In this document: piece by piece, positions 1 through 64,000 of the stretch
Layout: each line of letters opens with the position of its first letter
Position numbering within the stretch: the stretch's first letter is position 1
NCBI GenBank assembly: GCA_963664435.2
Contig: CAXXKM010000001.1
Span: 224,001 to 288,000, forward strand
From: Longimicrobiales bacterium
GTDB taxonomy: Bacteria > Gemmatimonadota > Gemmatimonadetes > Longimicrobiales > Gaopeijiaceae
DNA length: 64,000 nt
Reading direction: 5' to 3'
Notes under the pieces: model-generated
Databases searched by the model: none
What the model was told of the DNA's origin: nothing
What the model saw: only the letters and a program-made list of their open reading frames with translations
Program-made: the position numbers and the translations under genes

Positions 1-848
1 GCCCGAATCCCGCCGACGTCCAGCTGCAGCCCGGTGTTGAAGTCCCATCCGTCGTATTCGCCCATGAGGTTCAGGAGCACCCCCCGGGACAGCTGGATGT
101 GCAGTGCGGTGGCCGCGAGCCAGCCGCGCGAGTAACGCCTGCCGTACCAGCCGAGATCGCTTCCGCTCCCGCCGAACATCCCCATGCCGTATCCCAGCCC
201 GAAGGTCAGGTCGTGCTCCGGAAGGGCGTCGCTGTCCACGCCGGCGAGCTGGAAGGTCGCCATCGCGTACGGAGAGAACGAGGTCGCCATGTCGTCGACC
301 AGGCCTCCCTCGTATTCGCCGTAGAATCGGATGTCGGGGAATCCGAGCCGGGGAGGAATGTGGTCTTGCCCCTCCCCGGAGAAGGAAGGTCCGCTCACGA
401 AGCGCGCCCCCCCCGCCAACCCGAATCCCGACGACTCGGGACTCACCAGCGCGACGCGGCCGAATGCCCCGACCATGTTCCCGCCGTCTTCGGCATCGGC
501 GAAATTCTGGAAGGAGGCGCCGAGTTCGACGCGGTCGAAGAGGCCGATCGCAACCGACGCGTCCTGCAGCCACTCGCTCCACTCGCCCGAGAGACGACCC
601 TTTTCGATCCCTCTCTGGGAGATGAATACGCGCTCGTCCACGCTGATCCCGAACCCCGAATAGGTGCCCGTGATCGCGAGATGCGGGAGCGTGGAAGCGG
701 CGGGGACGTTGAAGAATCCGGAACCGTACCGCAGCGTGCTGCCGATCTTGGTGCCCTGAGCGTCGAGCGGCTGAACCTGAGCAGCCCCGGCCAGCCCCAC
801 GAGCAAGAGGGGCATCCAGCGTCCTCGTCGATTGCCACGTCCTCTCAT
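1..848 (-). CDS. Secreted/outer-membrane beta-rich protein (possibly YjbH-like barrel or OmpA-family N-terminus), runs off the left edge
   Basis: Absent from the ORF track because it has no stop in the window. ATG at 848 follows an AGGAG SD (856-860). Translates MRGRGNRRGRWMPLLLVGLAGAAQVQPLDAQGTKIGSTLRYGSGFFNVPAAST...LMGEYDGWDFNTGLQLDVGGIR: a signal peptide followed by amphipathic beta-strand pattern. Confidence 0.7.
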   Translation of the reverse strand, partial: MRGRGNRRGRWMPLLLVGLAGAAQVQPLDAQGTKIGSTLRYGSGFFNVPAASTLPHLAITGTYSGFGISVDERVFISQRGIEKGRLSGEWSEWLQDASVAIGLFDRVELGASFQNFADAEDGGNMVGAFGRVALVSPESSGFGLAGGARFVSGPSFSGEGQDHIPPRLGFPDIRFYGEYEGGLVDDMATSFSPYAMATFQLAGVDSDALPEHDLTFGLGYGMGMFGGSGSDLGWYGRRYSRGWLAATALHIQLSRGVLLNLMGEYDGWDFNTGLQLDVGGIR

Positions 849-983
849 CCTGTCACTCCTTGCGAGCGTCCATGCGCCGCGACCCGTGCCCGACCTGTAG
901 CCGATCGCACACTCGGGCGCAAACGCCGAAGTGTTGAAAAAATAGGCCGAAGGAGAGCCGAAATCCAGCGAGTGTAACGCGGT

Positions 984-1229
984 TCACGCGTCGCGATCCC
1001 CGGTTCCCCCGTGCTCCAGTCCGCGCATCCGCGTGCCGATGGAGAACATCCAGCCCACAAGCAGCAGCCACGCCAGCGAATAGGCGATGAAGACGTACCA
1101 GTACGGCCGCAGCGACTGCTGTGCGAGCACCTCGGTTCCCACCTGGGCGCTCACGGGCGCAGCGAAAGCCAGCAACGCCGCCAGCGCGGCCAGAAGGACG
1201 GTTTCCGGTCGGGAACGAAGAATACGCAT
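984..1229 (-). CDS. ccmD: CcmD-family small membrane protein
   Basis: YWYVFIAYSLAWLLLVGWMFSIGTRMRGLE single-TM pattern; last gene of the ccm operon; AGGAG SD. Confidence 0.7.
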   Translation of the reverse strand: MRILRSRPETVLLAALAALLAFAAPVSAQVGTEVLAQQSLRPYWYVFIAYSLAWLLLVGWMFSIGTRMRGLEHGGTGDRDA

Positions 1230-1239
1230 GGCCGGCTCC

Positions 1240-1944
1240 TTAGGCTGCCCGAGGCTGGTCGCGCGTTTCCAGGGCATGCTGGTAACGCAGATGCTCGAGG
1301 CCGTATCTGAAGATGACGATGGAGAAGAAGATGAGGGTAAAGGCCAGCAGCCCGACCATCAGGGTGATCAGCATGTCCGAATCCAGCGTCGGCCCCTCAT
1401 CGATATTGAGCACCACAGGCTGGGGATGGAGCGACGGGAACCAGAGCACGCTGACGTGGACGAGCGGAATCAGCAGCGCTCCCAGGACGCCGATCACCGC
1501 CGCCATGCGTTTTCCCGCCAGCCGATCTTCCGCCGAAGCGCGCACGAGGAAGTAGCCGAGGAAGACGAACCACATGAGTAGCGTCAGGGTCAGGCGCGGC
1601 TCCCAGGTCCAGGGCGTCCCCCAGGCGTACGCCGCCCAGAGCGGCCCCGAGGTGAGCATGATCGCCCCGAAGACGAGCCCCCCCTCGGCCGCGGACTGCG
1701 CCGCCCAGTCCAGCCGCTCGTCGCGCAGCCAGAGATAGGCGGCCCCGCACAGCGCGGTGATGCCGAAGGCGAGGAAGGTCACCCATGCGGAGGGGACGTG
1801 CACGTAGAAGATGCGCTGCACGATCCCCATGGTGCGCTCCGTCCCCACCCAGAAGAAGACCAGCCAGTGGAGAACCAGCACGCCGGCGACGCCCAGGACC
1901 CCCAATACCATCGCCATCCATCGGATGCGCGTCAGTGACATCAT
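1240..1944 (-). CDS. ccmC: Heme exporter / cytochrome c biogenesis protein CcmC
   Basis: QRIFYVHVPSAW and the WWD-like motif WAAYAWGTPWTWEPRLT, with a C-terminal LHP; ATGA overlap with the ccmB stop. Confidence 0.93.
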   Translation of the reverse strand: MMSLTRIRWMAMVLGVLGVAGVLVLHWLVFFWVGTERTMGIVQRIFYVHVPSAWVTFLAFGITALCGAAYLWLRDERLDWAAQSAAEGGLVFGAIMLTSGPLWAAYAWGTPWTWEPRLTLTLLMWFVFLGYFLVRASAEDRLAGKRMAAVIGVLGALLIPLVHVSVLWFPSLHPQPVVLNIDEGPTLDSDMLITLMVGLLAFTLIFFSIVIFRYGLEHLRYQHALETRDQPRAA

Positions 1945-2621
1945 TCCTCCACCACGTATCGAAACAGGATCGCGCCCGCCGCGAGCGAAAGCACGGCAAA
2001 GGCCGCCAGCAGATAGAGGCTGCCCTCGACCTCCTGTGCGGGACGCGAGGCGAAGATGCGTCCCGTGGCCGTGACTCCGAAGATGACGACAGGAACCAGA
2101 AGCGGAAAGATCAGGATGGGAAGAAGGGTCTGTCCCATGGTGGTCTGCGCCGATATGGCGCTGAACAGCGTGGTGACGGCCACGACTCCGAGCGTCGCCA
2201 CGGCGAGCACGCCGGCAAGCAGGAGAGGATCGCCTCCGTAATCGAATCCGAAGAACAGCCAATAGGCCGCGAGCGCGATCACCTCGATCAACGCGACCAG
2301 CACGAAATTCGAGATCACCTTGGCCAGGTATATGCCATCCAGTGGAATGGGGCTTGCGAGAAGGCCCTGGATCGCGCCGTGCTCCCGCTCCATCTCGAAG
2401 GTCCGGCCCATGCCCAGCATGCCTCCGAACAGGATCGTCATCCAGAGCAGGCCCGCCGCCAGCTGCTGCATCCGCACCAGCCCCTGATCGATCGCGAAAT
2501 GAAAAAGGATGGCCACGAGCACGGTCAGCCCGCCCATCGCCGCCAGCCGTTCCCGGGTGCGCAGTTCGAGCAGGAGATCCTTGCGCACGATGGCTGCGAC
2601 CTGCCGGAGATAGACGGTCAC
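1941..2621 (-). CDS. ccmB: Heme exporter protein CcmB
   Basis: KDLLLELR N-terminus, multiple TM segments, LLPILIFPLLVPVVI motif. Confidence 0.92.
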   Translation of the reverse strand: MTVYLRQVAAIVRKDLLLELRTRERLAAMGGLTVLVAILFHFAIDQGLVRMQQLAAGLLWMTILFGGMLGMGRTFEMEREHGAIQGLLASPIPLDGIYLAKVISNFVLVALIEVIALAAYWLFFGFDYGGDPLLLAGVLAVATLGVVAVTTLFSAISAQTTMGQTLLPILIFPLLVPVVIFGVTATGRIFASRPAQEVEGSLYLLAAFAVLSLAAGAILFRYVVEE

Positions 2622-3364
2622 GCCCCCTCCTCCACGGCGCGCCGGTAGGATCTCTCCAGGCCGCCGGCGTCCAGTTCGGCCCGCCGGGCCTCGAACACAA
2701 ACCTGCCGCGCACCTGGATTGCCACGCGATCGGCCAGTTCGAGCCCCCTCCCCAGGTTGTGTGTGACCATGACGACCGTGCGCCCGCCGTGTTTCAGCGC
2801 CGACAGCAACTCCTGGAGCAGCGCGCCGGCATAGGCGTCGAGTCCGGTGTACGGCTCGTCGAGGAGGACGATCTCCGGGTCGTGGAGCAGCGCCCGCGCT
2901 ACCGCCAGCCGCTGCACCGTACCCCGCGACAGCGTGTCCACCCGGCTGTCGGCGTAGCGTTCGAGGCCGACGTCGCGCAGGCGGTCCGGCACCCGGGAGT
3001 CCAGGTCTTCGAGGCCGTGCAGACGGCCGTGGAACAGGAGGTTCTCGCGCGCGGTCAGGCGACCGTACAGGAAGCTCAGGTGAGACAGAATGCCGATCCG
3101 GCCGCGCGCCGCCCGGTCGCCGATCGTGAGGGGAATCCCGGACACCCGCACCTCGCCGGTCGTGGGGCGAAGCCCTCCCGCGAGCAGCCGCAGGAGGGAG
3201 GTCTTGCCGGCGCCGTTGGGACCGAACACCGAGAGGAACTCGCCGGCGCCGAGACGGAAGGACACGTGATCCACGGCCCGCACCGGCCCGTAGTCCCGGA
3301 CCAGCGACGCCGCCTCCAGCACCGGAGCGTGGGTGCGGGGGGCGGCGGAGGGAGAACCGGACAT
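2618..3364 (-). CDS. ccmA: Heme ABC exporter ATP-binding protein CcmA
   Basis: Walker A GPNGAGKT, LSRG signature, LLDEPYTGLD; operon context. Confidence 0.9.
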   Translation of the reverse strand: MSGSPSAAPRTHAPVLEAASLVRDYGPVRAVDHVSFRLGAGEFLSVFGPNGAGKTSLLRLLAGGLRPTTGEVRVSGIPLTIGDRAARGRIGILSHLSFLYGRLTARENLLFHGRLHGLEDLDSRVPDRLRDVGLERYADSRVDTLSRGTVQRLAVARALLHDPEIVLLDEPYTGLDAYAGALLQELLSALKHGGRTVVMVTHNLGRGLELADRVAIQVRGRFVFEARRAELDAGGLERSYRRAVEEGA

Positions 3365-3368
3365 CAGG

Positions 3369-3848
3369 TCATCGGCCCCGTGCGGCCGCGGCCTCCTCCC
3401 CGCGTTCCGACTCCAGTTGTCGGCCGCAGGTCGCGCAGAAGAGCGCCTCCGCGACGTTGGCGCTGCCGCAGCGGTCGCACAGCGTCCTCGATCTCAGGGC
3501 CGCCCGATAGGCCGCGATTTCCCGCTCGAGGTCGTCCGCCACGGCGTCCTTCGCCGGCGGTGCGTCCTCAGCCTGATCCCGGCTCCGCTGCACCTCCCGC
3601 AGCGCATCCAGCGCTTCGCGTCCCAACTCGTCGCGCAATCGCCGGTAGTCGCGTTCGTCGACCTTGCCGGTCGCGAAGTCATACTCGACGTCGCGCAGCG
3701 CCACCAGGCTCAGGTGCCTGCGCGCCTCCGCCTCGGTGAACTCCTCGTCCAGGCTCGCGAGGGACGCCCTCTCCCCGCTGAACACGGGCTGCACGACGTA
3801 CAGGACCACCGCCGCCGCGACCAGAACGGCCCCCAGCAGGATCATCAT
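3369..3848 (-). CDS. Membrane-anchored zinc-ribbon protein (CcmI-like N-terminus)
   Basis: N-terminal TM segment, LRDVEYDFATGKVDERDY motif, C-terminal CDRC...FCATCG. Confidence 0.75.
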   Translation of the reverse strand: MMILLGAVLVAAAVVLYVVQPVFSGERASLASLDEEFTEAEARRHLSLVALRDVEYDFATGKVDERDYRRLRDELGREALDALREVQRSRDQAEDAPPAKDAVADDLEREIAAYRAALRSRTLCDRCGSANVAEALFCATCGRQLESERGEEAAAARGR

Positions 3849-3922
3849 GCGCTATGCAACGTCATCATGGGCGATGCGGCGGCGGAGCCGGGGGCGGGGA
3901 CCGAACGGGACGGCGGCCCGGG

Positions 3923-5958
<2,036 letters not shown>

Positions 5959-5962
<4 letters not shown>

Positions 5963-6375
5963 CCGGCCATCTCGTCCGGCATCGCCTCGTAGCGGCTGCC
6001 ACACTTGGTCAGCACCGTGGTCGCCTCGAAGACACCGTCGCGGCGGAAACGCCCTTCGACCACGACTTCGGTCTCGTCGCTGAAGGTGTCCGGGAGAATG
6101 TCACGATACTCCACCCGGAAGCTGGCGTCCTCCCGGGCGAGGTCCATCACCGAGAAGTAGTGCTCGAACGCGCCCGCGCCCTCGTAGCTTCCCTCGACCA
6201 CCCGGCCGCTGACCTTCACCCCGATGTCGTGGAAGGTGTCGTCCTCGGCCACCTTCGCCATGAGTTCGACCGGGGTCAGGTAGTACACCATCGCCTTGTC
6301 GAAACCGGTCCAGATAAGGAAGGTCACGACCATGGCGACGCCGACCAGACCGATATAGAAGCGGCTGTTCTTCAT
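5959..6375 (-). CDS. ccmE: Heme chaperone CcmE (CxxxY type)
   Basis: YYLTP, LPDTF, VVVEG, LTKCGSRY. Confidence 0.92.
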
Positions 6376-6448
6376 CCGCTGCGCTCCTGTGTCCCGTGTG
6401 TCCCGCACCCGGCCCGACTGCCTCGAGTCCGGCCTTGCCAGCATTCAA

Positions 6449-6476
6449 AATATAGGAGGGAGGCGCGGTTTCTCAA
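6449..6476 (-). promoter_or_regulatory. Candidate sigma70 promoter for the ccm operon
   Basis: TTGAGA-N16-TATATT on the minus strand, in an AT-rich patch upstream of ccmE. Confidence 0.4.
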
Positions 6477-7990
6477 ACCTGAGCGGGTTGCTCGCCCCCG
6501 CGGGCCCAGCTGCGCGCGGCCGCGACCGCCCTATCCCACCCGGCGATGAGCGCCGCGCGGTCTTCGGAGCCCATCGCGGGCGAGTAGACGTCGGGATCCC
6601 CGGAGGAGGCCGCGAACACCTCTCCGTCCGGCCACATGCCTGCCGCGATCCCCGCCAGGCCGGCCGCCCCGAGCGCGGTGGTCTCCACCCGCGGCGCTCG
6701 TCGCACGGGCACGTCCAGCACGTCCGCCTGGAACTGCATCAGCCACCGGTTGCGCGCCGCCCCGCCGTCGGCGCGCAGCTCCCGGGTGGCCAGCCCGGCG
6801 TCCCCCTCCATGGCACGGATGACGTCGACCGTGCCGTACGCCATCGACTCGAGCGCCGCGCGGGCCAGGTGGGACGCGGTCGTCCCGCGCGTGATGCCCA
6901 CCATCGTCCCGCGCGCCTCCGGGATCCAGTGGGGCGCCCCAAGCCCGACGAACGCGGGCACGAAGTAGACTCCGGCGTTATCCGCGACCTCGCGGGCGCG
7001 CTCCTCCGATTCCGCGGCGTGGTCGAGGATGCCCAGGCCGTCGCGCAGCCACTGAACGGACGCGCCCGCCGAAAAGATAGATCCCTCCAGGGCGTACGCC
7101 GGGCCGCCGCGCGCGTCGCAGGCCAGCGTGGTGAGAAGCCCGTTGTCCGAGGGCACCACCTCCTGGCCCGTATGCAGCAGCAGGAACGCCCCGGTGCCGT
7201 AGGTCACCTTGGCGAGGCCGGCGCGGATGCACCCCTGCCCGAAGAGGGCGGCCTGCTGGTCCCCGACCACGCCCGCAATCGGAACTTCCGTCCCCAGGTG
7301 CTCGCCGCGTACGACCCCGAAGTCGCCGGAGCTGGAGCGGACCTCGGGCAGGATGTCCGCGGGGACTTCGAGCAGGTCGGCGAGCGACGGGTCCCAGGCC
7401 CGGCGGTGCAGATCGTAGAGGAGGGTGCGGGAGGCATTGGTGTGGTCGGTGGCGTGTACCGCCCCGCCGGTCAGGCGAGCCACCAGCCAGGCGTCGATGG
7501 TGCCCGCGGCCAGGTCGCCGGCTTCCGCCGCCGAGCGCAGCTCCGGGCGCTCGCGAAAGAGCCAGGTCAGCTTGGTTCCCGAGAAGTAGGGATCCAGAAC
7601 CAGCCCCGTGCGCCGGCGCACCTCGGACTCGTGGCCCCCGCGGCGCAACTCCCTGCATATCGAAGCGGTGCGGCGGTCCTGCCAGACGATCGCCCGGCAC
7701 ACCGGCTCGAGCGAGGCGCGGTCCCACAGCACCACGGTCTCGCGCTGGTTGGCGATGCCGATGGCCTCCAGGCGCGCCTCCCCGCCGGCGTCGTCCAGCG
7801 CGGCGCGCGCGACCCGCCGGGTAACCCGCCAGATCTCCTCCGCGTCGTGCTCGACCCGGCCCGGCCGGGGAAAGTGCTGGGTGAACTCCGAGTAGCCGCG
7901 TCCCACGATCCGTCCGTCGCTCGTCACCACGAGGGCGGTCGAGCCGGTCGTGCCCTGGTCGAGGGCCAGAACCGCGGATGGTCTGCTCAC
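6473..7990 (-). CDS. glpK: Glycerol kinase
   Basis: LALDQGTTGS, NQRETV, AIVWQDRRT, DPYFSGTK, GDQQAALFG, YALEGS. Confidence 0.97.
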   Translation of the reverse strand: MSRPSAVLALDQGTTGSTALVVTSDGRIVGRGYSEFTQHFPRPGRVEHDAEEIWRVTRRVARAALDDAGGEARLEAIGIANQRETVVLWDRASLEPVCRAIVWQDRRTASICRELRRGGHESEVRRRTGLVLDPYFSGTKLTWLFRERPELRSAAEAGDLAAGTIDAWLVARLTGGAVHATDHTNASRTLLYDLHRRAWDPSLADLLEVPADILPEVRSSSGDFGVVRGEHLGTEVPIAGVVGDQQAALFGQGCIRAGLAKVTYGTGAFLLLHTGQEVVPSDNGLLTTLACDARGGPAYALEGSIFSAGASVQWLRDGLGILDHAAESEERAREVADNAGVYFVPAFVGLGAPHWIPEARGTMVGITRGTTASHLARAALESMAYGTVDVIRAMEGDAGLATRELRADGGAARNRWLMQFQADVLDVPVRRAPRVETTALGAAGLAGIAAGMWPDGEVFAASSGDPDVYSPAMGSEDRAALIAGWDRAVAAARSWARGGEQPAQV

Positions 7991-8646
7991 AACTTCGCTC
8001 CGGTTTCCGGTCTCACCTCAACTTCGGATGCCGTTGCCCGACCACCGAAGCCGTACGGGACGCCGGCGGCGCCCAGCAGGCCCACGAGCAGCGGCACGGG
8101 CAGCCCCACCACCGTGAAGTAGTCGCCCTCCAGCGACTCCACCAGCACCGCGCCGGCGCCCTGTATGGCATAGGCTCCCGCCTTGTCCATCGGCTCCCCG
8201 GTGGCCACGTAGGCCCGAGCCTCCTGCTCGGCGAAGGATCGCAGCCATACCGTGGTTCGCGAGACGCCGGCGTGCACGCACCCGTCAGGCTCCACCAGCG
8301 CCAGCGCGCTGACCACCTCGTGGGCTCGGCCGGACAGGCTGAGAAGCATCGCGACCGCATGATCGGCGTCGCCGGGCTTGCCCAGGATGGTCCCGTCCCG
8401 CACCACGACCGTATCGCCGCCCAGCACCAGCCTCCCCGGCCGGCGCCGCGCCACCGTGCGCGCCTTCCCCTCCGCCAGACGCCGCGTATGCGCGACCGGG
8501 TCCTCCCCGGGCAGCACCTCCTCCGGGATGTCCGCCGGGTCGATCTCGAACGGGATCGCCAGCATCGAGAGCAGGTCCGCGCGCCGGGGCGACCGGGACG
8601 CGAGCACGAGACGGTGGCCCCGCCCATCCGCCGGCCGCGCGGTCAC
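7987..8646 (-). CDS. maf: Maf-family nucleoside triphosphate pyrophosphatase
   Basis: [36 protein letters not shown] overlap with the dtd stop. Confidence 0.93.
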
Positions 8647-9083
8647 CGTTCGAGCACCAGCGTGACGGGACCGTCGTTTACGAGCTCCACGTCCATCATG
8701 GCGCCGAACACGCCGGTCTCGACCCGACCCGGGGCCTTCTCCCGCAGGAGCGCCACGAAGTCCTCGTAGAGAGGCACCGCCACGTCCGGCCCCGCCGCCC
8801 GAATGAAGCTCGGCCGGCGTCCCTTGCGGGTATCCCCGTACAGCGTGAACTGGCTCACGACCAGAACGTCGCCGGAGACATCCTGGAGCGACAGGTTCAT
8901 TCTGCCCTGCGGATCGTTGAAGACGCGCAGCCCCAGCACCTTGTTGGCCATCCACCTGAGCGCGTCCGCGCTGTCCCCGCGGGTGAATCCGGCCAGCAGC
9001 AGGAGCCCGGGACCGATGCGGCCCACCACCGAGCCGTCGACGGTCACCGAGGCGCGCGCCACGCGCTGGAGCACGATCCTCAC
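8643..9083 (-). CDS. dtd: D-aminoacyl-tRNA deacylase
   Basis: [33 protein letters not shown]. Confidence 0.97.
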
Positions 9084-9147
9084 CTCGCGCCCCCGCCGCA
9101 GACCGGCCCGGCAGGCGTGATCCCCATCCGTCCCCGCGCCCGGGTCT

Positions 9148-10986
9148 TCACTCGACGGTGACCGACTTGGCCAGGTTGCGGGGCTGATCCACGTCGCAGC
9201 CCCGGAGGACGGCGATGTGGTAGGCGAGCAGCTGAAGGGGCACCGTGGTAAGCACGGGGCGCAGGAAGGGCAGCGTGTCCGGCACCCGGATGACGTGGTC
9301 CACCTTGTCCTCGAGTTCCGAGTTGCCTTCGCTGACGACGGCGATCACGCGCGCATCCCTCGCCTTCACCTCCTCGATATTGGAAACGACCTTCGGATAG
9401 ACGGGATCGCTGGGGGCGAGGATCACGACCGGCATGGCCTCGTCGATCAGCGCGATGGGGCCGTGCTTCATCTCCGCGGCGGGATAGCCTTCGGCGTGGA
9501 TGTAGCTCACCTCCTTGAGCTTGAGCGCCCCCTCCAGCGCCACCGGAAACTGGAAGCCGCGGCCCAGATAGAGGAAGTTGGGCGCGTCCTTGCAGGTGCG
9601 GGCCAGTTCCAGGATGGAATCGTTCAGCTTCAGGACCTCCTCCACCTGTCCCGGGAGCGCCTGCATGGCCTCGACGATGCGGCGTCCTCCCAGCAATGAG
9701 ATCTGCCGGCGCCGGCCCATCCACAGGGCGAACAGGGCGAGCACCACGAGCTGGCTGGTGAAGGCCTTGGTGGACGCCACCCCCACCTCCGGCCCGGCGT
9801 GGAGGTGGCAGCCGAAGGCGGTTTCGCGCGCGATGGAGGAGCCCACCACGTTGACGATGCCCATGGTGCGCGCTCCCCGGCGTCGCGCCTCCCGCAACGC
9901 GGCCAGCGTGTCCGCGGTCTCTCCGGACTGGCTGATCGCGACCACCAGGGTGCGCTCGTTCAGCACAGGGTTCTTGTAGCGGAACTCCGAGGCGTACTCC
10001 ACCTCGACCGGGATGCGCGCGAGATCCTCGAGCATGTATTCGCCGATCAGCGCCGCGTGCCAGCTGGTTCCGCACGCCGTCATGACCACGCGATCCACGG
10101 AGAGCAGTTCTTCGCGGTGCCGCTCGATGCCGCCCAGGCGAGCCGTCCCCTCGGCCTCCAACAACCGTCCCCGAAGGACGTCGCGCAGACTGCGCGGCTG
10201 CTCGCAGATCTCCTTCAGCATGAAATGCTCGAAACCGCCGCGCTCGATGGCGGAGAGGTCCCAGGTCACCTGGTGCACGGAGCGGCGCACCGTGCCCCGC
10301 CCCATGTGGTAGACCCGGTAGCCGGTGCGCTCGAGCTTCGCATAGTCGCCGTCCGCGAGGTAGACGACATCCCGCGTCCGGGCCACGACGGCGGCCGCGT
10401 CGGAGCCCACCAGGTATTGGCCCGAGGCTCCCACCCCGAGCAGGAGCGGGCTCCCCCGGCGCGCCGCGACCAGCTTGCCCGGCTCGTGCGCGGAGATCGC
10501 CGCGATGCCATAGGTGCCCTCGACCCGTTCCAGCGCGAGCGCGAGGGCTTCCTCCAGCGGAGATCCCTCCCTGCGGAAGAAATCGACCAGGTGCACGACG
10601 ACTTCGGTGTCGGTATCGCTGCGGAACCGGTATCCGCGCGCCTCGAGCCGTCGCCTGAGCAGGGCCGCGTTCTCGATGATGCCGTTGTGGACCAGGGCCA
10701 CGCCGCCATCCTGACTGACATGGGGATGGGCGTTGCGCTCGGTCGGGGCGCCATGGGTGGCCCAGCGCGTATGGGCGATGCCGCAACTCCCCCGCGGCGA
10801 GTCGCGGCCGATGGCCGCCTCCACCCGCCCCAGCTTGCCCGCCCGCTTCACCACGCGCAGCCCGGCGTCGCCGTCGACCACCGCGAGACCGGCCGAGTCG
10901 TATCCGCGGTACTCGAGACGGCGCAGGCCCTCGAGCAGCACGGGGGTCGCGTCCTCCGGACCCACGTATCCGACTATTCCGCACAT
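9148..10986 (-). CDS. glmS: Glutamine-fructose-6-phosphate aminotransferase
   Basis: MCGIVGY N-terminal nucleophile, [11 protein letters not shown]-terminal [11 protein letters not shown]. Confidence 0.98.
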
Positions 10987-11079
10987 GTCGTCTTCGATGC
11001 TGGGGTCATTCGGGCACCCGGGCCGCCGCCTCTGCAGCCGCCGCGCCCGCACCACACGGAAGCTACCGCGCGCACCACC

Positions 11080-12471
11080 TCAGGGGGAACGCGCCAGCCC
11101 GTCCAACTCGGCGCGCGCGTCCTCCACGAGCTTCCCCGCGCGCGGCCCGGCCGGCGCTTCCGCGATCAGCCGCACCACCGGCTCCGTGCCGGAGGGCCGC
11201 ACGTGCAGCCACTCGCGGCGGTCGGGCCAGGTCAGCCGCAGCCCGTCGGCGCGGTCCCGGTGCGCGCCGGGCCAGCGCTGCTGCAGGCGAACGTAGGCGG
11301 TTTCCAGCACCTCCCTGGGGAAGGCGACCTTTTCCTTCACGATGCGGTAGTCCGGATAGCGGCCGACGGCAGCCGCCAGCGAGATCCCTTCGTCGAGAAG
11401 ATGCTGGAGCACGAGCGCGGCGCCCACCAGTGCGTCCCGGGTGTGGTGCAGCGCCGGCACGATCACCCCGCCGTTCCCTTCCCCGCCCACCACGGCTCGC
11501 TCCGCCTGCATGCGGCGCACCACGTTGATCTCGCCCACGGGCGCGCGCAACGTCTTCGCCCCGGTGGCGGCCGAGGCGTCCTCGATCACCTGGCTGGTGG
11601 AAAGGTTGGTCACCACCAGCCCCGGAAACCGTCTGGTCACGGCCGCGGCTGCCAGGGCCAGAGTGAAGTCCTCGCCGACCGGATCACCGGTCTCGTCCAC
11701 AAGCGACAGGCGGTCCACGTCGGGGTCCACCGCCATCCCCAGGTCGGCCCGGCTCTCCCGCACCAGCGCCCCCAGGTCGCCCAGGTTCGCGGCGGTCGGC
11801 TCGGGGTCGCGCGGAAAGCGACCGTCCATCTCCAACCCAATGGCGTCGACGCGGCACCCCAGGCGCTCCAGCAGTTCGGGCATGACCGCGCCCCCCGCCC
11901 CGTGAACGCAGTCGAGCGCCACGGAGAATCTGCGCGCACGCAGCGCGGCAACGTCCACGAAGGGAAGGTCCAGGACCGCCCGCAGGTGCCGCCGGGCCGC
12001 GCCATCGTCCCTCGTGAGCTCCCCGACCCGATCCCAGGGCGCGCGCGGAATCTCCCCCTCCAGCACCCGCTCGAACCGCGCCATCCCGGGTGCGTCCAGG
12101 AACATTCCCTCGGCCGTAGCGAACTTGAGGGCGTTCCACTCCGCGGGATTGTGGCTCGCCGTGACCGCGATCCCGCCAGCCGCGCGGGCGTCGCGAACCG
12201 CCATCATGAGCGTCGGGGTGGGCACGATGCCGATGTCGACCACGTCGCACCCCACCGACGCCAGTCCGGCACCGGCAGCCGCCGCGAGCATGCGCCCGGA
12301 CGTCCGCGAATCCCGTCCCAGCATCACGGATCGCCCCGCGCCCTCGCCGCGCAGGAATCCGCCGTACGCCGCCGCGACCGCGGCGACCAGCTCGGGCGTG
12401 AGCGGATCTCCCACCCGGCCCCGGAAGCCCGAAACACTGACCATGAGCCCGCGCGGAAGCACGATCGGCAT
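11080..12471 (-). CDS. glmM: Phosphoglucosamine mutase / phosphomannomutase
   Basis: SVSGFRG, TASHNP phosphoserine loop, DPDVDR, GGEGNGG, RPSGTEP; adjacent to glmS. Confidence 0.88.
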   Translation of the reverse strand: MPIVLPRGLMVSVSGFRGRVGDPLTPELVAAVAAAYGGFLRGEGAGRSVMLGRDSRTSGRMLAAAAGAGLASVGCDVVDIGIVPTPTLMMAVRDARAAGGIAVTASHNPAEWNALKFATAEGMFLDAPGMARFERVLEGEIPRAPWDRVGELTRDDGAARRHLRAVLDLPFVDVAALRARRFSVALDCVHGAGGAVMPELLERLGCRVDAIGLEMDGRFPRDPEPTAANLGDLGALVRESRADLGMAVDPDVDRLSLVDETGDPVGEDFTLALAAAAVTRRFPGLVVTNLSTSQVIEDASAATGAKTLRAPVGEINVVRRMQAERAVVGGEGNGGVIVPALHHTRDALVGAALVLQHLLDEGISLAAAVGRYPDYRIVKEKVAFPREVLETAYVRLQQRWPGAHRDRADGLRLTWPDRREWLHVRPSGTEPVVRLIAEAPAGPRAGKLVEDARAELDGLARSP

Positions 12472-12579
12472 AGCTGGCAACCCCCTGTTGGGCGGCGGGA
12501 CTCGCCTTCGTCCCGTCGCGCGGACTAGATTCGAGCCGTTCACAGTTGTCCAGAACCCCTTCGGCCACATCCCGGATCC

Positions 12580-13764
12580 ATGACCCAGCCCCTGCCCAGG
12601 ACGCCATCGCCGCGCCGCGGGCTCGGAACGCTCGCGATTCACGGGGGACAGGCGCCCGAGCCGCACACCGGGGCCATCATGCCTCCCATCTTCCAGACTT
12701 CGACCTACGTGCAGCCCGGACTCGACCAGGGCTGGGCCTACGACTACGCGCGCATCTCGAACCCTACCCGCGAAGCCCTGGAACGCAACCTCGCCGCTCT
12801 CGAAAAAGCGTCCCACGGAATCGCATTCGCGAGCGGGATGGCCGCCATCGATTGCGTGGCGCGACTGCTGTCGGCGGGCGATCACGCGGTCTGCGAGGAG
12901 AACACCTACGGCGGGACGACGCGGCTGGCCACGCAGGTCCTGAACCGGGCCGGCATCTCCTTCTCCTTCGTGGACTCGAGGGATCCGCAGCGAATCCGGG
13001 ACGCGCTCCGGCCGAACACGCGGCTGGTGCTCCTCGAGAGCCCCACCAACCCCATGATGCGCCTGTGCGACCTCCGCGCGGCCGCCGAGGCGACCCGCGA
13101 CGCGGGCGTGCTTCTGTGCGTGGACAACACCTTCGCGACGCCCGTGAACCAGCGCCCCCACGAGACGGGCGCGGACATCGTGATGCACTCGACCACGAAG
13201 TACCTGAACGGCCACAGCGACATCATCGGCGGGGCTCTTACGGTGCGCGACCCGGACCTGGACGACCGTTTGCGCTTCCTGCGCAAGTCCACCGGCGCCG
13301 TCCCCGGCCCCATGGACTGCTGGCTCTGCCTGCGCGGCGCCAAGACCCTGCACGTGCGCATGCGCGAGCACAACGCCAACGGGCTGGCGGTGGCGCGCTT
13401 CCTGGAGGCCCATCGGGCCGTCGACGAGGTGTACTATCCGGGCCTGGCCTCCCACCCGCAGCACGAACTCGCGGCACGCCAGATGACCGGGTTCAGCGGC
13501 ATGGTGTCCGTCACCCTGCCGACCGAGGACGCCGTGCGGCGGCTGGTGGAGGGCACGCGCATCTTCGCGCTCGCGGAGAGCCTGGGAGGGGTGGAATCGC
13601 TCATCTCGGTGCCCGCGCTCATGACCCACGCGTCGGTGCCCCGCGAGCGCAGGGAGGAGATGGGGGTCAGCAGCCGCCTGGTGCGGCTGTCGGTGGGAAT
13701 CGAGGATCCGCGGGACCTGCTCGAAGACCTGGACCAGGCTCTGTCCCGCGGGTCCGGCGGCTGA
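12580..13764 (+). CDS. Cystathionine gamma-lyase/synthase (Cys/Met metabolism PLP enzyme)
   Basis: PPIFQTSTY, YARISNPTR, VDNTFATP, HSTTKYLNGHSD, AESLGGVESL. Confidence 0.93.
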   Translation: MTQPLPRTPSPRRGLGTLAIHGGQAPEPHTGAIMPPIFQTSTYVQPGLDQGWAYDYARISNPTREALERNLAALEKASHGIAFASGMAAIDCVARLLSAGDHAVCEENTYGGTTRLATQVLNRAGISFSFVDSRDPQRIRDALRPNTRLVLLESPTNPMMRLCDLRAAAEATRDAGVLLCVDNTFATPVNQRPHETGADIVMHSTTKYLNGHSDIIGGALTVRDPDLDDRLRFLRKSTGAVPGPMDCWLCLRGAKTLHVRMREHNANGLAVARFLEAHRAVDEVYYPGLASHPQHELAARQMTGFSGMVSVTLPTEDAVRRLVEGTRIFALAESLGGVESLISVPALMTHASVPRERREEMGVSSRLVRLSVGIEDPRDLLEDLDQALSRGSGG

Positions 13765-13794
13765 TGGACTCCCGGAATTACGCCGCAATGGTGC

Positions 13795-13823
13795 CGAAAC
13801 CTCGGTTCCGGGCGGGGCGTACG
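13795..13823 (+). promoter_or_regulatory. ECF-sigma-type promoter upstream of the M48 peptidase gene
   Basis: CGAAAC-N17-CGTACG; matches two copies at the ECF locus. Confidence 0.6.
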
Positions 13824-13904
13824 AGAACCGACCACGGCGGGGGGGAGCCCGGCGCGGCCGACACGAATACCAGGACGCGAGGCGTCCGCTAAAGGAGAAT
13901 CACC

Positions 13905-14936
13905 ATGGACGGTTCTGACGCAGGCCGTGGCAACGGCGCGGCCGAGAACGCCAATGGAAACGACGGCGGCGCACCCCACGCACACGCGCGCCGCATCCTC
14001 ACGGGCATATCGTCGCGTTCGTGGGAACACCCCGCGGATCGCGCGGCCCTGGCCGCACTGCGCAAGCTGCCCGTCTTCGACGAAGTCCTGAAGACCCTCT
14101 TCGGCTTTTTCGGCGAAAAGCCCATCCGGCTCGCGTTCCAGGCGAACGCGCTACGGGTGAGCGAACGCCAGTACGGCCACATCTACGAGCGCTACCGGGA
14201 CATCGTGGAGACGCTGGACACCGAGGAGTACCCGCTCTACGTCTCCCAGACGCCGATGGCCAACGCCGGCGCCTACGGAATGGATCAGCCCTTCATCATC
14301 CTCAACTCGGGGACGGTCCTGATCCTGAACGATGACGAACTGTCCTTCATACTGGGTCACGAAGTGGGCCACATCATGAGCGGCCACGTGCTGTACCGCA
14401 CGATGATGGTGCTGCTGATCCAGCTCGCCAGCCTCGGGTTCCCGATCGTCGGACTCGCCGCGCGCGCCGTGCTCATGGGGCTGCTGGAGTGGTCCCGCAA
14501 GAGCGAGCTCTCGTCGGACCGCGCCGGCCTGCTCTCCATCCAGGACGCGGATGTCGCCATGAGCGCCATGATGAAGATGGCGGGCGGCGGCACCACTTCG
14601 GACCTCAACCTCGGCGAGTTCGTGCGCCAGGCCGAGGACTACCGCGAGGGCGGAGATGTGGCCGACCACGTCTTCAAGGTGCTCAACCTGCTCGGCGTGA
14701 CCCATCCGTTCTGGGTCCTGCGGCTCTCCGAGATCCGGAGCTGGATCGAGAGCGGCGAGTACGACCGCATCGTGGCGGGAGAGTACCCGCGCCGCGACGA
14801 CCCCGACCCGTCGTACCGCGACGACATTTCCTCGGCGGCCGAGGCCTACGCGGAGGAGGCCCGCAGCTTCATCGGATCCGTGCGCGGGGCGGCCCGCAGG
14901 ATGGGCGGCTCGATCAGGGACAACATCCGCAGATAG
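13905..14936 (+). CDS. M48-family zinc metallopeptidase (HtpX/Ste24-like)
   Basis: GHEVGH (HExxH), WSRKSELSSDRAG, THP; AAGGAG SD. Confidence 0.9.
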   Translation: MDGSDAGRGNGAAENANGNDGGAPHAHARRILTGISSRSWEHPADRAALAALRKLPVFDEVLKTLFGFFGEKPIRLAFQANALRVSERQYGHIYERYRDIVETLDTEEYPLYVSQTPMANAGAYGMDQPFIILNSGTVLILNDDELSFILGHEVGHIMSGHVLYRTMMVLLIQLASLGFPIVGLAARAVLMGLLEWSRKSELSSDRAGLLSIQDADVAMSAMMKMAGGGTTSDLNLGEFVRQAEDYREGGDVADHVFKVLNLLGVTHPFWVLRLSEIRSWIESGEYDRIVAGEYPRRDDPDPSYRDDISSAAEAYAEEARSFIGSVRGAARRMGGSIRDNIRR

Positions 14937-14953
14937 GCCCCGGGACCACTGGC

Positions 14954-16231
14954 ATGCGCATTCTGATCGTCGGGAACGGAGGGCGCGAGCACGCACTCCT
15001 CTGGAAGCTCCGCGCGGACGCGCCCGAGGCCCGCTTTCACGCGACGCGCCCCAACGCCGGGATGGCGGGACTGGCGCGGGCGGTCGACATCTCTCCGGCG
15101 GACGTGGAGGCGCTGACTTCATGGGCCGAATCACACCGGATGGACCTGGTTGTGATCGGCCCGGAGGTCCCGCTCGCGCTCGGCCTCGCTGACCGCCTGG
15201 AGGCGGCGGGTGTGCCCGCATTCGGACCCTCGCGGGCAGCGGCGCGCATCGAATCGAGCAAGGCGTTCGCCAAGGACCTCATGAGCGCCGCGGGCGTGCC
15301 CACGGCCGGATACCGCGTCTTTACCGACGCGGGGCGCGCCGAGGCGTACGTCATGGAGGGGGGCGGGCCGTGCGTGGTGAAGGCCTCCGGCCTGGCAGCC
15401 GGCAAGGGCGCGATCGTGTGCGACGACCCGGATGAGGCCTGCGACGCGATCCGGCGGATGCTCGTGGAGGGAAGCATGGGCGATGCCGGCCGCGAGGTCG
15501 TGATCGAAGAACGCATGACCGGCGAGGAGCTCAGCGTCTTCGCCCTCGCCGACGGTCAACGGGCCGTCCCGCTGGTGGCCTCGCAGGATCATAAGCGGAT
15601 CGGCGAGCGCGACACCGGGCCCAACACCGGCGGCATGGGGGCGTATGCGCCCGTCTCCCTGGCCACCGCCGAGTTGATCGCGCGGGTCGGCGACGAGATC
15701 CTGGATCCCGTGCTGCACGCCCTCGCCGAGGCCGGATGTCCCTTCCGCGGGCTCCTGTACGCGGGCCTGATGCTTACGGACCAGGGTGCCAGGGTGGTCG
15801 AGTTCAACTGCCGCTTCGGGGATCCGGAGACCCAGGTCGTGCTGCCTCTGCTCGAGGGTTCCCTGCTCGATCCGATGATGGCGGTCGCCGACGGGAGCGG
15901 GTTGTCGGGCTACCAGGCCGAGGCGATGGCGGGAGCCGCGGTGACCACCGTGCTGGCAGCCGAGGGATACCCGGGATCGTATCGGACGGGCGCGGCCATG
16001 GAGATCCCCGAATCGCTGGCCGGCGACCCGGACGTGCTGCTCTTCCACGCGGGCACCCGGAGCCAGGAAGGTGCGGTGCTGACCGCGGGGGGGCGCGTGC
16101 TCGCCGCGACCGGACTCGGCAACACGCTGGCGGAGGCCGCGGAGCGTTCCCGGCGCGCCGCGCGCGAGATCCGCTTTGAAGGCAAGTACTTCCGTTCCGA
16201 CATCGGATGGCGCGAACTGGCGAGAAGCTGA
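14954..16231 (+). CDS. purD: Phosphoribosylamine-glycine ligase
   Basis: GNGGREHAL, GPEVPL, KASGLAAGKG, QDHKR, GPNTGGMGAY, EFNCRFGDPE. Confidence 0.98.
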   Translation: MRILIVGNGGREHALLWKLRADAPEARFHATRPNAGMAGLARAVDISPADVEALTSWAESHRMDLVVIGPEVPLALGLADRLEAAGVPAFGPSRAAARIESSKAFAKDLMSAAGVPTAGYRVFTDAGRAEAYVMEGGGPCVVKASGLAAGKGAIVCDDPDEACDAIRRMLVEGSMGDAGREVVIEERMTGEELSVFALADGQRAVPLVASQDHKRIGERDTGPNTGGMGAYAPVSLATAELIARVGDEILDPVLHALAEAGCPFRGLLYAGLMLTDQGARVVEFNCRFGDPETQVVLPLLEGSLLDPMMAVADGSGLSGYQAEAMAGAAVTTVLAAEGYPGSYRTGAAMEIPESLAGDPDVLLFHAGTRSQEGAVLTAGGRVLAATGLGNTLAEAAERSRRAAREIRFEGKYFRSDIGWRELARS

Positions 16232-16306
16232 CTTCCCCGTCCGATCCCGGAGCGGGCAACGCCCGGCCGCGCAACCTCGACAACCTTATCGAAAGAAAGA
16301 GAAACC

Positions 16307-16615
16307 ATGATCATTACGACCACGCCAACACTGGAAGGACGTCCGGTGCGCGACTATCTCGGCATCGTCACCGGGGAGGCGATCATCGGCGCCAACATCT
16401 TCAAGGATCTGTTCGCGGCCGTCCGGGATGTCGTGGGCGGACGCTCCAGCGCATATGAGCGCGCGCTGAGCAACGCACGCGCACACGCCCTGCGCGAGAT
16501 GGCCGAGCGCGCCGCCGACCGGGGCGCCAACGCGGTCGTGTCCGTCGATCTGGACTACGAGGTGATCAACAACATGCTCATGGTGACCGCAGCGGGCACC
16601 GCCGTGGAGACGTGA
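16307..16615 (+). CDS. YbjQ / UPF0145 family protein
   Basis: [40 protein letters not shown]. Confidence 0.92.
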
Positions 16616-16708
16616 GCCCCGCCTCCTCTCGGGGGGCGGCCCGCCGCCCCATGAGTGAGTCCCGACGCCATAGTTCACCCTCACCCTCCTCCAGCCGCAA
16701 GGGTCAGA

Positions 16709-17539
16709 CTGCCCGAACTTCCTGAAGCAGAGACGATCGCGCGCGGCCTCGCGCCGCACCTCGCCGGCCGGACGATCTCCGGCGTCAGCGTACGGCGACC
16801 CGATCTGCTGTCGGAACCGGCCGGCGCCTTCGCCCTCGGGCTGAACGGCGCCAGGATCGACCAGGTGGGGCGAAGGGGCAAGAACGTGGTGTGGTTCTGC
16901 TCCCGGGACACGATTCTGGTCATCAATCTGGGAATGACCGGCCGCCTGCTGTTCCATCCGCGCGGCGACCCAACCCCGCTCCCCGTCCACACGGGCGTCA
17001 TCTTCGATCTGGCCGGAGGCGACGCGGCGGTCTACAGCGATGTGCGCCGATTCGGGCGGCTGCAGCGTTTCTCCGGACGCTCCTGGCGCCGCTGGTCGCG
17101 CACGCTGGGGCTCGAACCGCTCAGCCGTTCCTTCACCGCCCGCCGTCTGGAAGTCGAACTCGCCCGCTCCCGCTCCCCGATCCGTTCGTGGCTGCTCGAC
17201 CAGCGGCGCGTGGCCGGGATCGGCAACATCTACGCGAACGAGGCGCTGTTCCTCGCCGGCATCCATCCGGCCGTGCCGGCGCGCGCGATTCCGGCGACAA
17301 AGGTCGCGCCGCTCCACCGATCCATACGCAGGGTGCTGCGGGCCGCCATCGCCGCCTGCGGCACGACCCTGCGGGACTACCGCGACCCCGCCGGGCTGGA
17401 AGGATCGTTCGGTCCCCGTCTGGTGATATACGGTCGAGAAGGCCAGCCTTGTGTGAAGTGTCCAGGAGTTGTCCTGAGGACGGTGATCGGTAACCGATCG
17501 GCGTTCCATTGTCCCCGCTGCCAGCCGCCGCCCCAATGA
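16709..17539 (+). CDS. mutM: Formamidopyrimidine-DNA glycosylase (probable CTG start)
   Basis: PELPEAET, RRGK, LGMTG, DVRRFG, LLDQ..VAGIGNIYANE, C-terminal zinc finger CVKC...CPRCQ. Confidence 0.95.
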   Translation: MPELPEAETIARGLAPHLAGRTISGVSVRRPDLLSEPAGAFALGLNGARIDQVGRRGKNVVWFCSRDTILVINLGMTGRLLFHPRGDPTPLPVHTGVIFDLAGGDAAVYSDVRRFGRLQRFSGRSWRRWSRTLGLEPLSRSFTARRLEVELARSRSPIRSWLLDQRRVAGIGNIYANEALFLAGIHPAVPARAIPATKVAPLHRSIRRVLRAAIAACGTTLRDYRDPAGLEGSFGPRLVIYGREGQPCVKCPGVVLRTVIGNRSAFHCPRCQPPPQ

Positions 17540-19140
17540 CCATCACGTGGATGAATCCGCCCGCGCACCGAGAGCGGCGAGGCGCCGAGCCGGCAAGGCG
17601 CTCCCGGGGCCGAACGGCCGCGCGGTTCCGCAGGCGCTCGGCATGGCTCCTTCCGACCGTGATCCTGGCTTCGCTCGGCTCGGGTCCAGGGCCGGCCTCG
17701 GGCCAGGACGGCATCGTTCCCGACCTGCCGGTGCGGGAGCTGACGCTCGATAACGGGCTGCGCCTTCTCATTCTGCCGCGGCCCTCGGCTCCCACGGTGG
17801 CGTTCGTCGTCGAGTACGCGGTGGGGGGCGTGAACGAGACGCTCGGGTCGACCGGCACGGCCCATCTCCTCGAGCACATGCTCTTCAAGGGCACCACCAC
17901 GGTCGGCACCCGCGACGCGGAGGCCGAGATCGATCTCTTCGCGCGCATGGATGCCGCGCACGACTCCCTGGTCGTCGAGTCGTCCCGGACGGCACCCGAC
18001 ACCGCCCGCCTCGGGACGCTCCGGGAACGCGTGACTGCCTACGAGGGACAGGCGCAGATCCCGGTGGTGTCCAACGAGTTCAGCCGCATCCTCAACCGCA
18101 ACGGAGCCCGCAACCTCAACGCGACCACCTCCTCGGAGGCCACCACCTATTTCGTCGAACTGCCGGCCAACCGCGCCAAGCTGTGGTTCCTGCTCGAGAG
18201 CGACCGGGCCCACAACCCCGTCTTTCGGGAGTTCTACACCGAGCGCGACGTGGTCATGGAGGAGCGCCGTACCCGGGTCGACACCAACCCGGGCGGCCTG
18301 CTCCACGAGGTCCACCTGGCAACGGCGTTTCTGATGCACCCGTACGGGGTTCCGGTGGTCGGTTACATGTCCGACCTGGAGCGGCTGTCGCGACGCCACG
18401 TCGAGGAGTACCACCGGCGCTACTACGGAGCCCGCAATGCCGTGGTCGCGATCGTGGGCGACGTTGTGGCGGATTCGATCGCAGCCTGGGCGCAGGACTA
18501 CCTGGGCGGCATCCGCCCCGGCGACCCCCCGCCCCCGGTCCTCGCCGTCGAGCCCCCGCAACGCGGCGAGCGCCGGGTGGAGCTGGTGATGGACGCCGAG
18601 CCGCAGCTGCGGGTGGGGTGGCATACGGTGAGCGGGCATCACCCGGACAGCCCGGCGCTGACCATGCTGGCGTCCGTGCTGTCGGGGCGGCGCACCTCCC
18701 GCCTCTACCGGCGCCTGGTCACCGAGGACCGCCTGGCCGCCGCGGTCACCGCATCCACCGTGCCCGGATCGCGCTTCCCCGGACAGTTCGTGATTCACGT
18801 AACGCCTCGCGCTCCGGGCACGCCCGCCGACATCGAGGCGGCGCTCTACGAAGAAATCGAGCGCCTCGCGCTGGAGCCTCCCGAACAAAGGGAGCTGCAA
18901 CGAGTGCGCAACCAGCTGGTGGCGTCCGGCGTGCGCCGGCTGCAGTCCAACCTGGGCCTCGCGCTTCAGCTCGCCGGCTCGGTCACCCGCTCCGGAAACT
19001 GGCGGGCCACCTTCGAGCGGACGGCGCTGCTCTACGAAGTCCAGCCCGCCGACGTGCAGCGGGTGGTGCAGACCTACTTCACGCGCGACAACCGTACCGT
19101 CGCCACCCTCTTGAAGCGCACCGGGGACACGGACCCGTGA
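17536..19140 (+). CDS. M16-family zinc peptidase, catalytic subunit, probably secreted
   Basis: LDNGL, GTAHLLEHMLFKGT (HxxEH), ERDVVMEERR; N-terminal hydrophobic segment; start position uncertain. Confidence 0.9.
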   Translation: MTITWMNPPAHRERRGAEPARRSRGRTAARFRRRSAWLLPTVILASLGSGPGPASGQDGIVPDLPVRELTLDNGLRLLILPRPSAPTVAFVVEYAVGGVNETLGSTGTAHLLEHMLFKGTTTVGTRDAEAEIDLFARMDAAHDSLVVESSRTAPDTARLGTLRERVTAYEGQAQIPVVSNEFSRILNRNGARNLNATTSSEATTYFVELPANRAKLWFLLESDRAHNPVFREFYTERDVVMEERRTRVDTNPGGLLHEVHLATAFLMHPYGVPVVGYMSDLERLSRRHVEEYHRRYYGARNAVVAIVGDVVADSIAAWAQDYLGGIRPGDPPPPVLAVEPPQRGERRVELVMDAEPQLRVGWHTVSGHHPDSPALTMLASVLSGRRTSRLYRRLVTEDRLAAAVTASTVPGSRFPGQFVIHVTPRAPGTPADIEAALYEEIERLALEPPEQRELQRVRNQLVASGVRRLQSNLGLALQLAGSVTRSGNWRATFERTALLYEVQPADVQRVVQTYFTRDNRTVATLLKRTGDTDP

Positions 19141-20627
19141 TCAGGCTCGGGCCGGGAAGCCGGGCAGCGATCGCCGTGCTCGCCGCAATGGCGGCCACGG
19201 CGGAGGGGGTGACCGCGCAGAGGCCACCCGCGGACCGGGAGGCGATCGAGGCGCTTCGGTTCGCCCCGCTGTCCTTCACCCCGCCCGCCGCTGCGGAGCG
19301 CGAGATCGAAGGCGTGACCGTCTTCTTTCTGGAGGACCACTCCCTGCCCCTCGTCAATGTCTACGCGCGCTTTGCGGGCGGTTTCGGACGCTTCGACCGC
19401 GAACTCTACGCCGCCGCCACCGCTCTCCCCTCGCTGCTGCGTTTCGGAGGAACGATCGAACTGCACCCCGATTCCGTGGATGAACAGGTCGACCAGCACG
19501 CGCTGCAACTCGCGTTCGGATCCGCGGGCGGGAGCACCTCCGCCACCCTCAACACGCTCACCGCCAACCTGGAGGCGGGCCTGGCCCTGTGGAAGGACAT
19601 GCTCCTCCATCCCCGCTTCGATTCGGTGCAGGTGGAGGTGTGGCGAGGCCAGGAACTGGAGAGCGCCCTGCGCCGCCCCGACGACCCCGGACGACTCGCC
19701 TTCTCCGAGTTCAACCGGCTCATGTTCGGCGACCACCCGATCGGCTGGGAAATGGGACCCGGCGATCTCGAGCCGGAGGATCTCTCGCGGGAAAACCTGC
19801 TCGCCGCCCATGGACGGATCCTGTGCCGGGACAACCTGACGCTGGGAGTCTCGGGCAACCTGGAGTGGGCGGCAGTCGAGCCCCACCTGCGCGGGTTTCT
19901 TTCCGGATGGCCCGCCTGCGAGGGGACGCTGCCCGAACCGCCGGTGCCCGACATCCTGGACGAGCCGGGGATCTACCTGATTCCGCGGGAGCTGGAGCAG
20001 ACGACCATCGTCATGGCACACCGCAGCTCGATCCGCCAGGCGGACTCGCGCGAGTACTTCGCCTCGCGCATCGCCAACTCCATCCTCGGATCCGGGGGCT
20101 TCTCGAGCCGCATCCTCAACCGGGTGCGCACCGAACTGGGCCTCTCCTACAGCGCGGGCTCCTTCTGGACCACCCCCGACGACAACGACGGCATCGTGGG
20201 CGCCCTGACGCGAACGAAGGGCGAGTCGACGATCGCCGCGACGCGGGCGATCCTCGACGTGATGGAGGAGATGCGCAACGCGCCGCCGGGGCGTGACGAA
20301 GTGGAAGCCGCGGTGGAGGCGGCCACCAACGGCTTCTCATTCAACTTCCAGGGGGCGATGCAGGTCGTGTCCCGGCGCGTGCTGCAAGAGGCTCAGGAGC
20401 TGCCGGAAGATTGGCTGGAGCGGTATGTGGCGGGGGTGCAGCGGGTTTCTCCCGGCGACGTGCACAACGTCCTTCGGAGGCACCTGGACCCGGAGCGAAT
20501 GGTCATCCTCATCCTCGGGGACCCGGCACGGTTCGACCTGCCCGTCGAGACGCTGGGGGCGGTGACGGTCTGGGAAGTGGAGGGAATCTCCGACCCGGTC
20601 CCGCCGGTCGGACCGCCGCCCGGGTGA
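19137..20627 (+). CDS. M16-family peptidase, non-catalytic partner subunit
   Basis: EDHSLPLV, GGFSSRILNRVRTELGLSY; lacks HxxEH; GTGA overlap with the upstream stop. Confidence 0.87.
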   Translation: MIRLGPGSRAAIAVLAAMAATAEGVTAQRPPADREAIEALRFAPLSFTPPAAAEREIEGVTVFFLEDHSLPLVNVYARFAGGFGRFDRELYAAATALPSLLRFGGTIELHPDSVDEQVDQHALQLAFGSAGGSTSATLNTLTANLEAGLALWKDMLLHPRFDSVQVEVWRGQELESALRRPDDPGRLAFSEFNRLMFGDHPIGWEMGPGDLEPEDLSRENLLAAHGRILCRDNLTLGVSGNLEWAAVEPHLRGFLSGWPACEGTLPEPPVPDILDEPGIYLIPRELEQTTIVMAHRSSIRQADSREYFASRIANSILGSGGFSSRILNRVRTELGLSYSAGSFWTTPDDNDGIVGALTRTKGESTIAATRAILDVMEEMRNAPPGRDEVEAAVEAATNGFSFNFQGAMQVVSRRVLQEAQELPEDWLERYVAGVQRVSPGDVHNVLRRHLDPERMVILILGDPARFDLPVETLGAVTVWEVEGISDPVPPVGPPPG

Positions 20628-20659
20628 CGCGGCGGCATCCGGGCCCGCCGCCCTCCCGG

Positions 20660-21388
20660 CTACCTCACGCCCACGTGGATCGCCGCGATCCCGAAGGTCA
20701 GGAGTTGCCACCGGACGGTCCGGAAGCCCGCATCGAGGAATTCCCGCCCCAGCGCCTGCGGGCCCGGAAACTCACCGACCGAGGCCGGCAGATAGCTGTA
20801 TGCCCAGCGGTGCCCCGACACGATCCGGCCGACCGCCGGAAGGATGTGCCGGAAGTACCAGAGATATGCGGCCCGGACGATCGGGTTCGGGGGAATGGTG
20901 AACTCGAGAACGACCAGAGGGCTCCCTTCGCGCAGGACCCGGCGCAGCTCCGCCAGCCCCACACCGAGGCCGGAGAGATTCCGCACCCCGAAGGCCACCA
21001 TGGCGCCGTCGAAGGACTCGTCCGCAAAGGGCAGTCGCTGCGCGTCGCCGCACAGCGGATGCACGGGCAGGCGGGCGCTCTTCCTCCCGCCCCTGCGCAG
21101 CATGGGCTCCGCGAAATCGAGCGCCACCACTCTGCCCCGAAAGTCCTTGCGAGTGGCCAGTTCGATGGCCAGGTCGCAGGTGCCCGCGCAGGCATCCAGG
21201 TACCGCGCCGAGTCGTGACGGGAATAGTCGAGCGCGCGCACGGCCCGGCGACGCCACCACCGATCGACGCTCAGGCTGAGCACGCGATTGAGGAGGTCGT
21301 ATCGAGGCGCGATGCGCGAGAAGATCTCGTGCACCTGGCGCGCTCGATCCTCGCCCGACGACGGCTGCGCTTCGGAAACGTTCATCAT
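20660..21388 (-). CDS. menG: Demethylmenaquinone/ubiquinone methyltransferase (MenG/UbiE)
   Basis: FSRIAPRYDLLNRVLS, LDACAGTCD, DAQRLPF, AFGVRN, YSYLPASV. Confidence 0.93.
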   Translation of the reverse strand: MMNVSEAQPSSGEDRARQVHEIFSRIAPRYDLLNRVLSLSVDRWWRRRAVRALDYSRHDSARYLDACAGTCDLAIELATRKDFRGRVVALDFAEPMLRRGGRKSARLPVHPLCGDAQRLPFADESFDGAMVAFGVRNLSGLGVGLAELRRVLREGSPLVVLEFTIPPNPIVRAAYLWYFRHILPAVGRIVSGHRWAYSYLPASVGEFPGPQALGREFLDAGFRTVRWQLLTFGIAAIHVGVR

Positions 21389-21401
21389 CGATTCTCGTAC
21401 G
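21374..21401 (+). promoter_or_regulatory. Autoregulatory ECF promoter upstream of the sigma gene
   Basis: GGAAAC-N16-CGTACG, 25 nt before the sigma ATG; resembles the B. subtilis SigW consensus TGAAAC-N16/17-CGTA. Confidence 0.65.
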
Positions 21402-21426
21402 GCACGTCGCGAACCTCATCCGGCGG

Positions 21427-22017
21427 ATGTCCTTGAACTACCAGAGCGTCGAAGACGCGGAGCTCGTCACCCTCGCCGCCCAGGGTCGCGAGGGTGCCTA
21501 TCGCGAGCTGCTCTCCCGATACCAACGCCCCGTCTTCTCCCTCATCTACCGGATGGTGAGGAACCGCACGGTCGCCGAGGACCTGGCGCAGGAAGCCTTC
21601 ATCCGCACCTTCAACGCGATCGATACCTACAATCCCAAGTACAAGTTCTCCAGCTGGATCTTCAAGATCGCAAACAACCTGACCATCGATCATCTGCGCA
21701 AGCGGCGCGTGCCCACGGTTTCCATGCACGGTGCCCCGGACGCGGTCACCCCGGAGGCCCAGGCGCGCACCAGCCTGGTGGTGCGTTCGCCCGGAGAGAG
21801 CCCCGAGGAATACGTTGAGAACCGCGAGCTCGCCGGCCAGATCGAAGCCGCTATCGGGGAGCTGCGCGAGGAGTATCGGGTGGTCGTGTTGCTCCGCCAC
21901 ATCGAGGGACACACCTACGACGAGATCGCCCGCATCATGGAGATCCCGCTGGGCACGGTAAAGACGTACCTTCACCGGGCCAGGGCCGAGCTCAAGCTTC
22001 GGCTCGCGGAGGCATGA
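21427..22017 (+). CDS. ECF RNA polymerase sigma factor (SigW/RpoE-like)
   Basis: AEDLAQEAFIR, KFSSWIFKIANNLTIDHLRKR, YDEIA...PLGTVKTYLHRAR. Confidence 0.95.
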   Translation: MSLNYQSVEDAELVTLAAQGREGAYRELLSRYQRPVFSLIYRMVRNRTVAEDLAQEAFIRTFNAIDTYNPKYKFSSWIFKIANNLTIDHLRKRRVPTVSMHGAPDAVTPEAQARTSLVVRSPGESPEEYVENRELAGQIEAAIGELREEYRVVVLLRHIEGHTYDEIARIMEIPLGTVKTYLHRARAELKLRLAEA

Positions 22018-22034
22018 TTCGATGCTCATGGACG

Positions 22035-22063
22035 CGAAACTTCCCGCAGGTTCGTGCCGTACG
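22035..22063 (+). promoter_or_regulatory. Internal ECF promoter between the sigma and anti-sigma genes
   Basis: CGAAAC-N17-CGTACG in the 156-bp gap. Confidence 0.62.
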
Positions 22064-22173
22064 CCGGGAGAGCCGATGCAAGGCATGGGTGACTGGACTA
22101 CGATAACCCCGGATCCGGGAGATCCCGCGAGGATGGGAACGCCACGACAGGCGGAGGCAGGGGCAGGCCGCAG

Positions 22174-23118
22174 ATGAATTCGGACCGATCCAGCTACGGC
22201 GGACATCTGGACGATGACGCCATCCAGGGCCTGCTCGACGCCGCTGAAGGACATGTCGGCGCGGAAACCGAATCCGCCCGCCGGCATCTGGCGGACTGCC
22301 CCGGTTGCCGCGCCCGGGCGGATGCCTGGCAGGAGGTCTTCGGTGAACTCGGCCGACTGCGCCGCTTCGCTCCTCCGGGACGCTTCGCCGAGCGGGTCCT
22401 GTCCGGCATCGACCTCCCGGGCGAGGCCGCGAGTCCGTCCCGGGCGTGGTCGTGGGGCCGGCTGCGCCGCTGGCTGTCCCGAACGGCCGCGGACGCGCAT
22501 CTCTCCGGGCGCCGGCTGCAGGAGCTGGCGGACGGTGCGCTTTCCCGGAAGCGCGCTACCCTGGCGAAGGCCCACGTGGCGACCTGCGTGGCCTGCGAGG
22601 ACAGGCTGGCGGGCTGGCGGCGCCTGATCGCCACGCTCGAAACCCTGCCCTCCCTCGCGCCCGCCGCCGGCTTCGCGGAGAGGGTGATGGCGCGCTGGCA
22701 GGAGATGGCCGAAGAGACCGCCAGCCCGAGCCAGGCTGCGCGAAGGTGGCGACTCTGGCCTCGTTCGCCGCGTGGGTGGGTGCTGGCGGGAACGCTGACC
22801 AGCATGCCCGCCGCCGCGTTCGGCGCAGTGGCGGCTTTCCTCTCGACCGTTCCGCAGCTTACCACCGGCGGCCTCATCACCTATCTGTGGTGGCAGGCTC
22901 GCGACGCCCTGTCGGCGTTCGGAAGCACGCTCCTGGCGGCGGTCGTGCAGAGCGGGGCCGCCTTCCGGGCCTATTCGCTCGCAGACTACCTGATCGCGTC
23001 GCCGGCCGTTGCCGTCGCGGCCGCGGCGGGCTTCACCACGCTGATGCTCGGTTCCATCTGGGTCCTTCACCGCAACATCGACTTCCCCCGTTCCGCGCTT
23101 CGCCATGTTCACAGCTGA
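22174..23118 (+). CDS. Membrane anti-sigma factor with two tandem zf-HC2 (ZAS) domains
   Basis: HLADCPGC and HVATCVAC, each followed by AP..xFAERV; C-terminal TM helices; directly downstream of the ECF sigma gene. Confidence 0.85.
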   Translation: MNSDRSSYGGHLDDDAIQGLLDAAEGHVGAETESARRHLADCPGCRARADAWQEVFGELGRLRRFAPPGRFAERVLSGIDLPGEAASPSRAWSWGRLRRWLSRTAADAHLSGRRLQELADGALSRKRATLAKAHVATCVACEDRLAGWRRLIATLETLPSLAPAAGFAERVMARWQEMAEETASPSQAARRWRLWPRSPRGWVLAGTLTSMPAAAFGAVAAFLSTVPQLTTGGLITYLWWQARDALSAFGSTLLAAVVQSGAAFRAYSLADYLIASPAVAVAAAAGFTTLMLGSIWVLHRNIDFPRSALRHVHS

Positions 23119-24718
23119 CCCCTCCGGCCCCGCCGGCCTGACTCCACTGTTCGGCGCGGTGCTCGCGCTGTCGGCGGCGGGCGCGGCGCAGCCCACCGGC
23201 GCGCAGGAGCGGCAGGTGGTATCGAACCGCGTCACCGTGTCGGATGCCGATGCCACCCTGTCGCTCGAATTCGACTCCGGCCCGGCCTTCGAGATTTCAT
23301 TCCAGAACGGTGAAGTCCGGGTCGACGGCGAGGAGATCGGGAGCTACCAGGCCAGCGGGGAACTCGAAGCCTCGTGGCGGTCTCTGCTCTCCGAAGTCGT
23401 TCCGCTGGACGACGAACCACTCGCGGCGGCGCTGCTCGCATGGGAGCCCGGAGCACAGTTGACCGGCGATGCGCGAGCGGTCGCCGAGCGTGTCGACCGG
23501 GCGCTTCAGGAGGCGCTCGCCGGTCCCCTGCCGGGCAGCGGTGCGATCCCCGGGGTTTCCGGAAGCGCAGAGGTGGGAGGCATGGCTCCGGCCCTGGTTC
23601 CCCCGCTGCTGCGCCTTCTTTTGCAACGGGGCCGAGTGCTGGAAGAGGCGCTGGAGGACGTGGATCTGACGGAGTTTTCGCTTCATCTGGGCGAGGACGT
23701 GACCGTTGACGAAGGCAGCGAAATCGACGGAGCCCTGCTCGTGGTGGAGGGCGACGCCACCATTTCCGGGGAAGTCCCCGGCGACGTGGTCGTGGTCGCG
23801 GGAACGCTGCGCATCGAAGGTGACGCGGTCATCCGGGGAGAGGTCCGTGTGATCGACGGGCAGCTCGAGCGCGAAGGGGGAACGGTGGAGGGCAACATCT
23901 TCACCGTGGACGCGGGCGACGTCGCCGCAACAGAAGGAATGGCGGACGCGGAGGCTTCCGGGGGCGAAGAGCGCAATCCGCCCTCCCGTCAGGCCGAAGT
24001 CCGCGCCCGGCCCTTCCGCAACGTCACATCAGGCCTGAGCGGCCTCTTCGGGGACGTCTTCTGGCTCGCGGTCATCCTGGCCGTGGGGACTGCGGTCGTC
24101 CACTTCGCCGGAGACCGGCTGCAGAACGTGGCCGACGTGGTGAGAACTGCTCCGGGACGGGCGGCGCTGGTCGGGCTGGCGGGCGGCTTCCTCCTGCTGC
24201 CGGTGTGGGTTCTGGGCGGCCTCGCCCTCCTGGTGTCGATCATCGGCATCCCCCTGCTGATCGCCTGGCTGCCCCTCTTCCCCCTGGCCGCGCTCCTGGC
24301 CAACGGACTGGGGTACCTGGCCGTCGCGAGCGTCGTAGGCGAGTGGCTGGCGCGCAAGGGCGTCCCGGCCCTGGAGCGCTTCCGGCCTTCGAACCAGTTG
24401 CATGTGTTGGCCGTCGGTCTGGCGGCGCTCGTTCTCCCCTCCGCCTTCTCGCATGTGGCGGAGATGGGGGGGCCGTCGCTCGGCTCGTTCCTGAGCGGCC
24501 TGTTCACCCTCGTCGCGGTGGCCACCGCGATGATCGCGCTGATGCTCGGCTTCGGCGCCGTGCTGCTCACCGGGGCGGGCCGTACTTCCGATCCGGGCAG
24601 GATGGCAGCCACCTACGGCGGAGGGATCAGGGCAACGCGGGCGTGGACCCGGAGGCGTGCGCGACGAGGGTCGCGCAAGGAGCCGGAGCACCCTGACGAA
24701 GGAGACACCGGTGACTAG
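23105..24718 (+). CDS. Membrane protein with a bactofilin-like beta-helix and C-terminal TM bundle
   Basis: Signal peptide; I/V-x-G-D/E-V repeats (IDGALLVVEGDATISGEVPGDVVVVAGTLRIEGDAVIRGEV); about 5 TM helices including LLVSIIGIPL. Confidence 0.75.
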   Translation: MFTADPSGPAGLTPLFGAVLALSAAGAAQPTGAQERQVVSNRVTVSDADATLSLEFDSGPAFEISFQNGEVRVDGEEIGSYQASGELEASWRSLLSEVVPLDDEPLAAALLAWEPGAQLTGDARAVAERVDRALQEALAGPLPGSGAIPGVSGSAEVGGMAPALVPPLLRLLLQRGRVLEEALEDVDLTEFSLHLGEDVTVDEGSEIDGALLVVEGDATISGEVPGDVVVVAGTLRIEGDAVIRGEVRVIDGQLEREGGTVEGNIFTVDAGDVAATEGMADAEASGGEERNPPSRQAEVRARPFRNVTSGLSGLFGDVFWLAVILAVGTAVVHFAGDRLQNVADVVRTAPGRAALVGLAGGFLLLPVWVLGGLALLVSIIGIPLLIAWLPLFPLAALLANGLGYLAVASVVGEWLARKGVPALERFRPSNQLHVLAVGLAALVLPSAFSHVAEMGGPSLGSFLSGLFTLVAVATAMIALMLGFGAVLLTGAGRTSDPGRMAATYGGGIRATRAWTRRRARRGSRKEPEHPDEGDTGD

Positions 24719-25574
24719 GATTCCGTGGACAAATCCCCGCACGGGGCTGATCTGCGCCGCCGTCGGAGGGCTGGCCTGCACTGCTTCCGGCCTCTCCGCA
24801 CAGGACTGGAGCACGGTGACCGCGTCGCGCCAGCTGGGCGACGAGCGCGAGATCCATATCCACCTGGAGTATGGGGCGGGCGTCCTCAACCTGCGGCCGG
24901 GGGAGCCGGGCAGCCTGTACCGGATGGAACTGCGGTACGATCAGGACGTCATCGAGCCCCGGACCCACTACGCGGACGGAATCCTCGAGATCGGCATGGA
25001 CCGCATCGGCAGAGGCATCCGGATCGGCTCGCGCGACGGATCGGGACAATTGGACCTGGAAGTCTCCCGGGAGGTGCCCCTGTCCCTGGATCTCGAGTTC
25101 GGGGCAGCGCGCGCGAACCTGGATCTGGGCGGCCTGCCGATTCGGGAGCTGCATGTCGCGACCGGGGCATCCGATACGCGAATCGAGGTGTCGGCGCCCA
25201 ACCCCGTGCAGCTGGAACTGGCCTCCTTCGAGGCGGGCGCGGCAAACCTCGTCGCCTCCGGACTGGGCAACCTCAACGCCGAGCGCATCCGCCTGGAGGC
25301 GAAGGCGGGCAAGGCCACCCTCGACTTCGGCGGTCAATGGCAGCGCGACGCCGAGGTGGACCTCGCCCTCGATCTGGGCGCGGTGGAACTTCGGTTTCCG
25401 CGGGGCCTCGGCGTGAAGCTGGTGGTGGATGCCCTGCTGACATCCGTGGATGCCCAGGAAATGTTCAGGCGCGGCGACAGCTACTTCTCGGCGGACTGGG
25501 ACAGCGCCGAGACGCGGCTTACGGTGGACATCGACGCGCACATCGGTGCGATCGACGTGGTATGGACCCGATGA
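24711..25574 (+). CDS. Secreted beta-rich protein (LiaF/LiaG/DUF4097 'toast-rack'-like)
   Basis: GTG start after AAGGAG; signal peptide; repeating L-x-L-x-x-GA units. Confidence 0.7.
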   Translation: MTRIPWTNPRTGLICAAVGGLACTASGLSAQDWSTVTASRQLGDEREIHIHLEYGAGVLNLRPGEPGSLYRMELRYDQDVIEPRTHYADGILEIGMDRIGRGIRIGSRDGSGQLDLEVSREVPLSLDLEFGAARANLDLGGLPIRELHVATGASDTRIEVSAPNPVQLELASFEAGAANLVASGLGNLNAERIRLEAKAGKATLDFGGQWQRDAEVDLALDLGAVELRFPRGLGVKLVVDALLTSVDAQEMFRRGDSYFSADWDSAETRLTVDIDAHIGAIDVVWTR

Positions 25575-25623
25575 TGGACCTCACGCTCAGGATTCGGACG
25601 ACAGTCCCGGGGAGAAGCCCGAC

Positions 25624-25854
25624 ATGATCAGCGCCCTGCTTACCCTGTTCGCCATCGGCCTGGTTACGCTGCTGGTCGTTGGAGTCCTGCTCGCGGTGGC
25701 GGGCACGGTGTTTTCCATCGGGTTCGGCCTGGCCAGCTTCCTGCTGTTCAAGGTCGCCCCGATCGCACTCCTCGGGTACGTCGTGCTCAGGCTGATCGCG
25801 CCCCGCAAGCGCAAGGAACTGAGCGAGGCCGACCACAAATGGCTGGAAGGGTAG
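25624..25854 (+). CDS. Small two-TM membrane protein
   Basis: MISALLTLFAIGLVTLLVVG...ELSEADHKWLEG; last gene of the ECF operon. Confidence 0.75.
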   Translation: MISALLTLFAIGLVTLLVVGVLLAVAGTVFSIGFGLASFLLFKVAPIALLGYVVLRLIAPRKRKELSEADHKWLEG

Positions 25855-25860
25855 CCCGGT

Positions 25861-26085
25861 TCAGCCGGATCGCCCTGCCCGCGGTCGCCAGGCGATAGCC
25901 TGCTCGACCTCGGCCATCAGATCAGGGTCGGTGAACTCCCCCACCGGAGAGGTACCCACGAGATCGAGGTCGACGCCGTGCGCGAGAAGCGGCGCAAGCG
26001 CCTCGGGATAGTCCCGCACCATCACGTGGGCGGGCATCCGCCGGATCCGATCCCGGCCCACGCGCGGTAGCGGCGACCACCTCAA
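25861..26085 (-). CDS. Small protein, DUF542/ScdA_N-like but lacking the Cys pair
   Basis: HVMVRDYPEALAPLLAHGVDL; TTGA overlap with the mrp stop; start uncertain. Confidence 0.5.
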   Translation of the reverse strand: MRWSPLPRVGRDRIRRMPAHVMVRDYPEALAPLLAHGVDLDLVGTSPVGEFTDPDLMAEVEQAIAWRPRAGRSG

Positions 26086-27239
26086 GCGGGCCCCTCGCGC
26101 AACGCCACAACCACCTGGTCGCAGATTCGGTTCAACGCCTGCGCAACCGCTGAATCCGGCCGGCCCACCACCGTGGGCAGCCCGTCGTCGCCGGAGCGCC
26201 TGACCGCGGGGTCCAGGGGAACGGCGCCCAGGAAGGGGACGCCCTGCTCCTTCGCCAGAGCCTCCCCACCGCCCGTGCCGAACACGTCCACCGGTTCGCC
26301 GCAGTGCGGGCACGCCATCCCGCTCATGTTCTCGATGACGCCGATGATCCGGGTGTTGACGCGCTCGAACATCTTGATGCCGCGCCGGACATCGGTGGTG
26401 GCCACTCCCTGCGGGGTTGTGACCATGACGGCCCCGTCGAGGTTGACGCTCTGCACCAGCGACAGCTGAGCATCGCCGGTCCCGGGGGGCATGTCGACCA
26501 GCATGACATCCAGAGCGCCCCAGCGCACCTGCTCCAGGAACTGCTTCAGGACGCCCGCGATCAGCGGGCCGCGCATGATCGCCGGCTGTTCCTCGGCGAG
26601 CAGGAAGCCGAGGCTCATGAGCTTGACGCCGTGGGCATGGAGCGGCTCGATCATCTCCTTGCCCTTGGCGCCGGATACGCTGGGCCGGCGGTGTTCGCCG
26701 AACATGACGGGGATGTTGGGGCCGTAGATGTCGGCGTCGAGGAGCCCGACCCGCAGGCGGCGGCGAGCGAGCGCGGCGGCGAGATTGGTGGTGACCATCG
26801 ACTTGCCCACGCCTCCCTTGCCGGAACTCACTGCAACCACGTAGCGGGTGTCGGCGAGGACGCCGGGCTGGGGGGTGGGAGCGGGCACGGAGCCCGGGAC
26901 AAGGCGGGACGACCCCGACGGTGCGGCAGGCGGCGCCGGCGAGCCTGCGGCCGCCGGGGAACTCGCGGGAGCGGGCTGGCGGGAGGGGGCGCTTTTCGGG
27001 AGCTGGACGTTGACCCGCACGCCCGAGACCCCGCGCACGGCTCCGGCGGCGGTACGGGCGGACTTCACAAGCGAACCGGGATCGTCGCCCTTGAGATGGA
27101 AGGCGAAGCGTACCAGCCCGTCCTTATCGATCTCGAGCTGCTGAACGTGTCCGCTGGAGACAATGTCGCGACCGCTGGCCGGGTGTCGCACCCCGGACAG
27201 GGCGTTCGTTACCGCATCAATGAGAGTTTGCTGGGACAT
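26082..27239 (-). CDS. mrp: Mrp/NBP35 (ApbC) Fe-S cluster carrier ATPase
   Basis: N-terminal DUF59-like domain, SGKGGVGKS, LDADIYGP, DMPPGTGDAQL, ENMS..CPHC. Confidence 0.95.
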   Translation of the reverse strand: MSQQTLIDAVTNALSGVRHPASGRDIVSSGHVQQLEIDKDGLVRFAFHLKGDDPGSLVKSARTAAGAVRGVSGVRVNVQLPKSAPSRQPAPASSPAAAGSPAPPAAPSGSSRLVPGSVPAPTPQPGVLADTRYVVAVSSGKGGVGKSMVTTNLAAALARRRLRVGLLDADIYGPNIPVMFGEHRRPSVSGAKGKEMIEPLHAHGVKLMSLGFLLAEEQPAIMRGPLIAGVLKQFLEQVRWGALDVMLVDMPPGTGDAQLSLVQSVNLDGAVMVTTPQGVATTDVRRGIKMFERVNTRIIGVIENMSGMACPHCGEPVDVFGTGGGEALAKEQGVPFLGAVPLDPAVRRSGDDGLPTVVGRPDSAVAQALNRICDQVVVALREGPA

Positions 27240-27287
27240 GCCCCGCTCAGGTCGAAGTGCAGGTGGGATGTGGAAGTGCCCGTGGAA

Positions 27288-27518
27288 TCAGACGGCGGCT
27301 ACTCTGGTAACCCCCGGAACCTGGTCCTTCAGGCGCCGTTCGATGCCTTCCCTGAGGGTGAGCATGGAGATCGGGCAAGACTCGCACGCACCCATCAGGC
27401 GCACCATGACAACGCCTTCCACCTCGTCGTAGTCGATCAACTCGACGTCGCCCCCGTCCTGGTGGATCGCGGGTCTCACGGTCTCGAGGACCTCCTCGAT
27501 CTTCTCCGTCGCCAGCAT
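27288..27518 (-). CDS. NifU-C / Nfu domain protein
   Basis: VRPAIHQDGGDVEL, GACESCPISMLTLREGIE. Confidence 0.92.
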   Translation of the reverse strand: MLATEKIEEVLETVRPAIHQDGGDVELIDYDEVEGVVMVRLMGACESCPISMLTLREGIERRLKDQVPGVTRVAAV

Positions 27519-27590
27519 GATTCGTTGCTCTCCTCGCTCATCCGTGCGCGCTCCCGACCCTGAACGCACACGGACTCCGAAATCGCTCGA

Positions 27591-27620
27591 AGTTTAGGCA
27601 GCGCGCGATGGCGGGGTCAA
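27591..27620 (-). promoter_or_regulatory. Candidate sigma70 promoter for nfu-mrp
   Basis: TTGACC-N18-TAAACT on the minus strand. Confidence 0.5.
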
Positions 27621-28552
27621 CCTTGCTGCCGGTCGGGGTCCGACCGCGACCGCTGATGGAACGCCCACAGTACGGCGGCTGGAATCACCTCCGCGGCGGT
27701 CATCCAGAGCCGGGCGGCGATGGCGAGCACGGTGGCCGGGCCGCTCCCCAGTGCCGGCGCGAGCAAGGCAACCAGAAACCCTTCGCGAACGCCGACGCCT
27801 GCCGGGGCGAAGAGCATCAGGTAGCCCGCCACGTACGCCGCCGCAAAGGCCGACCCGGCGTGCACGGGCGACAGTTCCATACCCAGGCTCGCGGCAAAGA
27901 TCCAGAAGGATGCGCCCATGGCCACCCAGACCCCCGCCATCTGCAGCAGCCAGCGCAGCACGTGTGCGCTGGTCAGGTTCGCGGGCGGGCTCGTCCTGAC
28001 GATGCGGAACCACAGGGCCACCGCCGCGTGGAACAGGGAGGGAACGGCAAGCACGAGCAGCAGCAGGCCGGCCGCCACGCCGGCGCCGACCAGTCCCCAG
28101 CGCGGAATCGGCCCGGATCCCCCGGCGAACGCGCCCAGCCCGAGTGCGCCGGCGGCCAGCAGCCCCACGCCCTGCACCATCACGGCAGAGGTGGCCGAGA
28201 CGGCCACGGGGACCCCCTGCCCTTTCGCGAGCGCGGCCATCCCGGCGATCGACCAGATCTTGCCGGGCACATACCGGCCCATATTGGAGATCATGAAGAT
28301 GCTCACCGCGTCGCCCGGGGACATCCGCGGTCCACCCAGGCCGGTCACCACCCCGCCCCAGATCAGTCCGCTGAGCGCGTAGGTGGCCAGCAGGAGCAGC
28401 GTCGCGGCAACGAGCGGGATCGTCCGCGGACGGGCGAGCGCGTCCTGCCATGCCCTCAGTTCGGCCAGGCTCAGCCCCACCCGATCGAGGATGAACCAGG
28501 TGACGATGACCGTGAGGGCGACGCGCGCCGCCAGGGAAAGCCACTTCTTCAG
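27617..28552 (-). CDS. Lysylphosphatidylglycerol-synthase TM / flippase-like membrane protein (probable CTG start)
   Basis: SNMGRYVPGKIW, FAPAGVGVREG; multiple TM segments; CTGA overlap with the upstream stop. Confidence 0.8.
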   Translation of the reverse strand: MKKWLSLAARVALTVIVTWFILDRVGLSLAELRAWQDALARPRTIPLVAATLLLLATYALSGLIWGGVVTGLGGPRMSPGDAVSIFMISNMGRYVPGKIWSIAGMAALAKGQGVPVAVSATSAVMVQGVGLLAAGALGLGAFAGGSGPIPRWGLVGAGVAAGLLLLVLAVPSLFHAAVALWFRIVRTSPPANLTSAHVLRWLLQMAGVWVAMGASFWIFAASLGMELSPVHAGSAFAAAYVAGYLMLFAPAGVGVREGFLVALLAPALGSGPATVLAIAARLWMTAAEVIPAAVLWAFHQRSRSDPDRQQG

Positions 28553-31125
28553 GGCCTGGCACTCCGTGTCGCGCGGCGCGCCGACCAGATCCGCACCGCG
28601 TTCGCCGCGAGCAGTCCGGCCAGGATGATGAAGCCGAGCCAGAAGCTGCGCGCCACCACGTCGGACCGGTACCACAACTCGACCTCGGACGCCCCGGCCG
28701 GCACGGGAACGGCGCGCAGGGTGTGGTAGGCGCGCAGCACGGGGACGTCGCTGCCGTCCACCCGGGCATGCCACGCGGGATACCAGTTGTCCGCTATGGC
28801 GAGCAGCGCCGGCGCGGAAGAGCGTACCGCGAGCCTCATGCGGTCGGGCCCGCGCTCCAGCCAGTCGACCGCTCCGGCAACGGGGGCTCCCGGCAGGCCG
28901 GTGGGCGGCGGCTCCGCCAGGACCACTTCCGCTGCGGGGTCGAATTCGGGAGAGAGCATGTACGGCACCGCCTCGTCGTCGGACTTGACGACGGCGCTTC
29001 CCACGAGGCGCGCGCGCGGAAGGCCGGCCTCCTCGAAGACGGTCTCGTAGGCGCGGCCATCGGGCAGCTGGGTCCGGCTGAAGACGTTCCCCTGCGGCGA
29101 ACTCCCCGTCTGCAGGTCGGGCCACAGCAGGTAGCGCACGTTGAGCAGCCTGCGGATGTTGCCGTTGCCGTAGAGGTTCACCGGCTGTCCCGAGCCGACC
29201 ATGCCGATGAGATCGCGGTAACGGGCCAGGTCGTTGGGATGGTGTCCGCCCGCGAGCTCGATTCCGTGCAGCGCGGGCATGAGGTCCTGGCCGGCGTTTC
29301 GGAACGACAGCATGCGATAGGGCTCCGAGCTGCCGGCTTCGCGGTCCAGCACTGCCTGAATGTTCGCATCCGGGGCCGCCCAGCGGTCGAAGTCGATGGT
29401 CTGGATGAACACCCTGTCGATGCGGTAGGCGTCGAGCACGACCAGGGCGACGAGCGCGGCCAGCACGATCCCCGGCGCGAGGTACCCCTTGCGCACCGCC
29501 CACACCAGCCCCGACAGGGCACCGGCCAGGAAGACGGCGATCCACGCGCCGGTCCCGATATGGGGCAGGGCGGCCGCGAGCGCCTGGCGCCTGGCCTCCG
29601 TGATCCCCGGATACATGACGGAGGTCCACAGAGACGTCAGCGCGCCCGCGGCGGCGAGCAGCGCGATGGCGGCCAGCGCCGCGGTCGCGATCAGGACCAC
29701 CCGCTGGACCCGCCGTCCCGGCTCGGGGTCGCGCACGCAGGCGAAGATGCGGTCCACCCCCAGGGCGGCCAGCGTCGCCGCGCCGAAGGCAAGCAGGTAG
29801 GCCGCCTGCGAGGGAGCCCGGAAAAGGCTTATCCCCGGCAGGACTTCGTAGGTGATGCGCCAGACGGGGGTATTGGCGCCCAGCGCGAAGAGAACGGCAA
29901 CTCCCGCCAATCCCGCAAAGAACCAGCGCAGCCCGCGCAGGGGTCCGCCCGCGAATGAGATCGCGGCCAGCAGAAGCAGCACCAGGCCCGCGTATTCGTG
30001 GTTGTGCTTGAACGGGTTGCGGCCCCAGTAGGTGTTGTCCGCCCAGCTTCCCGTACCGCCGATGTTGGCCCCCGAGAATTCGGGGATGACGAGGGAGAAC
30101 GCTTCCTCCGGGTGCAGCGACCACGAACTGGACCACTCGAGGGCCGCCTGCTCATCGAGTGCTTCGGAGGTCGCGGTGCGCCGGGAATCGGCGGTCACAT
30201 ATTCGAGGGCCGGCAGGAGCTGGCCGCCGGCGATGAGTGCGCCCGCGATCGAAGCCGCGAGAAACAGGCCGAACCGCGAGGCCGCCCGCGCGCGCCGGCC
30301 GGGGCGCGGGTCGGCGCCGCTTGCGTTCCCGGCGCTGTCGTCGGCTGGAGGTACGGCTTCCGGGCCGGACCCGCGCAGGATCTGAATGCTGCGGAAAATC
30401 GCGAACAGCCCGGTGGCGCCGAACAGGAAGTACGCCGTCTGGAAGTGCGGCGTCAGGATTACGGACGCGATGACGAGGGCCAGCCACGTGAACGACTTGA
30501 GACCGGGACGCAGGAAATGGCGCTCCGTCGCCCAGAACAGGAGCGGGGCCAGCGCGGTGACGAACATCTTGCCGTCGTGGCCCGCAAACACGAGCCCGAC
30601 GAAGACCGGGGCGAGCATGTAGCCGGTCCCCGCAACCAGCGCCGCGGCGCGGGAGACCCCCAGCGCGCGCACCCAGAGGAACATGAAGAAGCCCGCCGCC
30701 GCCACGTGAACGACGAGCTTCCATCCGAGCGCCCGGTAGGGTTCCACGAGGATGAGCAGCAGGAGAGAAGGCGGGTAGAACGAATCGCCCGCGCTGAGGG
30801 CTTCCACGAAGGGCGTCCCACCGAGGAACTGCGGGACCCAGCCCGGGATGCGCCCGAGCTCCGCCAGCGCGGTGGCGTAGACGGCGCGGGCCACGTAGCC
30901 GCCCGAGAGCGTGTCGCTCCCGTAGAGCATGGCGTCGCTGAAGACGAACGCGCGGAACAGGAAGACGGTGAGGCCGAGGAAGAGCGCCCACGGAAGCCAT
31001 CCGGGGATGGCGGGAGCGCCGGCGGAGGCAAGCGGAGCGCGCGAAGATGCGCTCCTGCCCGCAGGGGTTGTCTCCACGCGCGGCTTTCGCGACCGCCTGC
31101 GGCTGCCTCGTCGCTTCGCGTTCAT
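28549..31125 (-). CDS. YfhO-family membrane protein (GT-C-like glycosyltransferase)
   Basis: PGWVPQFLGGTPF..FYPP, many TM segments, FRAP, C-terminal DNWYPAWHARVDG...AVPVPAG; alternative start at 31206. Confidence 0.85.
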   Translation of the reverse strand: MNAKRRGSRRRSRKPRVETTPAGRSASSRAPLASAGAPAIPGWLPWALFLGLTVFLFRAFVFSDAMLYGSDTLSGGYVARAVYATALAELGRIPGWVPQFLGGTPFVEALSAGDSFYPPSLLLLILVEPYRALGWKLVVHVAAAGFFMFLWVRALGVSRAAALVAGTGYMLAPVFVGLVFAGHDGKMFVTALAPLLFWATERHFLRPGLKSFTWLALVIASVILTPHFQTAYFLFGATGLFAIFRSIQILRGSGPEAVPPADDSAGNASGADPRPGRRARAASRFGLFLAASIAGALIAGGQLLPALEYVTADSRRTATSEALDEQAALEWSSSWSLHPEEAFSLVIPEFSGANIGGTGSWADNTYWGRNPFKHNHEYAGLVLLLLAAISFAGGPLRGLRWFFAGLAGVAVLFALGANTPVWRITYEVLPGISLFRAPSQAAYLLAFGAATLAALGVDRIFACVRDPEPGRRVQRVVLIATAALAAIALLAAAGALTSLWTSVMYPGITEARRQALAAALPHIGTGAWIAVFLAGALSGLVWAVRKGYLAPGIVLAALVALVVLDAYRIDRVFIQTIDFDRWAAPDANIQAVLDREAGSSEPYRMLSFRNAGQDLMPALHGIELAGGHHPNDLARYRDLIGMVGSGQPVNLYGNGNIRRLLNVRYLLWPDLQTGSSPQGNVFSRTQLPDGRAYETVFEEAGLPRARLVGSAVVKSDDEAVPYMLSPEFDPAAEVVLAEPPPTGLPGAPVAGAVDWLERGPDRMRLAVRSSAPALLAIADNWYPAWHARVDGSDVPVLRAYHTLRAVPVPAGASEVELWYRSDVVARSFWLGFIILAGLLAANAVRIWSARRATRSARP

Positions 31126-31171
31126 CGATCTCGCTCCACCGTTCGGCTTCCCTTCCGCCCGCGCATGCCGC

Positions 31172-32272
31172 TCAGCCCCGTCCCCGGCGACGGTGCCCCG
31201 CGTCATCGCCCTTCCGGTCGGACAGTTGGCGTTTCAGCGCCTCGACCTCATGCCGGACGTGAGCGATCTGCTCGCTGACCAGACCGAAGCCCGCGAGCAG
31301 GAACCCGAGCGTCTCGAGCAACACCACCAGCTGGATCAGGAGACGGTACCCGAAAGGGGGCACGTAGGGCTCGAATCCCAGCGCCGGATGCAGGTAGCGC
31401 AGATAGAGGGCAGCAGCCGCAACCAGCCCCCCCAGGACCGCCAGGGCCAGCCCGGAAGCGCCGAACAGCAGCAGCGGCTTGCGGGAAAAGAAGACCAGAA
31501 AGGCAACCGACGCCAGGTCGGTAACGCCGATCACGACGCGCCACAGGCCCCGGTACTTGGATTCCCCCGCCCTGCGGTCGTAGAGCTTGATGTCGATTTC
31601 GGTGACCGTGGCGCCGCGTCCGTGCGCCAGCACCACGAAGAACCGATGCCAGTCGTGCCTCAGCGTGAGCCCGTCCAGAATTTCCCGACGAAACCCCTTC
31701 ATGGCGGAGTTCAGGTGCGTGACCGGAACCCGGAAGAGCAGGCGCGACATGCGGTTGTAGATCTCGGAAACCGCCGCTTTGTCGTAGTGGCCCAGGCGCC
31801 GTCCGGAGACGATGTCCCACCCCTCGTCAAGCTTCTCCAGAAAGCGCGGGATGTCGCGCGGGGAGTGCTGCAGATCTGCATCGAAGAGGATGATGCAGGC
31901 CCGATCCGTGGCGTTGACCCCGGTGACCATCGCTTCGGTCTTGCCCCGGTTGCGCCGGTGGCTGACGACGCGGAAGCCCTCCCAGTCCGCCGCCTCGCGC
32001 CTGGCCAGGTCCGCGGTGCCGTCGGTGGAACCGTCGTCCACGAGCACGACTTCACCGTCGAGGTGGAACTCGTGGAAGGCCTCTCGCAGTTCGCGCACCA
32101 GGTCGGGGACAACGGGGGCCTCGTTGTAGGCGGGGATGACCACGGCGAAGTCCCTTCTGGCCTGCTGGATCTCTGCTTTCAGGTTATGCCCCGTTCGGAG
32201 GATTGCGGTGCCGTTCGCGCCGTGCGGCGGGCGAGCGCGGTCAAGATGGTCTCGCAGGACACGGTACGCCAC
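31172..32272 (-). CDS. GT2 glycosyltransferase (polyprenol-phosphate glycosyltransferase-like)
   Basis: VIPAYNE, VDDGSTDGT, FDADLQH, C-terminal TM segments; start uncertain. Confidence 0.9.
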   Translation of the reverse strand: MAYRVLRDHLDRARPPHGANGTAILRTGHNLKAEIQQARRDFAVVIPAYNEAPVVPDLVRELREAFHEFHLDGEVVLVDDGSTDGTADLARREAADWEGFRVVSHRRNRGKTEAMVTGVNATDRACIILFDADLQHSPRDIPRFLEKLDEGWDIVSGRRLGHYDKAAVSEIYNRMSRLLFRVPVTHLNSAMKGFRREILDGLTLRHDWHRFFVVLAHGRGATVTEIDIKLYDRRAGESKYRGLWRVVIGVTDLASVAFLVFFSRKPLLLFGASGLALAVLGGLVAAAALYLRYLHPALGFEPYVPPFGYRLLIQLVVLLETLGFLLAGFGLVSEQIAHVRHEVEALKRQLSDRKGDDAGHRRRGRG

Positions 32273-32523
32273 TCGCGGCGGCCTCGTTCCCCACCGCGGC
32301 GAAGCTTCGGAGACACCCCGGGAGCGGGAGCCCGGAGCCTGGGCCGGAGGCCGGTGAAGGCCGCCGGCTCAGCACTTGCGGTGGCATGGCGAATCGCGAG
32401 ATTTGTCCCTGCCGGCAGGTGGCCGCGCCCCTCGCGGGAGCTGCGCGATGAGCAGAACCCGATCCGTGCCGCCCCCGGTTCTCCGACCCGTCCGAGAACG
32501 CCCATCCCGTACCCGAGGCTGTC

Positions 32524-34155
<1,632 letters not shown>

Positions 34156-34172
34156 CGGCACCGGGACCGGAC

Positions 34173-35012
34173 ATGGACACTGCACAGTCGAACGGCGGGA
34201 GTGTGGCCTTCATCGGCGCCGGGGCCATGGGCGCGGCCATGATCGGCGGCCTTGCGGGCGGTAACGACATCGATGCCGGACGTGTGATCGCGAGCGACCG
34301 CAACGAGGACCGGCTCGCACTGGTGCGGGACCAGTTCGGGGTCCGGACCACCCACTGCAACCGCGAGGCGGCCCGGGATGCGGACATCGTCGTCCTGGCG
34401 GTCAAGCCGCAGGTCCTTCCCGCCGTGCTCTCCGAGCTTCAGGGGCGGATACGCGAGGACGCGCTGACGCTTTCGATCGTGGCCGGCGCCACCATCGCCT
34501 CCATCGCCTCCCTGCTGGAGCACCGCGCCATCGTGCGCACGATGCCGAACACGCCGGCCCAGGTCGGAGAAGGCATGACCGTGTGGACCGCCACCCCGGA
34601 AGTCTCGCGGGAACAGCGCGCCCAGGCGGTAACCATCGTCGGGGCCCTGGGACGACAGCTGTTCGTTGACGACGAGAGGTTTCTCGACATCGCGACGGCC
34701 ATCAGCGGTACCGGGCCGGCCTACGTGTTTCTCATGATGGAGGCTCTCGTCGACGCGGCGGTTCATCTCGGGTTTTCGCGCAAGGATGCGCGCGAGCTGG
34801 TCGTCCAGACCATCCGCGGAGCGGCGATCTACGCGCAGCAGCAGCCGGTCCATCCGGCCGAACTGCGCAATCGCGTGACTTCGCCGGGCGGCACCACCGC
34901 CGAGGCGCTGTACCAGCTCGAGAAGGGCAGCTTCCGGACCATCATGTCCAAGGCGGTCCTGGCCGCGTTCAGGCGCAGCGTGGCACTGGGCGAGATGAGC
35001 ACGGAGCCGTAG
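34173..35012 (+). CDS. proC: Pyrroline-5-carboxylate reductase
   Basis: FIGAGAMG, LAVKPQ, RTMPNTP, SGTGPAY, VTSPGGTT. Confidence 0.96.
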   Translation: MDTAQSNGGSVAFIGAGAMGAAMIGGLAGGNDIDAGRVIASDRNEDRLALVRDQFGVRTTHCNREAARDADIVVLAVKPQVLPAVLSELQGRIREDALTLSIVAGATIASIASLLEHRAIVRTMPNTPAQVGEGMTVWTATPEVSREQRAQAVTIVGALGRQLFVDDERFLDIATAISGTGPAYVFLMMEALVDAAVHLGFSRKDARELVVQTIRGAAIYAQQQPVHPAELRNRVTSPGGTTAEALYQLEKGSFRTIMSKAVLAAFRRSVALGEMSTEP

Positions 35013-35053
35013 CGGGGGACGGCGCGCGGGCGCGGCGCGCGTAGACCCGCGGG

Positions 35054-37513
35054 CTAGCCCGGAAGGAGCCTCAGCCGGGAGATCGTGCGCGCCTCGACCT
35101 CGGACCGGTCGAGCGGCAGGCGCCACAGTTCGCCTCGCTGCCAGCGCTCCAGCTGGTCCCAGCTGTGGCGGTTGGCCGGCCGGCCGGACTGCCCTCCGGG
35201 GAGGATGAATACACCCCCGCGCCCCAGGTCTCCCAGGTCGACGATGGAGCGCTGGCTGGGTCCGGCGGTGACCTCGAACAGGGGGAGATTGCCCTCGAAC
35301 GGGGCCGCGTCGACCGTGTAGTCGTCGCCCGCCCGCGGCAGATCGCGCCGGCCGAAGCCCAGCAGGCCGCCGATCAGCGGCACCTCCTGGAAGGGATGCG
35401 AAATGCGCAGGAGGTGGACCTGCCCCCAGGATCGGCCGCTGGCGTCGGCTGCTTCGAGGGCGGCCTGCCCGGTCAGAGAGTCGACGCCCGCCCCTCCGGC
35501 GTCGAGCCCCCGCCCGACCATGTACTGCGGGAAGTATCCCGACCCGCCGGTGGCCGTGTGGAACCGCGCGCGCATGCCGGTCCGCAGTGCCTCCGCCCAG
35601 GCATGGAAGAGCGTCGCCTCGGTGCTTTCCACCGTCGCCCGGCCGTCCCACGCGTCGAGCGCGCCCGCCAGGCTGTCCAGCCCCACCCGCCGGAAGGCCG
35701 CGCTCGCCCGGCCCCGGTAACGGGCGATGAAGCCGCTCTGCACGTCCAGCTGGATGGTCCTCATCGACTCGGCGTCGTGATCGCCGCGCGCCTCGATCAA
35801 CTCGGTGATGCGCTGGGCGCGGTAGGGATCCTCCCAGCGGTCCGGCGAGATCAACAGCGAGAGGGAGTCCCGGCTCTGGCGGTTGTTCGCCGTGGCGATG
35901 AAGCCCGAGACCGGATTGAGCAGCCGGGGATTGCGCTCGTAGGGCAGCGTCCCGACCCAGTCGTGTTCTCCGGTCCAGCCGGGCACCGGCAGGAGCGGCG
36001 GTCGGCCGGAGCGGCGCAGGGGAACGGCGCCGGCGAGCTGGTAGCCGAAGTCGCCGGCGGTGTCGGCGAAAACCACGTTCTGGTAGGGACTGGTGAAGTG
36101 CGCCAGCGCGGCGATCAGCTCCGACGCGGAGTTGGCGAGGTTCATCGCCAGGATCCCGTCGAAGGTGGTCGAGGGGTCGTGCGCACCCCAGCGGAAGGAC
36201 AGGAGCTCGCCTCCCGGCACCGGATCGACCGCCGTCATGACGGGGCCGTGGCGGGTCTCGCGCACCAGCAGGCGCACAGGCTGGTCGCGGCCGCGCACCC
36301 GGATCGCTTCCTCGCGAACCCCGAAGGGCTCGCTGCCCTCGGGCGTCAGATAGCGCGTGGTGTCGGCCGGATCCACACGTTCGATGAAGAAGTCGGAGTC
36401 GTCGACCATGGCGTTGGTGAAGCCCCATGCAACGCCGGCGGTGTGTCCCGCGATCACCCCGGGCGCGCCCGGCAGGCTCTGCCCGACGACATCCAGGCCG
36501 GGCGCGTGCAGCCCGATCAGGTACCAGATGTTGGGGTGGTCCAGGCCCAGGTGCATGTCGTTGGCGACCAGGGGCCTGCCGCTCCTTGTGCGGGACCCTC
36601 CGACGACCCAGGAGTTGGATGCGCGCACGATGCTCGCCGCCTCGAGCGCGGTGCGGGCCGCCGCGGGCATGCGCGCCGAAGCGACCAGGTCGGCGGAGAC
36701 GGTGGGCGGCAGAGGGTCCCGCGAGGCCGGCCGATCCGCGATCGACGCGTCAGGCTCCGTAATCGACGCATCATTCGCCGAAGGCGCCGCGGGAGGCCCG
36801 GATCGCGACGCGCCGGTTGACGCCGGCGCCCCTGGAACGCCGGGACCATCCTGCAGAATCGTCACCCCCCAGTCGGGATAGGATGGCAGCAACTCCAGCA
36901 CGGCCTCGTCCCCAGCGGCTGCGCGCGCGCTGGCGAGCGACATCGAGATGCCGTACTGGGACAGGTCCCAGGCCATGATCTTCTCGACGGCGAGCGAGTG
37001 CTCGAGCGCCCAGGGTTCGAAGGTGGCGCGAACCAGGAGGAACTCCGGTGGCAGCAGGCCGCGCCACTCGTCCACGGCCGCGTTGACCCCGCGGACGTAG
37101 GCCTCCACGAGCGCTCGCGTCCCGGTGCTGACGGCCGTCTCCCGCCCGGCCCGCGCGAGGCCCAGCGTGCGCAGAAACCGGTCGGCATCCAGGGTCTCCT
37201 CGCCGAATAGTTCGCTCAATCGTCCCTGGGCGACCCGCCGGAACATCTCCAGCTGCCAGAGGCGGTCGGTAGCGTGAAGGTACCCCTGGGCGAAGACCGC
37301 GTCGGCCAGCGAACCCGCCCACACGTGGGGCACGCCGAGGGAGTCGCGCAAGACCTCCACCGGCTGCTCCAGGCCCGGAAGCGCGAGTTCCCCGGACGCC
37401 GGCGCGGGACCAGTTGCCAGTCGCCTGACCCAGATCGCGCCCGCGAGCGAGGCGAGCAGAATCCCGGCCAGCGTCCCGGGCAGGATCCTCCGGATCAGGC
37501 GGCCCTTGCTCAG
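35054..37513 (-). CDS. Penicillin acylase family (S45 Ntn hydrolase), probable CTG start
   Basis: RDSLGVPHV, AQGYLHATDRLWQLE, beta-chain nucleophile ASNSWVV, ANDMHL. The frame stays open upstream of the track start (37360) through an N-terminal TM segment to CTG 37513. Confidence 0.92.
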   Translation of the reverse strand: MSKGRLIRRILPGTLAGILLASLAGAIWVRRLATGPAPASGELALPGLEQPVEVLRDSLGVPHVWAGSLADAVFAQGYLHATDRLWQLEMFRRVAQGRLSELFGEETLDADRFLRTLGLARAGRETAVSTGTRALVEAYVRGVNAAVDEWRGLLPPEFLLVRATFEPWALEHSLAVEKIMAWDLSQYGISMSLASARAAAGDEAVLELLPSYPDWGVTILQDGPGVPGAPASTGASRSGPPAAPSANDASITEPDASIADRPASRDPLPPTVSADLVASARMPAAARTALEAASIVRASNSWVVGGSRTRSGRPLVANDMHLGLDHPNIWYLIGLHAPGLDVVGQSLPGAPGVIAGHTAGVAWGFTNAMVDDSDFFIERVDPADTTRYLTPEGSEPFGVREEAIRVRGRDQPVRLLVRETRHGPVMTAVDPVPGGELLSFRWGAHDPSTTFDGILAMNLANSASELIAALAHFTSPYQNVVFADTAGDFGYQLAGAVPLRRSGRPPLLPVPGWTGEHDWVGTLPYERNPRLLNPVSGFIATANNRQSRDSLSLLISPDRWEDPYRAQRITELIEARGDHDAESMRTIQLDVQSGFIARYRGRASAAFRRVGLDSLAGALDAWDGRATVESTEATLFHAWAEALRTGMRARFHTATGGSGYFPQYMVGRGLDAGGAGVDSLTGQAALEAADASGRSWGQVHLLRISHPFQEVPLIGGLLGFGRRDLPRAGDDYTVDAAPFEGNLPLFEVTAGPSQRSIVDLGDLGRGGVFILPGGQSGRPANRHSWDQLERWQRGELWRLPLDRSEVEARTISRLRLLPG

Positions 37514-38688
37514 CGCGACTCCTCCAGTGCCCGGTTGAAGTCGCGCTGCAGATCCCGGACATCCTCGAGCCCCACCGAAACCCGAACGAACCCGTCGGGG
37601 ATGCCTGCCTGCGTTCTCTCTGCCGGGGTCAGGCCGGTGTGAGAGGTGAAGCGCGGCTGCGATACAAGGGTCTCGACGCCGCCCAGGCTGGGAGCGACCC
37701 TGGCCACCTCCAGGCTTCGGCAGAAGGCGTCCGCACCCGCGCCCCCGCTCTCCAGCACGAAGCCCACCATGCCGCCGAACCCGTCCAGCAGCTCCCCCGC
37801 CAGCGCGCGGTCGGGATGACTGGCGAGGCCGGGGTAGGAGACCCGCGAAACCTCCGGACGGTTCTCCAGCCAGACGGCGAGTTCCATCCCGCTCCGGTTG
37901 TGGCGCTCCATGCGCACGGACAGCGTCTTGATCCCGCGCTCCAGCAGCCAGGCCGCGTGGGGATCCAGCGCCGGCCCGTAGAGCACCAGCATGCGCTGCA
38001 CGCGCTCGATCAGCTCACGGCTGCCGGAGACCACGCCCGCGATCAGGTCGGAATGGCCTCCGAGGTACTTGGTCGCGCTGTGGATGACGATATCCACGCC
38101 GAGGCGGGCCGGCCTGAGGTTGATGGGCGAAGCGAAGGTGGCGTCCATCATGGTGACCGCCCCGGCTTCGCGCGCGAGCCGAACCGGGATGCGGGGATCG
38201 AAGACCCGCATCACGGGATTGGTCGGGGTCTCCAGGAAGAGGATGCGGGTGTTGTCCCGCATCGCGGACTCCCAGGCACAGCCCTCGTCCGGATCGACGA
38301 AGGTCGTGGTCACGCCCCGGTGCGGCATCTCCTCGGCAAGCAACGTGCCGGTGGCGCCGTAGAGGTGCTTCGAGGCCACGACGTGGTCGCCGGCACGGGT
38401 GTTGGCGAGGACGGCGAGCGCGGTGGCCGCCATCCCGCTCGCGACGGCCAGCGACGCTTCCGTGCCCTCCAGCGCCGCCAGCTTTTCGGCCACCGCGACC
38501 TGGTTCGGGTTGTTCCCGTAGCGGGAGTAGCGCAGCTCGGGCGCATCGCCGGGCGCGTTCCAGAAGAAAGTGGAGCTCTGGACCACGGGAAGCACGACGG
38601 GCTCGCCGGGGCGCGGCTCGGGGCCCCCGGCGTGGACGCCCAGCGTACCCGGACCCCACGCCTCCCGTGACTCCGGGGAATCGTTCAT
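37510..38688 (-). CDS. Trans-sulfuration PLP enzyme (methionine gamma-lyase / cystathionine gamma-synthase family)
   Basis: YSRYGNNPN, ETPTNP, DATFASP, HSATKYLGGHSD, SLGGVETL; GGAGGAG SD. Confidence 0.9.
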   Translation of the reverse strand: MNDSPESREAWGPGTLGVHAGGPEPRPGEPVVLPVVQSSTFFWNAPGDAPELRYSRYGNNPNQVAVAEKLAALEGTEASLAVASGMAATALAVLANTRAGDHVVASKHLYGATGTLLAEEMPHRGVTTTFVDPDEGCAWESAMRDNTRILFLETPTNPVMRVFDPRIPVRLAREAGAVTMMDATFASPINLRPARLGVDIVIHSATKYLGGHSDLIAGVVSGSRELIERVQRMLVLYGPALDPHAAWLLERGIKTLSVRMERHNRSGMELAVWLENRPEVSRVSYPGLASHPDRALAGELLDGFGGMVGFVLESGGAGADAFCRSLEVARVAPSLGGVETLVSQPRFTSHTGLTPAERTQAGIPDGFVRVSVGLEDVRDLQRDFNRALEESR

Positions 38689-38759
38689 CGTCTCCTCCAA
38701 ACCGGGTGATTCAGCCCCGCGAGACCACCCGTCTCACGAGACGCTCGGCTCCAAATCCA

Positions 38760-38824
38760 CTCCTCATGCCATCAGGCTCCTCATGCCGCAGGCCTCCCCT
38801 CATCCCATCAGACTCCTCATCAGA
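38760..38824. repeat. Degenerate short tandem repeat (CTCCTCAT core, about 4 units)
   Basis: ctcctcatgccatcagg / ctcctcatgccgcagg / cctcccctcatcccatcaga / ctcctcatcaga; copies the 3' end of the upstream gene. Confidence 0.7.
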
Positions 38825-39387
38825 TTGCTCAGCGCCAGGTAGTCTCCGGACTCGGGCCGCTGGAAGACAAGTCCGCGCCGGACCAGCGATTCCAGAGTCG
38901 TGCGATCGACCTCGTCCGGAAGTTGCGCCGGGACCTCTCCCCGTGAAAGGGCGCCCCGCTCCTCCAGCGAACGCCAGACCCGGGCATCGGCGTCGCTCCG
39001 AACGCCCACCAGCCGGCACCGTCCCCCCGGGGTTTCCGCCACGGCGGCAAGCCGATGGCGTTCGAGAACGGCCTGGATCGGTTCCAGGTGCAGGTCGCTC
39101 ACGCCGCGAAAGATGAAGAAGGCGCGCGTGGCTTCCTCCGGCGGCTGGTAGTGCAGGAGGAGCTTCGCCACGACCTCGTCCGCGCACGAGAAATCCAGCA
39201 CGTGAACCTCCGAGAAGTCGATGACCGAGAGCGCCATCTCTCCCGCGCTCGCGAGCTGGCTCTCAATGGCCATCCGCACCGCGCGCCCCGTGGGCCGGGT
39301 CACCAGGTGCGCGTAGAGCGACGCCACCTGGCGCTCAACCAGGCGACGGAGGTCGATCGCCACCGGATCGACGCCGAATCCGTTCAT
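38800..39387 (-). CDS. STAS-like domain protein with a possible C-terminal winged helix
   Basis: LVTRPTGRAVR, IDFSEVHVLDFSCADEVVAKL; ATGA-coupled to the upstream ATPase gene. Confidence 0.7.
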   Translation of the reverse strand: MNGFGVDPVAIDLRRLVERQVASLYAHLVTRPTGRAVRMAIESQLASAGEMALSVIDFSEVHVLDFSCADEVVAKLLLHYQPPEEATRAFFIFRGVSDLHLEPIQAVLERHRLAAVAETPGGRCRLVGVRSDADARVWRSLEERGALSRGEVPAQLPDEVDRTTLESLVRRGLVFQRPESGDYLALSNLMRSLMG

Positions 39388-40310
39388 GAAGCCGGCCCCG
39401 GGTCCGTCATGCGGCTCTTCTCCTTGCCCCGCTCTTTCGCGGGCAGAACGATGTTGATCTGGGCGCCCGGAAAGCGGGCCAGCCCCTGCTCCAGCGCGGG
39501 GGTGTCGTCCCAGTCCGGCACGTCGGCGATGCGCGCGGTGCCGCTACGGATGGAGATGAGCCCATCCCAGCGCCGCACCTGCCTGCGGATCTGCTGAATA
39601 CCCTGGCCCCTGCCGGAGTCCTGAAAGCGGGTGACGCCGTGCAGGAAGGCTGCCTCCAGCGCCGTGCCGTCCCCCCATCGCTTTCCGTAGCTGCCGGCGT
39701 GCTCCGCGGCCAGCGATTCGCGGAAGCCGCGCCCCAGGTCGGACACGGCGATCACCAGCATCCAGCGCTCCCGGCGCTTCGCCCAGTAGTAGGCCTGCGC
39801 GGCCACCCATCCCGGGGCCTCCGCGTGTTCGATGATGTTCTGGCATACCTCCGAGAGCACGACCGAGAACTGGACGACCGTCACCAGCGGGTATCCCAGA
39901 GTGCGGGTGAGGATGGTCCCCGCGCGCGACTGTACGCGATCCACGACGGCATGCACATCGCTGTTGGTCGTCACCGGAGTGATCTCGAGCAGCACGTCGG
40001 AGCTCGCGGCGAACTCGCGCGGACGCCGGGCCTGCATCGAGAAGAAGCGCCGAGCCTGTTCGAAGAAGCGGATGCGCGCCAGGTATCCGAGGACCTTCGT
40101 CTGCCGGGGAAGCCGCAGATGGGGCGCCTGCCCCAGCCTGCGCTTCAGGAGCGCGCCCGCGCTCAGGAGGCCGACAAGGCCCTGCGGGTCGACGAAGCGA
40201 AGATAGCCCGCGTCGAAGAGCGCCTTGCCTTCGGCGACCTGGGCGCATTGCTGGAAGATGCTGTCGACGGTGGAGTAGTCCAGCGATGAGGGCACGCGGA
40301 TTACATGCAC
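39384..40310 (-). CDS. STAS-like plus histidine-kinase-like ATPase (HATPase_c) protein
   Basis: FDAGYLRFVDPQGLVGL (STAS-like); SEVCQNIIEHA (N box), SDLGRG (G1), GRGQGI (G2); no phosphoacceptor H-box evident. Confidence 0.8.
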   Translation of the reverse strand: MHVIRVPSSLDYSTVDSIFQQCAQVAEGKALFDAGYLRFVDPQGLVGLLSAGALLKRRLGQAPHLRLPRQTKVLGYLARIRFFEQARRFFSMQARRPREFAASSDVLLEITPVTTNSDVHAVVDRVQSRAGTILTRTLGYPLVTVVQFSVVLSEVCQNIIEHAEAPGWVAAQAYYWAKRRERWMLVIAVSDLGRGFRESLAAEHAGSYGKRWGDGTALEAAFLHGVTRFQDSGRGQGIQQIRRQVRRWDGLISIRSGTARIADVPDWDDTPALEQGLARFPGAQINIVLPAKERGKEKSRMTDPGPAS

Positions 40311-40359
40311 CCGGCGAACTCCGGAGTTGGCGCGGCGGAAGCGGCGGGGACGACGCGGC

Positions 40360-41379
40360 TCATCCGCGGGCGATCCGCCCCTTGAGGTGGAGGTGCAGGC
40401 CGCGCGCGCCGCGGTGTTCGACGTTTCGGGCGGCCATGGAGTTGGCGGTGACGATCGCCCGCTCGAGGCGGTCGCCGTCCAGCAGGCGAGCGAAAAAGGT
40501 AGCGCCCCATACGTCCCCGCAGCCAGTCACATCCCCCTGGCGCGGGCCTCCCGGGATGTCGAACCGCCGGGTCGTGGCGGGGGCGGCGGTGGCCACCTGT
40601 CCGCGCATCGCGGGCCAGGTCGAGGTGTCGGGCGAGAAATCCGGCGCTGCGACATATGCCGCCCCGCGCGCGCCCATCGTGACGGCGATCAGCTTCAGGT
40701 CCGGTCCGACCACATGCGCCGCCAGCCGCCACGGGTCACCCGCTTCCCGGCCCAGCAGGGCGAATTCGTCGTCGTTCATCTGCACCGCGTCGAAGCAGCG
40801 CAGCCAGGAGTCCCACAGCGGCAGCGGGCGCGGCTCGCGTTCGCCGTGCCGCCCGATCCCCAGGAAGAGGGAGTGGAGGTCGGCATAGATCGGGCCATCG
40901 AACGCTTCACGCAGCAGCTGTGCGGTCTCGAGCTCCATCTCGAATCCGGAGATGAAGTTGACGTAGAGGGCGTCGCATTCGCCGGCGAGCGGCCAGCACT
41001 CCTCCCAGCCCCATGCCGGCACGCCCCCGGAGAGGCGCTCGCAGCGACGCTCGTCGTCCTGGTAGCGGAGTTCCACCCGGTTGTTGGGTTCGGGGACGAC
41101 ACGAACGGCCCGGTGCGGGTTCACGCGGGGGATCTCGCCCAGGAACCGGAGCGCGGGCTCGGCGAGGTCCCGGCCCACCTTGAGGATGGGGACGATGCGC
41201 CAGTGCCGCGGCAGCGACGCGGCCAGGGCCTCCAGGGCGTAACTCACCCCGCCCCACTCCTCCACGGGATGACCGCGACCGTCGCGCAGATGGATGGTGT
41301 CCCAGACGAGCGTGCCGACCACGCCGAGGAGGGGCCGGCGTGCCCGGGAATGGGGCCGTCGGGGGCGCGGCTCAACCAC
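40360..41379 (-). CDS. PfkB-family carbohydrate kinase
   Basis: GVVGTLVWD, WGGVSY, QMNDDE, VTMGARG, DVTGCGDVWG. Confidence 0.85.
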   Translation of the reverse strand: MVEPRPRRPHSRARRPLLGVVGTLVWDTIHLRDGRGHPVEEWGGVSYALEALAASLPRHWRIVPILKVGRDLAEPALRFLGEIPRVNPHRAVRVVPEPNNRVELRYQDDERRCERLSGGVPAWGWEECWPLAGECDALYVNFISGFEMELETAQLLREAFDGPIYADLHSLFLGIGRHGEREPRPLPLWDSWLRCFDAVQMNDDEFALLGREAGDPWRLAAHVVGPDLKLIAVTMGARGAAYVAAPDFSPDTSTWPAMRGQVATAAPATTRRFDIPGGPRQGDVTGCGDVWGATFFARLLDGDRLERAIVTANSMAARNVEHRGARGLHLHLKGRIARG

Positions 41380-42367
41380 GGGCCGGACCGGTCCGCAGGC
41401 GGAACACCCCCGCCGCCCCCACCACCCCCGCGGTCCCCGGGAGCGCTCCCGGCACCACCGTGCAGGCGCCCAGGGCCGAGCGGAAGCGGGGGCGGCCGAG
41501 CTCCGCGGCGAGGGGGCCGAAGAACAGGTCGCCGGCCGCGGCGACCCCGCCCATCACCACCACCGCGTCCGGAGCGAGCAGGTTGACCGCGCTGGTGATC
41601 CCGGCCGCGAGCATGCGTGCCGCGCGCGCCAGCACGCCGGCCGCGTAGGCGTCCCCCCCAACCGCCGCCTCGTGCACGGTGGCCGCGGTGATGCGGCCCA
41701 GGTCCCCCGCCACCAGGTTCGGCAGCGTCGACCGCGTCCCCCCGGCCAGTCCCTCGACCGCGGTGCGCGCGATCCCGGGCCCGGAAGCGTAGGCTTCGAG
41801 GCACCCCCGGCCCCCGCATGTGCAGCGGCGGCCCCCGAACTCCACCGTCATGTGCCCGATCTCCCCGGCCGTGCCCGTGGCTCCCGCGAAGGGCCGTCCT
41901 TCCATCACGACCCCGCCGCCGACGCCCGTGCCCAGGGTGATCCCCAGCACCGACCGGAAGCCGCGTCCCGCCCCCTGCCACCACTCCCCGTAGGCGGCGC
42001 AGTTGGCGTCGTTTTCCACGACGGCCGGCAGATCGGTCGCAGCCTCGACGCGGTCGCGCAGCGGAAGCCCGAACCACCCCAGGTTGTGCGACTCCAGTAC
42101 GATCCCGCGGGCGCGGTCGAGCGATCCGGGCGCCGCGACCCCCACGCCGGCGACCGCGGCGTCCGGGCCCTCCGCGCGCGCAAGCTCGTCGACGGCCGCG
42201 CGGATCATCCCGCACACCCGGGCGACCACCTTCTCCCCGCCCCGCCCCCCCGGCGTATCACCCGTCCGGAGCGCGCGCGGGTGGCCGCCCGCCGCCGGAA
42301 CCATGCCCACCGACAGGGTGGTCCCGCCGATGTCGACGCCCGCGATCCACTTCGCCATCAGAGCCAT
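41372..42367 (-). CDS. ROK-family sugar kinase (glucokinase-like)
   Basis: GVDIGGT, ENDANCAAYGE, TLGTGVGGG, GEIGH...CTCGGRGCLE. Confidence 0.92.
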   Translation of the reverse strand: MALMAKWIAGVDIGGTTLSVGMVPAAGGHPRALRTGDTPGGRGGEKVVARVCGMIRAAVDELARAEGPDAAVAGVGVAAPGSLDRARGIVLESHNLGWFGLPLRDRVEAATDLPAVVENDANCAAYGEWWQGAGRGFRSVLGITLGTGVGGGVVMEGRPFAGATGTAGEIGHMTVEFGGRRCTCGGRGCLEAYASGPGIARTAVEGLAGGTRSTLPNLVAGDLGRITAATVHEAAVGGDAYAAGVLARAARMLAAGITSAVNLLAPDAVVVMGGVAAAGDLFFGPLAAELGRPRFRSALGACTVVPGALPGTAGVVGAAGVFRLRTGPARG

Positions 42368-42440
42368 CCCATGAGATCCACCGGACCGTCACGACGCGCC
42401 CGACGAAGCATCACCGGTTACGACTGTTATCTACTGACAT

Positions 42441-44240
42441 TTACTGTTCAATCGACAGCACGGCCAGAAACGCCTCCTGCGGGATCTCCACCGATCCCAC
42501 CTGCTTCATCCGCTTCTTCCCCTCCTTCTGCCGCTCGAGCAGCTTGCGCTTGCGGGTGATGTCCCCGCCGTAGCACTTGGCGGTCACCGCCTTGCGCAGG
42601 GCCTTCACGTTGGTGCGCGCCACGATCTTCGATCCGATCGCCGCCTGCAGCGCCACCTGGAACTGCTGGCGCGGAATGAGCTCCTTCAGCTTGCGCACCA
42701 GGTCGCGCCCGTAGATCTGCGCGCGGTCGTGATGGATGATGACGCTGAAGGCGTCCACGGAATCGCCGTTCACCAGCACATCCAGCTTCACCAGGTTCTC
42801 GGGCCGGTACTCCGCGAAGTCGTAGTCGAGCGCCGCGTAGCCGCGCGTGCTCCCCTTGAGGCGGTCGTAGAAGTCCAGCACGATCTCGGCCAGGGGCAGC
42901 TCGAAGTCCATCTCCACGCGCCGGGGATCCAGGTACCGCATCCCCTTGAAGGTCCCGCGCCGATCGTGGCAGAGCTTCTGCACGTTGCCGATGTACTCGG
43001 CGGGAGACACGATGTGCGCGTGAACCCAGGGCTCGGCGACCGACTTCAGCTTGCCGCGGCCGGGCAGGCGGGTGGGGTTCTCGATCGCCAGCTCGCTGCC
43101 GTCGGTGAGCGTGATGTGATACTCGACGTTGGGCACGGTGGTGATCAGGCTCACGCCGAACTCGCGGTCCAGCCGTTCCTGGACGATCTCCATGTGGAGC
43201 AGCCCCAGGAAGCCGCAGCGGAAGCCGAATCCAAGCGCCGCCGATGTCTCGGGCTGATAGTGCAGGCTTCCGTCGTTCAGCCTGAGCCGGTCGAGGGCAT
43301 CGCGCAGGGATTCGTAGTCGTCGGCGTTGCTCGGATAGAGCCCCGCGAACACCATGGGACGCACCTCCTTGTACCCCGGCAGCAGCTCCTCCGCTCTGCG
43401 GGCGGCGTCGACGACGGTATCGCCCACCCGCGTGTGCGAGACGGACTTGATGGCCGCGACCAGGTACCCGACCTCTCCCGGGTGGAGGGCGTCGCGGCGC
43501 ACGCGCGCCAGCCGCGTATAGCCCACCTCGGTCACCTCGTAGGTGGCGCCTACGGTGCCGAAGCCGATGTCCATCCCCGGGCGCAGCACCCCGTCCATCA
43601 CCCGGACGCTCGGGACCGCGCCCAGATACTGGTCGTAGTAGGAGTCGAAGATGAGCGCGCGCAGGGGCGCCTCCGGATCTCCCGCCGGAGTGGGCACCCG
43701 TTCGATGACCGCTTCCAGGATCTCCGCGGCTCCGGTCCCCTCCTTGGCGCTCGCGAACAGCACCTCGGAGGGATCGACCCCCAGGAGGTCCGCGAGCTCG
43801 TCGCGGCGGCGCTCCGGCTCCGCGCCGGGAAGATCGATCTTGTTGATCACGGGGATCACTTCCAGGTCCGCGTCCAGCGCCAGGAACAGGTTCGAGATGG
43901 TCTGGGCCTGGATGCCCTGGCTGGCGTCGACGACGAGGATGGCGCCCTCGCAGGCCGCGAGGGAGCGTGACACCTCGTAGGTGAAATCGACGTGTCCGGG
44001 GGTGTCGATCAGGTTCAGCTGATAGCGCTCGCCGTCCCGCGCCGTGTAGTCCATGCGCACGGCGTGCAGCTTGATGGTGATGCCCCGTTCGCGCTCCAGC
44101 TCGTTTGAGTCGAGCACCTGAGCACGCATCTGGCGGGGGTCGAGCGTGCCGGTGAGCTCGAGGAGACGATCCGCGAGCGTCGACTTGCCGTGGTCGATGT
44201 GCGCGACGATGCAGAAGTTGCGGATGCGGTCGAGCTGCAC
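42441..44240 (-). CDS. lepA: Elongation factor 4 (LepA)
   Basis: [56 protein letters not shown]. Confidence 0.99.
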
Positions 44241-44249
44241 GGCTCCCCC

Positions 44250-45293
44250 TCAGGCCCGGCCGCGCAGCACGCGCCGCATCATCTCGAGCGCGCGCTCCAC
44301 GTCGGAGGTGGATATGTCCCGGTGGGTGACGGCCCGAATCCCGGCCCGGCCCTGGGGAAGCAGATGAAGCCCGCGGGCGTGGCACCGGGTGGCGAAGGCG
44401 CCCGCCGGCATCGCCGATACCCGAAACCGCACGAGGTTCGACTGTGGCACGCCGGGGGCAGCCTCCAGGCCGTCGATGCCGGCGATGCCGCGCGCCAGGG
44501 CGCGGGCGTGGGCGATGTCGGCCGGCAAGCCGTCGCGGTGGTGTTCCAGCGCATGCAGGGCGGCCGCGGCGAGGATGCCCGCCTGGCGGAAGCCGCCGCC
44601 GAATTGCTGCTTGAAGCGGCGCGCCCGCGCCACCAGCTCCTCCGAGCCCGCCAGAGCGGAGCCCACGGGAGCTCCGAGGCCCTTGCTGAAACAGACGTTC
44701 ACGGTATCGAAGGGCGCGGCGTAACGAGCCTCCGGGACCCCGGAGGCGGCCGTGGCGTGCCAGAGGCGGGCGCCATCGAGGTGGGTGGCGAGGCCGTGGC
44801 GGCGGGCGGCGGCGCATACCTCCTCGACCTGGCCGAGCGGCCACACGGTCCCCCCACCCCCGTTGTGGGTGTTCTCCACGCACAGCAGCCGGGGCGGCGA
44901 TTCCAGGTGGATCGGATTGAAGGGATGCTCGGGCTCCATGGCGTCCTCCACATCGGCTGCGGCAAAGAGCCCGCCCCTGCCGGGAAGGGGCTTCATGGAC
45001 ACCCCGCTGAGCGCGGCGGGAGCACCCGACTCGCTGCGCACGATATGGGCGCTTCGGTCGATCAGGACGAGGTCGCCGGGCTCGGTGTGGGCACGCACCC
45101 CGATCTGGTTGGACATCGTGCCCGTGGGCACGAACACCGCGGCCTCCTTGCCCAGCAGTTCGGCGGTGCGCGCCTCCAGCGCGTTCACGGTGGGATCGTC
45201 GCCGTACACGTCGTCGCCCACCGGGGCGGCGGCGATGGCTTCCCGCATGGCCGGGGTGGGCAGGGTCACGGTGTCGCTGCGGAGATCGATCAT
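44250..45293 (-). CDS. ltaE: Low-specificity L-threonine aldolase
   Basis: MIDLRSDTVT, VGDDVYGDDPT, HLDGARL, CFSKGLGAPVGS. Confidence 0.93.
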   Translation of the reverse strand: MIDLRSDTVTLPTPAMREAIAAAPVGDDVYGDDPTVNALEARTAELLGKEAAVFVPTGTMSNQIGVRAHTEPGDLVLIDRSAHIVRSESGAPAALSGVSMKPLPGRGGLFAAADVEDAMEPEHPFNPIHLESPPRLLCVENTHNGGGGTVWPLGQVEEVCAAARRHGLATHLDGARLWHATAASGVPEARYAAPFDTVNVCFSKGLGAPVGSALAGSEELVARARRFKQQFGGGFRQAGILAAAALHALEHHRDGLPADIAHARALARGIAGIDGLEAAPGVPQSNLVRFRVSAMPAGAFATRCHARGLHLLPQGRAGIRAVTHRDISTSDVERALEMMRRVLRGRA

Positions 45294-45330
45294 GATCCGC
45301 GATACACCGGGCGGGGCGGGTGGTGTCGCA

Positions 45331-46359
45331 TCACCGCCGCTGCCAGGGAGCGCCGAGCCCGCCATCGGGCGAGTCGCCGGTCCGCGCCAGCGTCACCCCG
45401 GCGACCTGCCGCCGCAGCGCGCGGATCCCGGCTGGACCGACGCGGCAGCACCCGCCGACGCCGGCCGCCCCGCGCGCAATCCAGTCGCGCGCTTCGAGGG
45501 TCGGCTCGCCGGCCCCCCGGGCGCCGTTCGCGGGCCAGTGCCACGCCCCGGTGTGGGCGTCGTACACCTCCCCGGAGTTGGGATAGACGATCACGGGAAG
45601 ATCGGTCTCGCCCCGGATTCGTCCGATGAGTTCTCCGACATGTGCGGGCGCGACGCAGTTCACCCCCACCGCGGCCACCCTTTCCGCCCGATCGCAGAGG
45701 CGCGCGACCGCCTCGACCGGCGTGCCGTCCCAGAGGCGGGCGCCATCCGCGCAGCAGAAGCTCACCCACGCCCACGCTTCCGGCGTTTCGGCCAGAATCC
45801 CGAGCACGACTTCGACCTCGAGACCCGAGGGGATGGTTTCGCAGAGGATCAGGTCGGCGTCCGAGCGCGCGAAGAGCCGGAAGCGGCGCCGGTGGAACTC
45901 GTCCAGCACCCGGGGTTCGACGCCGTACCGGCCATCGTATTCCGACCCGTCCGCGAGGTACGCCCCGTATGGCCCCGCACTGGCCGCCACCAGCGGGCGC
46001 AGCCGGCCGGTTCGGCCAGCCTGTTCCGCCCGGAACTCGTCGCGCGCCTCGATGGCCAGCGCGACCGAGAGTTCCAGGAAGCCCGCCGCATCGCCATCGC
46101 CGTAGCCCTGCGCGCGGAAGCCGGGGAAGCTCGCCTGGTAGCTGGCGGTGGAAATGCAGTCCGCGCCCGCCGCGAGGTATTCGGCGTGGGTGCGCCGGAT
46201 GGCGCCGGGGTTCGATACGAGCAGTTCGGCGGACCAGAGCCGGGTGTCGAGGCGGTGCCCGCGGGCTTCGAGCCCCGTCGCCAGACCCCCGTCGGCGATC
46301 AGCGGCCTCCCGCGGGCGAAGAACGGCGCGAGAGGACCGGTCCGCTCCGGCCGGCTCAT
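45331..46359 (-). CDS. mmuM: Homocysteine S-methyltransferase
   Basis: DGGLATGLE, LWSA, TASYQAS, GPYGAYLADGSEY, GVNC, YPNSGE, GGCCR. Confidence 0.93.
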   Translation of the reverse strand: MSRPERTGPLAPFFARGRPLIADGGLATGLEARGHRLDTRLWSAELLVSNPGAIRRTHAEYLAAGADCISTASYQASFPGFRAQGYGDGDAAGFLELSVALAIEARDEFRAEQAGRTGRLRPLVAASAGPYGAYLADGSEYDGRYGVEPRVLDEFHRRRFRLFARSDADLILCETIPSGLEVEVVLGILAETPEAWAWVSFCCADGARLWDGTPVEAVARLCDRAERVAAVGVNCVAPAHVGELIGRIRGETDLPVIVYPNSGEVYDAHTGAWHWPANGARGAGEPTLEARDWIARGAAGVGGCCRVGPAGIRALRRQVAGVTLARTGDSPDGGLGAPWQRR

Positions 46360-46718
46360 CCCTCCGGGCTGAGCAGCGTCGCCAGCATCTCCGCGTTGTA
46401 TCCCACCAGAAGCCGATCCCCGCTGCGCATCGTCGGCGCGCGCAGCTTCCCGAAACGGCTGCAGAGAAGCTTCACCAACTCCTCGTCGGCGGGCCTGTCG
46501 GCGCCAAGATCGACGTGGACGATCTTCTTCCCCCTGGCGACATGGAGGTCGCTCACGCCTTCCAGGAGGGTCAGCACTTCGTCGCCCGCGACGGGACTGC
46601 GCGTGGCGCTCTGCACTTCCCCGGTCGCGATTTCATTCTGCGCAAGAAACTCTTGCGTACGCTTGCAACTGGTTCAGCCCGGGCGGTGATACCGCCATTC
46701 AACGGACGACGTGGCCAT
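46356..46718 (-). CDS. ArsC/Spx-like thioredoxin-fold selenoprotein (U15 in UxxC), 120 aa
   Basis: GGAGGGG SD 5 nt before ATG 46718; MATSSVEWRYHRPG-UGA(46674-46676)-TSCKRTQEFL, continuing in frame into track ORF 46356..46616, which carries LRAPTMRSGDRLLVGYN (ArsC-like RP...VGF/Y). Confidence 0.85.
46641..46676 (-). promoter_or_regulatory. Candidate bacterial SECIS element
   Basis: Perfect 7-bp stem CGCAAGA-GUU-UCUUGCG; the loop starts with G, 23 nt after the UGA. Confidence 0.7.
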
Positions 46719-47208
46719 GAGATCCCCTCCGGCGGGTTTGCGGCGCGAACGGAAGAAGGTTCGGGGGGGCATGCGCCGGGATGCCCTAACCTGTTTTATC
46801 GCTTCAAGATAGCTTTACTCATCGGACAACTGTCGTGGTCCCTTGCCCGGACGAAGTCTAGCAGCCCGCAGGCCGCTGCTTCAAGGCGCTCGACCGGATC
46901 CGGGCTCGGCGACGGGCGATGGCCCGGGGGCGAGGCTTCGCCCGTGGGCGGCGCGATCCACCGGGGCGCCGGCAGGATCGAACACCGGGCCTTGCGGCGC
47001 TATCGCGCCCGTCCGATTCTTGGGGCGCATCCGGGATGCCGACGGACGCCGGGCGACGCCGGCATGTGCCAGGGCATGCTCCGTCCCCGGTGCGACGCCG
47101 CACAGGGAGACCGCTGCGACCGGGAGGACCCGTGCGACGCGGGGCAGTGCAGTGCGGGAGAGACACGCGCCCGTGCCGTGCGGGCGGGCCGAACCTGTGG
47201 AGACCAGG

Positions 47209-47937
47209 ATGACCGTTTTGCGATGCGTGGCGCTGGGATGCCTCGTGCTCCCTGCGGCCGACGCCGGCGCGCAATCCCTCGACGACGCCAGAACCGCCTT
47301 TGCGGAAGGGCGTTTTCTCGAGGCGGCGGAACTGGCCGAAGCGCTGGCGACGTCCGACGGCTACGCCCTTGGCGCGCAATCGCTCGCGATACACGCGCAC
47401 TACTTCGCGACCGAGGATGAGTGGGAGGAGTTGGTCGACCGCGCGATAGAGATGGGCGACGCGGCCATGCTCGCCGATTCGACGAACGCCGAGGCGCACT
47501 ATCAGGCCGCCCACGCACTCGGCCGATACGCTCAGGGCGTGGGTGCGATCACGGCGCTCCGCCAGGGCCTCGCGGGAAGCATCCGCGAGCGGCTCGATGC
47601 AGCGATTCGCCTCGATCCCTATCTCTGGGAAGCCAGACTGGCGCTCGGCGGATGGCACGCCGACATCGCGGCGGAAGGGTTCATCGCGCGGCGGATGTAC
47701 GGAGGGAATCGACCGGCCGCCGTCGTACTGTTCGAGCAGGCGTTGCAGATGGCGCCGGAGTCGAGGGTCGTGCTCTTCGAGTACGCCGCCCGGCTCCCCG
47801 ACCTCGACGAAGAGAACGGGGAGGAGCGAGCGCGCGAAATGCTGGACAGGGCGGCTCAACTGCCGATCGTCGATGCCTACGACGGGCTCATCCAGGAACT
47901 GGTCCTCGAGGCAATCGCGAAGCGGGAGGACGGATAA
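47209..47937 (+). CDS. Secreted alpha-helical TPR-like protein
   Basis: Signal peptide ending AGA-Q; NAEAHYQAAHALGRYAQ, AIRLDP, ALGGWHA. Confidence 0.75.
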   Translation: MTVLRCVALGCLVLPAADAGAQSLDDARTAFAEGRFLEAAELAEALATSDGYALGAQSLAIHAHYFATEDEWEELVDRAIEMGDAAMLADSTNAEAHYQAAHALGRYAQGVGAITALRQGLAGSIRERLDAAIRLDPYLWEARLALGGWHADIAAEGFIARRMYGGNRPAAVVLFEQALQMAPESRVVLFEYAARLPDLDEENGEERAREMLDRAAQLPIVDAYDGLIQELVLEAIAKREDG

Positions 47938-47960
47938 CCCCGAAGGTCCGGCAGACAACC

Positions 47961-49043
<1,083 letters not shown>

Positions 49044-49089
49044 TCCCGGGCACGGAACGGTTCCGGTCACCGCTTCCGCCTGATCCGTC

Positions 49090-51036
49090 TCAGGGAGCTG
49101 CCCTGCCTGCGGATCTCGAGCCATCGCCGCCGCCGAGCCCCACGAGCTCCAGAAGCCGCAGGGCGTTCGTCGAGGTGGCGATGCCGGACCTGAGGCGATA
49201 ATCGAAGGTCAGCCCCTCGTTCCCGTCGCCGACGGACTCGGTAAGGTGGACGGGGACGGCCCGGGCCTTGAGGTCGTCCGCGTCGGCCAGCGTCAGGTCG
49301 TGGGTCGTCACGGCGCCGATCGCGCCGGAGTGGAGCAGCCTGCGCAGAACGGTGCGCGCGGCGATCCTGCGCTCGGCGCTGTTGGTCCCCTGGAGAACCT
49401 CGTCGAGGAGGTAGAGGACTCCGGGGCTCGCGGACGCCGCTCCACCCGCCGGCGCCTCCTCCCCGGCCCCGAAGCCGGGATGCCCATGAGCCGTCTCGGC
49501 CACATCCACGACCTGCTTGAGTCGCTGGAGCCCGGCCATGAAGAAGGACACGCCGTCGGCGAGGGAGTCGGCGACATGCATGCTGGTGACGACGCGCAGA
49601 GGCGGGATGCGCAGCGCCTCGGCGCACACCGGTCCGCCCGCCTGGCCGAGCACGACGTTCAGGCCGACTGCCTTCACGAGGGTGGACTTCCCGGACATGT
49701 TCGAGCCCGTCACCAACAGAAACGAGCCTGCCGGTCCCACTTCCACGTCGTTGCGCACGCAGAGCCCGGGGGCGAGCAGAGGATGGCCCAGGGTCCGTCC
49801 ACGAAGGGTGTCGGCTTCGGTGTCCAGCGTGGGCATGGTCCAGTCGGGGTTGTCGGCGGCGAGGGCCGCCAGGGCAGCCAGCGCTTCGGCTTCGCCGACG
49901 GCGCGGAGCCATGTGCGGACGCCGGCGCCCGACCGCTCCTTCCAGCGTTCGAGGGCGGCCAGGACATGTACGTCCCAGAGCAGGACGAGCGACAGCGGGA
50001 AGTGGAAGAGGGGCGACCTTCTGACTTCCGCCATATCCAGAAGCCGGCGCAGCCTCGCGATCTCGCGATGAGCCGGCCTGGTACCGGCACCCAGCCGCTC
50101 GCGGAGGTCGGACGCGTAGCGGGAATCGAGGGGCGCGTTGGCCAGAAGGCTGAGAAGCGGCCCGTAGTGCCGCACGCCCGACTCGCCATCGTCGGCCTCG
50201 GAGCAGGCCCGGGCGATCGCCCTCCACGCCGGGGTGAGCACCAGCGCCGAGATGAGAAGTGGCCAGGCCACGGCGGCTGCGGACACCATCCCCAGGGAAC
50301 AGAGAATGATGGCGGCCAGGTTCACCGGCGGAAGCACAATGGCGGCCGCGCGCAGCCAGGTGCGCCCGGACAGCCGGTCCCGGCCCTCCGCCCAGCGCAG
50401 AAAGTCCTCCACCTCCTGCATCGACGCGCCTTTCGTCAGCCGGGCTTCGGCCGCAATGCGGTCCCGGAAGTCGAAGGCGCCGGACATCTCGCGCACTGCC
50501 TGCTGGCGCAGGACGATGGTATCGGGATCCGCGGGCGCAAGAAGCCAGGACCAGAGGGTCTCTCGGCCGGGTGGAGTTCCGCAGACGCCTGCCAGGTGAA
50601 GGAGAGACGCGTGACCGTGCAGGTCCAGGTCGTCCGCGTAGTCGTGGTTCCCCGGCGCCGGGGTACGGACCGGCCGCGGCAGGTCGGACCAGCGGCGCTC
50701 GACACGGGCGATCCCCTCGCGATTGAAGTCGGCCATCAGCTCGGCGCGGCGCAGGTGCCGCCGGGCGGCCCGGTGCCGCGCGACTACCATCGCGAAGGCG
50801 GCGAGAGCACCGGCCACGAGCAGCCAGGCCGCCTGGCCGCGTCCCTGCGAGATCAACAGCCAGACGCCGGCCCCGCTGGCCACGAAGACCAGGAGCCGGA
50901 GCCGCTCGTACGATCGGACCACCCCGGCCCTTTCCGCCGCCTCCCGATCGAAGCGGCGGGCGCGGTCCGCGTATCGGGCGGCGGGCTGGTCGACGGACCC
51001 GGTACCGGGTGAGGTTGGCTCCGTCGTGCTTCTCAC
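49090..51036 (-). CDS. Membrane-associated MutS-related ATPase (domain V only)
   Basis: N-terminal TM segments, HDYADDLDL, GHPLL, TGSNMSGKST, DSLADGVSFF, LLDEVLQGTNS, TTHDL. Confidence 0.87.
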   Translation of the reverse strand: MRSTTEPTSPGTGSVDQPAARYADRARRFDREAAERAGVVRSYERLRLLVFVASGAGVWLLISQGRGQAAWLLVAGALAAFAMVVARHRAARRHLRRAELMADFNREGIARVERRWSDLPRPVRTPAPGNHDYADDLDLHGHASLLHLAGVCGTPPGRETLWSWLLAPADPDTIVLRQQAVREMSGAFDFRDRIAAEARLTKGASMQEVEDFLRWAEGRDRLSGRTWLRAAAIVLPPVNLAAIILCSLGMVSAAAVAWPLLISALVLTPAWRAIARACSEADDGESGVRHYGPLLSLLANAPLDSRYASDLRERLGAGTRPAHREIARLRRLLDMAEVRRSPLFHFPLSLVLLWDVHVLAALERWKERSGAGVRTWLRAVGEAEALAALAALAADNPDWTMPTLDTEADTLRGRTLGHPLLAPGLCVRNDVEVGPAGSFLLVTGSNMSGKSTLVKAVGLNVVLGQAGGPVCAEALRIPPLRVVTSMHVADSLADGVSFFMAGLQRLKQVVDVAETAHGHPGFGAGEEAPAGGAASASPGVLYLLDEVLQGTNSAERRIAARTVLRRLLHSGAIGAVTTHDLTLADADDLKARAVPVHLTESVGDGNEGLTFDYRLRSGIATSTNALRLLELVGLGGGDGSRSAGRAAP

Positions 51037-53939
51037 GAGTTGCCGCCAGCTCTCTTCCCGCCGCCGGCCACCCGCTTCTTCTCCTCTTCAAGGTCCTGCA
51101 GGGTCACGCCCCCGGTAATCCACGACGGAGCCGGATCGCCTTTCAGGTAGTGGCCGAACCACTCCAGGATGCGCCGGTGATAGTCCTTCTGGTTGGCCTC
51201 CTCGCGGAACCCGTGGTCCTCGCCCTCGTAGACCAGCAGCACCATCTGTTTCCCGGCCCGCCGCGCGAAGTTGTAGAATTCGGTTCCCTGGTCCCAGTCC
51301 ACCACCCCGTCGTCGTCGCCGAAGGCCATGAGCAGCGGCGTCTCGAGATTGTGAACCTCGTGGATGGGCGAGTTGCGCCTGTGGGCCTCGGGATCCTCCC
51401 AGAAGGGAACCTCCATGCGCGCCTGACCGGTCTCCCAGTGGTCGACCTCCGGAATCCCCGGGTTCCAGTGAATGGCCCCCATGAAGCTCACGAAGTCGGT
51501 GAGCGGCGCGCCCGCCACCGAGGCCGCGAAGATGTCGGTACGGGTGGGCAGGTAGGTCGCCTGGTAGCCGCCCCAGGAGTGGCCGATGAGCCCGACGGCG
51601 TCGGGGTCGGTCACCCCCATGTCGACCACCCTGGCCACCGCGGCCCGCACCGATTCCAGCGCGCTCACGCCCGGGTCGCGCGCCCGGTACACGATGTCGG
51701 GGAGGAGCACCGCGTACCCGTGCTGGGTCCACGCCGTGAAGTTGTAGTAGTCGCGCTCGCTGGGCGCGCTGAAGCGGTGCATCTGCGGCGAGAGCATTTC
51801 GTAGGTGTAGACGATGGTCGGTACCGCCTGCCCGGCCTCGTAACCCGCCGGGTAGAGCAGCACCGCCTGCAGGTCCCGCCCGCCCTCGCTCGTGAAATCC
51901 ACCAGCCCGGCCCGGCCCCACGCCACCTCCGCGAGGAAGGGGTTGATGTCGGTGACCTGGACCGCGCCGGCAAGGCCGGGACCCCCGACGAAGTAGTCGG
52001 GCGGGTCGTCGAAGGCCTGGGCGCGGTAGAGGAACACGTCGGCGCTGTCCGCGTGCGCGAGGCCGTCCACCAGGCGGTCCTCGAACACCAGCGTCTCCGG
52101 AGGCCCGGCCCAGCCGGAGCTGAGCCGCGCGTACCCCCGCTGCTCCGTCTTTTCGTCGTAGAGCGTCAGGTAGAGGGAGGCGCCGGGATCGACGCCGGGG
52201 GTATCGTCGTCCGGCAGGCGCGCGACCCGGTGCGTGACCCCGGTCCCGGCTCCGCCGGTGAGCCGCTCGGCACCGCTCCCGTCCAGCGCCACCCGCCAGA
52301 TGTCGTGCTCGTCGTAGAGGAGCACGTCGTCACCGTCCTCCAGCCATCCCCCGGGCGCGAAGCCGTACGGCGGGAGAACGTCGGTGGGGGTGTCGTACTC
52401 GGCATTGGCGAAGGAGGTGGGCAGGTTCGAGGTCAGGTCGCGGCGCGCCCCGGTCGCGATGTCGACGCTCGAGTAGTTGGCTCCGTCGTACGAAACCAGC
52501 CGGCTGCCGTCCGCGCCGGGCCACTCGTAGCGCACCCGCGTCAGGAGCGCGCGCCGCTCTCCCGTGCCGACATCGATGGCCCAGACGTCGTGATAGGGCC
52601 GGCCGAACATCGCCCCGAAAGGATAGGGCTCGGAGATGTCTTCGAGCGCGAACTCCCAGCCGTGCAGCAGGGCCGCGTTCGCCATGAGGTCGGAGCCGAT
52701 GGTCACGACGCGATCCTCGTCCAGGTGCCAGACGGCCAGCAGGGCGCGGTTCGCGTCCAGCGCCTCCGCCGCCTGCTGCTGCGGGAAGATGCGCACGTCC
52801 CGGCTGTGCCAGATCTGGAGCCCGGGAAGGTCCGGTTCCTCCTCGTCCCCCGAATCTGCGGACCGCGTGTCCGGGCTGGTGTCCGGCACGTCGGTTTCGT
52901 CGTCGGGCGCGGTCACGCCGGCCCCGGCCTCTGTGCCCGCCGCCGCATCCGGGTCATCTCCCGCGTCCTCTTCCCGGGGCCGGAGCCCGACCGAGATCAT
53001 GGCGCCGTCGTCGGACCACTGCGGCGCCCGGTCCACGACCTCCAGCGTGTCGGCGATGCCGGCCACCCCCTCGTCGAGGACCACCACCTCCAGTCCCCGG
53101 TCGAGGCCGCGCCAGGCCAGCACGTCGTACGCGGCGCCCGCAGCCGAGGCATCTCCACGCGAGCGCAGGGCAGCCAGGTCGGCCGCATCGTCGCGCCAAG
53201 CCAGCCCCCGGTAGCGGGCTCCCGACGCGTCCGCCGACCTGAGCGTGCCCGAGCCGGCATCGTAGATCTGCACGCCGTTGCCCAGGTCGGTCCCGGTCGC
53301 GATCACCATCGCAAGCAGCGATGCCGAGGAACTCCACTCCATCTCGGCGACGTTGCCGAAACTCGTCTCCGAGCCCGCGGCCACCGTCACAACCCGCAGG
53401 TCGGCCCCCTTCCCTTCGGGCTCTTCGGGGGCCTCTCCGCGTAGCGCGATGTATCGCCCCGACGCGTCGAAGCTCCACTCGGACACCGCCTCGAACCGGC
53501 GGATCTCTCCGCTGGCCAGATCCAGCAGCGCCGCCCCTTCGCGGGCGGTCTCGCCCTCCTCGTCGAGCCGTTCGCTCTCCTCCGGCGACAGCCCCACGGT
53601 CCACGCCAGCCAGCGTCCGTCAGGCGAAAAGCCCGGGGACTCGCCCCACGGAAAGACGCGCGTCGAATCCTCGCGCACGCGCCGCACCCGCAACGCCGCC
53701 GTCTCGTCGACGCGGGTGACTTCGTAGGCGATCCAGTCTCCATGCGGCGAAAGCACCGCCGGCCCGGGAGTCTCCCAGCGCCCGTAGTCTTCGGGCGCGA
53801 CACGGGGGAGGTCCTGTGCGGAAAGGGGAAGCGCGGCGGCGAGCAACCCCGCCGCCAGGCGGCCCATGGCGGAGCGAAGGCCGCGAACCGAAACAGTGGG
53901 GCCGGGGATGGACACCGGGGAGGCTGGGGATGAACTCAC
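51033..53939 (-). CDS. Secreted S9 prolyl oligopeptidase-family peptidase
   Basis: Signal peptide, SPDG/SPHG propeller repeats, GHSWGGY nucleophile, GDDDGVV, GEDHG. Confidence 0.92.
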   Translation of the reverse strand: MSSSPASPVSIPGPTVSVRGLRSAMGRLAAGLLAAALPLSAQDLPRVAPEDYGRWETPGPAVLSPHGDWIAYEVTRVDETAALRVRRVREDSTRVFPWGESPGFSPDGRWLAWTVGLSPEESERLDEEGETAREGAALLDLASGEIRRFEAVSEWSFDASGRYIALRGEAPEEPEGKGADLRVVTVAAGSETSFGNVAEMEWSSSASLLAMVIATGTDLGNGVQIYDAGSGTLRSADASGARYRGLAWRDDAADLAALRSRGDASAAGAAYDVLAWRGLDRGLEVVVLDEGVAGIADTLEVVDRAPQWSDDGAMISVGLRPREEDAGDDPDAAAGTEAGAGVTAPDDETDVPDTSPDTRSADSGDEEEPDLPGLQIWHSRDVRIFPQQQAAEALDANRALLAVWHLDEDRVVTIGSDLMANAALLHGWEFALEDISEPYPFGAMFGRPYHDVWAIDVGTGERRALLTRVRYEWPGADGSRLVSYDGANYSSVDIATGARRDLTSNLPTSFANAEYDTPTDVLPPYGFAPGGWLEDGDDVLLYDEHDIWRVALDGSGAERLTGGAGTGVTHRVARLPDDDTPGVDPGASLYLTLYDEKTEQRGYARLSSGWAGPPETLVFEDRLVDGLAHADSADVFLYRAQAFDDPPDYFVGGPGLAGAVQVTDINPFLAEVAWGRAGLVDFTSEGGRDLQAVLLYPAGYEAGQAVPTIVYTYEMLSPQMHRFSAPSERDYYNFTAWTQHGYAVLLPDIVYRARDPGVSALESVRAAVARVVDMGVTDPDAVGLIGHSWGGYQATYLPTRTDIFAASVAGAPLTDFVSFMGAIHWNPGIPEVDHWETGQARMEVPFWEDPEAHRRNSPIHEVHNLETPLLMAFGDDDGVVDWDQGTEFYNFARRAGKQMVLLVYEGEDHGFREEANQKDYHRRILEWFGHYLKGDPAPSWITGGVTLQDLEEEKKRVAGGGKRAGGNS

Positions 53940-53990
53940 GGGAATCTCCTTGAATCCAGGAATTGTCGGGGCGGCAAGACGGCGCGCCCG

Positions 53991-55568
53991 TTAGTTCAAC
54001 TTCTCATCCCAGACCACCCACACCCCCGGCGGGGCGCGGAACTCGTGGCCGTGCGGACGGCTGGGCCGCTCCGGGTCGAGCCGCAGCCCCGGCAGCCGGA
54101 ACACCCGCGCCAGAGCCTCCCGCGCCTCGATGCGAGCCAGCGTGGCTCCGAGACAGAAGTGGCGTCCGGCGCCGAAGGAAAGGTGGTCGCGGGCGTTGGG
54201 CCGGTCCGGGTTGAACCGGTCGGGATCCTCGAAGTGAGCAGGATCGCGGTTGGCCGCGCCCAGCATGCACTGAACGGTCTCGCCGGCGGGAATCCTTACC
54301 CCCCGGATCTCGACCGGCTCCGTGGTGAAGCGCGTGCAGGACTGGACCGCCGCGTCCCACCTGAGCGACTCCTCGAACACATCGTCCAGGCGGTCCGCGT
54401 CCTCCGCCGGCAGCCGCGAGGGCATTCGATGAGACAGTGCGGCCCAGATCGCGCTGGCGATTGCCGACTCGGTGGTCTCGATGCCGCCGAAGAGGACGAT
54501 CAGCAGGTTGGCCACCATCTCCGCCTCGGCAAGCGGCTCGGCGTCGGTGCGGAGTTCCGCAATCGTCGAGCGTTCGGGCACCGGGCGCTGCCCCTGGAGG
54601 AAAGGCGTCACGTACGCGCCGAACTCGCGTGCCGCGATCTTGCCCCTCCCCCGCACCTCCGGATCGCCCGTGAAGTTCTCGAGCGCCGCGGCGAAGTCGT
54701 CGTACCAGGCCAACAGGCGTGGGCCATCCGGTTCCGGGAGCCCCAGCACCCGGCAGATGCTCCGCACCGACAAAGGCCGCGCCAGCCGGGCCCGCAGATC
54801 GGCCGCGCGCCGCGGGCCGCCCTCCAGCTCGTCCATCAAACCGTCCAGCACCGCCCGGACCGCTCCCAGCAGATTGCGCTCCAGGTTGCCGCGCCGGAAG
54901 GGCCCGATGAAGCGACGCTTGTACCGAATCTGCCGCTCGCCGTCGGTGGTGAGCATGTGCGATCCGAAGATGTCGCGGATGGTCGATGCCGGAGCGTCGG
55001 TGGTGAAGCGTTCCCAGTCCGCCAGCACCCCCACGATGTCGTCCCGCCGCGTGAGCATCCACATGCCCAGCGCCGGAACCCACGTCACCGGCTCCGCGGC
55101 CCTCAGCTCGTGGAAGAGCGGGTAGGGATCGCCGGCCAGCGCTTCGACGGTGATCCGGGCTCCGCGCGGGAATCGGCGGGTGCGGCTGGTTCCCCTCCGC
55201 TGCGTGAACGCCTTGCGCACCCGCTCGACCCGCCGCCGGTTCACGCCGAAATCGAAGATGCCGACCCGCGAGGCCGAGCGAACGTGGACGACCCCGTCCT
55301 CGGGCGTATACCGGAACTCGAGGTCGTCGCGAAACCTCATGAGCCGCGTCCGGCAAACCGCATACAGGCGGGTGTCCGTCGCCACCACGATCTCGGTACG
55401 CGGCATGGAGCGGACGATCTTCTCCAGTCCGCGCAGCGCAGCAACCGGATCCTCGTTTACGGAAAAGGGCGCCACCCGGTGGATCCACCATCCGCCGGGC
55501 CGACTGCTCACGTAATTGAGCAGAAACGGATGGAACGACCGTACCGGGGGGCCTGCGTCCGACGACAT
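53991..55568 (-). CDS. DUF1499 domain-cytochrome P450 fusion
   Basis: FRDDLEF...VHVRSASRVGIFDFGVNRRRVE (DUF1499) in frame with DPYP, GGIETT, EESLR and FGAGRHFCLG (P450). Confidence 0.85.
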   Translation of the reverse strand: MSSDAGPPVRSFHPFLLNYVSSRPGGWWIHRVAPFSVNEDPVAALRGLEKIVRSMPRTEIVVATDTRLYAVCRTRLMRFRDDLEFRYTPEDGVVHVRSASRVGIFDFGVNRRRVERVRKAFTQRRGTSRTRRFPRGARITVEALAGDPYPLFHELRAAEPVTWVPALGMWMLTRRDDIVGVLADWERFTTDAPASTIRDIFGSHMLTTDGERQIRYKRRFIGPFRRGNLERNLLGAVRAVLDGLMDELEGGPRRAADLRARLARPLSVRSICRVLGLPEPDGPRLLAWYDDFAAALENFTGDPEVRGRGKIAAREFGAYVTPFLQGQRPVPERSTIAELRTDAEPLAEAEMVANLLIVLFGGIETTESAIASAIWAALSHRMPSRLPAEDADRLDDVFEESLRWDAAVQSCTRFTTEPVEIRGVRIPAGETVQCMLGAANRDPAHFEDPDRFNPDRPNARDHLSFGAGRHFCLGATLARIEAREALARVFRLPGLRLDPERPSRPHGHEFRAPPGVWVVWDEKLN

Positions 55569-55644
55569 CGGGTCGACCTCCCATCCAGCGTACTCGCATG
55601 GGCCAAGGGTCCCGTCCGGGATGAGACTCCTGCATGGCCTTCGA

Positions 55645-56823
55645 CTAACCCACCACCTCCGCCAAAGCCGCCATTGCCTCATCCAGCTGGGTGTCGGTGA
55701 CGTAGGGTGCCGGGCCCAATCGCAGGGTGCTGCCCCGGAAGTCCACGTGGACCCCGCGTACCCGCAGCTTGCTGCATATTTCCGCCGCATGCGGCGACTC
55801 CAGGGCCAGGAATCCACCGCGCCGCGACAGCGGCACGGTCCGGTCGCGCTGCAGCACCGCAGGATCGAGGTCCAGCGCGTCGATTCCCGACGCCAGCCGC
55901 CGAATCCGTCTCAGGCTCATGCCGCGCAACCGGCCGACCCTCAGCCCCTGCTCGCGGAAGAATGCGAAGACCGCCGCGGCGCGGTAGTGACTGACGGGGT
56001 CGTAGGTCGCCCCGGCAAAACGGAGATGTCCTTCGGCGTACGCGACGCCACCGTCGCCGGGCGCATAGGCACGGGTCGCGAACTCGGCGAACCATCCGGT
56101 CAGAACGGGCCGCAGCCGGCAGTCGCGCGGGAACCGGAGGAAGCAGTTCCCTTCCCCCAGCTGGCAATACTTGTATCCACCCCCTGCCACGAACGCGTTT
56201 TCGAGCCCCATCTCCACCACCGAGAAAGGGACCGCGTTGAGGGAGTGGTAGGCGTCGACGAGCAACTCGGCGCCCACCCGCACACAGGCCTCCGCCACCT
56301 CGCGCAGCCCATCCACGATGCGCGCGTCCCGATACAGGACGGATGACACCAGCACCGCCGCAGTCCGGTCGTCCACCGCCCGCGCGAGCCCCTCGGCCAA
56401 AGGCGCATCCGGGCGCGCCGGCACCCTGACGATCTCGAGCCCCTCGGACTCGAGCCGGTCGAGCTGTCGCCGGATGGTGTGGAATTCACCGTCCGTGGTG
56501 ACCAGCCGGGGCCGGTCCCGCAACGGCAGCGCCGACAGGAACCGAGTCACCAGCTCGTGGGTGTTGTGGCCGAGCGCGATGTGGCCGTCGGGGTCGTCCA
56601 GGAGTCGCCGGTAGCCCGCGCGCACCTGGTCGGCCCTCCCAAAGGCCCGCTCCCATTTGTCGTCCACATGCTCGGCGGCGTCGAGCCAGGCCTGCTGCTG
56701 GGCCTCGAAGGCAACGTCCGGCCAGGCCTGGTGCGAATGCCCGGTCAGCAGCACGCGATCCGACACGCGGAAGCGCGAGTAGTGGCTTGCCAGAGTGACG
56801 GATCCGCGCTGATTTCCCACCAT
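55645..56823 (-). CDS. kynU: Kynureninase-like class-V PLP enzyme
   Basis: LTGHSHQAWPD, EFHT, VDAYH, GGGYKYCQLGEG, TGWFA, LRLGPAPY. Confidence 0.75.
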   Translation of the reverse strand: MVGNQRGSVTLASHYSRFRVSDRVLLTGHSHQAWPDVAFEAQQQAWLDAAEHVDDKWERAFGRADQVRAGYRRLLDDPDGHIALGHNTHELVTRFLSALPLRDRPRLVTTDGEFHTIRRQLDRLESEGLEIVRVPARPDAPLAEGLARAVDDRTAAVLVSSVLYRDARIVDGLREVAEACVRVGAELLVDAYHSLNAVPFSVVEMGLENAFVAGGGYKYCQLGEGNCFLRFPRDCRLRPVLTGWFAEFATRAYAPGDGGVAYAEGHLRFAGATYDPVSHYRAAAVFAFFREQGLRVGRLRGMSLRRIRRLASGIDALDLDPAVLQRDRTVPLSRRGGFLALESPHAAEICSKLRVRGVHVDFRGSTLRLGPAPYVTDTQLDEAMAALAEVVG

Positions 56824-56929
56824 GCCACGTTCGAAGCGGTTTCGTGAGCGGCGGGCCATCGAGGAGTTCGCAACCATCACCACCTTCGAGGCTCCGCCGC
56901 GATGTCCGGCGCTCGCCGCAGGATCGCAC

Positions 56930-57073
56930 GTCGCCGGTCACCAACAACATACTGAATGTCGGGCCGACCCCGGAAACGGCGGCAGGACGGCGGAGATGAT
57001 CTCATTCGTCACCTTGGATCGAAGTCAGGCGAAGGTGGCGGCGGGACTGGGTTTCCGACGCCGAACGGTGTAG
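56930..57073 (+). pseudogene. Possible remnant of a PIN-domain (VapC) toxin C-terminus
   Basis: ...ISFVTLDRSQAKVAAGLGF resembles the typical F-x-T-x-D-x-x-Q...A...GF end of VapC proteins; no intact N-terminus. Confidence 0.35.
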
Positions 57074-57116
57074 GCTGACTGCAACCCGCCCGTCCCGCAC
57101 CCGGGGAGGAAGTGAG

Positions 57117-59795
57117 ATGGTTTTTCGCGTTCATCCATGCAGGGCGCTCCTCTACGCGGCCGTTCCGCTCCTTGCGATGTCGATTGCGTCCACTATCGCG
57201 CCCGCGCACGCCCAGCTCCCCCCGCCCGCCGAGCTGACCACCCTCTCCGTACCCCGCTTCGACATCGCCTCCTCCCACATCGAGCTCACCGGCCCGGTGC
57301 GGCCCGGGGAATACCTCGGCGTCGTCGGCCCACGCGCGGCATGGCTGGGGCTCGAGACCGGTGAAGCCGAGCTCTGGGTGCATCCGCTGAAGATCGGAAA
57401 CGGCTTCCGCCTGAGCTTCTCGACCTCCGGCAACGCCGCGCCGGTTCCGGGCAGCGAAGTGGCCCGGACCGTCCACGTGCGGCCCGAACTCACCACCATC
57501 ACCTACAGCCACGCGGCCTTCCAGGTGCGCCAGCACATCCTCGCGCCCGCGGACACGGCTGCACCCGGCCTCCTGGTTCTGCTGGAGGTGGACAGCCCCG
57601 AGAGGCTCGAGGTCGTGGCCGAATTCGAGCCGGTGCTGAACTACATGTGGCCCGGCTCCATCGGGGGGCAGTACGCGTACTGGGATGCCGGGCGGCGCGT
57701 CTTCGTCCTTTCCGAGAGCCTGCAGACCCGCAACGCGGTTGTGGGTTCGCCCTGGGCCACGAACTCGGTCGAGCATCCCGCGCACCAGCTCGGCGAGGCC
57801 CCGCGCACGATGGTGATCCCCGTCGATCCGGAGCGGGCGCGGCGCGAGTTCGTCCCCATCGCGGTGGCGGGCGGGACGGCTCCGCGCGACGCCGTCCTTG
57901 ACGACTACCGGCGGCTGATCGCGGACGCGGAGTCGCTCTATCGCGGCAAGCGGGCGTGGGCGGACGACGCCCTCGCCTCAACGGTGTCCATCGAGACGCC
58001 GGATGCGGAGCTGGACCTCGCCCTCGAGTGGGCCAAGATCAACCTGGAGGAACAGCGGGTGTGCAATCCGGACCTGGGGTGCGGCTTCGTGGCCGGCTGG
58101 GGGCTGTCCGGCAACGGGACACGGCCCGGGTTCGGCTGGTTCTTCGGGGGCGACGCGGCGATCAACACCTTCGCCATGGACGCGCTGGGCCAATGGGACC
58201 TGGTGGCGGAGGAGCTGGCGTTTCTCGCCCGCTACCAGCGCGCCGACGGCAAGATCACCCACGAGATCTCGCAGGCCGCGGCGCACATCGACTGGTTCGA
58301 CACGTACCCCTACGCCTACTACCACGCCGACACCACGCCGTACTGGATGCTCGCGCTCTACGAGTACTGGCGGGCCAGCGGCGACGACGAGCTGGTGCGC
58401 GAGCTGTGGCCGGCCTACCGGCGCGCGTGGACGTGGTGCCTTACCGCCGAGACCGACGGCGACGGCATCATCGAGAACACGGTGGGCGGTCTCGGCGCGG
58501 TCGAGGTGGGGGGGCTGGGGGAGGCGATCCACCAGGACATCTACCTGGCTGCCGTGTGGGTGGCGGCGCTCGACGGGGCGCGCGCGCTGGCTCGACACAT
58601 GGGCGACGACGAGATCGGGGAGGTGGCGGTCCGCCTTGCGACCGACGCCGGGGAGACGCTCAACGGGGCCTACTGGCGCGAAGCGGAGGGCCACCACGCC
58701 TTCGGCATCCTTCGCGGGGGCGGCACCAACGACAACCTCACGGTCTGGCCCGCCACGGCCGCCTCCTTCGGTCTGCTCGACGACGAACGCGCGCGCTCAA
58801 CCCTGACCAGGATGGCCGGCGACCGGATCTCGTCCGACTGGGGCGCGCACATGCTCTCGACGGAGAGCGATCTCTACGACCCCCTGCAGTACAACCAGGG
58901 CACCGTGTGGCCCTTCGTGACCGGGTTCGCGGCGTGGGCGCAGTACCGCTACCGCCGTCCCTGGGCGGGCTTCCATCTCATGGACGCAGTCAAGCAGATG
59001 ACCTTCGACTGGTCCCTGGGACGGCACCCGGAGCTCCTCTCGGGGAGCTTCTATCAGCCCCTCGACCAGACCGTGCCGCACCAGTTCTTCGCGACCTCGA
59101 TGCTGGTGACGCCGCTGCTGCGGGGGGTCTTCGGATGGCGGCCGGATGCGCCCCTCGGGCGGGGTCGGCTCGCGCCCCAGCTGCCGCCCGACTGGCCGGG
59201 GGCCTCGGTGCGCGGCCTGCGCGCGGGGAACACGACCCTCGAGGTCGAGACGCGGCAGCGGTGGTCGGCCGAGGGCGGGGAGCGGCGCACCACGATCCGA
59301 GCCGCCGGGCCGCGCCTCGACCTCGACTTCGTACCCGACGTGCCCGTCGGCGCACGCAACGTGACGGTAGCGGTGGACGGCGCACCCACGCAGCCGTCCG
59401 GAGGAGCGATTCGCGTCCAGGTGGGCGGCGCCGCGGGGGGTCGGGAGGGGGCCGAGCCGGGAGCCCCGGCCGACCGAGGCGCGGTCACCGAGATCCTTGT
59501 GACCTGGGAGGGCGGACTGGCGGTGGCGCCACCCCGCATCGACCTGGAGCCGGGCCAGCGCAGCACAGGCCTCCGGATCCTCGACCTGGTGGCCGACGAC
59601 GACGGTTGGTTGCTGACCCTCGAAGGCACAACGGGACGCGACTACGATGTTGAACTCTTCGGCACGCCGATCGACGCCACCCCGACCGACGCCAACGTGA
59701 GCGTATCCGGCCAATCGGATGGTACGATCCGTGTGAGCTTCTCCGGCGGGGGAGGCCGCGCCGCCGCGGTGGTGAGGCTCACCCCGATCGCATGA
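57117..59795 (+). CDS. Secreted glycoside hydrolase, amylo-alpha-1,6-glucosidase / (alpha/alpha)6 family
   Basis: Signal peptide, RPGFGWFFGGD, QRADGKITHE, HADTTPYW, DGDGIIEN, YNQGTVWPF, PHQ. Confidence 0.82.
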   Translation: MVFRVHPCRALLYAAVPLLAMSIASTIAPAHAQLPPPAELTTLSVPRFDIASSHIELTGPVRPGEYLGVVGPRAAWLGLETGEAELWVHPLKIGNGFRLSFSTSGNAAPVPGSEVARTVHVRPELTTITYSHAAFQVRQHILAPADTAAPGLLVLLEVDSPERLEVVAEFEPVLNYMWPGSIGGQYAYWDAGRRVFVLSESLQTRNAVVGSPWATNSVEHPAHQLGEAPRTMVIPVDPERARREFVPIAVAGGTAPRDAVLDDYRRLIADAESLYRGKRAWADDALASTVSIETPDAELDLALEWAKINLEEQRVCNPDLGCGFVAGWGLSGNGTRPGFGWFFGGDAAINTFAMDALGQWDLVAEELAFLARYQRADGKITHEISQAAAHIDWFDTYPYAYYHADTTPYWMLALYEYWRASGDDELVRELWPAYRRAWTWCLTAETDGDGIIENTVGGLGAVEVGGLGEAIHQDIYLAAVWVAALDGARALARHMGDDEIGEVAVRLATDAGETLNGAYWREAEGHHAFGILRGGGTNDNLTVWPATAASFGLLDDERARSTLTRMAGDRISSDWGAHMLSTESDLYDPLQYNQGTVWPFVTGFAAWAQYRYRRPWAGFHLMDAVKQMTFDWSLGRHPELLSGSFYQPLDQTVPHQFFATSMLVTPLLRGVFGWRPDAPLGRGRLAPQLPPDWPGASVRGLRAGNTTLEVETRQRWSAEGGERRTTIRAAGPRLDLDFVPDVPVGARNVTVAVDGAPTQPSGGAIRVQVGGAAGGREGAEPGAPADRGAVTEILVTWEGGLAVAPPRIDLEPGQRSTGLRILDLVADDDGWLLTLEGTTGRDYDVELFGTPIDATPTDANVSVSGQSDGTIRVSFSGGGGRAAAVVRLTPIA

Positions 59796-59831
59796 GCGTT
59801 CGCTGACGCCGACTCGCGGGAGCGGCGCCGG

Positions 59832-60176
59832 TCATAGATCCAGGACCAGGCGGAGACCCGCCTCTATTCGGCTCATGAGCACTCGTGGAATCTGTCCCGA
59901 GCGCTCGGCGAGATAGTCTTCATCCAGGGTCACGAGTTGAGTCACGTTGGCGACGGAGTCCCTCGGCAAGCCCGTTTCAGTCGCCGACAGGAGCACATTG
60001 CCGGGAGCGTCGAGATAGCGTGTCCTGGACGTCAGGGCCACGCCAATCACCGTTCTGAGCCTGCTTCGGTTGAATGCGTCGGCCTGAACGACCAGGATCG
60101 GGCGGCGGTGGCCGGGTTCGGATCCGCGCGGCTCGTCCAGATCCGCCCACCAGACCTCTCTTCGCGCAACTACCAT
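59832..60176 (-). CDS. mazF: PemK/MazF-family toxin
   Basis: VWWADL.EPRGSEPG.RRPILVVQADAFN, GLPRDSVANVTQLVTLD. Confidence 0.95.
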   Translation of the reverse strand: MVVARREVWWADLDEPRGSEPGHRRPILVVQADAFNRSRLRTVIGVALTSRTRYLDAPGNVLLSATETGLPRDSVANVTQLVTLDEDYLAERSGQIPRVLMSRIEAGLRLVLDL

Positions 60177-60403
60177 TCTTCGCCGATCGAACGGGCCTGG
60201 GCCCGACGAAGGGCCGGATCAATCCCGCTCGGAAGGTCCGCATACACGGCATCGAGCCGCGCGGTGACGTCTGCATCCCGGTGCTTCGCTACGTATTCCG
60301 CAAGAGCAGTCGCGTAAAGTTCGCTTCGGGACACCCGCAAGCGCTTCGCCAGGGCGTCGGCAGATGCGAACAATTCATCCGAGAGCGAAATCGCGGTTTT
60401 CAT
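60170..60403 (-). CDS. Ribbon-helix-helix antitoxin (MazE/CopG-like)
   Basis: MKTAISLSDELF...VSRSELYATAL; overlaps the toxin start. Confidence 0.9.
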   Translation of the reverse strand: MKTAISLSDELFASADALAKRLRVSRSELYATALAEYVAKHRDADVTARLDAVYADLPSGIDPALRRAQARSIGEEW

Positions 60404-60438
60404 ACCATACTACTACCATGGTATAACCATGCCGTCAA
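60404..60438 (-). promoter_or_regulatory. Toxin-antitoxin promoter/operator
   Basis: TTGACG-N17-TAGTAG; inverted repeat CATGGT-ATA-ACCATG (60417-60431); palindrome TACCATGGTA (60414-60423). Confidence 0.7.
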
Positions 60439-60656
60439 CGCCTGTCGTGCCACGCGAACCCGCCGGGCCGGGCAACCCGGCAACTCGACCGGGCCCGAGC
60501 CGTTCAGCAGCTCCAACGCGCCCATCTCCCTGTGCGCCGATCTCCTCTGAATCCGTGCGGAAAAGCCTCCCGTAGCGTATTAGTTACTGGCTAAGGGGGC
60601 GGTGTGTGGCTACGGACACGGAGCAGGCCTCCTACCGACGGTCTCAAGGGCGGCGT

Positions 60657-63107
60657 ATGAAGAGACTCCCCGAGGGTTCGGTTCTCCTCGCAACGTGGTC
60701 GGTGGCCGGCATCGGACTCATGCTGGGCGCCGGTACACCCGATGTCGTTCGAACCGCATCCCTCCGGAATCCTGGTCCGGACCCGGAGGTCCGGCTCGCG
60801 GCGGAGCCCCCGACCGCTCCCTCGCCCGCCCTGCCATCTCCCGCGCTCACGGCCGTAGTCCAGCAGTACTGCGTCGTCTGCCACAACGACGCGCTCCTCA
60901 CCGGCAACCTCTCGCTGCAGCACTTCGCCGTGGATCAGGCCCGGGAGAAGCGCGAGATGTCGGAAAAGATGATCCGCAAGCTGCGCGCGGGGATGATGCC
61001 GCCGCCGGGGATTCCGCGCCCGTCCGCCGATACCCTGCTGTCGCTGGTCGAGACGCTCGAGTCCTCCGTCGACGAGGCCGCCCGAGCGGCTCCCAATCTG
61101 GGCACGCGGCGGTTTCAGCGGCTCAGCCGGCCCGAGTACGAACGCGTCGTCCACGAACTCCTGGGACTCGAGGTGAACGCGGACAACTGGCTCCCGGAGG
61201 ACCTGCTGGTGGGGAGCTTCGACAACATGTCCGCCGCGCAGGGGCTCTCGACCACCCTGCTGGACTCCTACCTCAAGGCGGCCATCGACGTGAGCCGGCT
61301 CGCCATCGGAAACCCGCGGGCCCTGTCCTCCACCACCAAGCACCGCAACCCCATGGAGGTGTCGCAGCATGCCTGGGACCAGGTCGAGGGCGCGCCCTTC
61401 GGCACCAGGGGCGGGATGGTGGTGACGCACGACTTTCCGGCGGACGGCGAGTACGTCTTCCGCGTCGAGACGGAGTTCGGCAGCGGCAACCAGGTCGCCG
61501 CCGAGGACATCGACATCTCCATCGACGGGGATCCGGTCGCGGTCCTCAGGCTCGAATACAACGCCGTGCGCACCGTGCCCGCCATCGAGACCGAACCGAT
61601 CTTCGTGCGCGCCGGACAGCGCAGGGTCTCGGCCGCGTTCGTCAACGTCATCGAGGGACCCTACGAGGACCGCTTCAGCCCCGCCGCCTGGTCGGCGGCG
61701 GGTACCGCGGGAGGCAGCTACGGGGTAACCGGCCTCACGCACCTCAAGGAGCTGCTCATCACCGGGCCGACCCACGTCTCGGGGGTGGCGGAGACCGGGA
61801 GCCGGCAACGGATCTTCACGTGTCGTCCATCTGCGGCCGAGGAAGCCCGCCCGTGCGCGCAGTCGATCCTCTCGCGGCTCGCCGCGCGCGCCCACCGCCG
61901 GCCGCCGTCGGCCGACGACATCGACGACCTGATGAGCTTCTACGATGCGGCCGCAGCCGAAGGAGGCTTCGAGACCGGGGTGCAGATGGGCCTGCAGGCG
62001 ATCCTGGTGTCCCCGGAGTTCGTCTTCCGGCTGGAGCGTGAACCAGCCGACACGCGCCCGGGCGAGGGCTACCCTCTGAGCGACATCGACCTCGCCACGC
62101 GGCTCTCCTTCTTCCTTTGGGCGACGGTGCCCGACGAGGAGCTGCTCCAGGTCGCGGGGAGCGGCCGGCTCTCGGATCCGGAGGTGTTGGAGGCGCAGGT
62201 CGAGCGCATGCTGCGCGACCCGCGCTCGGAGACCCTGGCCACCCGCTTCGCGCACCAGTGGCTGAGGCTGCAGGACGTGGGCAAGGTATGGCCGGAGTCC
62301 TACCTCTACCCCGACTTCTCGCAGCAGCTGGCCGATGCCATGGTGCGGGAAACCGAGCTGCTCTTCGACCACCTGGTGAGGGAGGACAGGAGTCTGCTCG
62401 AACTGCTCGACGCGGACTACACCTTCCTCAACCGGCGGCTCGCGCGGCACTACGGCATAGAAGCCGACTTCCGGGGCGAAGACTTCCGCCTCGTCCGCTA
62501 CCCGGACGACCGCCGCCGGGGCGTCCTCGGCCACGGTAGCGTCCTGCACCTCACCTCCATGTCGGGCCGGACCTCGCCCGTGCTGCGCGGAAAGTGGGTG
62601 ATGGAGGTGCTGATGGGGACGCCGCCGCCACCGCCGCCGCCCAACGTCCCCACCCTTGAAGGCAGCCCGGAGGCCGACGGGGGCCGCATCCTGACCACGC
62701 GCGAGCGCATGGAACTGCACCGCTCCAGCCCGGTGTGCAGCTCCTGCCACAACTTCATCGATCCCATCGGCCTGGCGCTCGACAACTTCGACGTCACCGG
62801 CCGCTGGCGGGTGCGCGAGAACATGGCCCCGCTCGACACCCGCGGCACCTTCTATGACGGCACCGCCCTCAGCTCACCTTCCGAGCTGGCGGCGGTGCTC
62901 CTCAAGCGTCCGATCCCGCTCGCCCGCAACTTCACCGAGCATCTGTTCTCTTACGCGATCGGGCGACCCGCCGACCATCTGGATCAGCCGACCATCCGCG
63001 CCATCACGCGGGCGGCGGCCAACAGCAACTACAGCATATCGTCGATTCTGATGGGAATCGTGAAAAGCGCCCCCTTCCGAATGCGACAAACGCAGGAGGT
63101 TCAATGA
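60657..63107 (+). CDS. DUF1592/DUF1588/DUF1595/DUF1587/DUF1585 multi-domain c-type cytochrome
   Basis: CVVCH, KLRAGMMPP, RLSRPEY, LATRLSFFLW..VPD, RTSPVLRGKWV, CSSCH..IDPIG.ALDNFD. Confidence 0.9.
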   Translation: MKRLPEGSVLLATWSVAGIGLMLGAGTPDVVRTASLRNPGPDPEVRLAAEPPTAPSPALPSPALTAVVQQYCVVCHNDALLTGNLSLQHFAVDQAREKREMSEKMIRKLRAGMMPPPGIPRPSADTLLSLVETLESSVDEAARAAPNLGTRRFQRLSRPEYERVVHELLGLEVNADNWLPEDLLVGSFDNMSAAQGLSTTLLDSYLKAAIDVSRLAIGNPRALSSTTKHRNPMEVSQHAWDQVEGAPFGTRGGMVVTHDFPADGEYVFRVETEFGSGNQVAAEDIDISIDGDPVAVLRLEYNAVRTVPAIETEPIFVRAGQRRVSAAFVNVIEGPYEDRFSPAAWSAAGTAGGSYGVTGLTHLKELLITGPTHVSGVAETGSRQRIFTCRPSAAEEARPCAQSILSRLAARAHRRPPSADDIDDLMSFYDAAAAEGGFETGVQMGLQAILVSPEFVFRLEREPADTRPGEGYPLSDIDLATRLSFFLWATVPDEELLQVAGSGRLSDPEVLEAQVERMLRDPRSETLATRFAHQWLRLQDVGKVWPESYLYPDFSQQLADAMVRETELLFDHLVREDRSLLELLDADYTFLNRRLARHYGIEADFRGEDFRLVRYPDDRRRGVLGHGSVLHLTSMSGRTSPVLRGKWVMEVLMGTPPPPPPPNVPTLEGSPEADGGRILTTRERMELHRSSPVCSSCHNFIDPIGLALDNFDVTGRWRVRENMAPLDTRGTFYDGTALSSPSELAAVLLKRPIPLARNFTEHLFSYAIGRPADHLDQPTIRAITRAAANSNYSISSILMGIVKSAPFRMRQTQEVQ

Positions 63108-64000
63108 GTTACCCGATGTTCGAAACCACATCCACGGCGACCGGCGCCCGCGCGGCTCCGATGCTCGCCCTTCTCGCCACCCTCGCCCTCCTGTGGACCG
63201 CCCCCCTGGCCGCCCAGCAGGGACAGATCACCGGGCTCGTCACCAACGCCGCCACCGGCCAGCCCATCTCGTCGGCACAGGTGTTCATCCCCGAGTTGAG
63301 CATGGGAGCGCTTTCGGCCTCCAACGGCCGTTTTGTCATGCTGGGCGTCAACGCCGGCACCCACACGGTCCGCGTCGAGCGCATCGGCTTTGCCGCCGCG
63401 ACCATGGAGGTCACCGTCGCGGTGGACCAGACGGCCGAGGCGAACTTCGAGCTCCAGGAAGTGGCGTTGAACCTCGACGAGATCGTGGTGACCGGGACCG
63501 GTGAGCACGCGGAGGGAGCCATGAGGCTCGGACGCGGGATGGGGGGCGCGGGCGCGGTGCTGGCGGTCGTGCTGGCCGCAGGTGCCACGCCCCCGCAGGA
63601 GGGGTTGCTTGATGCCGCGCGCCGCGGCGATACGGAAGAGGTGCGGGCGCTGCTCGACGACGGGGCCGATCCCAACCACGCGCAGGGAGACGGGCTGACG
63701 GCGCTGCACCTGGCCGCCCGCGAGGGCCATCTCGAAGTCGTGGACATCCTGATCGGCGCGGGGGCCGTGACCGGGGCGACAACGCGCATAGGCGACTACA
63801 CGCCCTTGCACCTGGCCGGCGGCGCGGGGCACACGGACGTGGTGAGCGTGCTTCTGGGCGCGGGCGCCGACGCGGGGGCCGTGACCACCTCCAGCGGCGT
63901 CACCCCCCTCCACCTGGCGGCGGAGGCGCGCGGCGGCGAGGGCGCGGTGCGCCTGCTGCTCGAACACGGCGCGCCGGTGGACCCGCGCGAGAAATCGGCC
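63104..64000 (+). CDS. Carboxypeptidase-regulatory-like (TonB-receptor N-terminal) domain fused in frame to an ankyrin-repeat protein; runs off the right edge
   Basis: Absent from the ORF track. ATG 63104 follows AGGAGG; signal peptide, GQITGLVTNAATGQPI...RIGF...LDEIVVTGT, then a second SD plus ATG at 63521 in frame, then DGLTALHLAA, YTPLHLA, GVTPLHLAA. Confidence 0.8.
   Translation, partial: MSYPMFETTSTATGARAAPMLALLATLALLWTAPLAAQQGQITGLVTNAATGQPISSAQVFIPELSMGALSASNGRFVMLGVNAGTHTVRVERIGFAAATMEVTVAVDQTAEANFELQEVALNLDEIVVTGTGEHAEGAMRLGRGMGGAGAVLAVVLAAGATPPQEGLLDAARRGDTEEVRALLDDGADPNHAQGDGLTALHLAAREGHLEVVDILIGAGAVTGATTRIGDYTPLHLAGGAGHTDVVSVLLGAGADAGAVTTSSGVTPLHLAAEARGGEGAVRLLLEHGAPVDPREKSA

What the first reader, a model, noticed from the sequence alone, without database searches (positions are those of the whole stretch)
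46356..46718. Hidden selenoprotein: ArsC/Spx-like UxxC redoxin with a SECIS-like hairpin, truncated by the ORF caller
Seen in sequence: the 86-aa track ORF extends upstream in frame through a single TGA (46674-46676) to an ATG at 46718 with a strong GGAGGGG SD. This gives MATSSVEWRYHRPG-U-TSCKRTQEFLAQ..., 120 aa. A perfect stem CGCAAGA/UCUUGCG with a G-initiated loop lies 23 nt after the UGA. Established: ArsC/Spx/YffB thioredoxin folds carry CxxC at this position, and bacterial SECIS elements sit just 3' of the UGA with a G early in the apical loop. Inference: UGA is decoded as selenocysteine and the organism has SelABCD.
Basis: partly seen in the sequence, partly recalled or inferred. Interest (0 to 1): 0.85.

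Follow-up and report, generated by a model that had tools for sequence, protein, structure and literature searches.

The report
Confirmed hidden ArsC-family selenoprotein gene
This bacterial gene has an internal UGA stop codon that is very likely read as selenocysteine, giving a 120-residue protein, probably a thiol-redox enzyme, that belongs to an already catalogued but never experimentally tested selenoprotein family.

Summary
Window 46718-46356 (-) is a 120-codon gene with one in-frame TGA at codon 15 (U-T-S-C) and a 7-bp hairpin whose GUU loop lies 23 nt downstream. The hairpin alone is not beyond chance, but comparison is decisive. 118 of 119 distinct homologous genes keep TGA. The stem shows compensatory changes and forces rare codons. 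The genome has selA, selB, selD, tRNA-Sec and two other selenoprotein genes. The one TGC homolog lies in a genome lacking selA and tRNA-Sec, and has lost the hairpin. The protein passes the cut-off of NCBIfam NF041106, 'ArsC family (seleno)protein', which a 2026 review lists as predicted, not verified. So it is a new member of a known kind, in a Gemmatimonadota (Longimicrobiales-like) genome. It lacks two of ArsC's three catalytic arginines, and its predicted insert carries a beta-hairpin where Spx is helical. A Grx/NrdH-like selenol-thiol redoxin is most likely; arsenate reductase and Spx-like regulator are weaker rivals. One extra lead: throughout this genus its stop overlaps the start of mmuM, reported to confer selenium tolerance, so read-through might gate mmuM.

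The parts
46724..46730 (-). Shine-Dalgarno-like GGAGGGG, 5 nt before the ATG
   Evidence: sequence; a GGAG-type motif precedes the start in the genus genes printed
46356..46718 (-). Selenoprotein CDS, 120 aa, NF041106 family (ArsC/Spx-related thioredoxin fold)
   Evidence: 112.4 bits, cut-off 85; Pfam ArsC 28.9, cut-off 24; model pLDDT 92.4
46674..46676 (-). In-frame UGA, codon 15, inferred selenocysteine
   Evidence: TGA in 118 of 119 distinct homologous genes, TGC in 1; Cys at this column in 48 of 150 distant representatives
46665..46676 (-). UxxC redox motif (U15-T-S-C18) at the start of helix 16-27
   Evidence: C18 in 119 of 119 and 109 of 109; aligns with Spx CxxC; secondary structure
46641..46657 (-). 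SECIS-type hairpin CGCAAGA-GUU-UCUUGCG, loop 23 nt after the UGA
   Evidence: 97.2% of cells paired, 3 of 7 pairs with changes on both sides, 16 such cells, 0 of 500 shuffles; rare codons TTT and CTT enforced
46509..46550 (-). Predicted beta-hairpin (residues 57-70, turn at G63) in the inserted subdomain
   Evidence: both AlphaFold2 runs; G63 in 100 of 109 rows
46434..46442 (-). R93-A94-P95 motif, with the thioredoxin-fold proline; A94 stands where ArsC has Arg94 and Spx has Arg92
46356..46359 (-). ATGA overlap: true stop of the selenoprotein gene and start of mmuM; no SECIS-type hairpin follows
   Evidence: 20 of 20 distinct genes with mmuM in the locus; 0 of 72 terminal TGAs have the strict hairpin
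45331..46359 (-). mmuM, homocysteine S-methyltransferase, 342 aa; adjacent only in the close (genus-level) relatives
   Evidence: NF007020 339.5 bits, cut-off 215
46356..46616 (-). Truncated 86-aa ORF as called by standard software; lacks the active site
   Evidence: most of the 60 database homologs are such 67-102 aa fragments

Best explanation
The gene encodes a 120-residue protein of the known NF041106 family whose codon-15 UGA is very likely decoded as selenocysteine, and the product is probably a small glutaredoxin/NrdH-like redox protein that cycles its U15-C18 pair between selenol-thiol and selenenylsulfide. Shown: the reading frame, conserved TGA, covarying hairpin, complete Sec machinery and family membership. 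Inferred from established bacterial Sec decoding: SelB carrying Sec-tRNA binds the GUU-loop hairpin through its winged-helix domain and inserts Sec at UGA15; UGA121 has no such hairpin and terminates. Inferred from fold and motif: Sec15 at the start of helix 1 is the nucleophile, Cys18 resolves, and conserved basic residues (R12, K/R20, K/R62, R93) and the beta-hairpin subdomain would bind an unidentified partner or anionic substrate. Sec decoding is about 0.97 likely; the redoxin role about 0.65-0.7.
Against: No direct evidence of Sec insertion or of activity. The hairpin alone is unremarkable; its isolated energy is -7.4 kcal/mol, at the edge of the published -7.5 limit (-8.5 for the 41-nt window). 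The strict hairpin rule was set after seeing these hairpins. The covariation set used 51 of 61 distinct rows (9 rows of genus g60, with a different hairpin, and the TGC row left out); two of its five measures were not beyond shuffles (41 and 70 of 500), and kin are not independent. The closest solved relatives by sequence are Spx regulators, not enzymes. No conserved partner gene points to a substrate.
Confidence: 0.68

Rival explanations
1. A selenocysteine version of the Spx redox switch: the U15-C18 bond controls binding to the RNA polymerase alpha C-terminal domain and so regulates transcription.
Against: Far below the Spx cut-offs (38.3 against 123; 32.2 against 75.05). G54 is kept in only 54 of 109 family rows. 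Spx Arg92 is Ala in 118 of 119. The segment holding R60 is helix-adjacent in Spx but a beta-hairpin in both models, and superposition reaches 4.6-5.0 A over 94-98 residues.
Confidence: 0.12
2. A glutaredoxin-type arsenate reductase, as the family name suggests, with Sec replacing Cys12.
For: Pfam ArsC over cut-off. H11-x3-U15 mirrors ArsC's HX3CX3R. K/R62 aligns with Arg60. Invariant R12 and R93 could rebuild an anion site.
Against: Arg94 is Ala and Arg107 is Tyr/Phe; the last motif position is K19. TIGR00014 was not hit at E 0.1. No acr3 match in this 96% complete genome, which has 3 LMWPc-family genes. No ars gene among 134 neighbour ORFs at E 1e-25 (small regulators could be missed at that threshold). 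It has a resolving Cys18, whereas the Sec-ArsC proper is UxxS.
Confidence: 0.1
3. The U/C-x-x-C pair binds a metal or Fe-S centre, or carries sulfur or selenium, instead of catalysing thiol-disulfide exchange.
For: Only analogy (recalled: some CxxC thioredoxin-fold proteins bind metals) and the lack of an assigned substrate.
Against: No further conserved Cys or His ligands: C86 is kept in 20 of 119, and neighbours show no recurring metal or Fe-S genes.
Confidence: 0.08
4. A nonsense pseudogene, a real 86-aa protein, or UGA read as Trp or Gly under another genetic code.
For: ORF callers give the 86-aa form; at least 11 of 150 database representatives show W at this site (read), most likely from gene calling under another code.
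Against: TGA at the same codon in 118 of 119 genes across three phyla by record title, with the upstream 14 codons conserved. The column is Cys wherever it is a sense codon in DNA seen here. 72 of 119 genes also end in TGA. The Sec machinery tracks the TGA.
Confidence: 0.02

Closest known systems
NCBIfam NF041106 ArsC_rel_Se_1, 'ArsC family (seleno)protein' ('Arsenate reductase-like protein', UxxC, in PMC13188914 Table 1, under 'Predicted with high confidence'; cited there to the GOS study PMC2398784, whose Table 2 has 'Arsenate reductase 2', cd03032, UxxC, 42 sequences)
   Same: Over the cut-off across profile positions 1-106 of 107; one Sec in a UxxC motif; Cys homologs exist.
   Different: Nothing that removes it from the family. 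New here: the lineage, covariation support for its SECIS, a natural Sec-to-Cys case, and the mmuM overlap.
Spx / MgsR (NF002459, TIGR01617; PDB 1z3e, 3gfk, 3ihq, 7f75)
   Same: Thioredoxin core with an inserted subdomain, CxxC at the same place, about 27% identity in the structural alignment, G52 and R60 positions alignable.
   Different: Sec for the first Cys; Ala for Arg92; predicted beta-hairpin in the insert; scores about a third to a half of the cut-offs; polymerase binding untested.
E. coli R773 ArsC (TIGR00014; PDB 1i9d, 1jzw) and YffB (1rw1, 2kok)
   Same: Same superfamily; His-x3-nucleophile; basic residue at the Arg60 position.
   Different: Arg94 and Arg107 absent; second Cys present; no ars operon context.
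NrdH-redoxin and dithiol glutaredoxins (1h75, 3zij, 7c10)
   Same: The core superposes at 2.1-2.8 A over 70-76 residues; two-residue redox pair and fold proline.
   Different: About 45 extra residues forming an alpha/beta subdomain; Sec nucleophile; no nrd genes among the neighbours scanned.
Bacterial SECIS element (model in PMC13188914 Fig. 2A)
   Same: 3-nt loop, 7-bp stem, G first in the loop, 23-nt spacing; A-GUU-U fits the N1-G[G/U]-N-N2 pattern.
   Different: Minimal loop and only a weak lower stem; genus g60 homologs use another hairpin (GCACC-CGUGC-GGUGY) at 18 nt.

Membership tests
NF041106 ArsC family (seleno)protein | HMM score above the curated cut-off | tested here: met
   112.4 against 85 bits; 104.9 in the genome search
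NF041106 ArsC family (seleno)protein | UxxC or CxxC motif near the N-terminus | tested here: met
   U15-T-S-C18; motif per PMC13188914
Bacterial selenoprotein | In-frame UGA aligned to Cys in homologs | tested here: met
   118 TGA and 1 TGC of 119 genes; 48 of 150 representatives CxxC
Bacterial selenoprotein | SECIS right after the UGA: loop 3-9 nt, stem 4-16 bp, G in the first two loop positions, spacing 16-37 nt | tested here: met
   3-nt loop, 7 bp, G first, 23 nt; covariation. bSECISearch itself was not available
Bacterial selenoprotein | SECIS energy at or below -7.5 kcal/mol | tested here: inconclusive
   -7.4 for the isolated stem-loop; -8.5 and -8.6 for 41- and 44-nt windows
Bacterial selenoprotein | selA, selB, selC and selD in the genome | tested here: met
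Bacterial selenoprotein | Selenium incorporated at the UGA | not testable with these tools
   needs 75Se labelling or mass spectrometry
Glutaredoxin-coupled arsenate reductase ArsC (TIGR00014) | HMM cut-off | tested here: not met
   TIGR00014 not listed at E up to 0.1
Glutaredoxin-coupled arsenate reductase ArsC (TIGR00014) | Arg60, Arg94, Arg107 triad (PMC3169414) | tested here: not met
   via a bridging ArsC-like protein: R62, A94, Y107, so 1 of 3
Glutaredoxin-coupled arsenate reductase ArsC (TIGR00014) | HX3CX3R motif | tested here: inconclusive
   H11-x3-U15-x3-K19, with R20 one place later
Glutaredoxin-coupled arsenate reductase ArsC (TIGR00014) | Arsenate reduction | not testable with these tools
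   needs an assay
Spx / MgsR regulators | HMM cut-offs NF002459 and TIGR01617 | tested here: not met
   38.3 against 123; 32.2 against 75.05
Spx / MgsR regulators | CxxC redox switch | tested here: met
   as UxxC, aligned to Spx C10/C13
Spx / MgsR regulators | Gly52 and Arg60 | tested here: inconclusive
   G54 in 108 of 119 close and 54 of 109 wide rows; K/R62 in 100 of 109; but on a predicted beta-hairpin
Spx / MgsR regulators | Arg92 before the proline | tested here: not met
   A94 in 118 of 119
Spx / MgsR regulators | Binding to RNA polymerase alpha-CTD | not tested

The most novel reading that the evidence does not exclude
In this genus the selenoprotein gene doubles as a selenium sensor. 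Only ribosomes that insert Sec at UGA15 reach the ATGA overlap and reinitiate on mmuM, whose SD-like motif is too close (1-2 nt) to work alone. The thiol/selenol methyltransferase reported to give selenium tolerance would then be made only when selenium is plentiful: a Sec-gated detoxification switch built from translational coupling. The overlap is in 20 of 20 close relatives and 0 of 99 others, but such overlaps are common here (177 of 1191 close pairs) and kin are not independent.
Probability: 0.15. Interest if true: 0.72.

Novelty: new member of a known kind. Interest (0 to 1): 0.36.

Why it matters
It corrects an annotation: standard callers cut off the active site, and most database copies of this family are fragments. 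The family is catalogued but has no experimental test, and its name probably misleads, since the ArsC arginines are missing. This set gives ready test material: a minimal covarying SECIS, and a sister genome that has lost the Sec machinery and carries Cys. It also shows selA in 241 of 301 sampled Gemmatimonadota genomes, a phylum for which my three literature searches listed no paper on its selenoproteome. If the mmuM coupling is regulatory, it would be a selenium-sensing switch for a neighbouring gene, beyond the self-control reported for fdhF in Treponema primitia.

Full report
Observation. The minus strand reads ATG at 46718, 14 codons, TGA at 46676-46674, then 105 codons to TGA at 46358-46356. 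GGAGGGG lies 5 nt before the ATG. A standard caller reports only the 86-aa GTG ORF. The hairpin CGCAAGA-GUU-UCUUGCG spans 46657-46641; its stem begins 16 nt and its loop 23 nt after the UGA. Contigs from 4 public runs show no differing letter (2 studies, possibly including the source).

Chance. The hairpin alone proves nothing. Its z-scores are +0.83, -1.01 and -0.34, and a loose bSECIS rule passes 1135 of 4017 coding-like TGA sites in this 68% GC genome. The case rests on comparison.

Conservation of the UGA. All 18 other genomes of the genus and one more of the family keep TGA at codon 15. NF041106 was found in 58 of 301 phylum genomes, 57 with one TGA inside the match. I took DNA for 30 plus 20 of these 58, 20 loci, and the best 80 of 163 loci. 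These 149 loci collapse to 119 distinct genes: 118 TGA and 1 TGC (one locus was re-anchored by hand). Record titles of the 80 are 62 Gemmatimonadota or Longimicrobiales, 13 Acidobacteriota-type, 4 Gammaproteobacteria and 1 Latescibacterota. The closest, at 86-89% identity, are mostly Gemmatimonadota, so the window most likely comes from that phylum (inference). Among 150 distant protein representatives, 48 have CxxC and 33 begin just after the site, as truncated Sec forms would; their DNA was not seen.

Machinery. The genome has selA, selB over its cut-off with both winged-helix domains, selD (Cys form) and tRNA-Sec with anticodon UCA. It has two more selenoprotein genes with TGA and hairpin: a formate dehydrogenase alpha subunit and an AhpC/TSA-family protein. 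selA was found in 241 of 301 phylum genomes (the tally includes G189, flagged unpublished), including all 57 TGA carriers. Since 80% of the sample has selA, that overlap alone is modest evidence. The sharper test is genus g88: G179 has TGC, no hairpin, and no selA or tRNA-Sec match (98% complete), while G180, G217 and G224 have TGA, hairpin, selA and tRNA-Sec. A threonine dehydratase neighbour shared by all four supports orthology. This is a single event.

SECIS. The hairpin meets the model quoted in PMC13188914 for loop, stem, loop G and spacing; its energy is borderline (-7.4 isolated; -8.5 in context). On 51 of 61 distinct rows (9 rows of genus g60, which use a different hairpin, and the TGC row were left out), 97.2% of cells pair, 3 of 7 pairs have changes on both sides, and 16 cells do; no shuffle of 500 reached the pairing, cell or covariation values, and every slid control was lower. 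The number of covarying pairs (41 of 500) and of pair types (70 of 500) were not beyond shuffles. RNAalifold found 6 of the 7 pairs unaided. The stem forces rare codons: TTT for Phe in 101 of 107 against 12 of 186 elsewhere, and CTT for Leu in 101 of 109 against 86 of 1378, over 108 genes. A strict hairpin rule, set after seeing these cases, is met by 117 of 118 internal TGAs, 0 of 72 terminal TGAs and 47 of 969 background sites. That explains how one mRNA can read its first UGA as Sec and its second as stop.

Mechanism. Shown: frame, conserved UGA, selected hairpin, machinery, family. Inferred: SelB-dependent Sec insertion (about 0.97). Inferred: a selenol-thiol redoxin of Grx/NrdH type with an unknown partner (0.68), ahead of an Spx-like regulator (0.12), arsenate reductase (0.10), metal or chalcogen carrier (0.08) and artefact (0.02).

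The mmuM overlap. The stop overlaps the ATG of a homocysteine S-methyltransferase gene in 20 of 20 distinct genes that have mmuM in the locus, all close relatives, and none of the other 99 loci has mmuM in the fetched flank (97 had at least 900 nt downstream). In other genera of the family mmuM lies elsewhere. PMC4278250 states that MmuM methylates selenocysteine and gives selenium tolerance. The only SD-like motif is 1-2 nt before that ATG, so initiation probably needs coupling, which would make MmuM depend on Sec read-through. Against this: ATGA overlaps make up 177 of 1191 close pairs in a crude count, 89 of those 177 also lack a well-spaced motif, and one ancestral rearrangement explains all 20. 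A precedent for selenium control through coupling exists for fdhF itself (PMC3892789). One search for such control of a downstream gene listed 7 papers, none on this arrangement by title or abstract start. I give it 0.15 as a selected switch.

What is known. PMC13188914 Table 1 lists NF041106 as 'Arsenate reductase-like protein', UxxC, predicted and not verified. PMC2398784 counted 42 'Arsenate reductase 2' UxxC selenoproteins, and PMC1794560 lists ArsC-like selenoproteins in two Deltaproteobacteria. Searches for selenoprotein with Gemmatimonadota (3 papers), Longimicrobiales with selenocysteine (1) and selenoproteome with sponge symbiont (0) listed nothing on this lineage's selenoproteins; I saw only listings. 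What I saw of each paper: passages for PMC1794560, PMC2398784, PMC2801614, PMC3169414 and PMC4278250; passages plus section 7 part 1 of 3 for PMC13188914; abstract and outline for PMC3892789; a term count for PMC5029168; nothing of PMC12013261 or PMC9879109. No supplements were read; those of the GOS paper and the review could show whether Gemmatimonadota members were already listed.

Verdict. A real and well-supported selenoprotein gene, a new member of a known, untested family. Interest 0.36.

Noticed in passing
G000:C3:989892-992603 (+), locus L178: Formate dehydrogenase alpha subunit with in-frame TGA (SRA-U-HAP) and hairpin GTCGCC-GGTCT-GGCGGC 18 nt on; a second selenoprotein gene.
   Followed up: partly
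G000:C1:860863-861609 (+), locus L182: AhpC/TSA-family protein with GHW-U-PWC and a 7-bp hairpin TCAGCTC-GGG-GAGCTGA 21 nt on; a third selenoprotein gene, with a hydrophobic N-terminal segment.
   Followed up: partly
G000:C1:1271745-1272659 (-), locus L010: selD has Cys, not Sec, and sits in an open frame of 847 codons, so it may be fused to an N-terminal domain.
   Followed up: no
301 genomes of the phylum: selA in 241 of 301 sampled Gemmatimonadota genomes, but 0 of 4 in family f2 and 2 of 13 in f10; Sec use looks widespread and patchy in this phylum.
   Followed up: partly
L078-L087 (genus g60): A shorter 107-108 aa form of the family keeps TGA but uses a different hairpin, mostly GCACC-CGUGC-GGUGY at 18 nt; SECIS turnover within one family.
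   Followed up: partly
L132, L141, L156-L176: Acidobacteriota- and Latescibacterota-titled records carry the gene at 52-60% identity with nearly the same hairpin; possible transfer of gene with SECIS, no tree built.
   Followed up: no
protein databases: The family is stored mostly as fragments; at least 11 of 150 representatives have W and one homolog has G at the Sec site, probably from gene calling under other codes.
   Followed up: partly
window 44250-45365 (-): PLP-dependent aldolase after mmuM, scoring over the cut-off of NF041359 (GntG family) and near low-specificity L-threonine aldolase; followed by lepA.
   Followed up: no
window 46843-47937 (+): Divergent ORF with a weak TPR match and no family over cut-off; shares the 124-nt gap upstream of the selenoprotein gene.
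   Followed up: no
window 38800-40310 (-): Overlapping pair: a 308-aa ORF with weak STAS and HATPase matches and a 195-aa ORF with no Pfam match; resembles an anti-sigma or partner-switch module.
   Followed up: no
G000:C3:547304-547444 (+) and C3:1173966-1174106 (-); C2:132966-133343 (-) and C3:67394-67771 (+): Identical candidate rows at two places each in the TGA screen, pointing to repeated elements in the genome.
   Followed up: no
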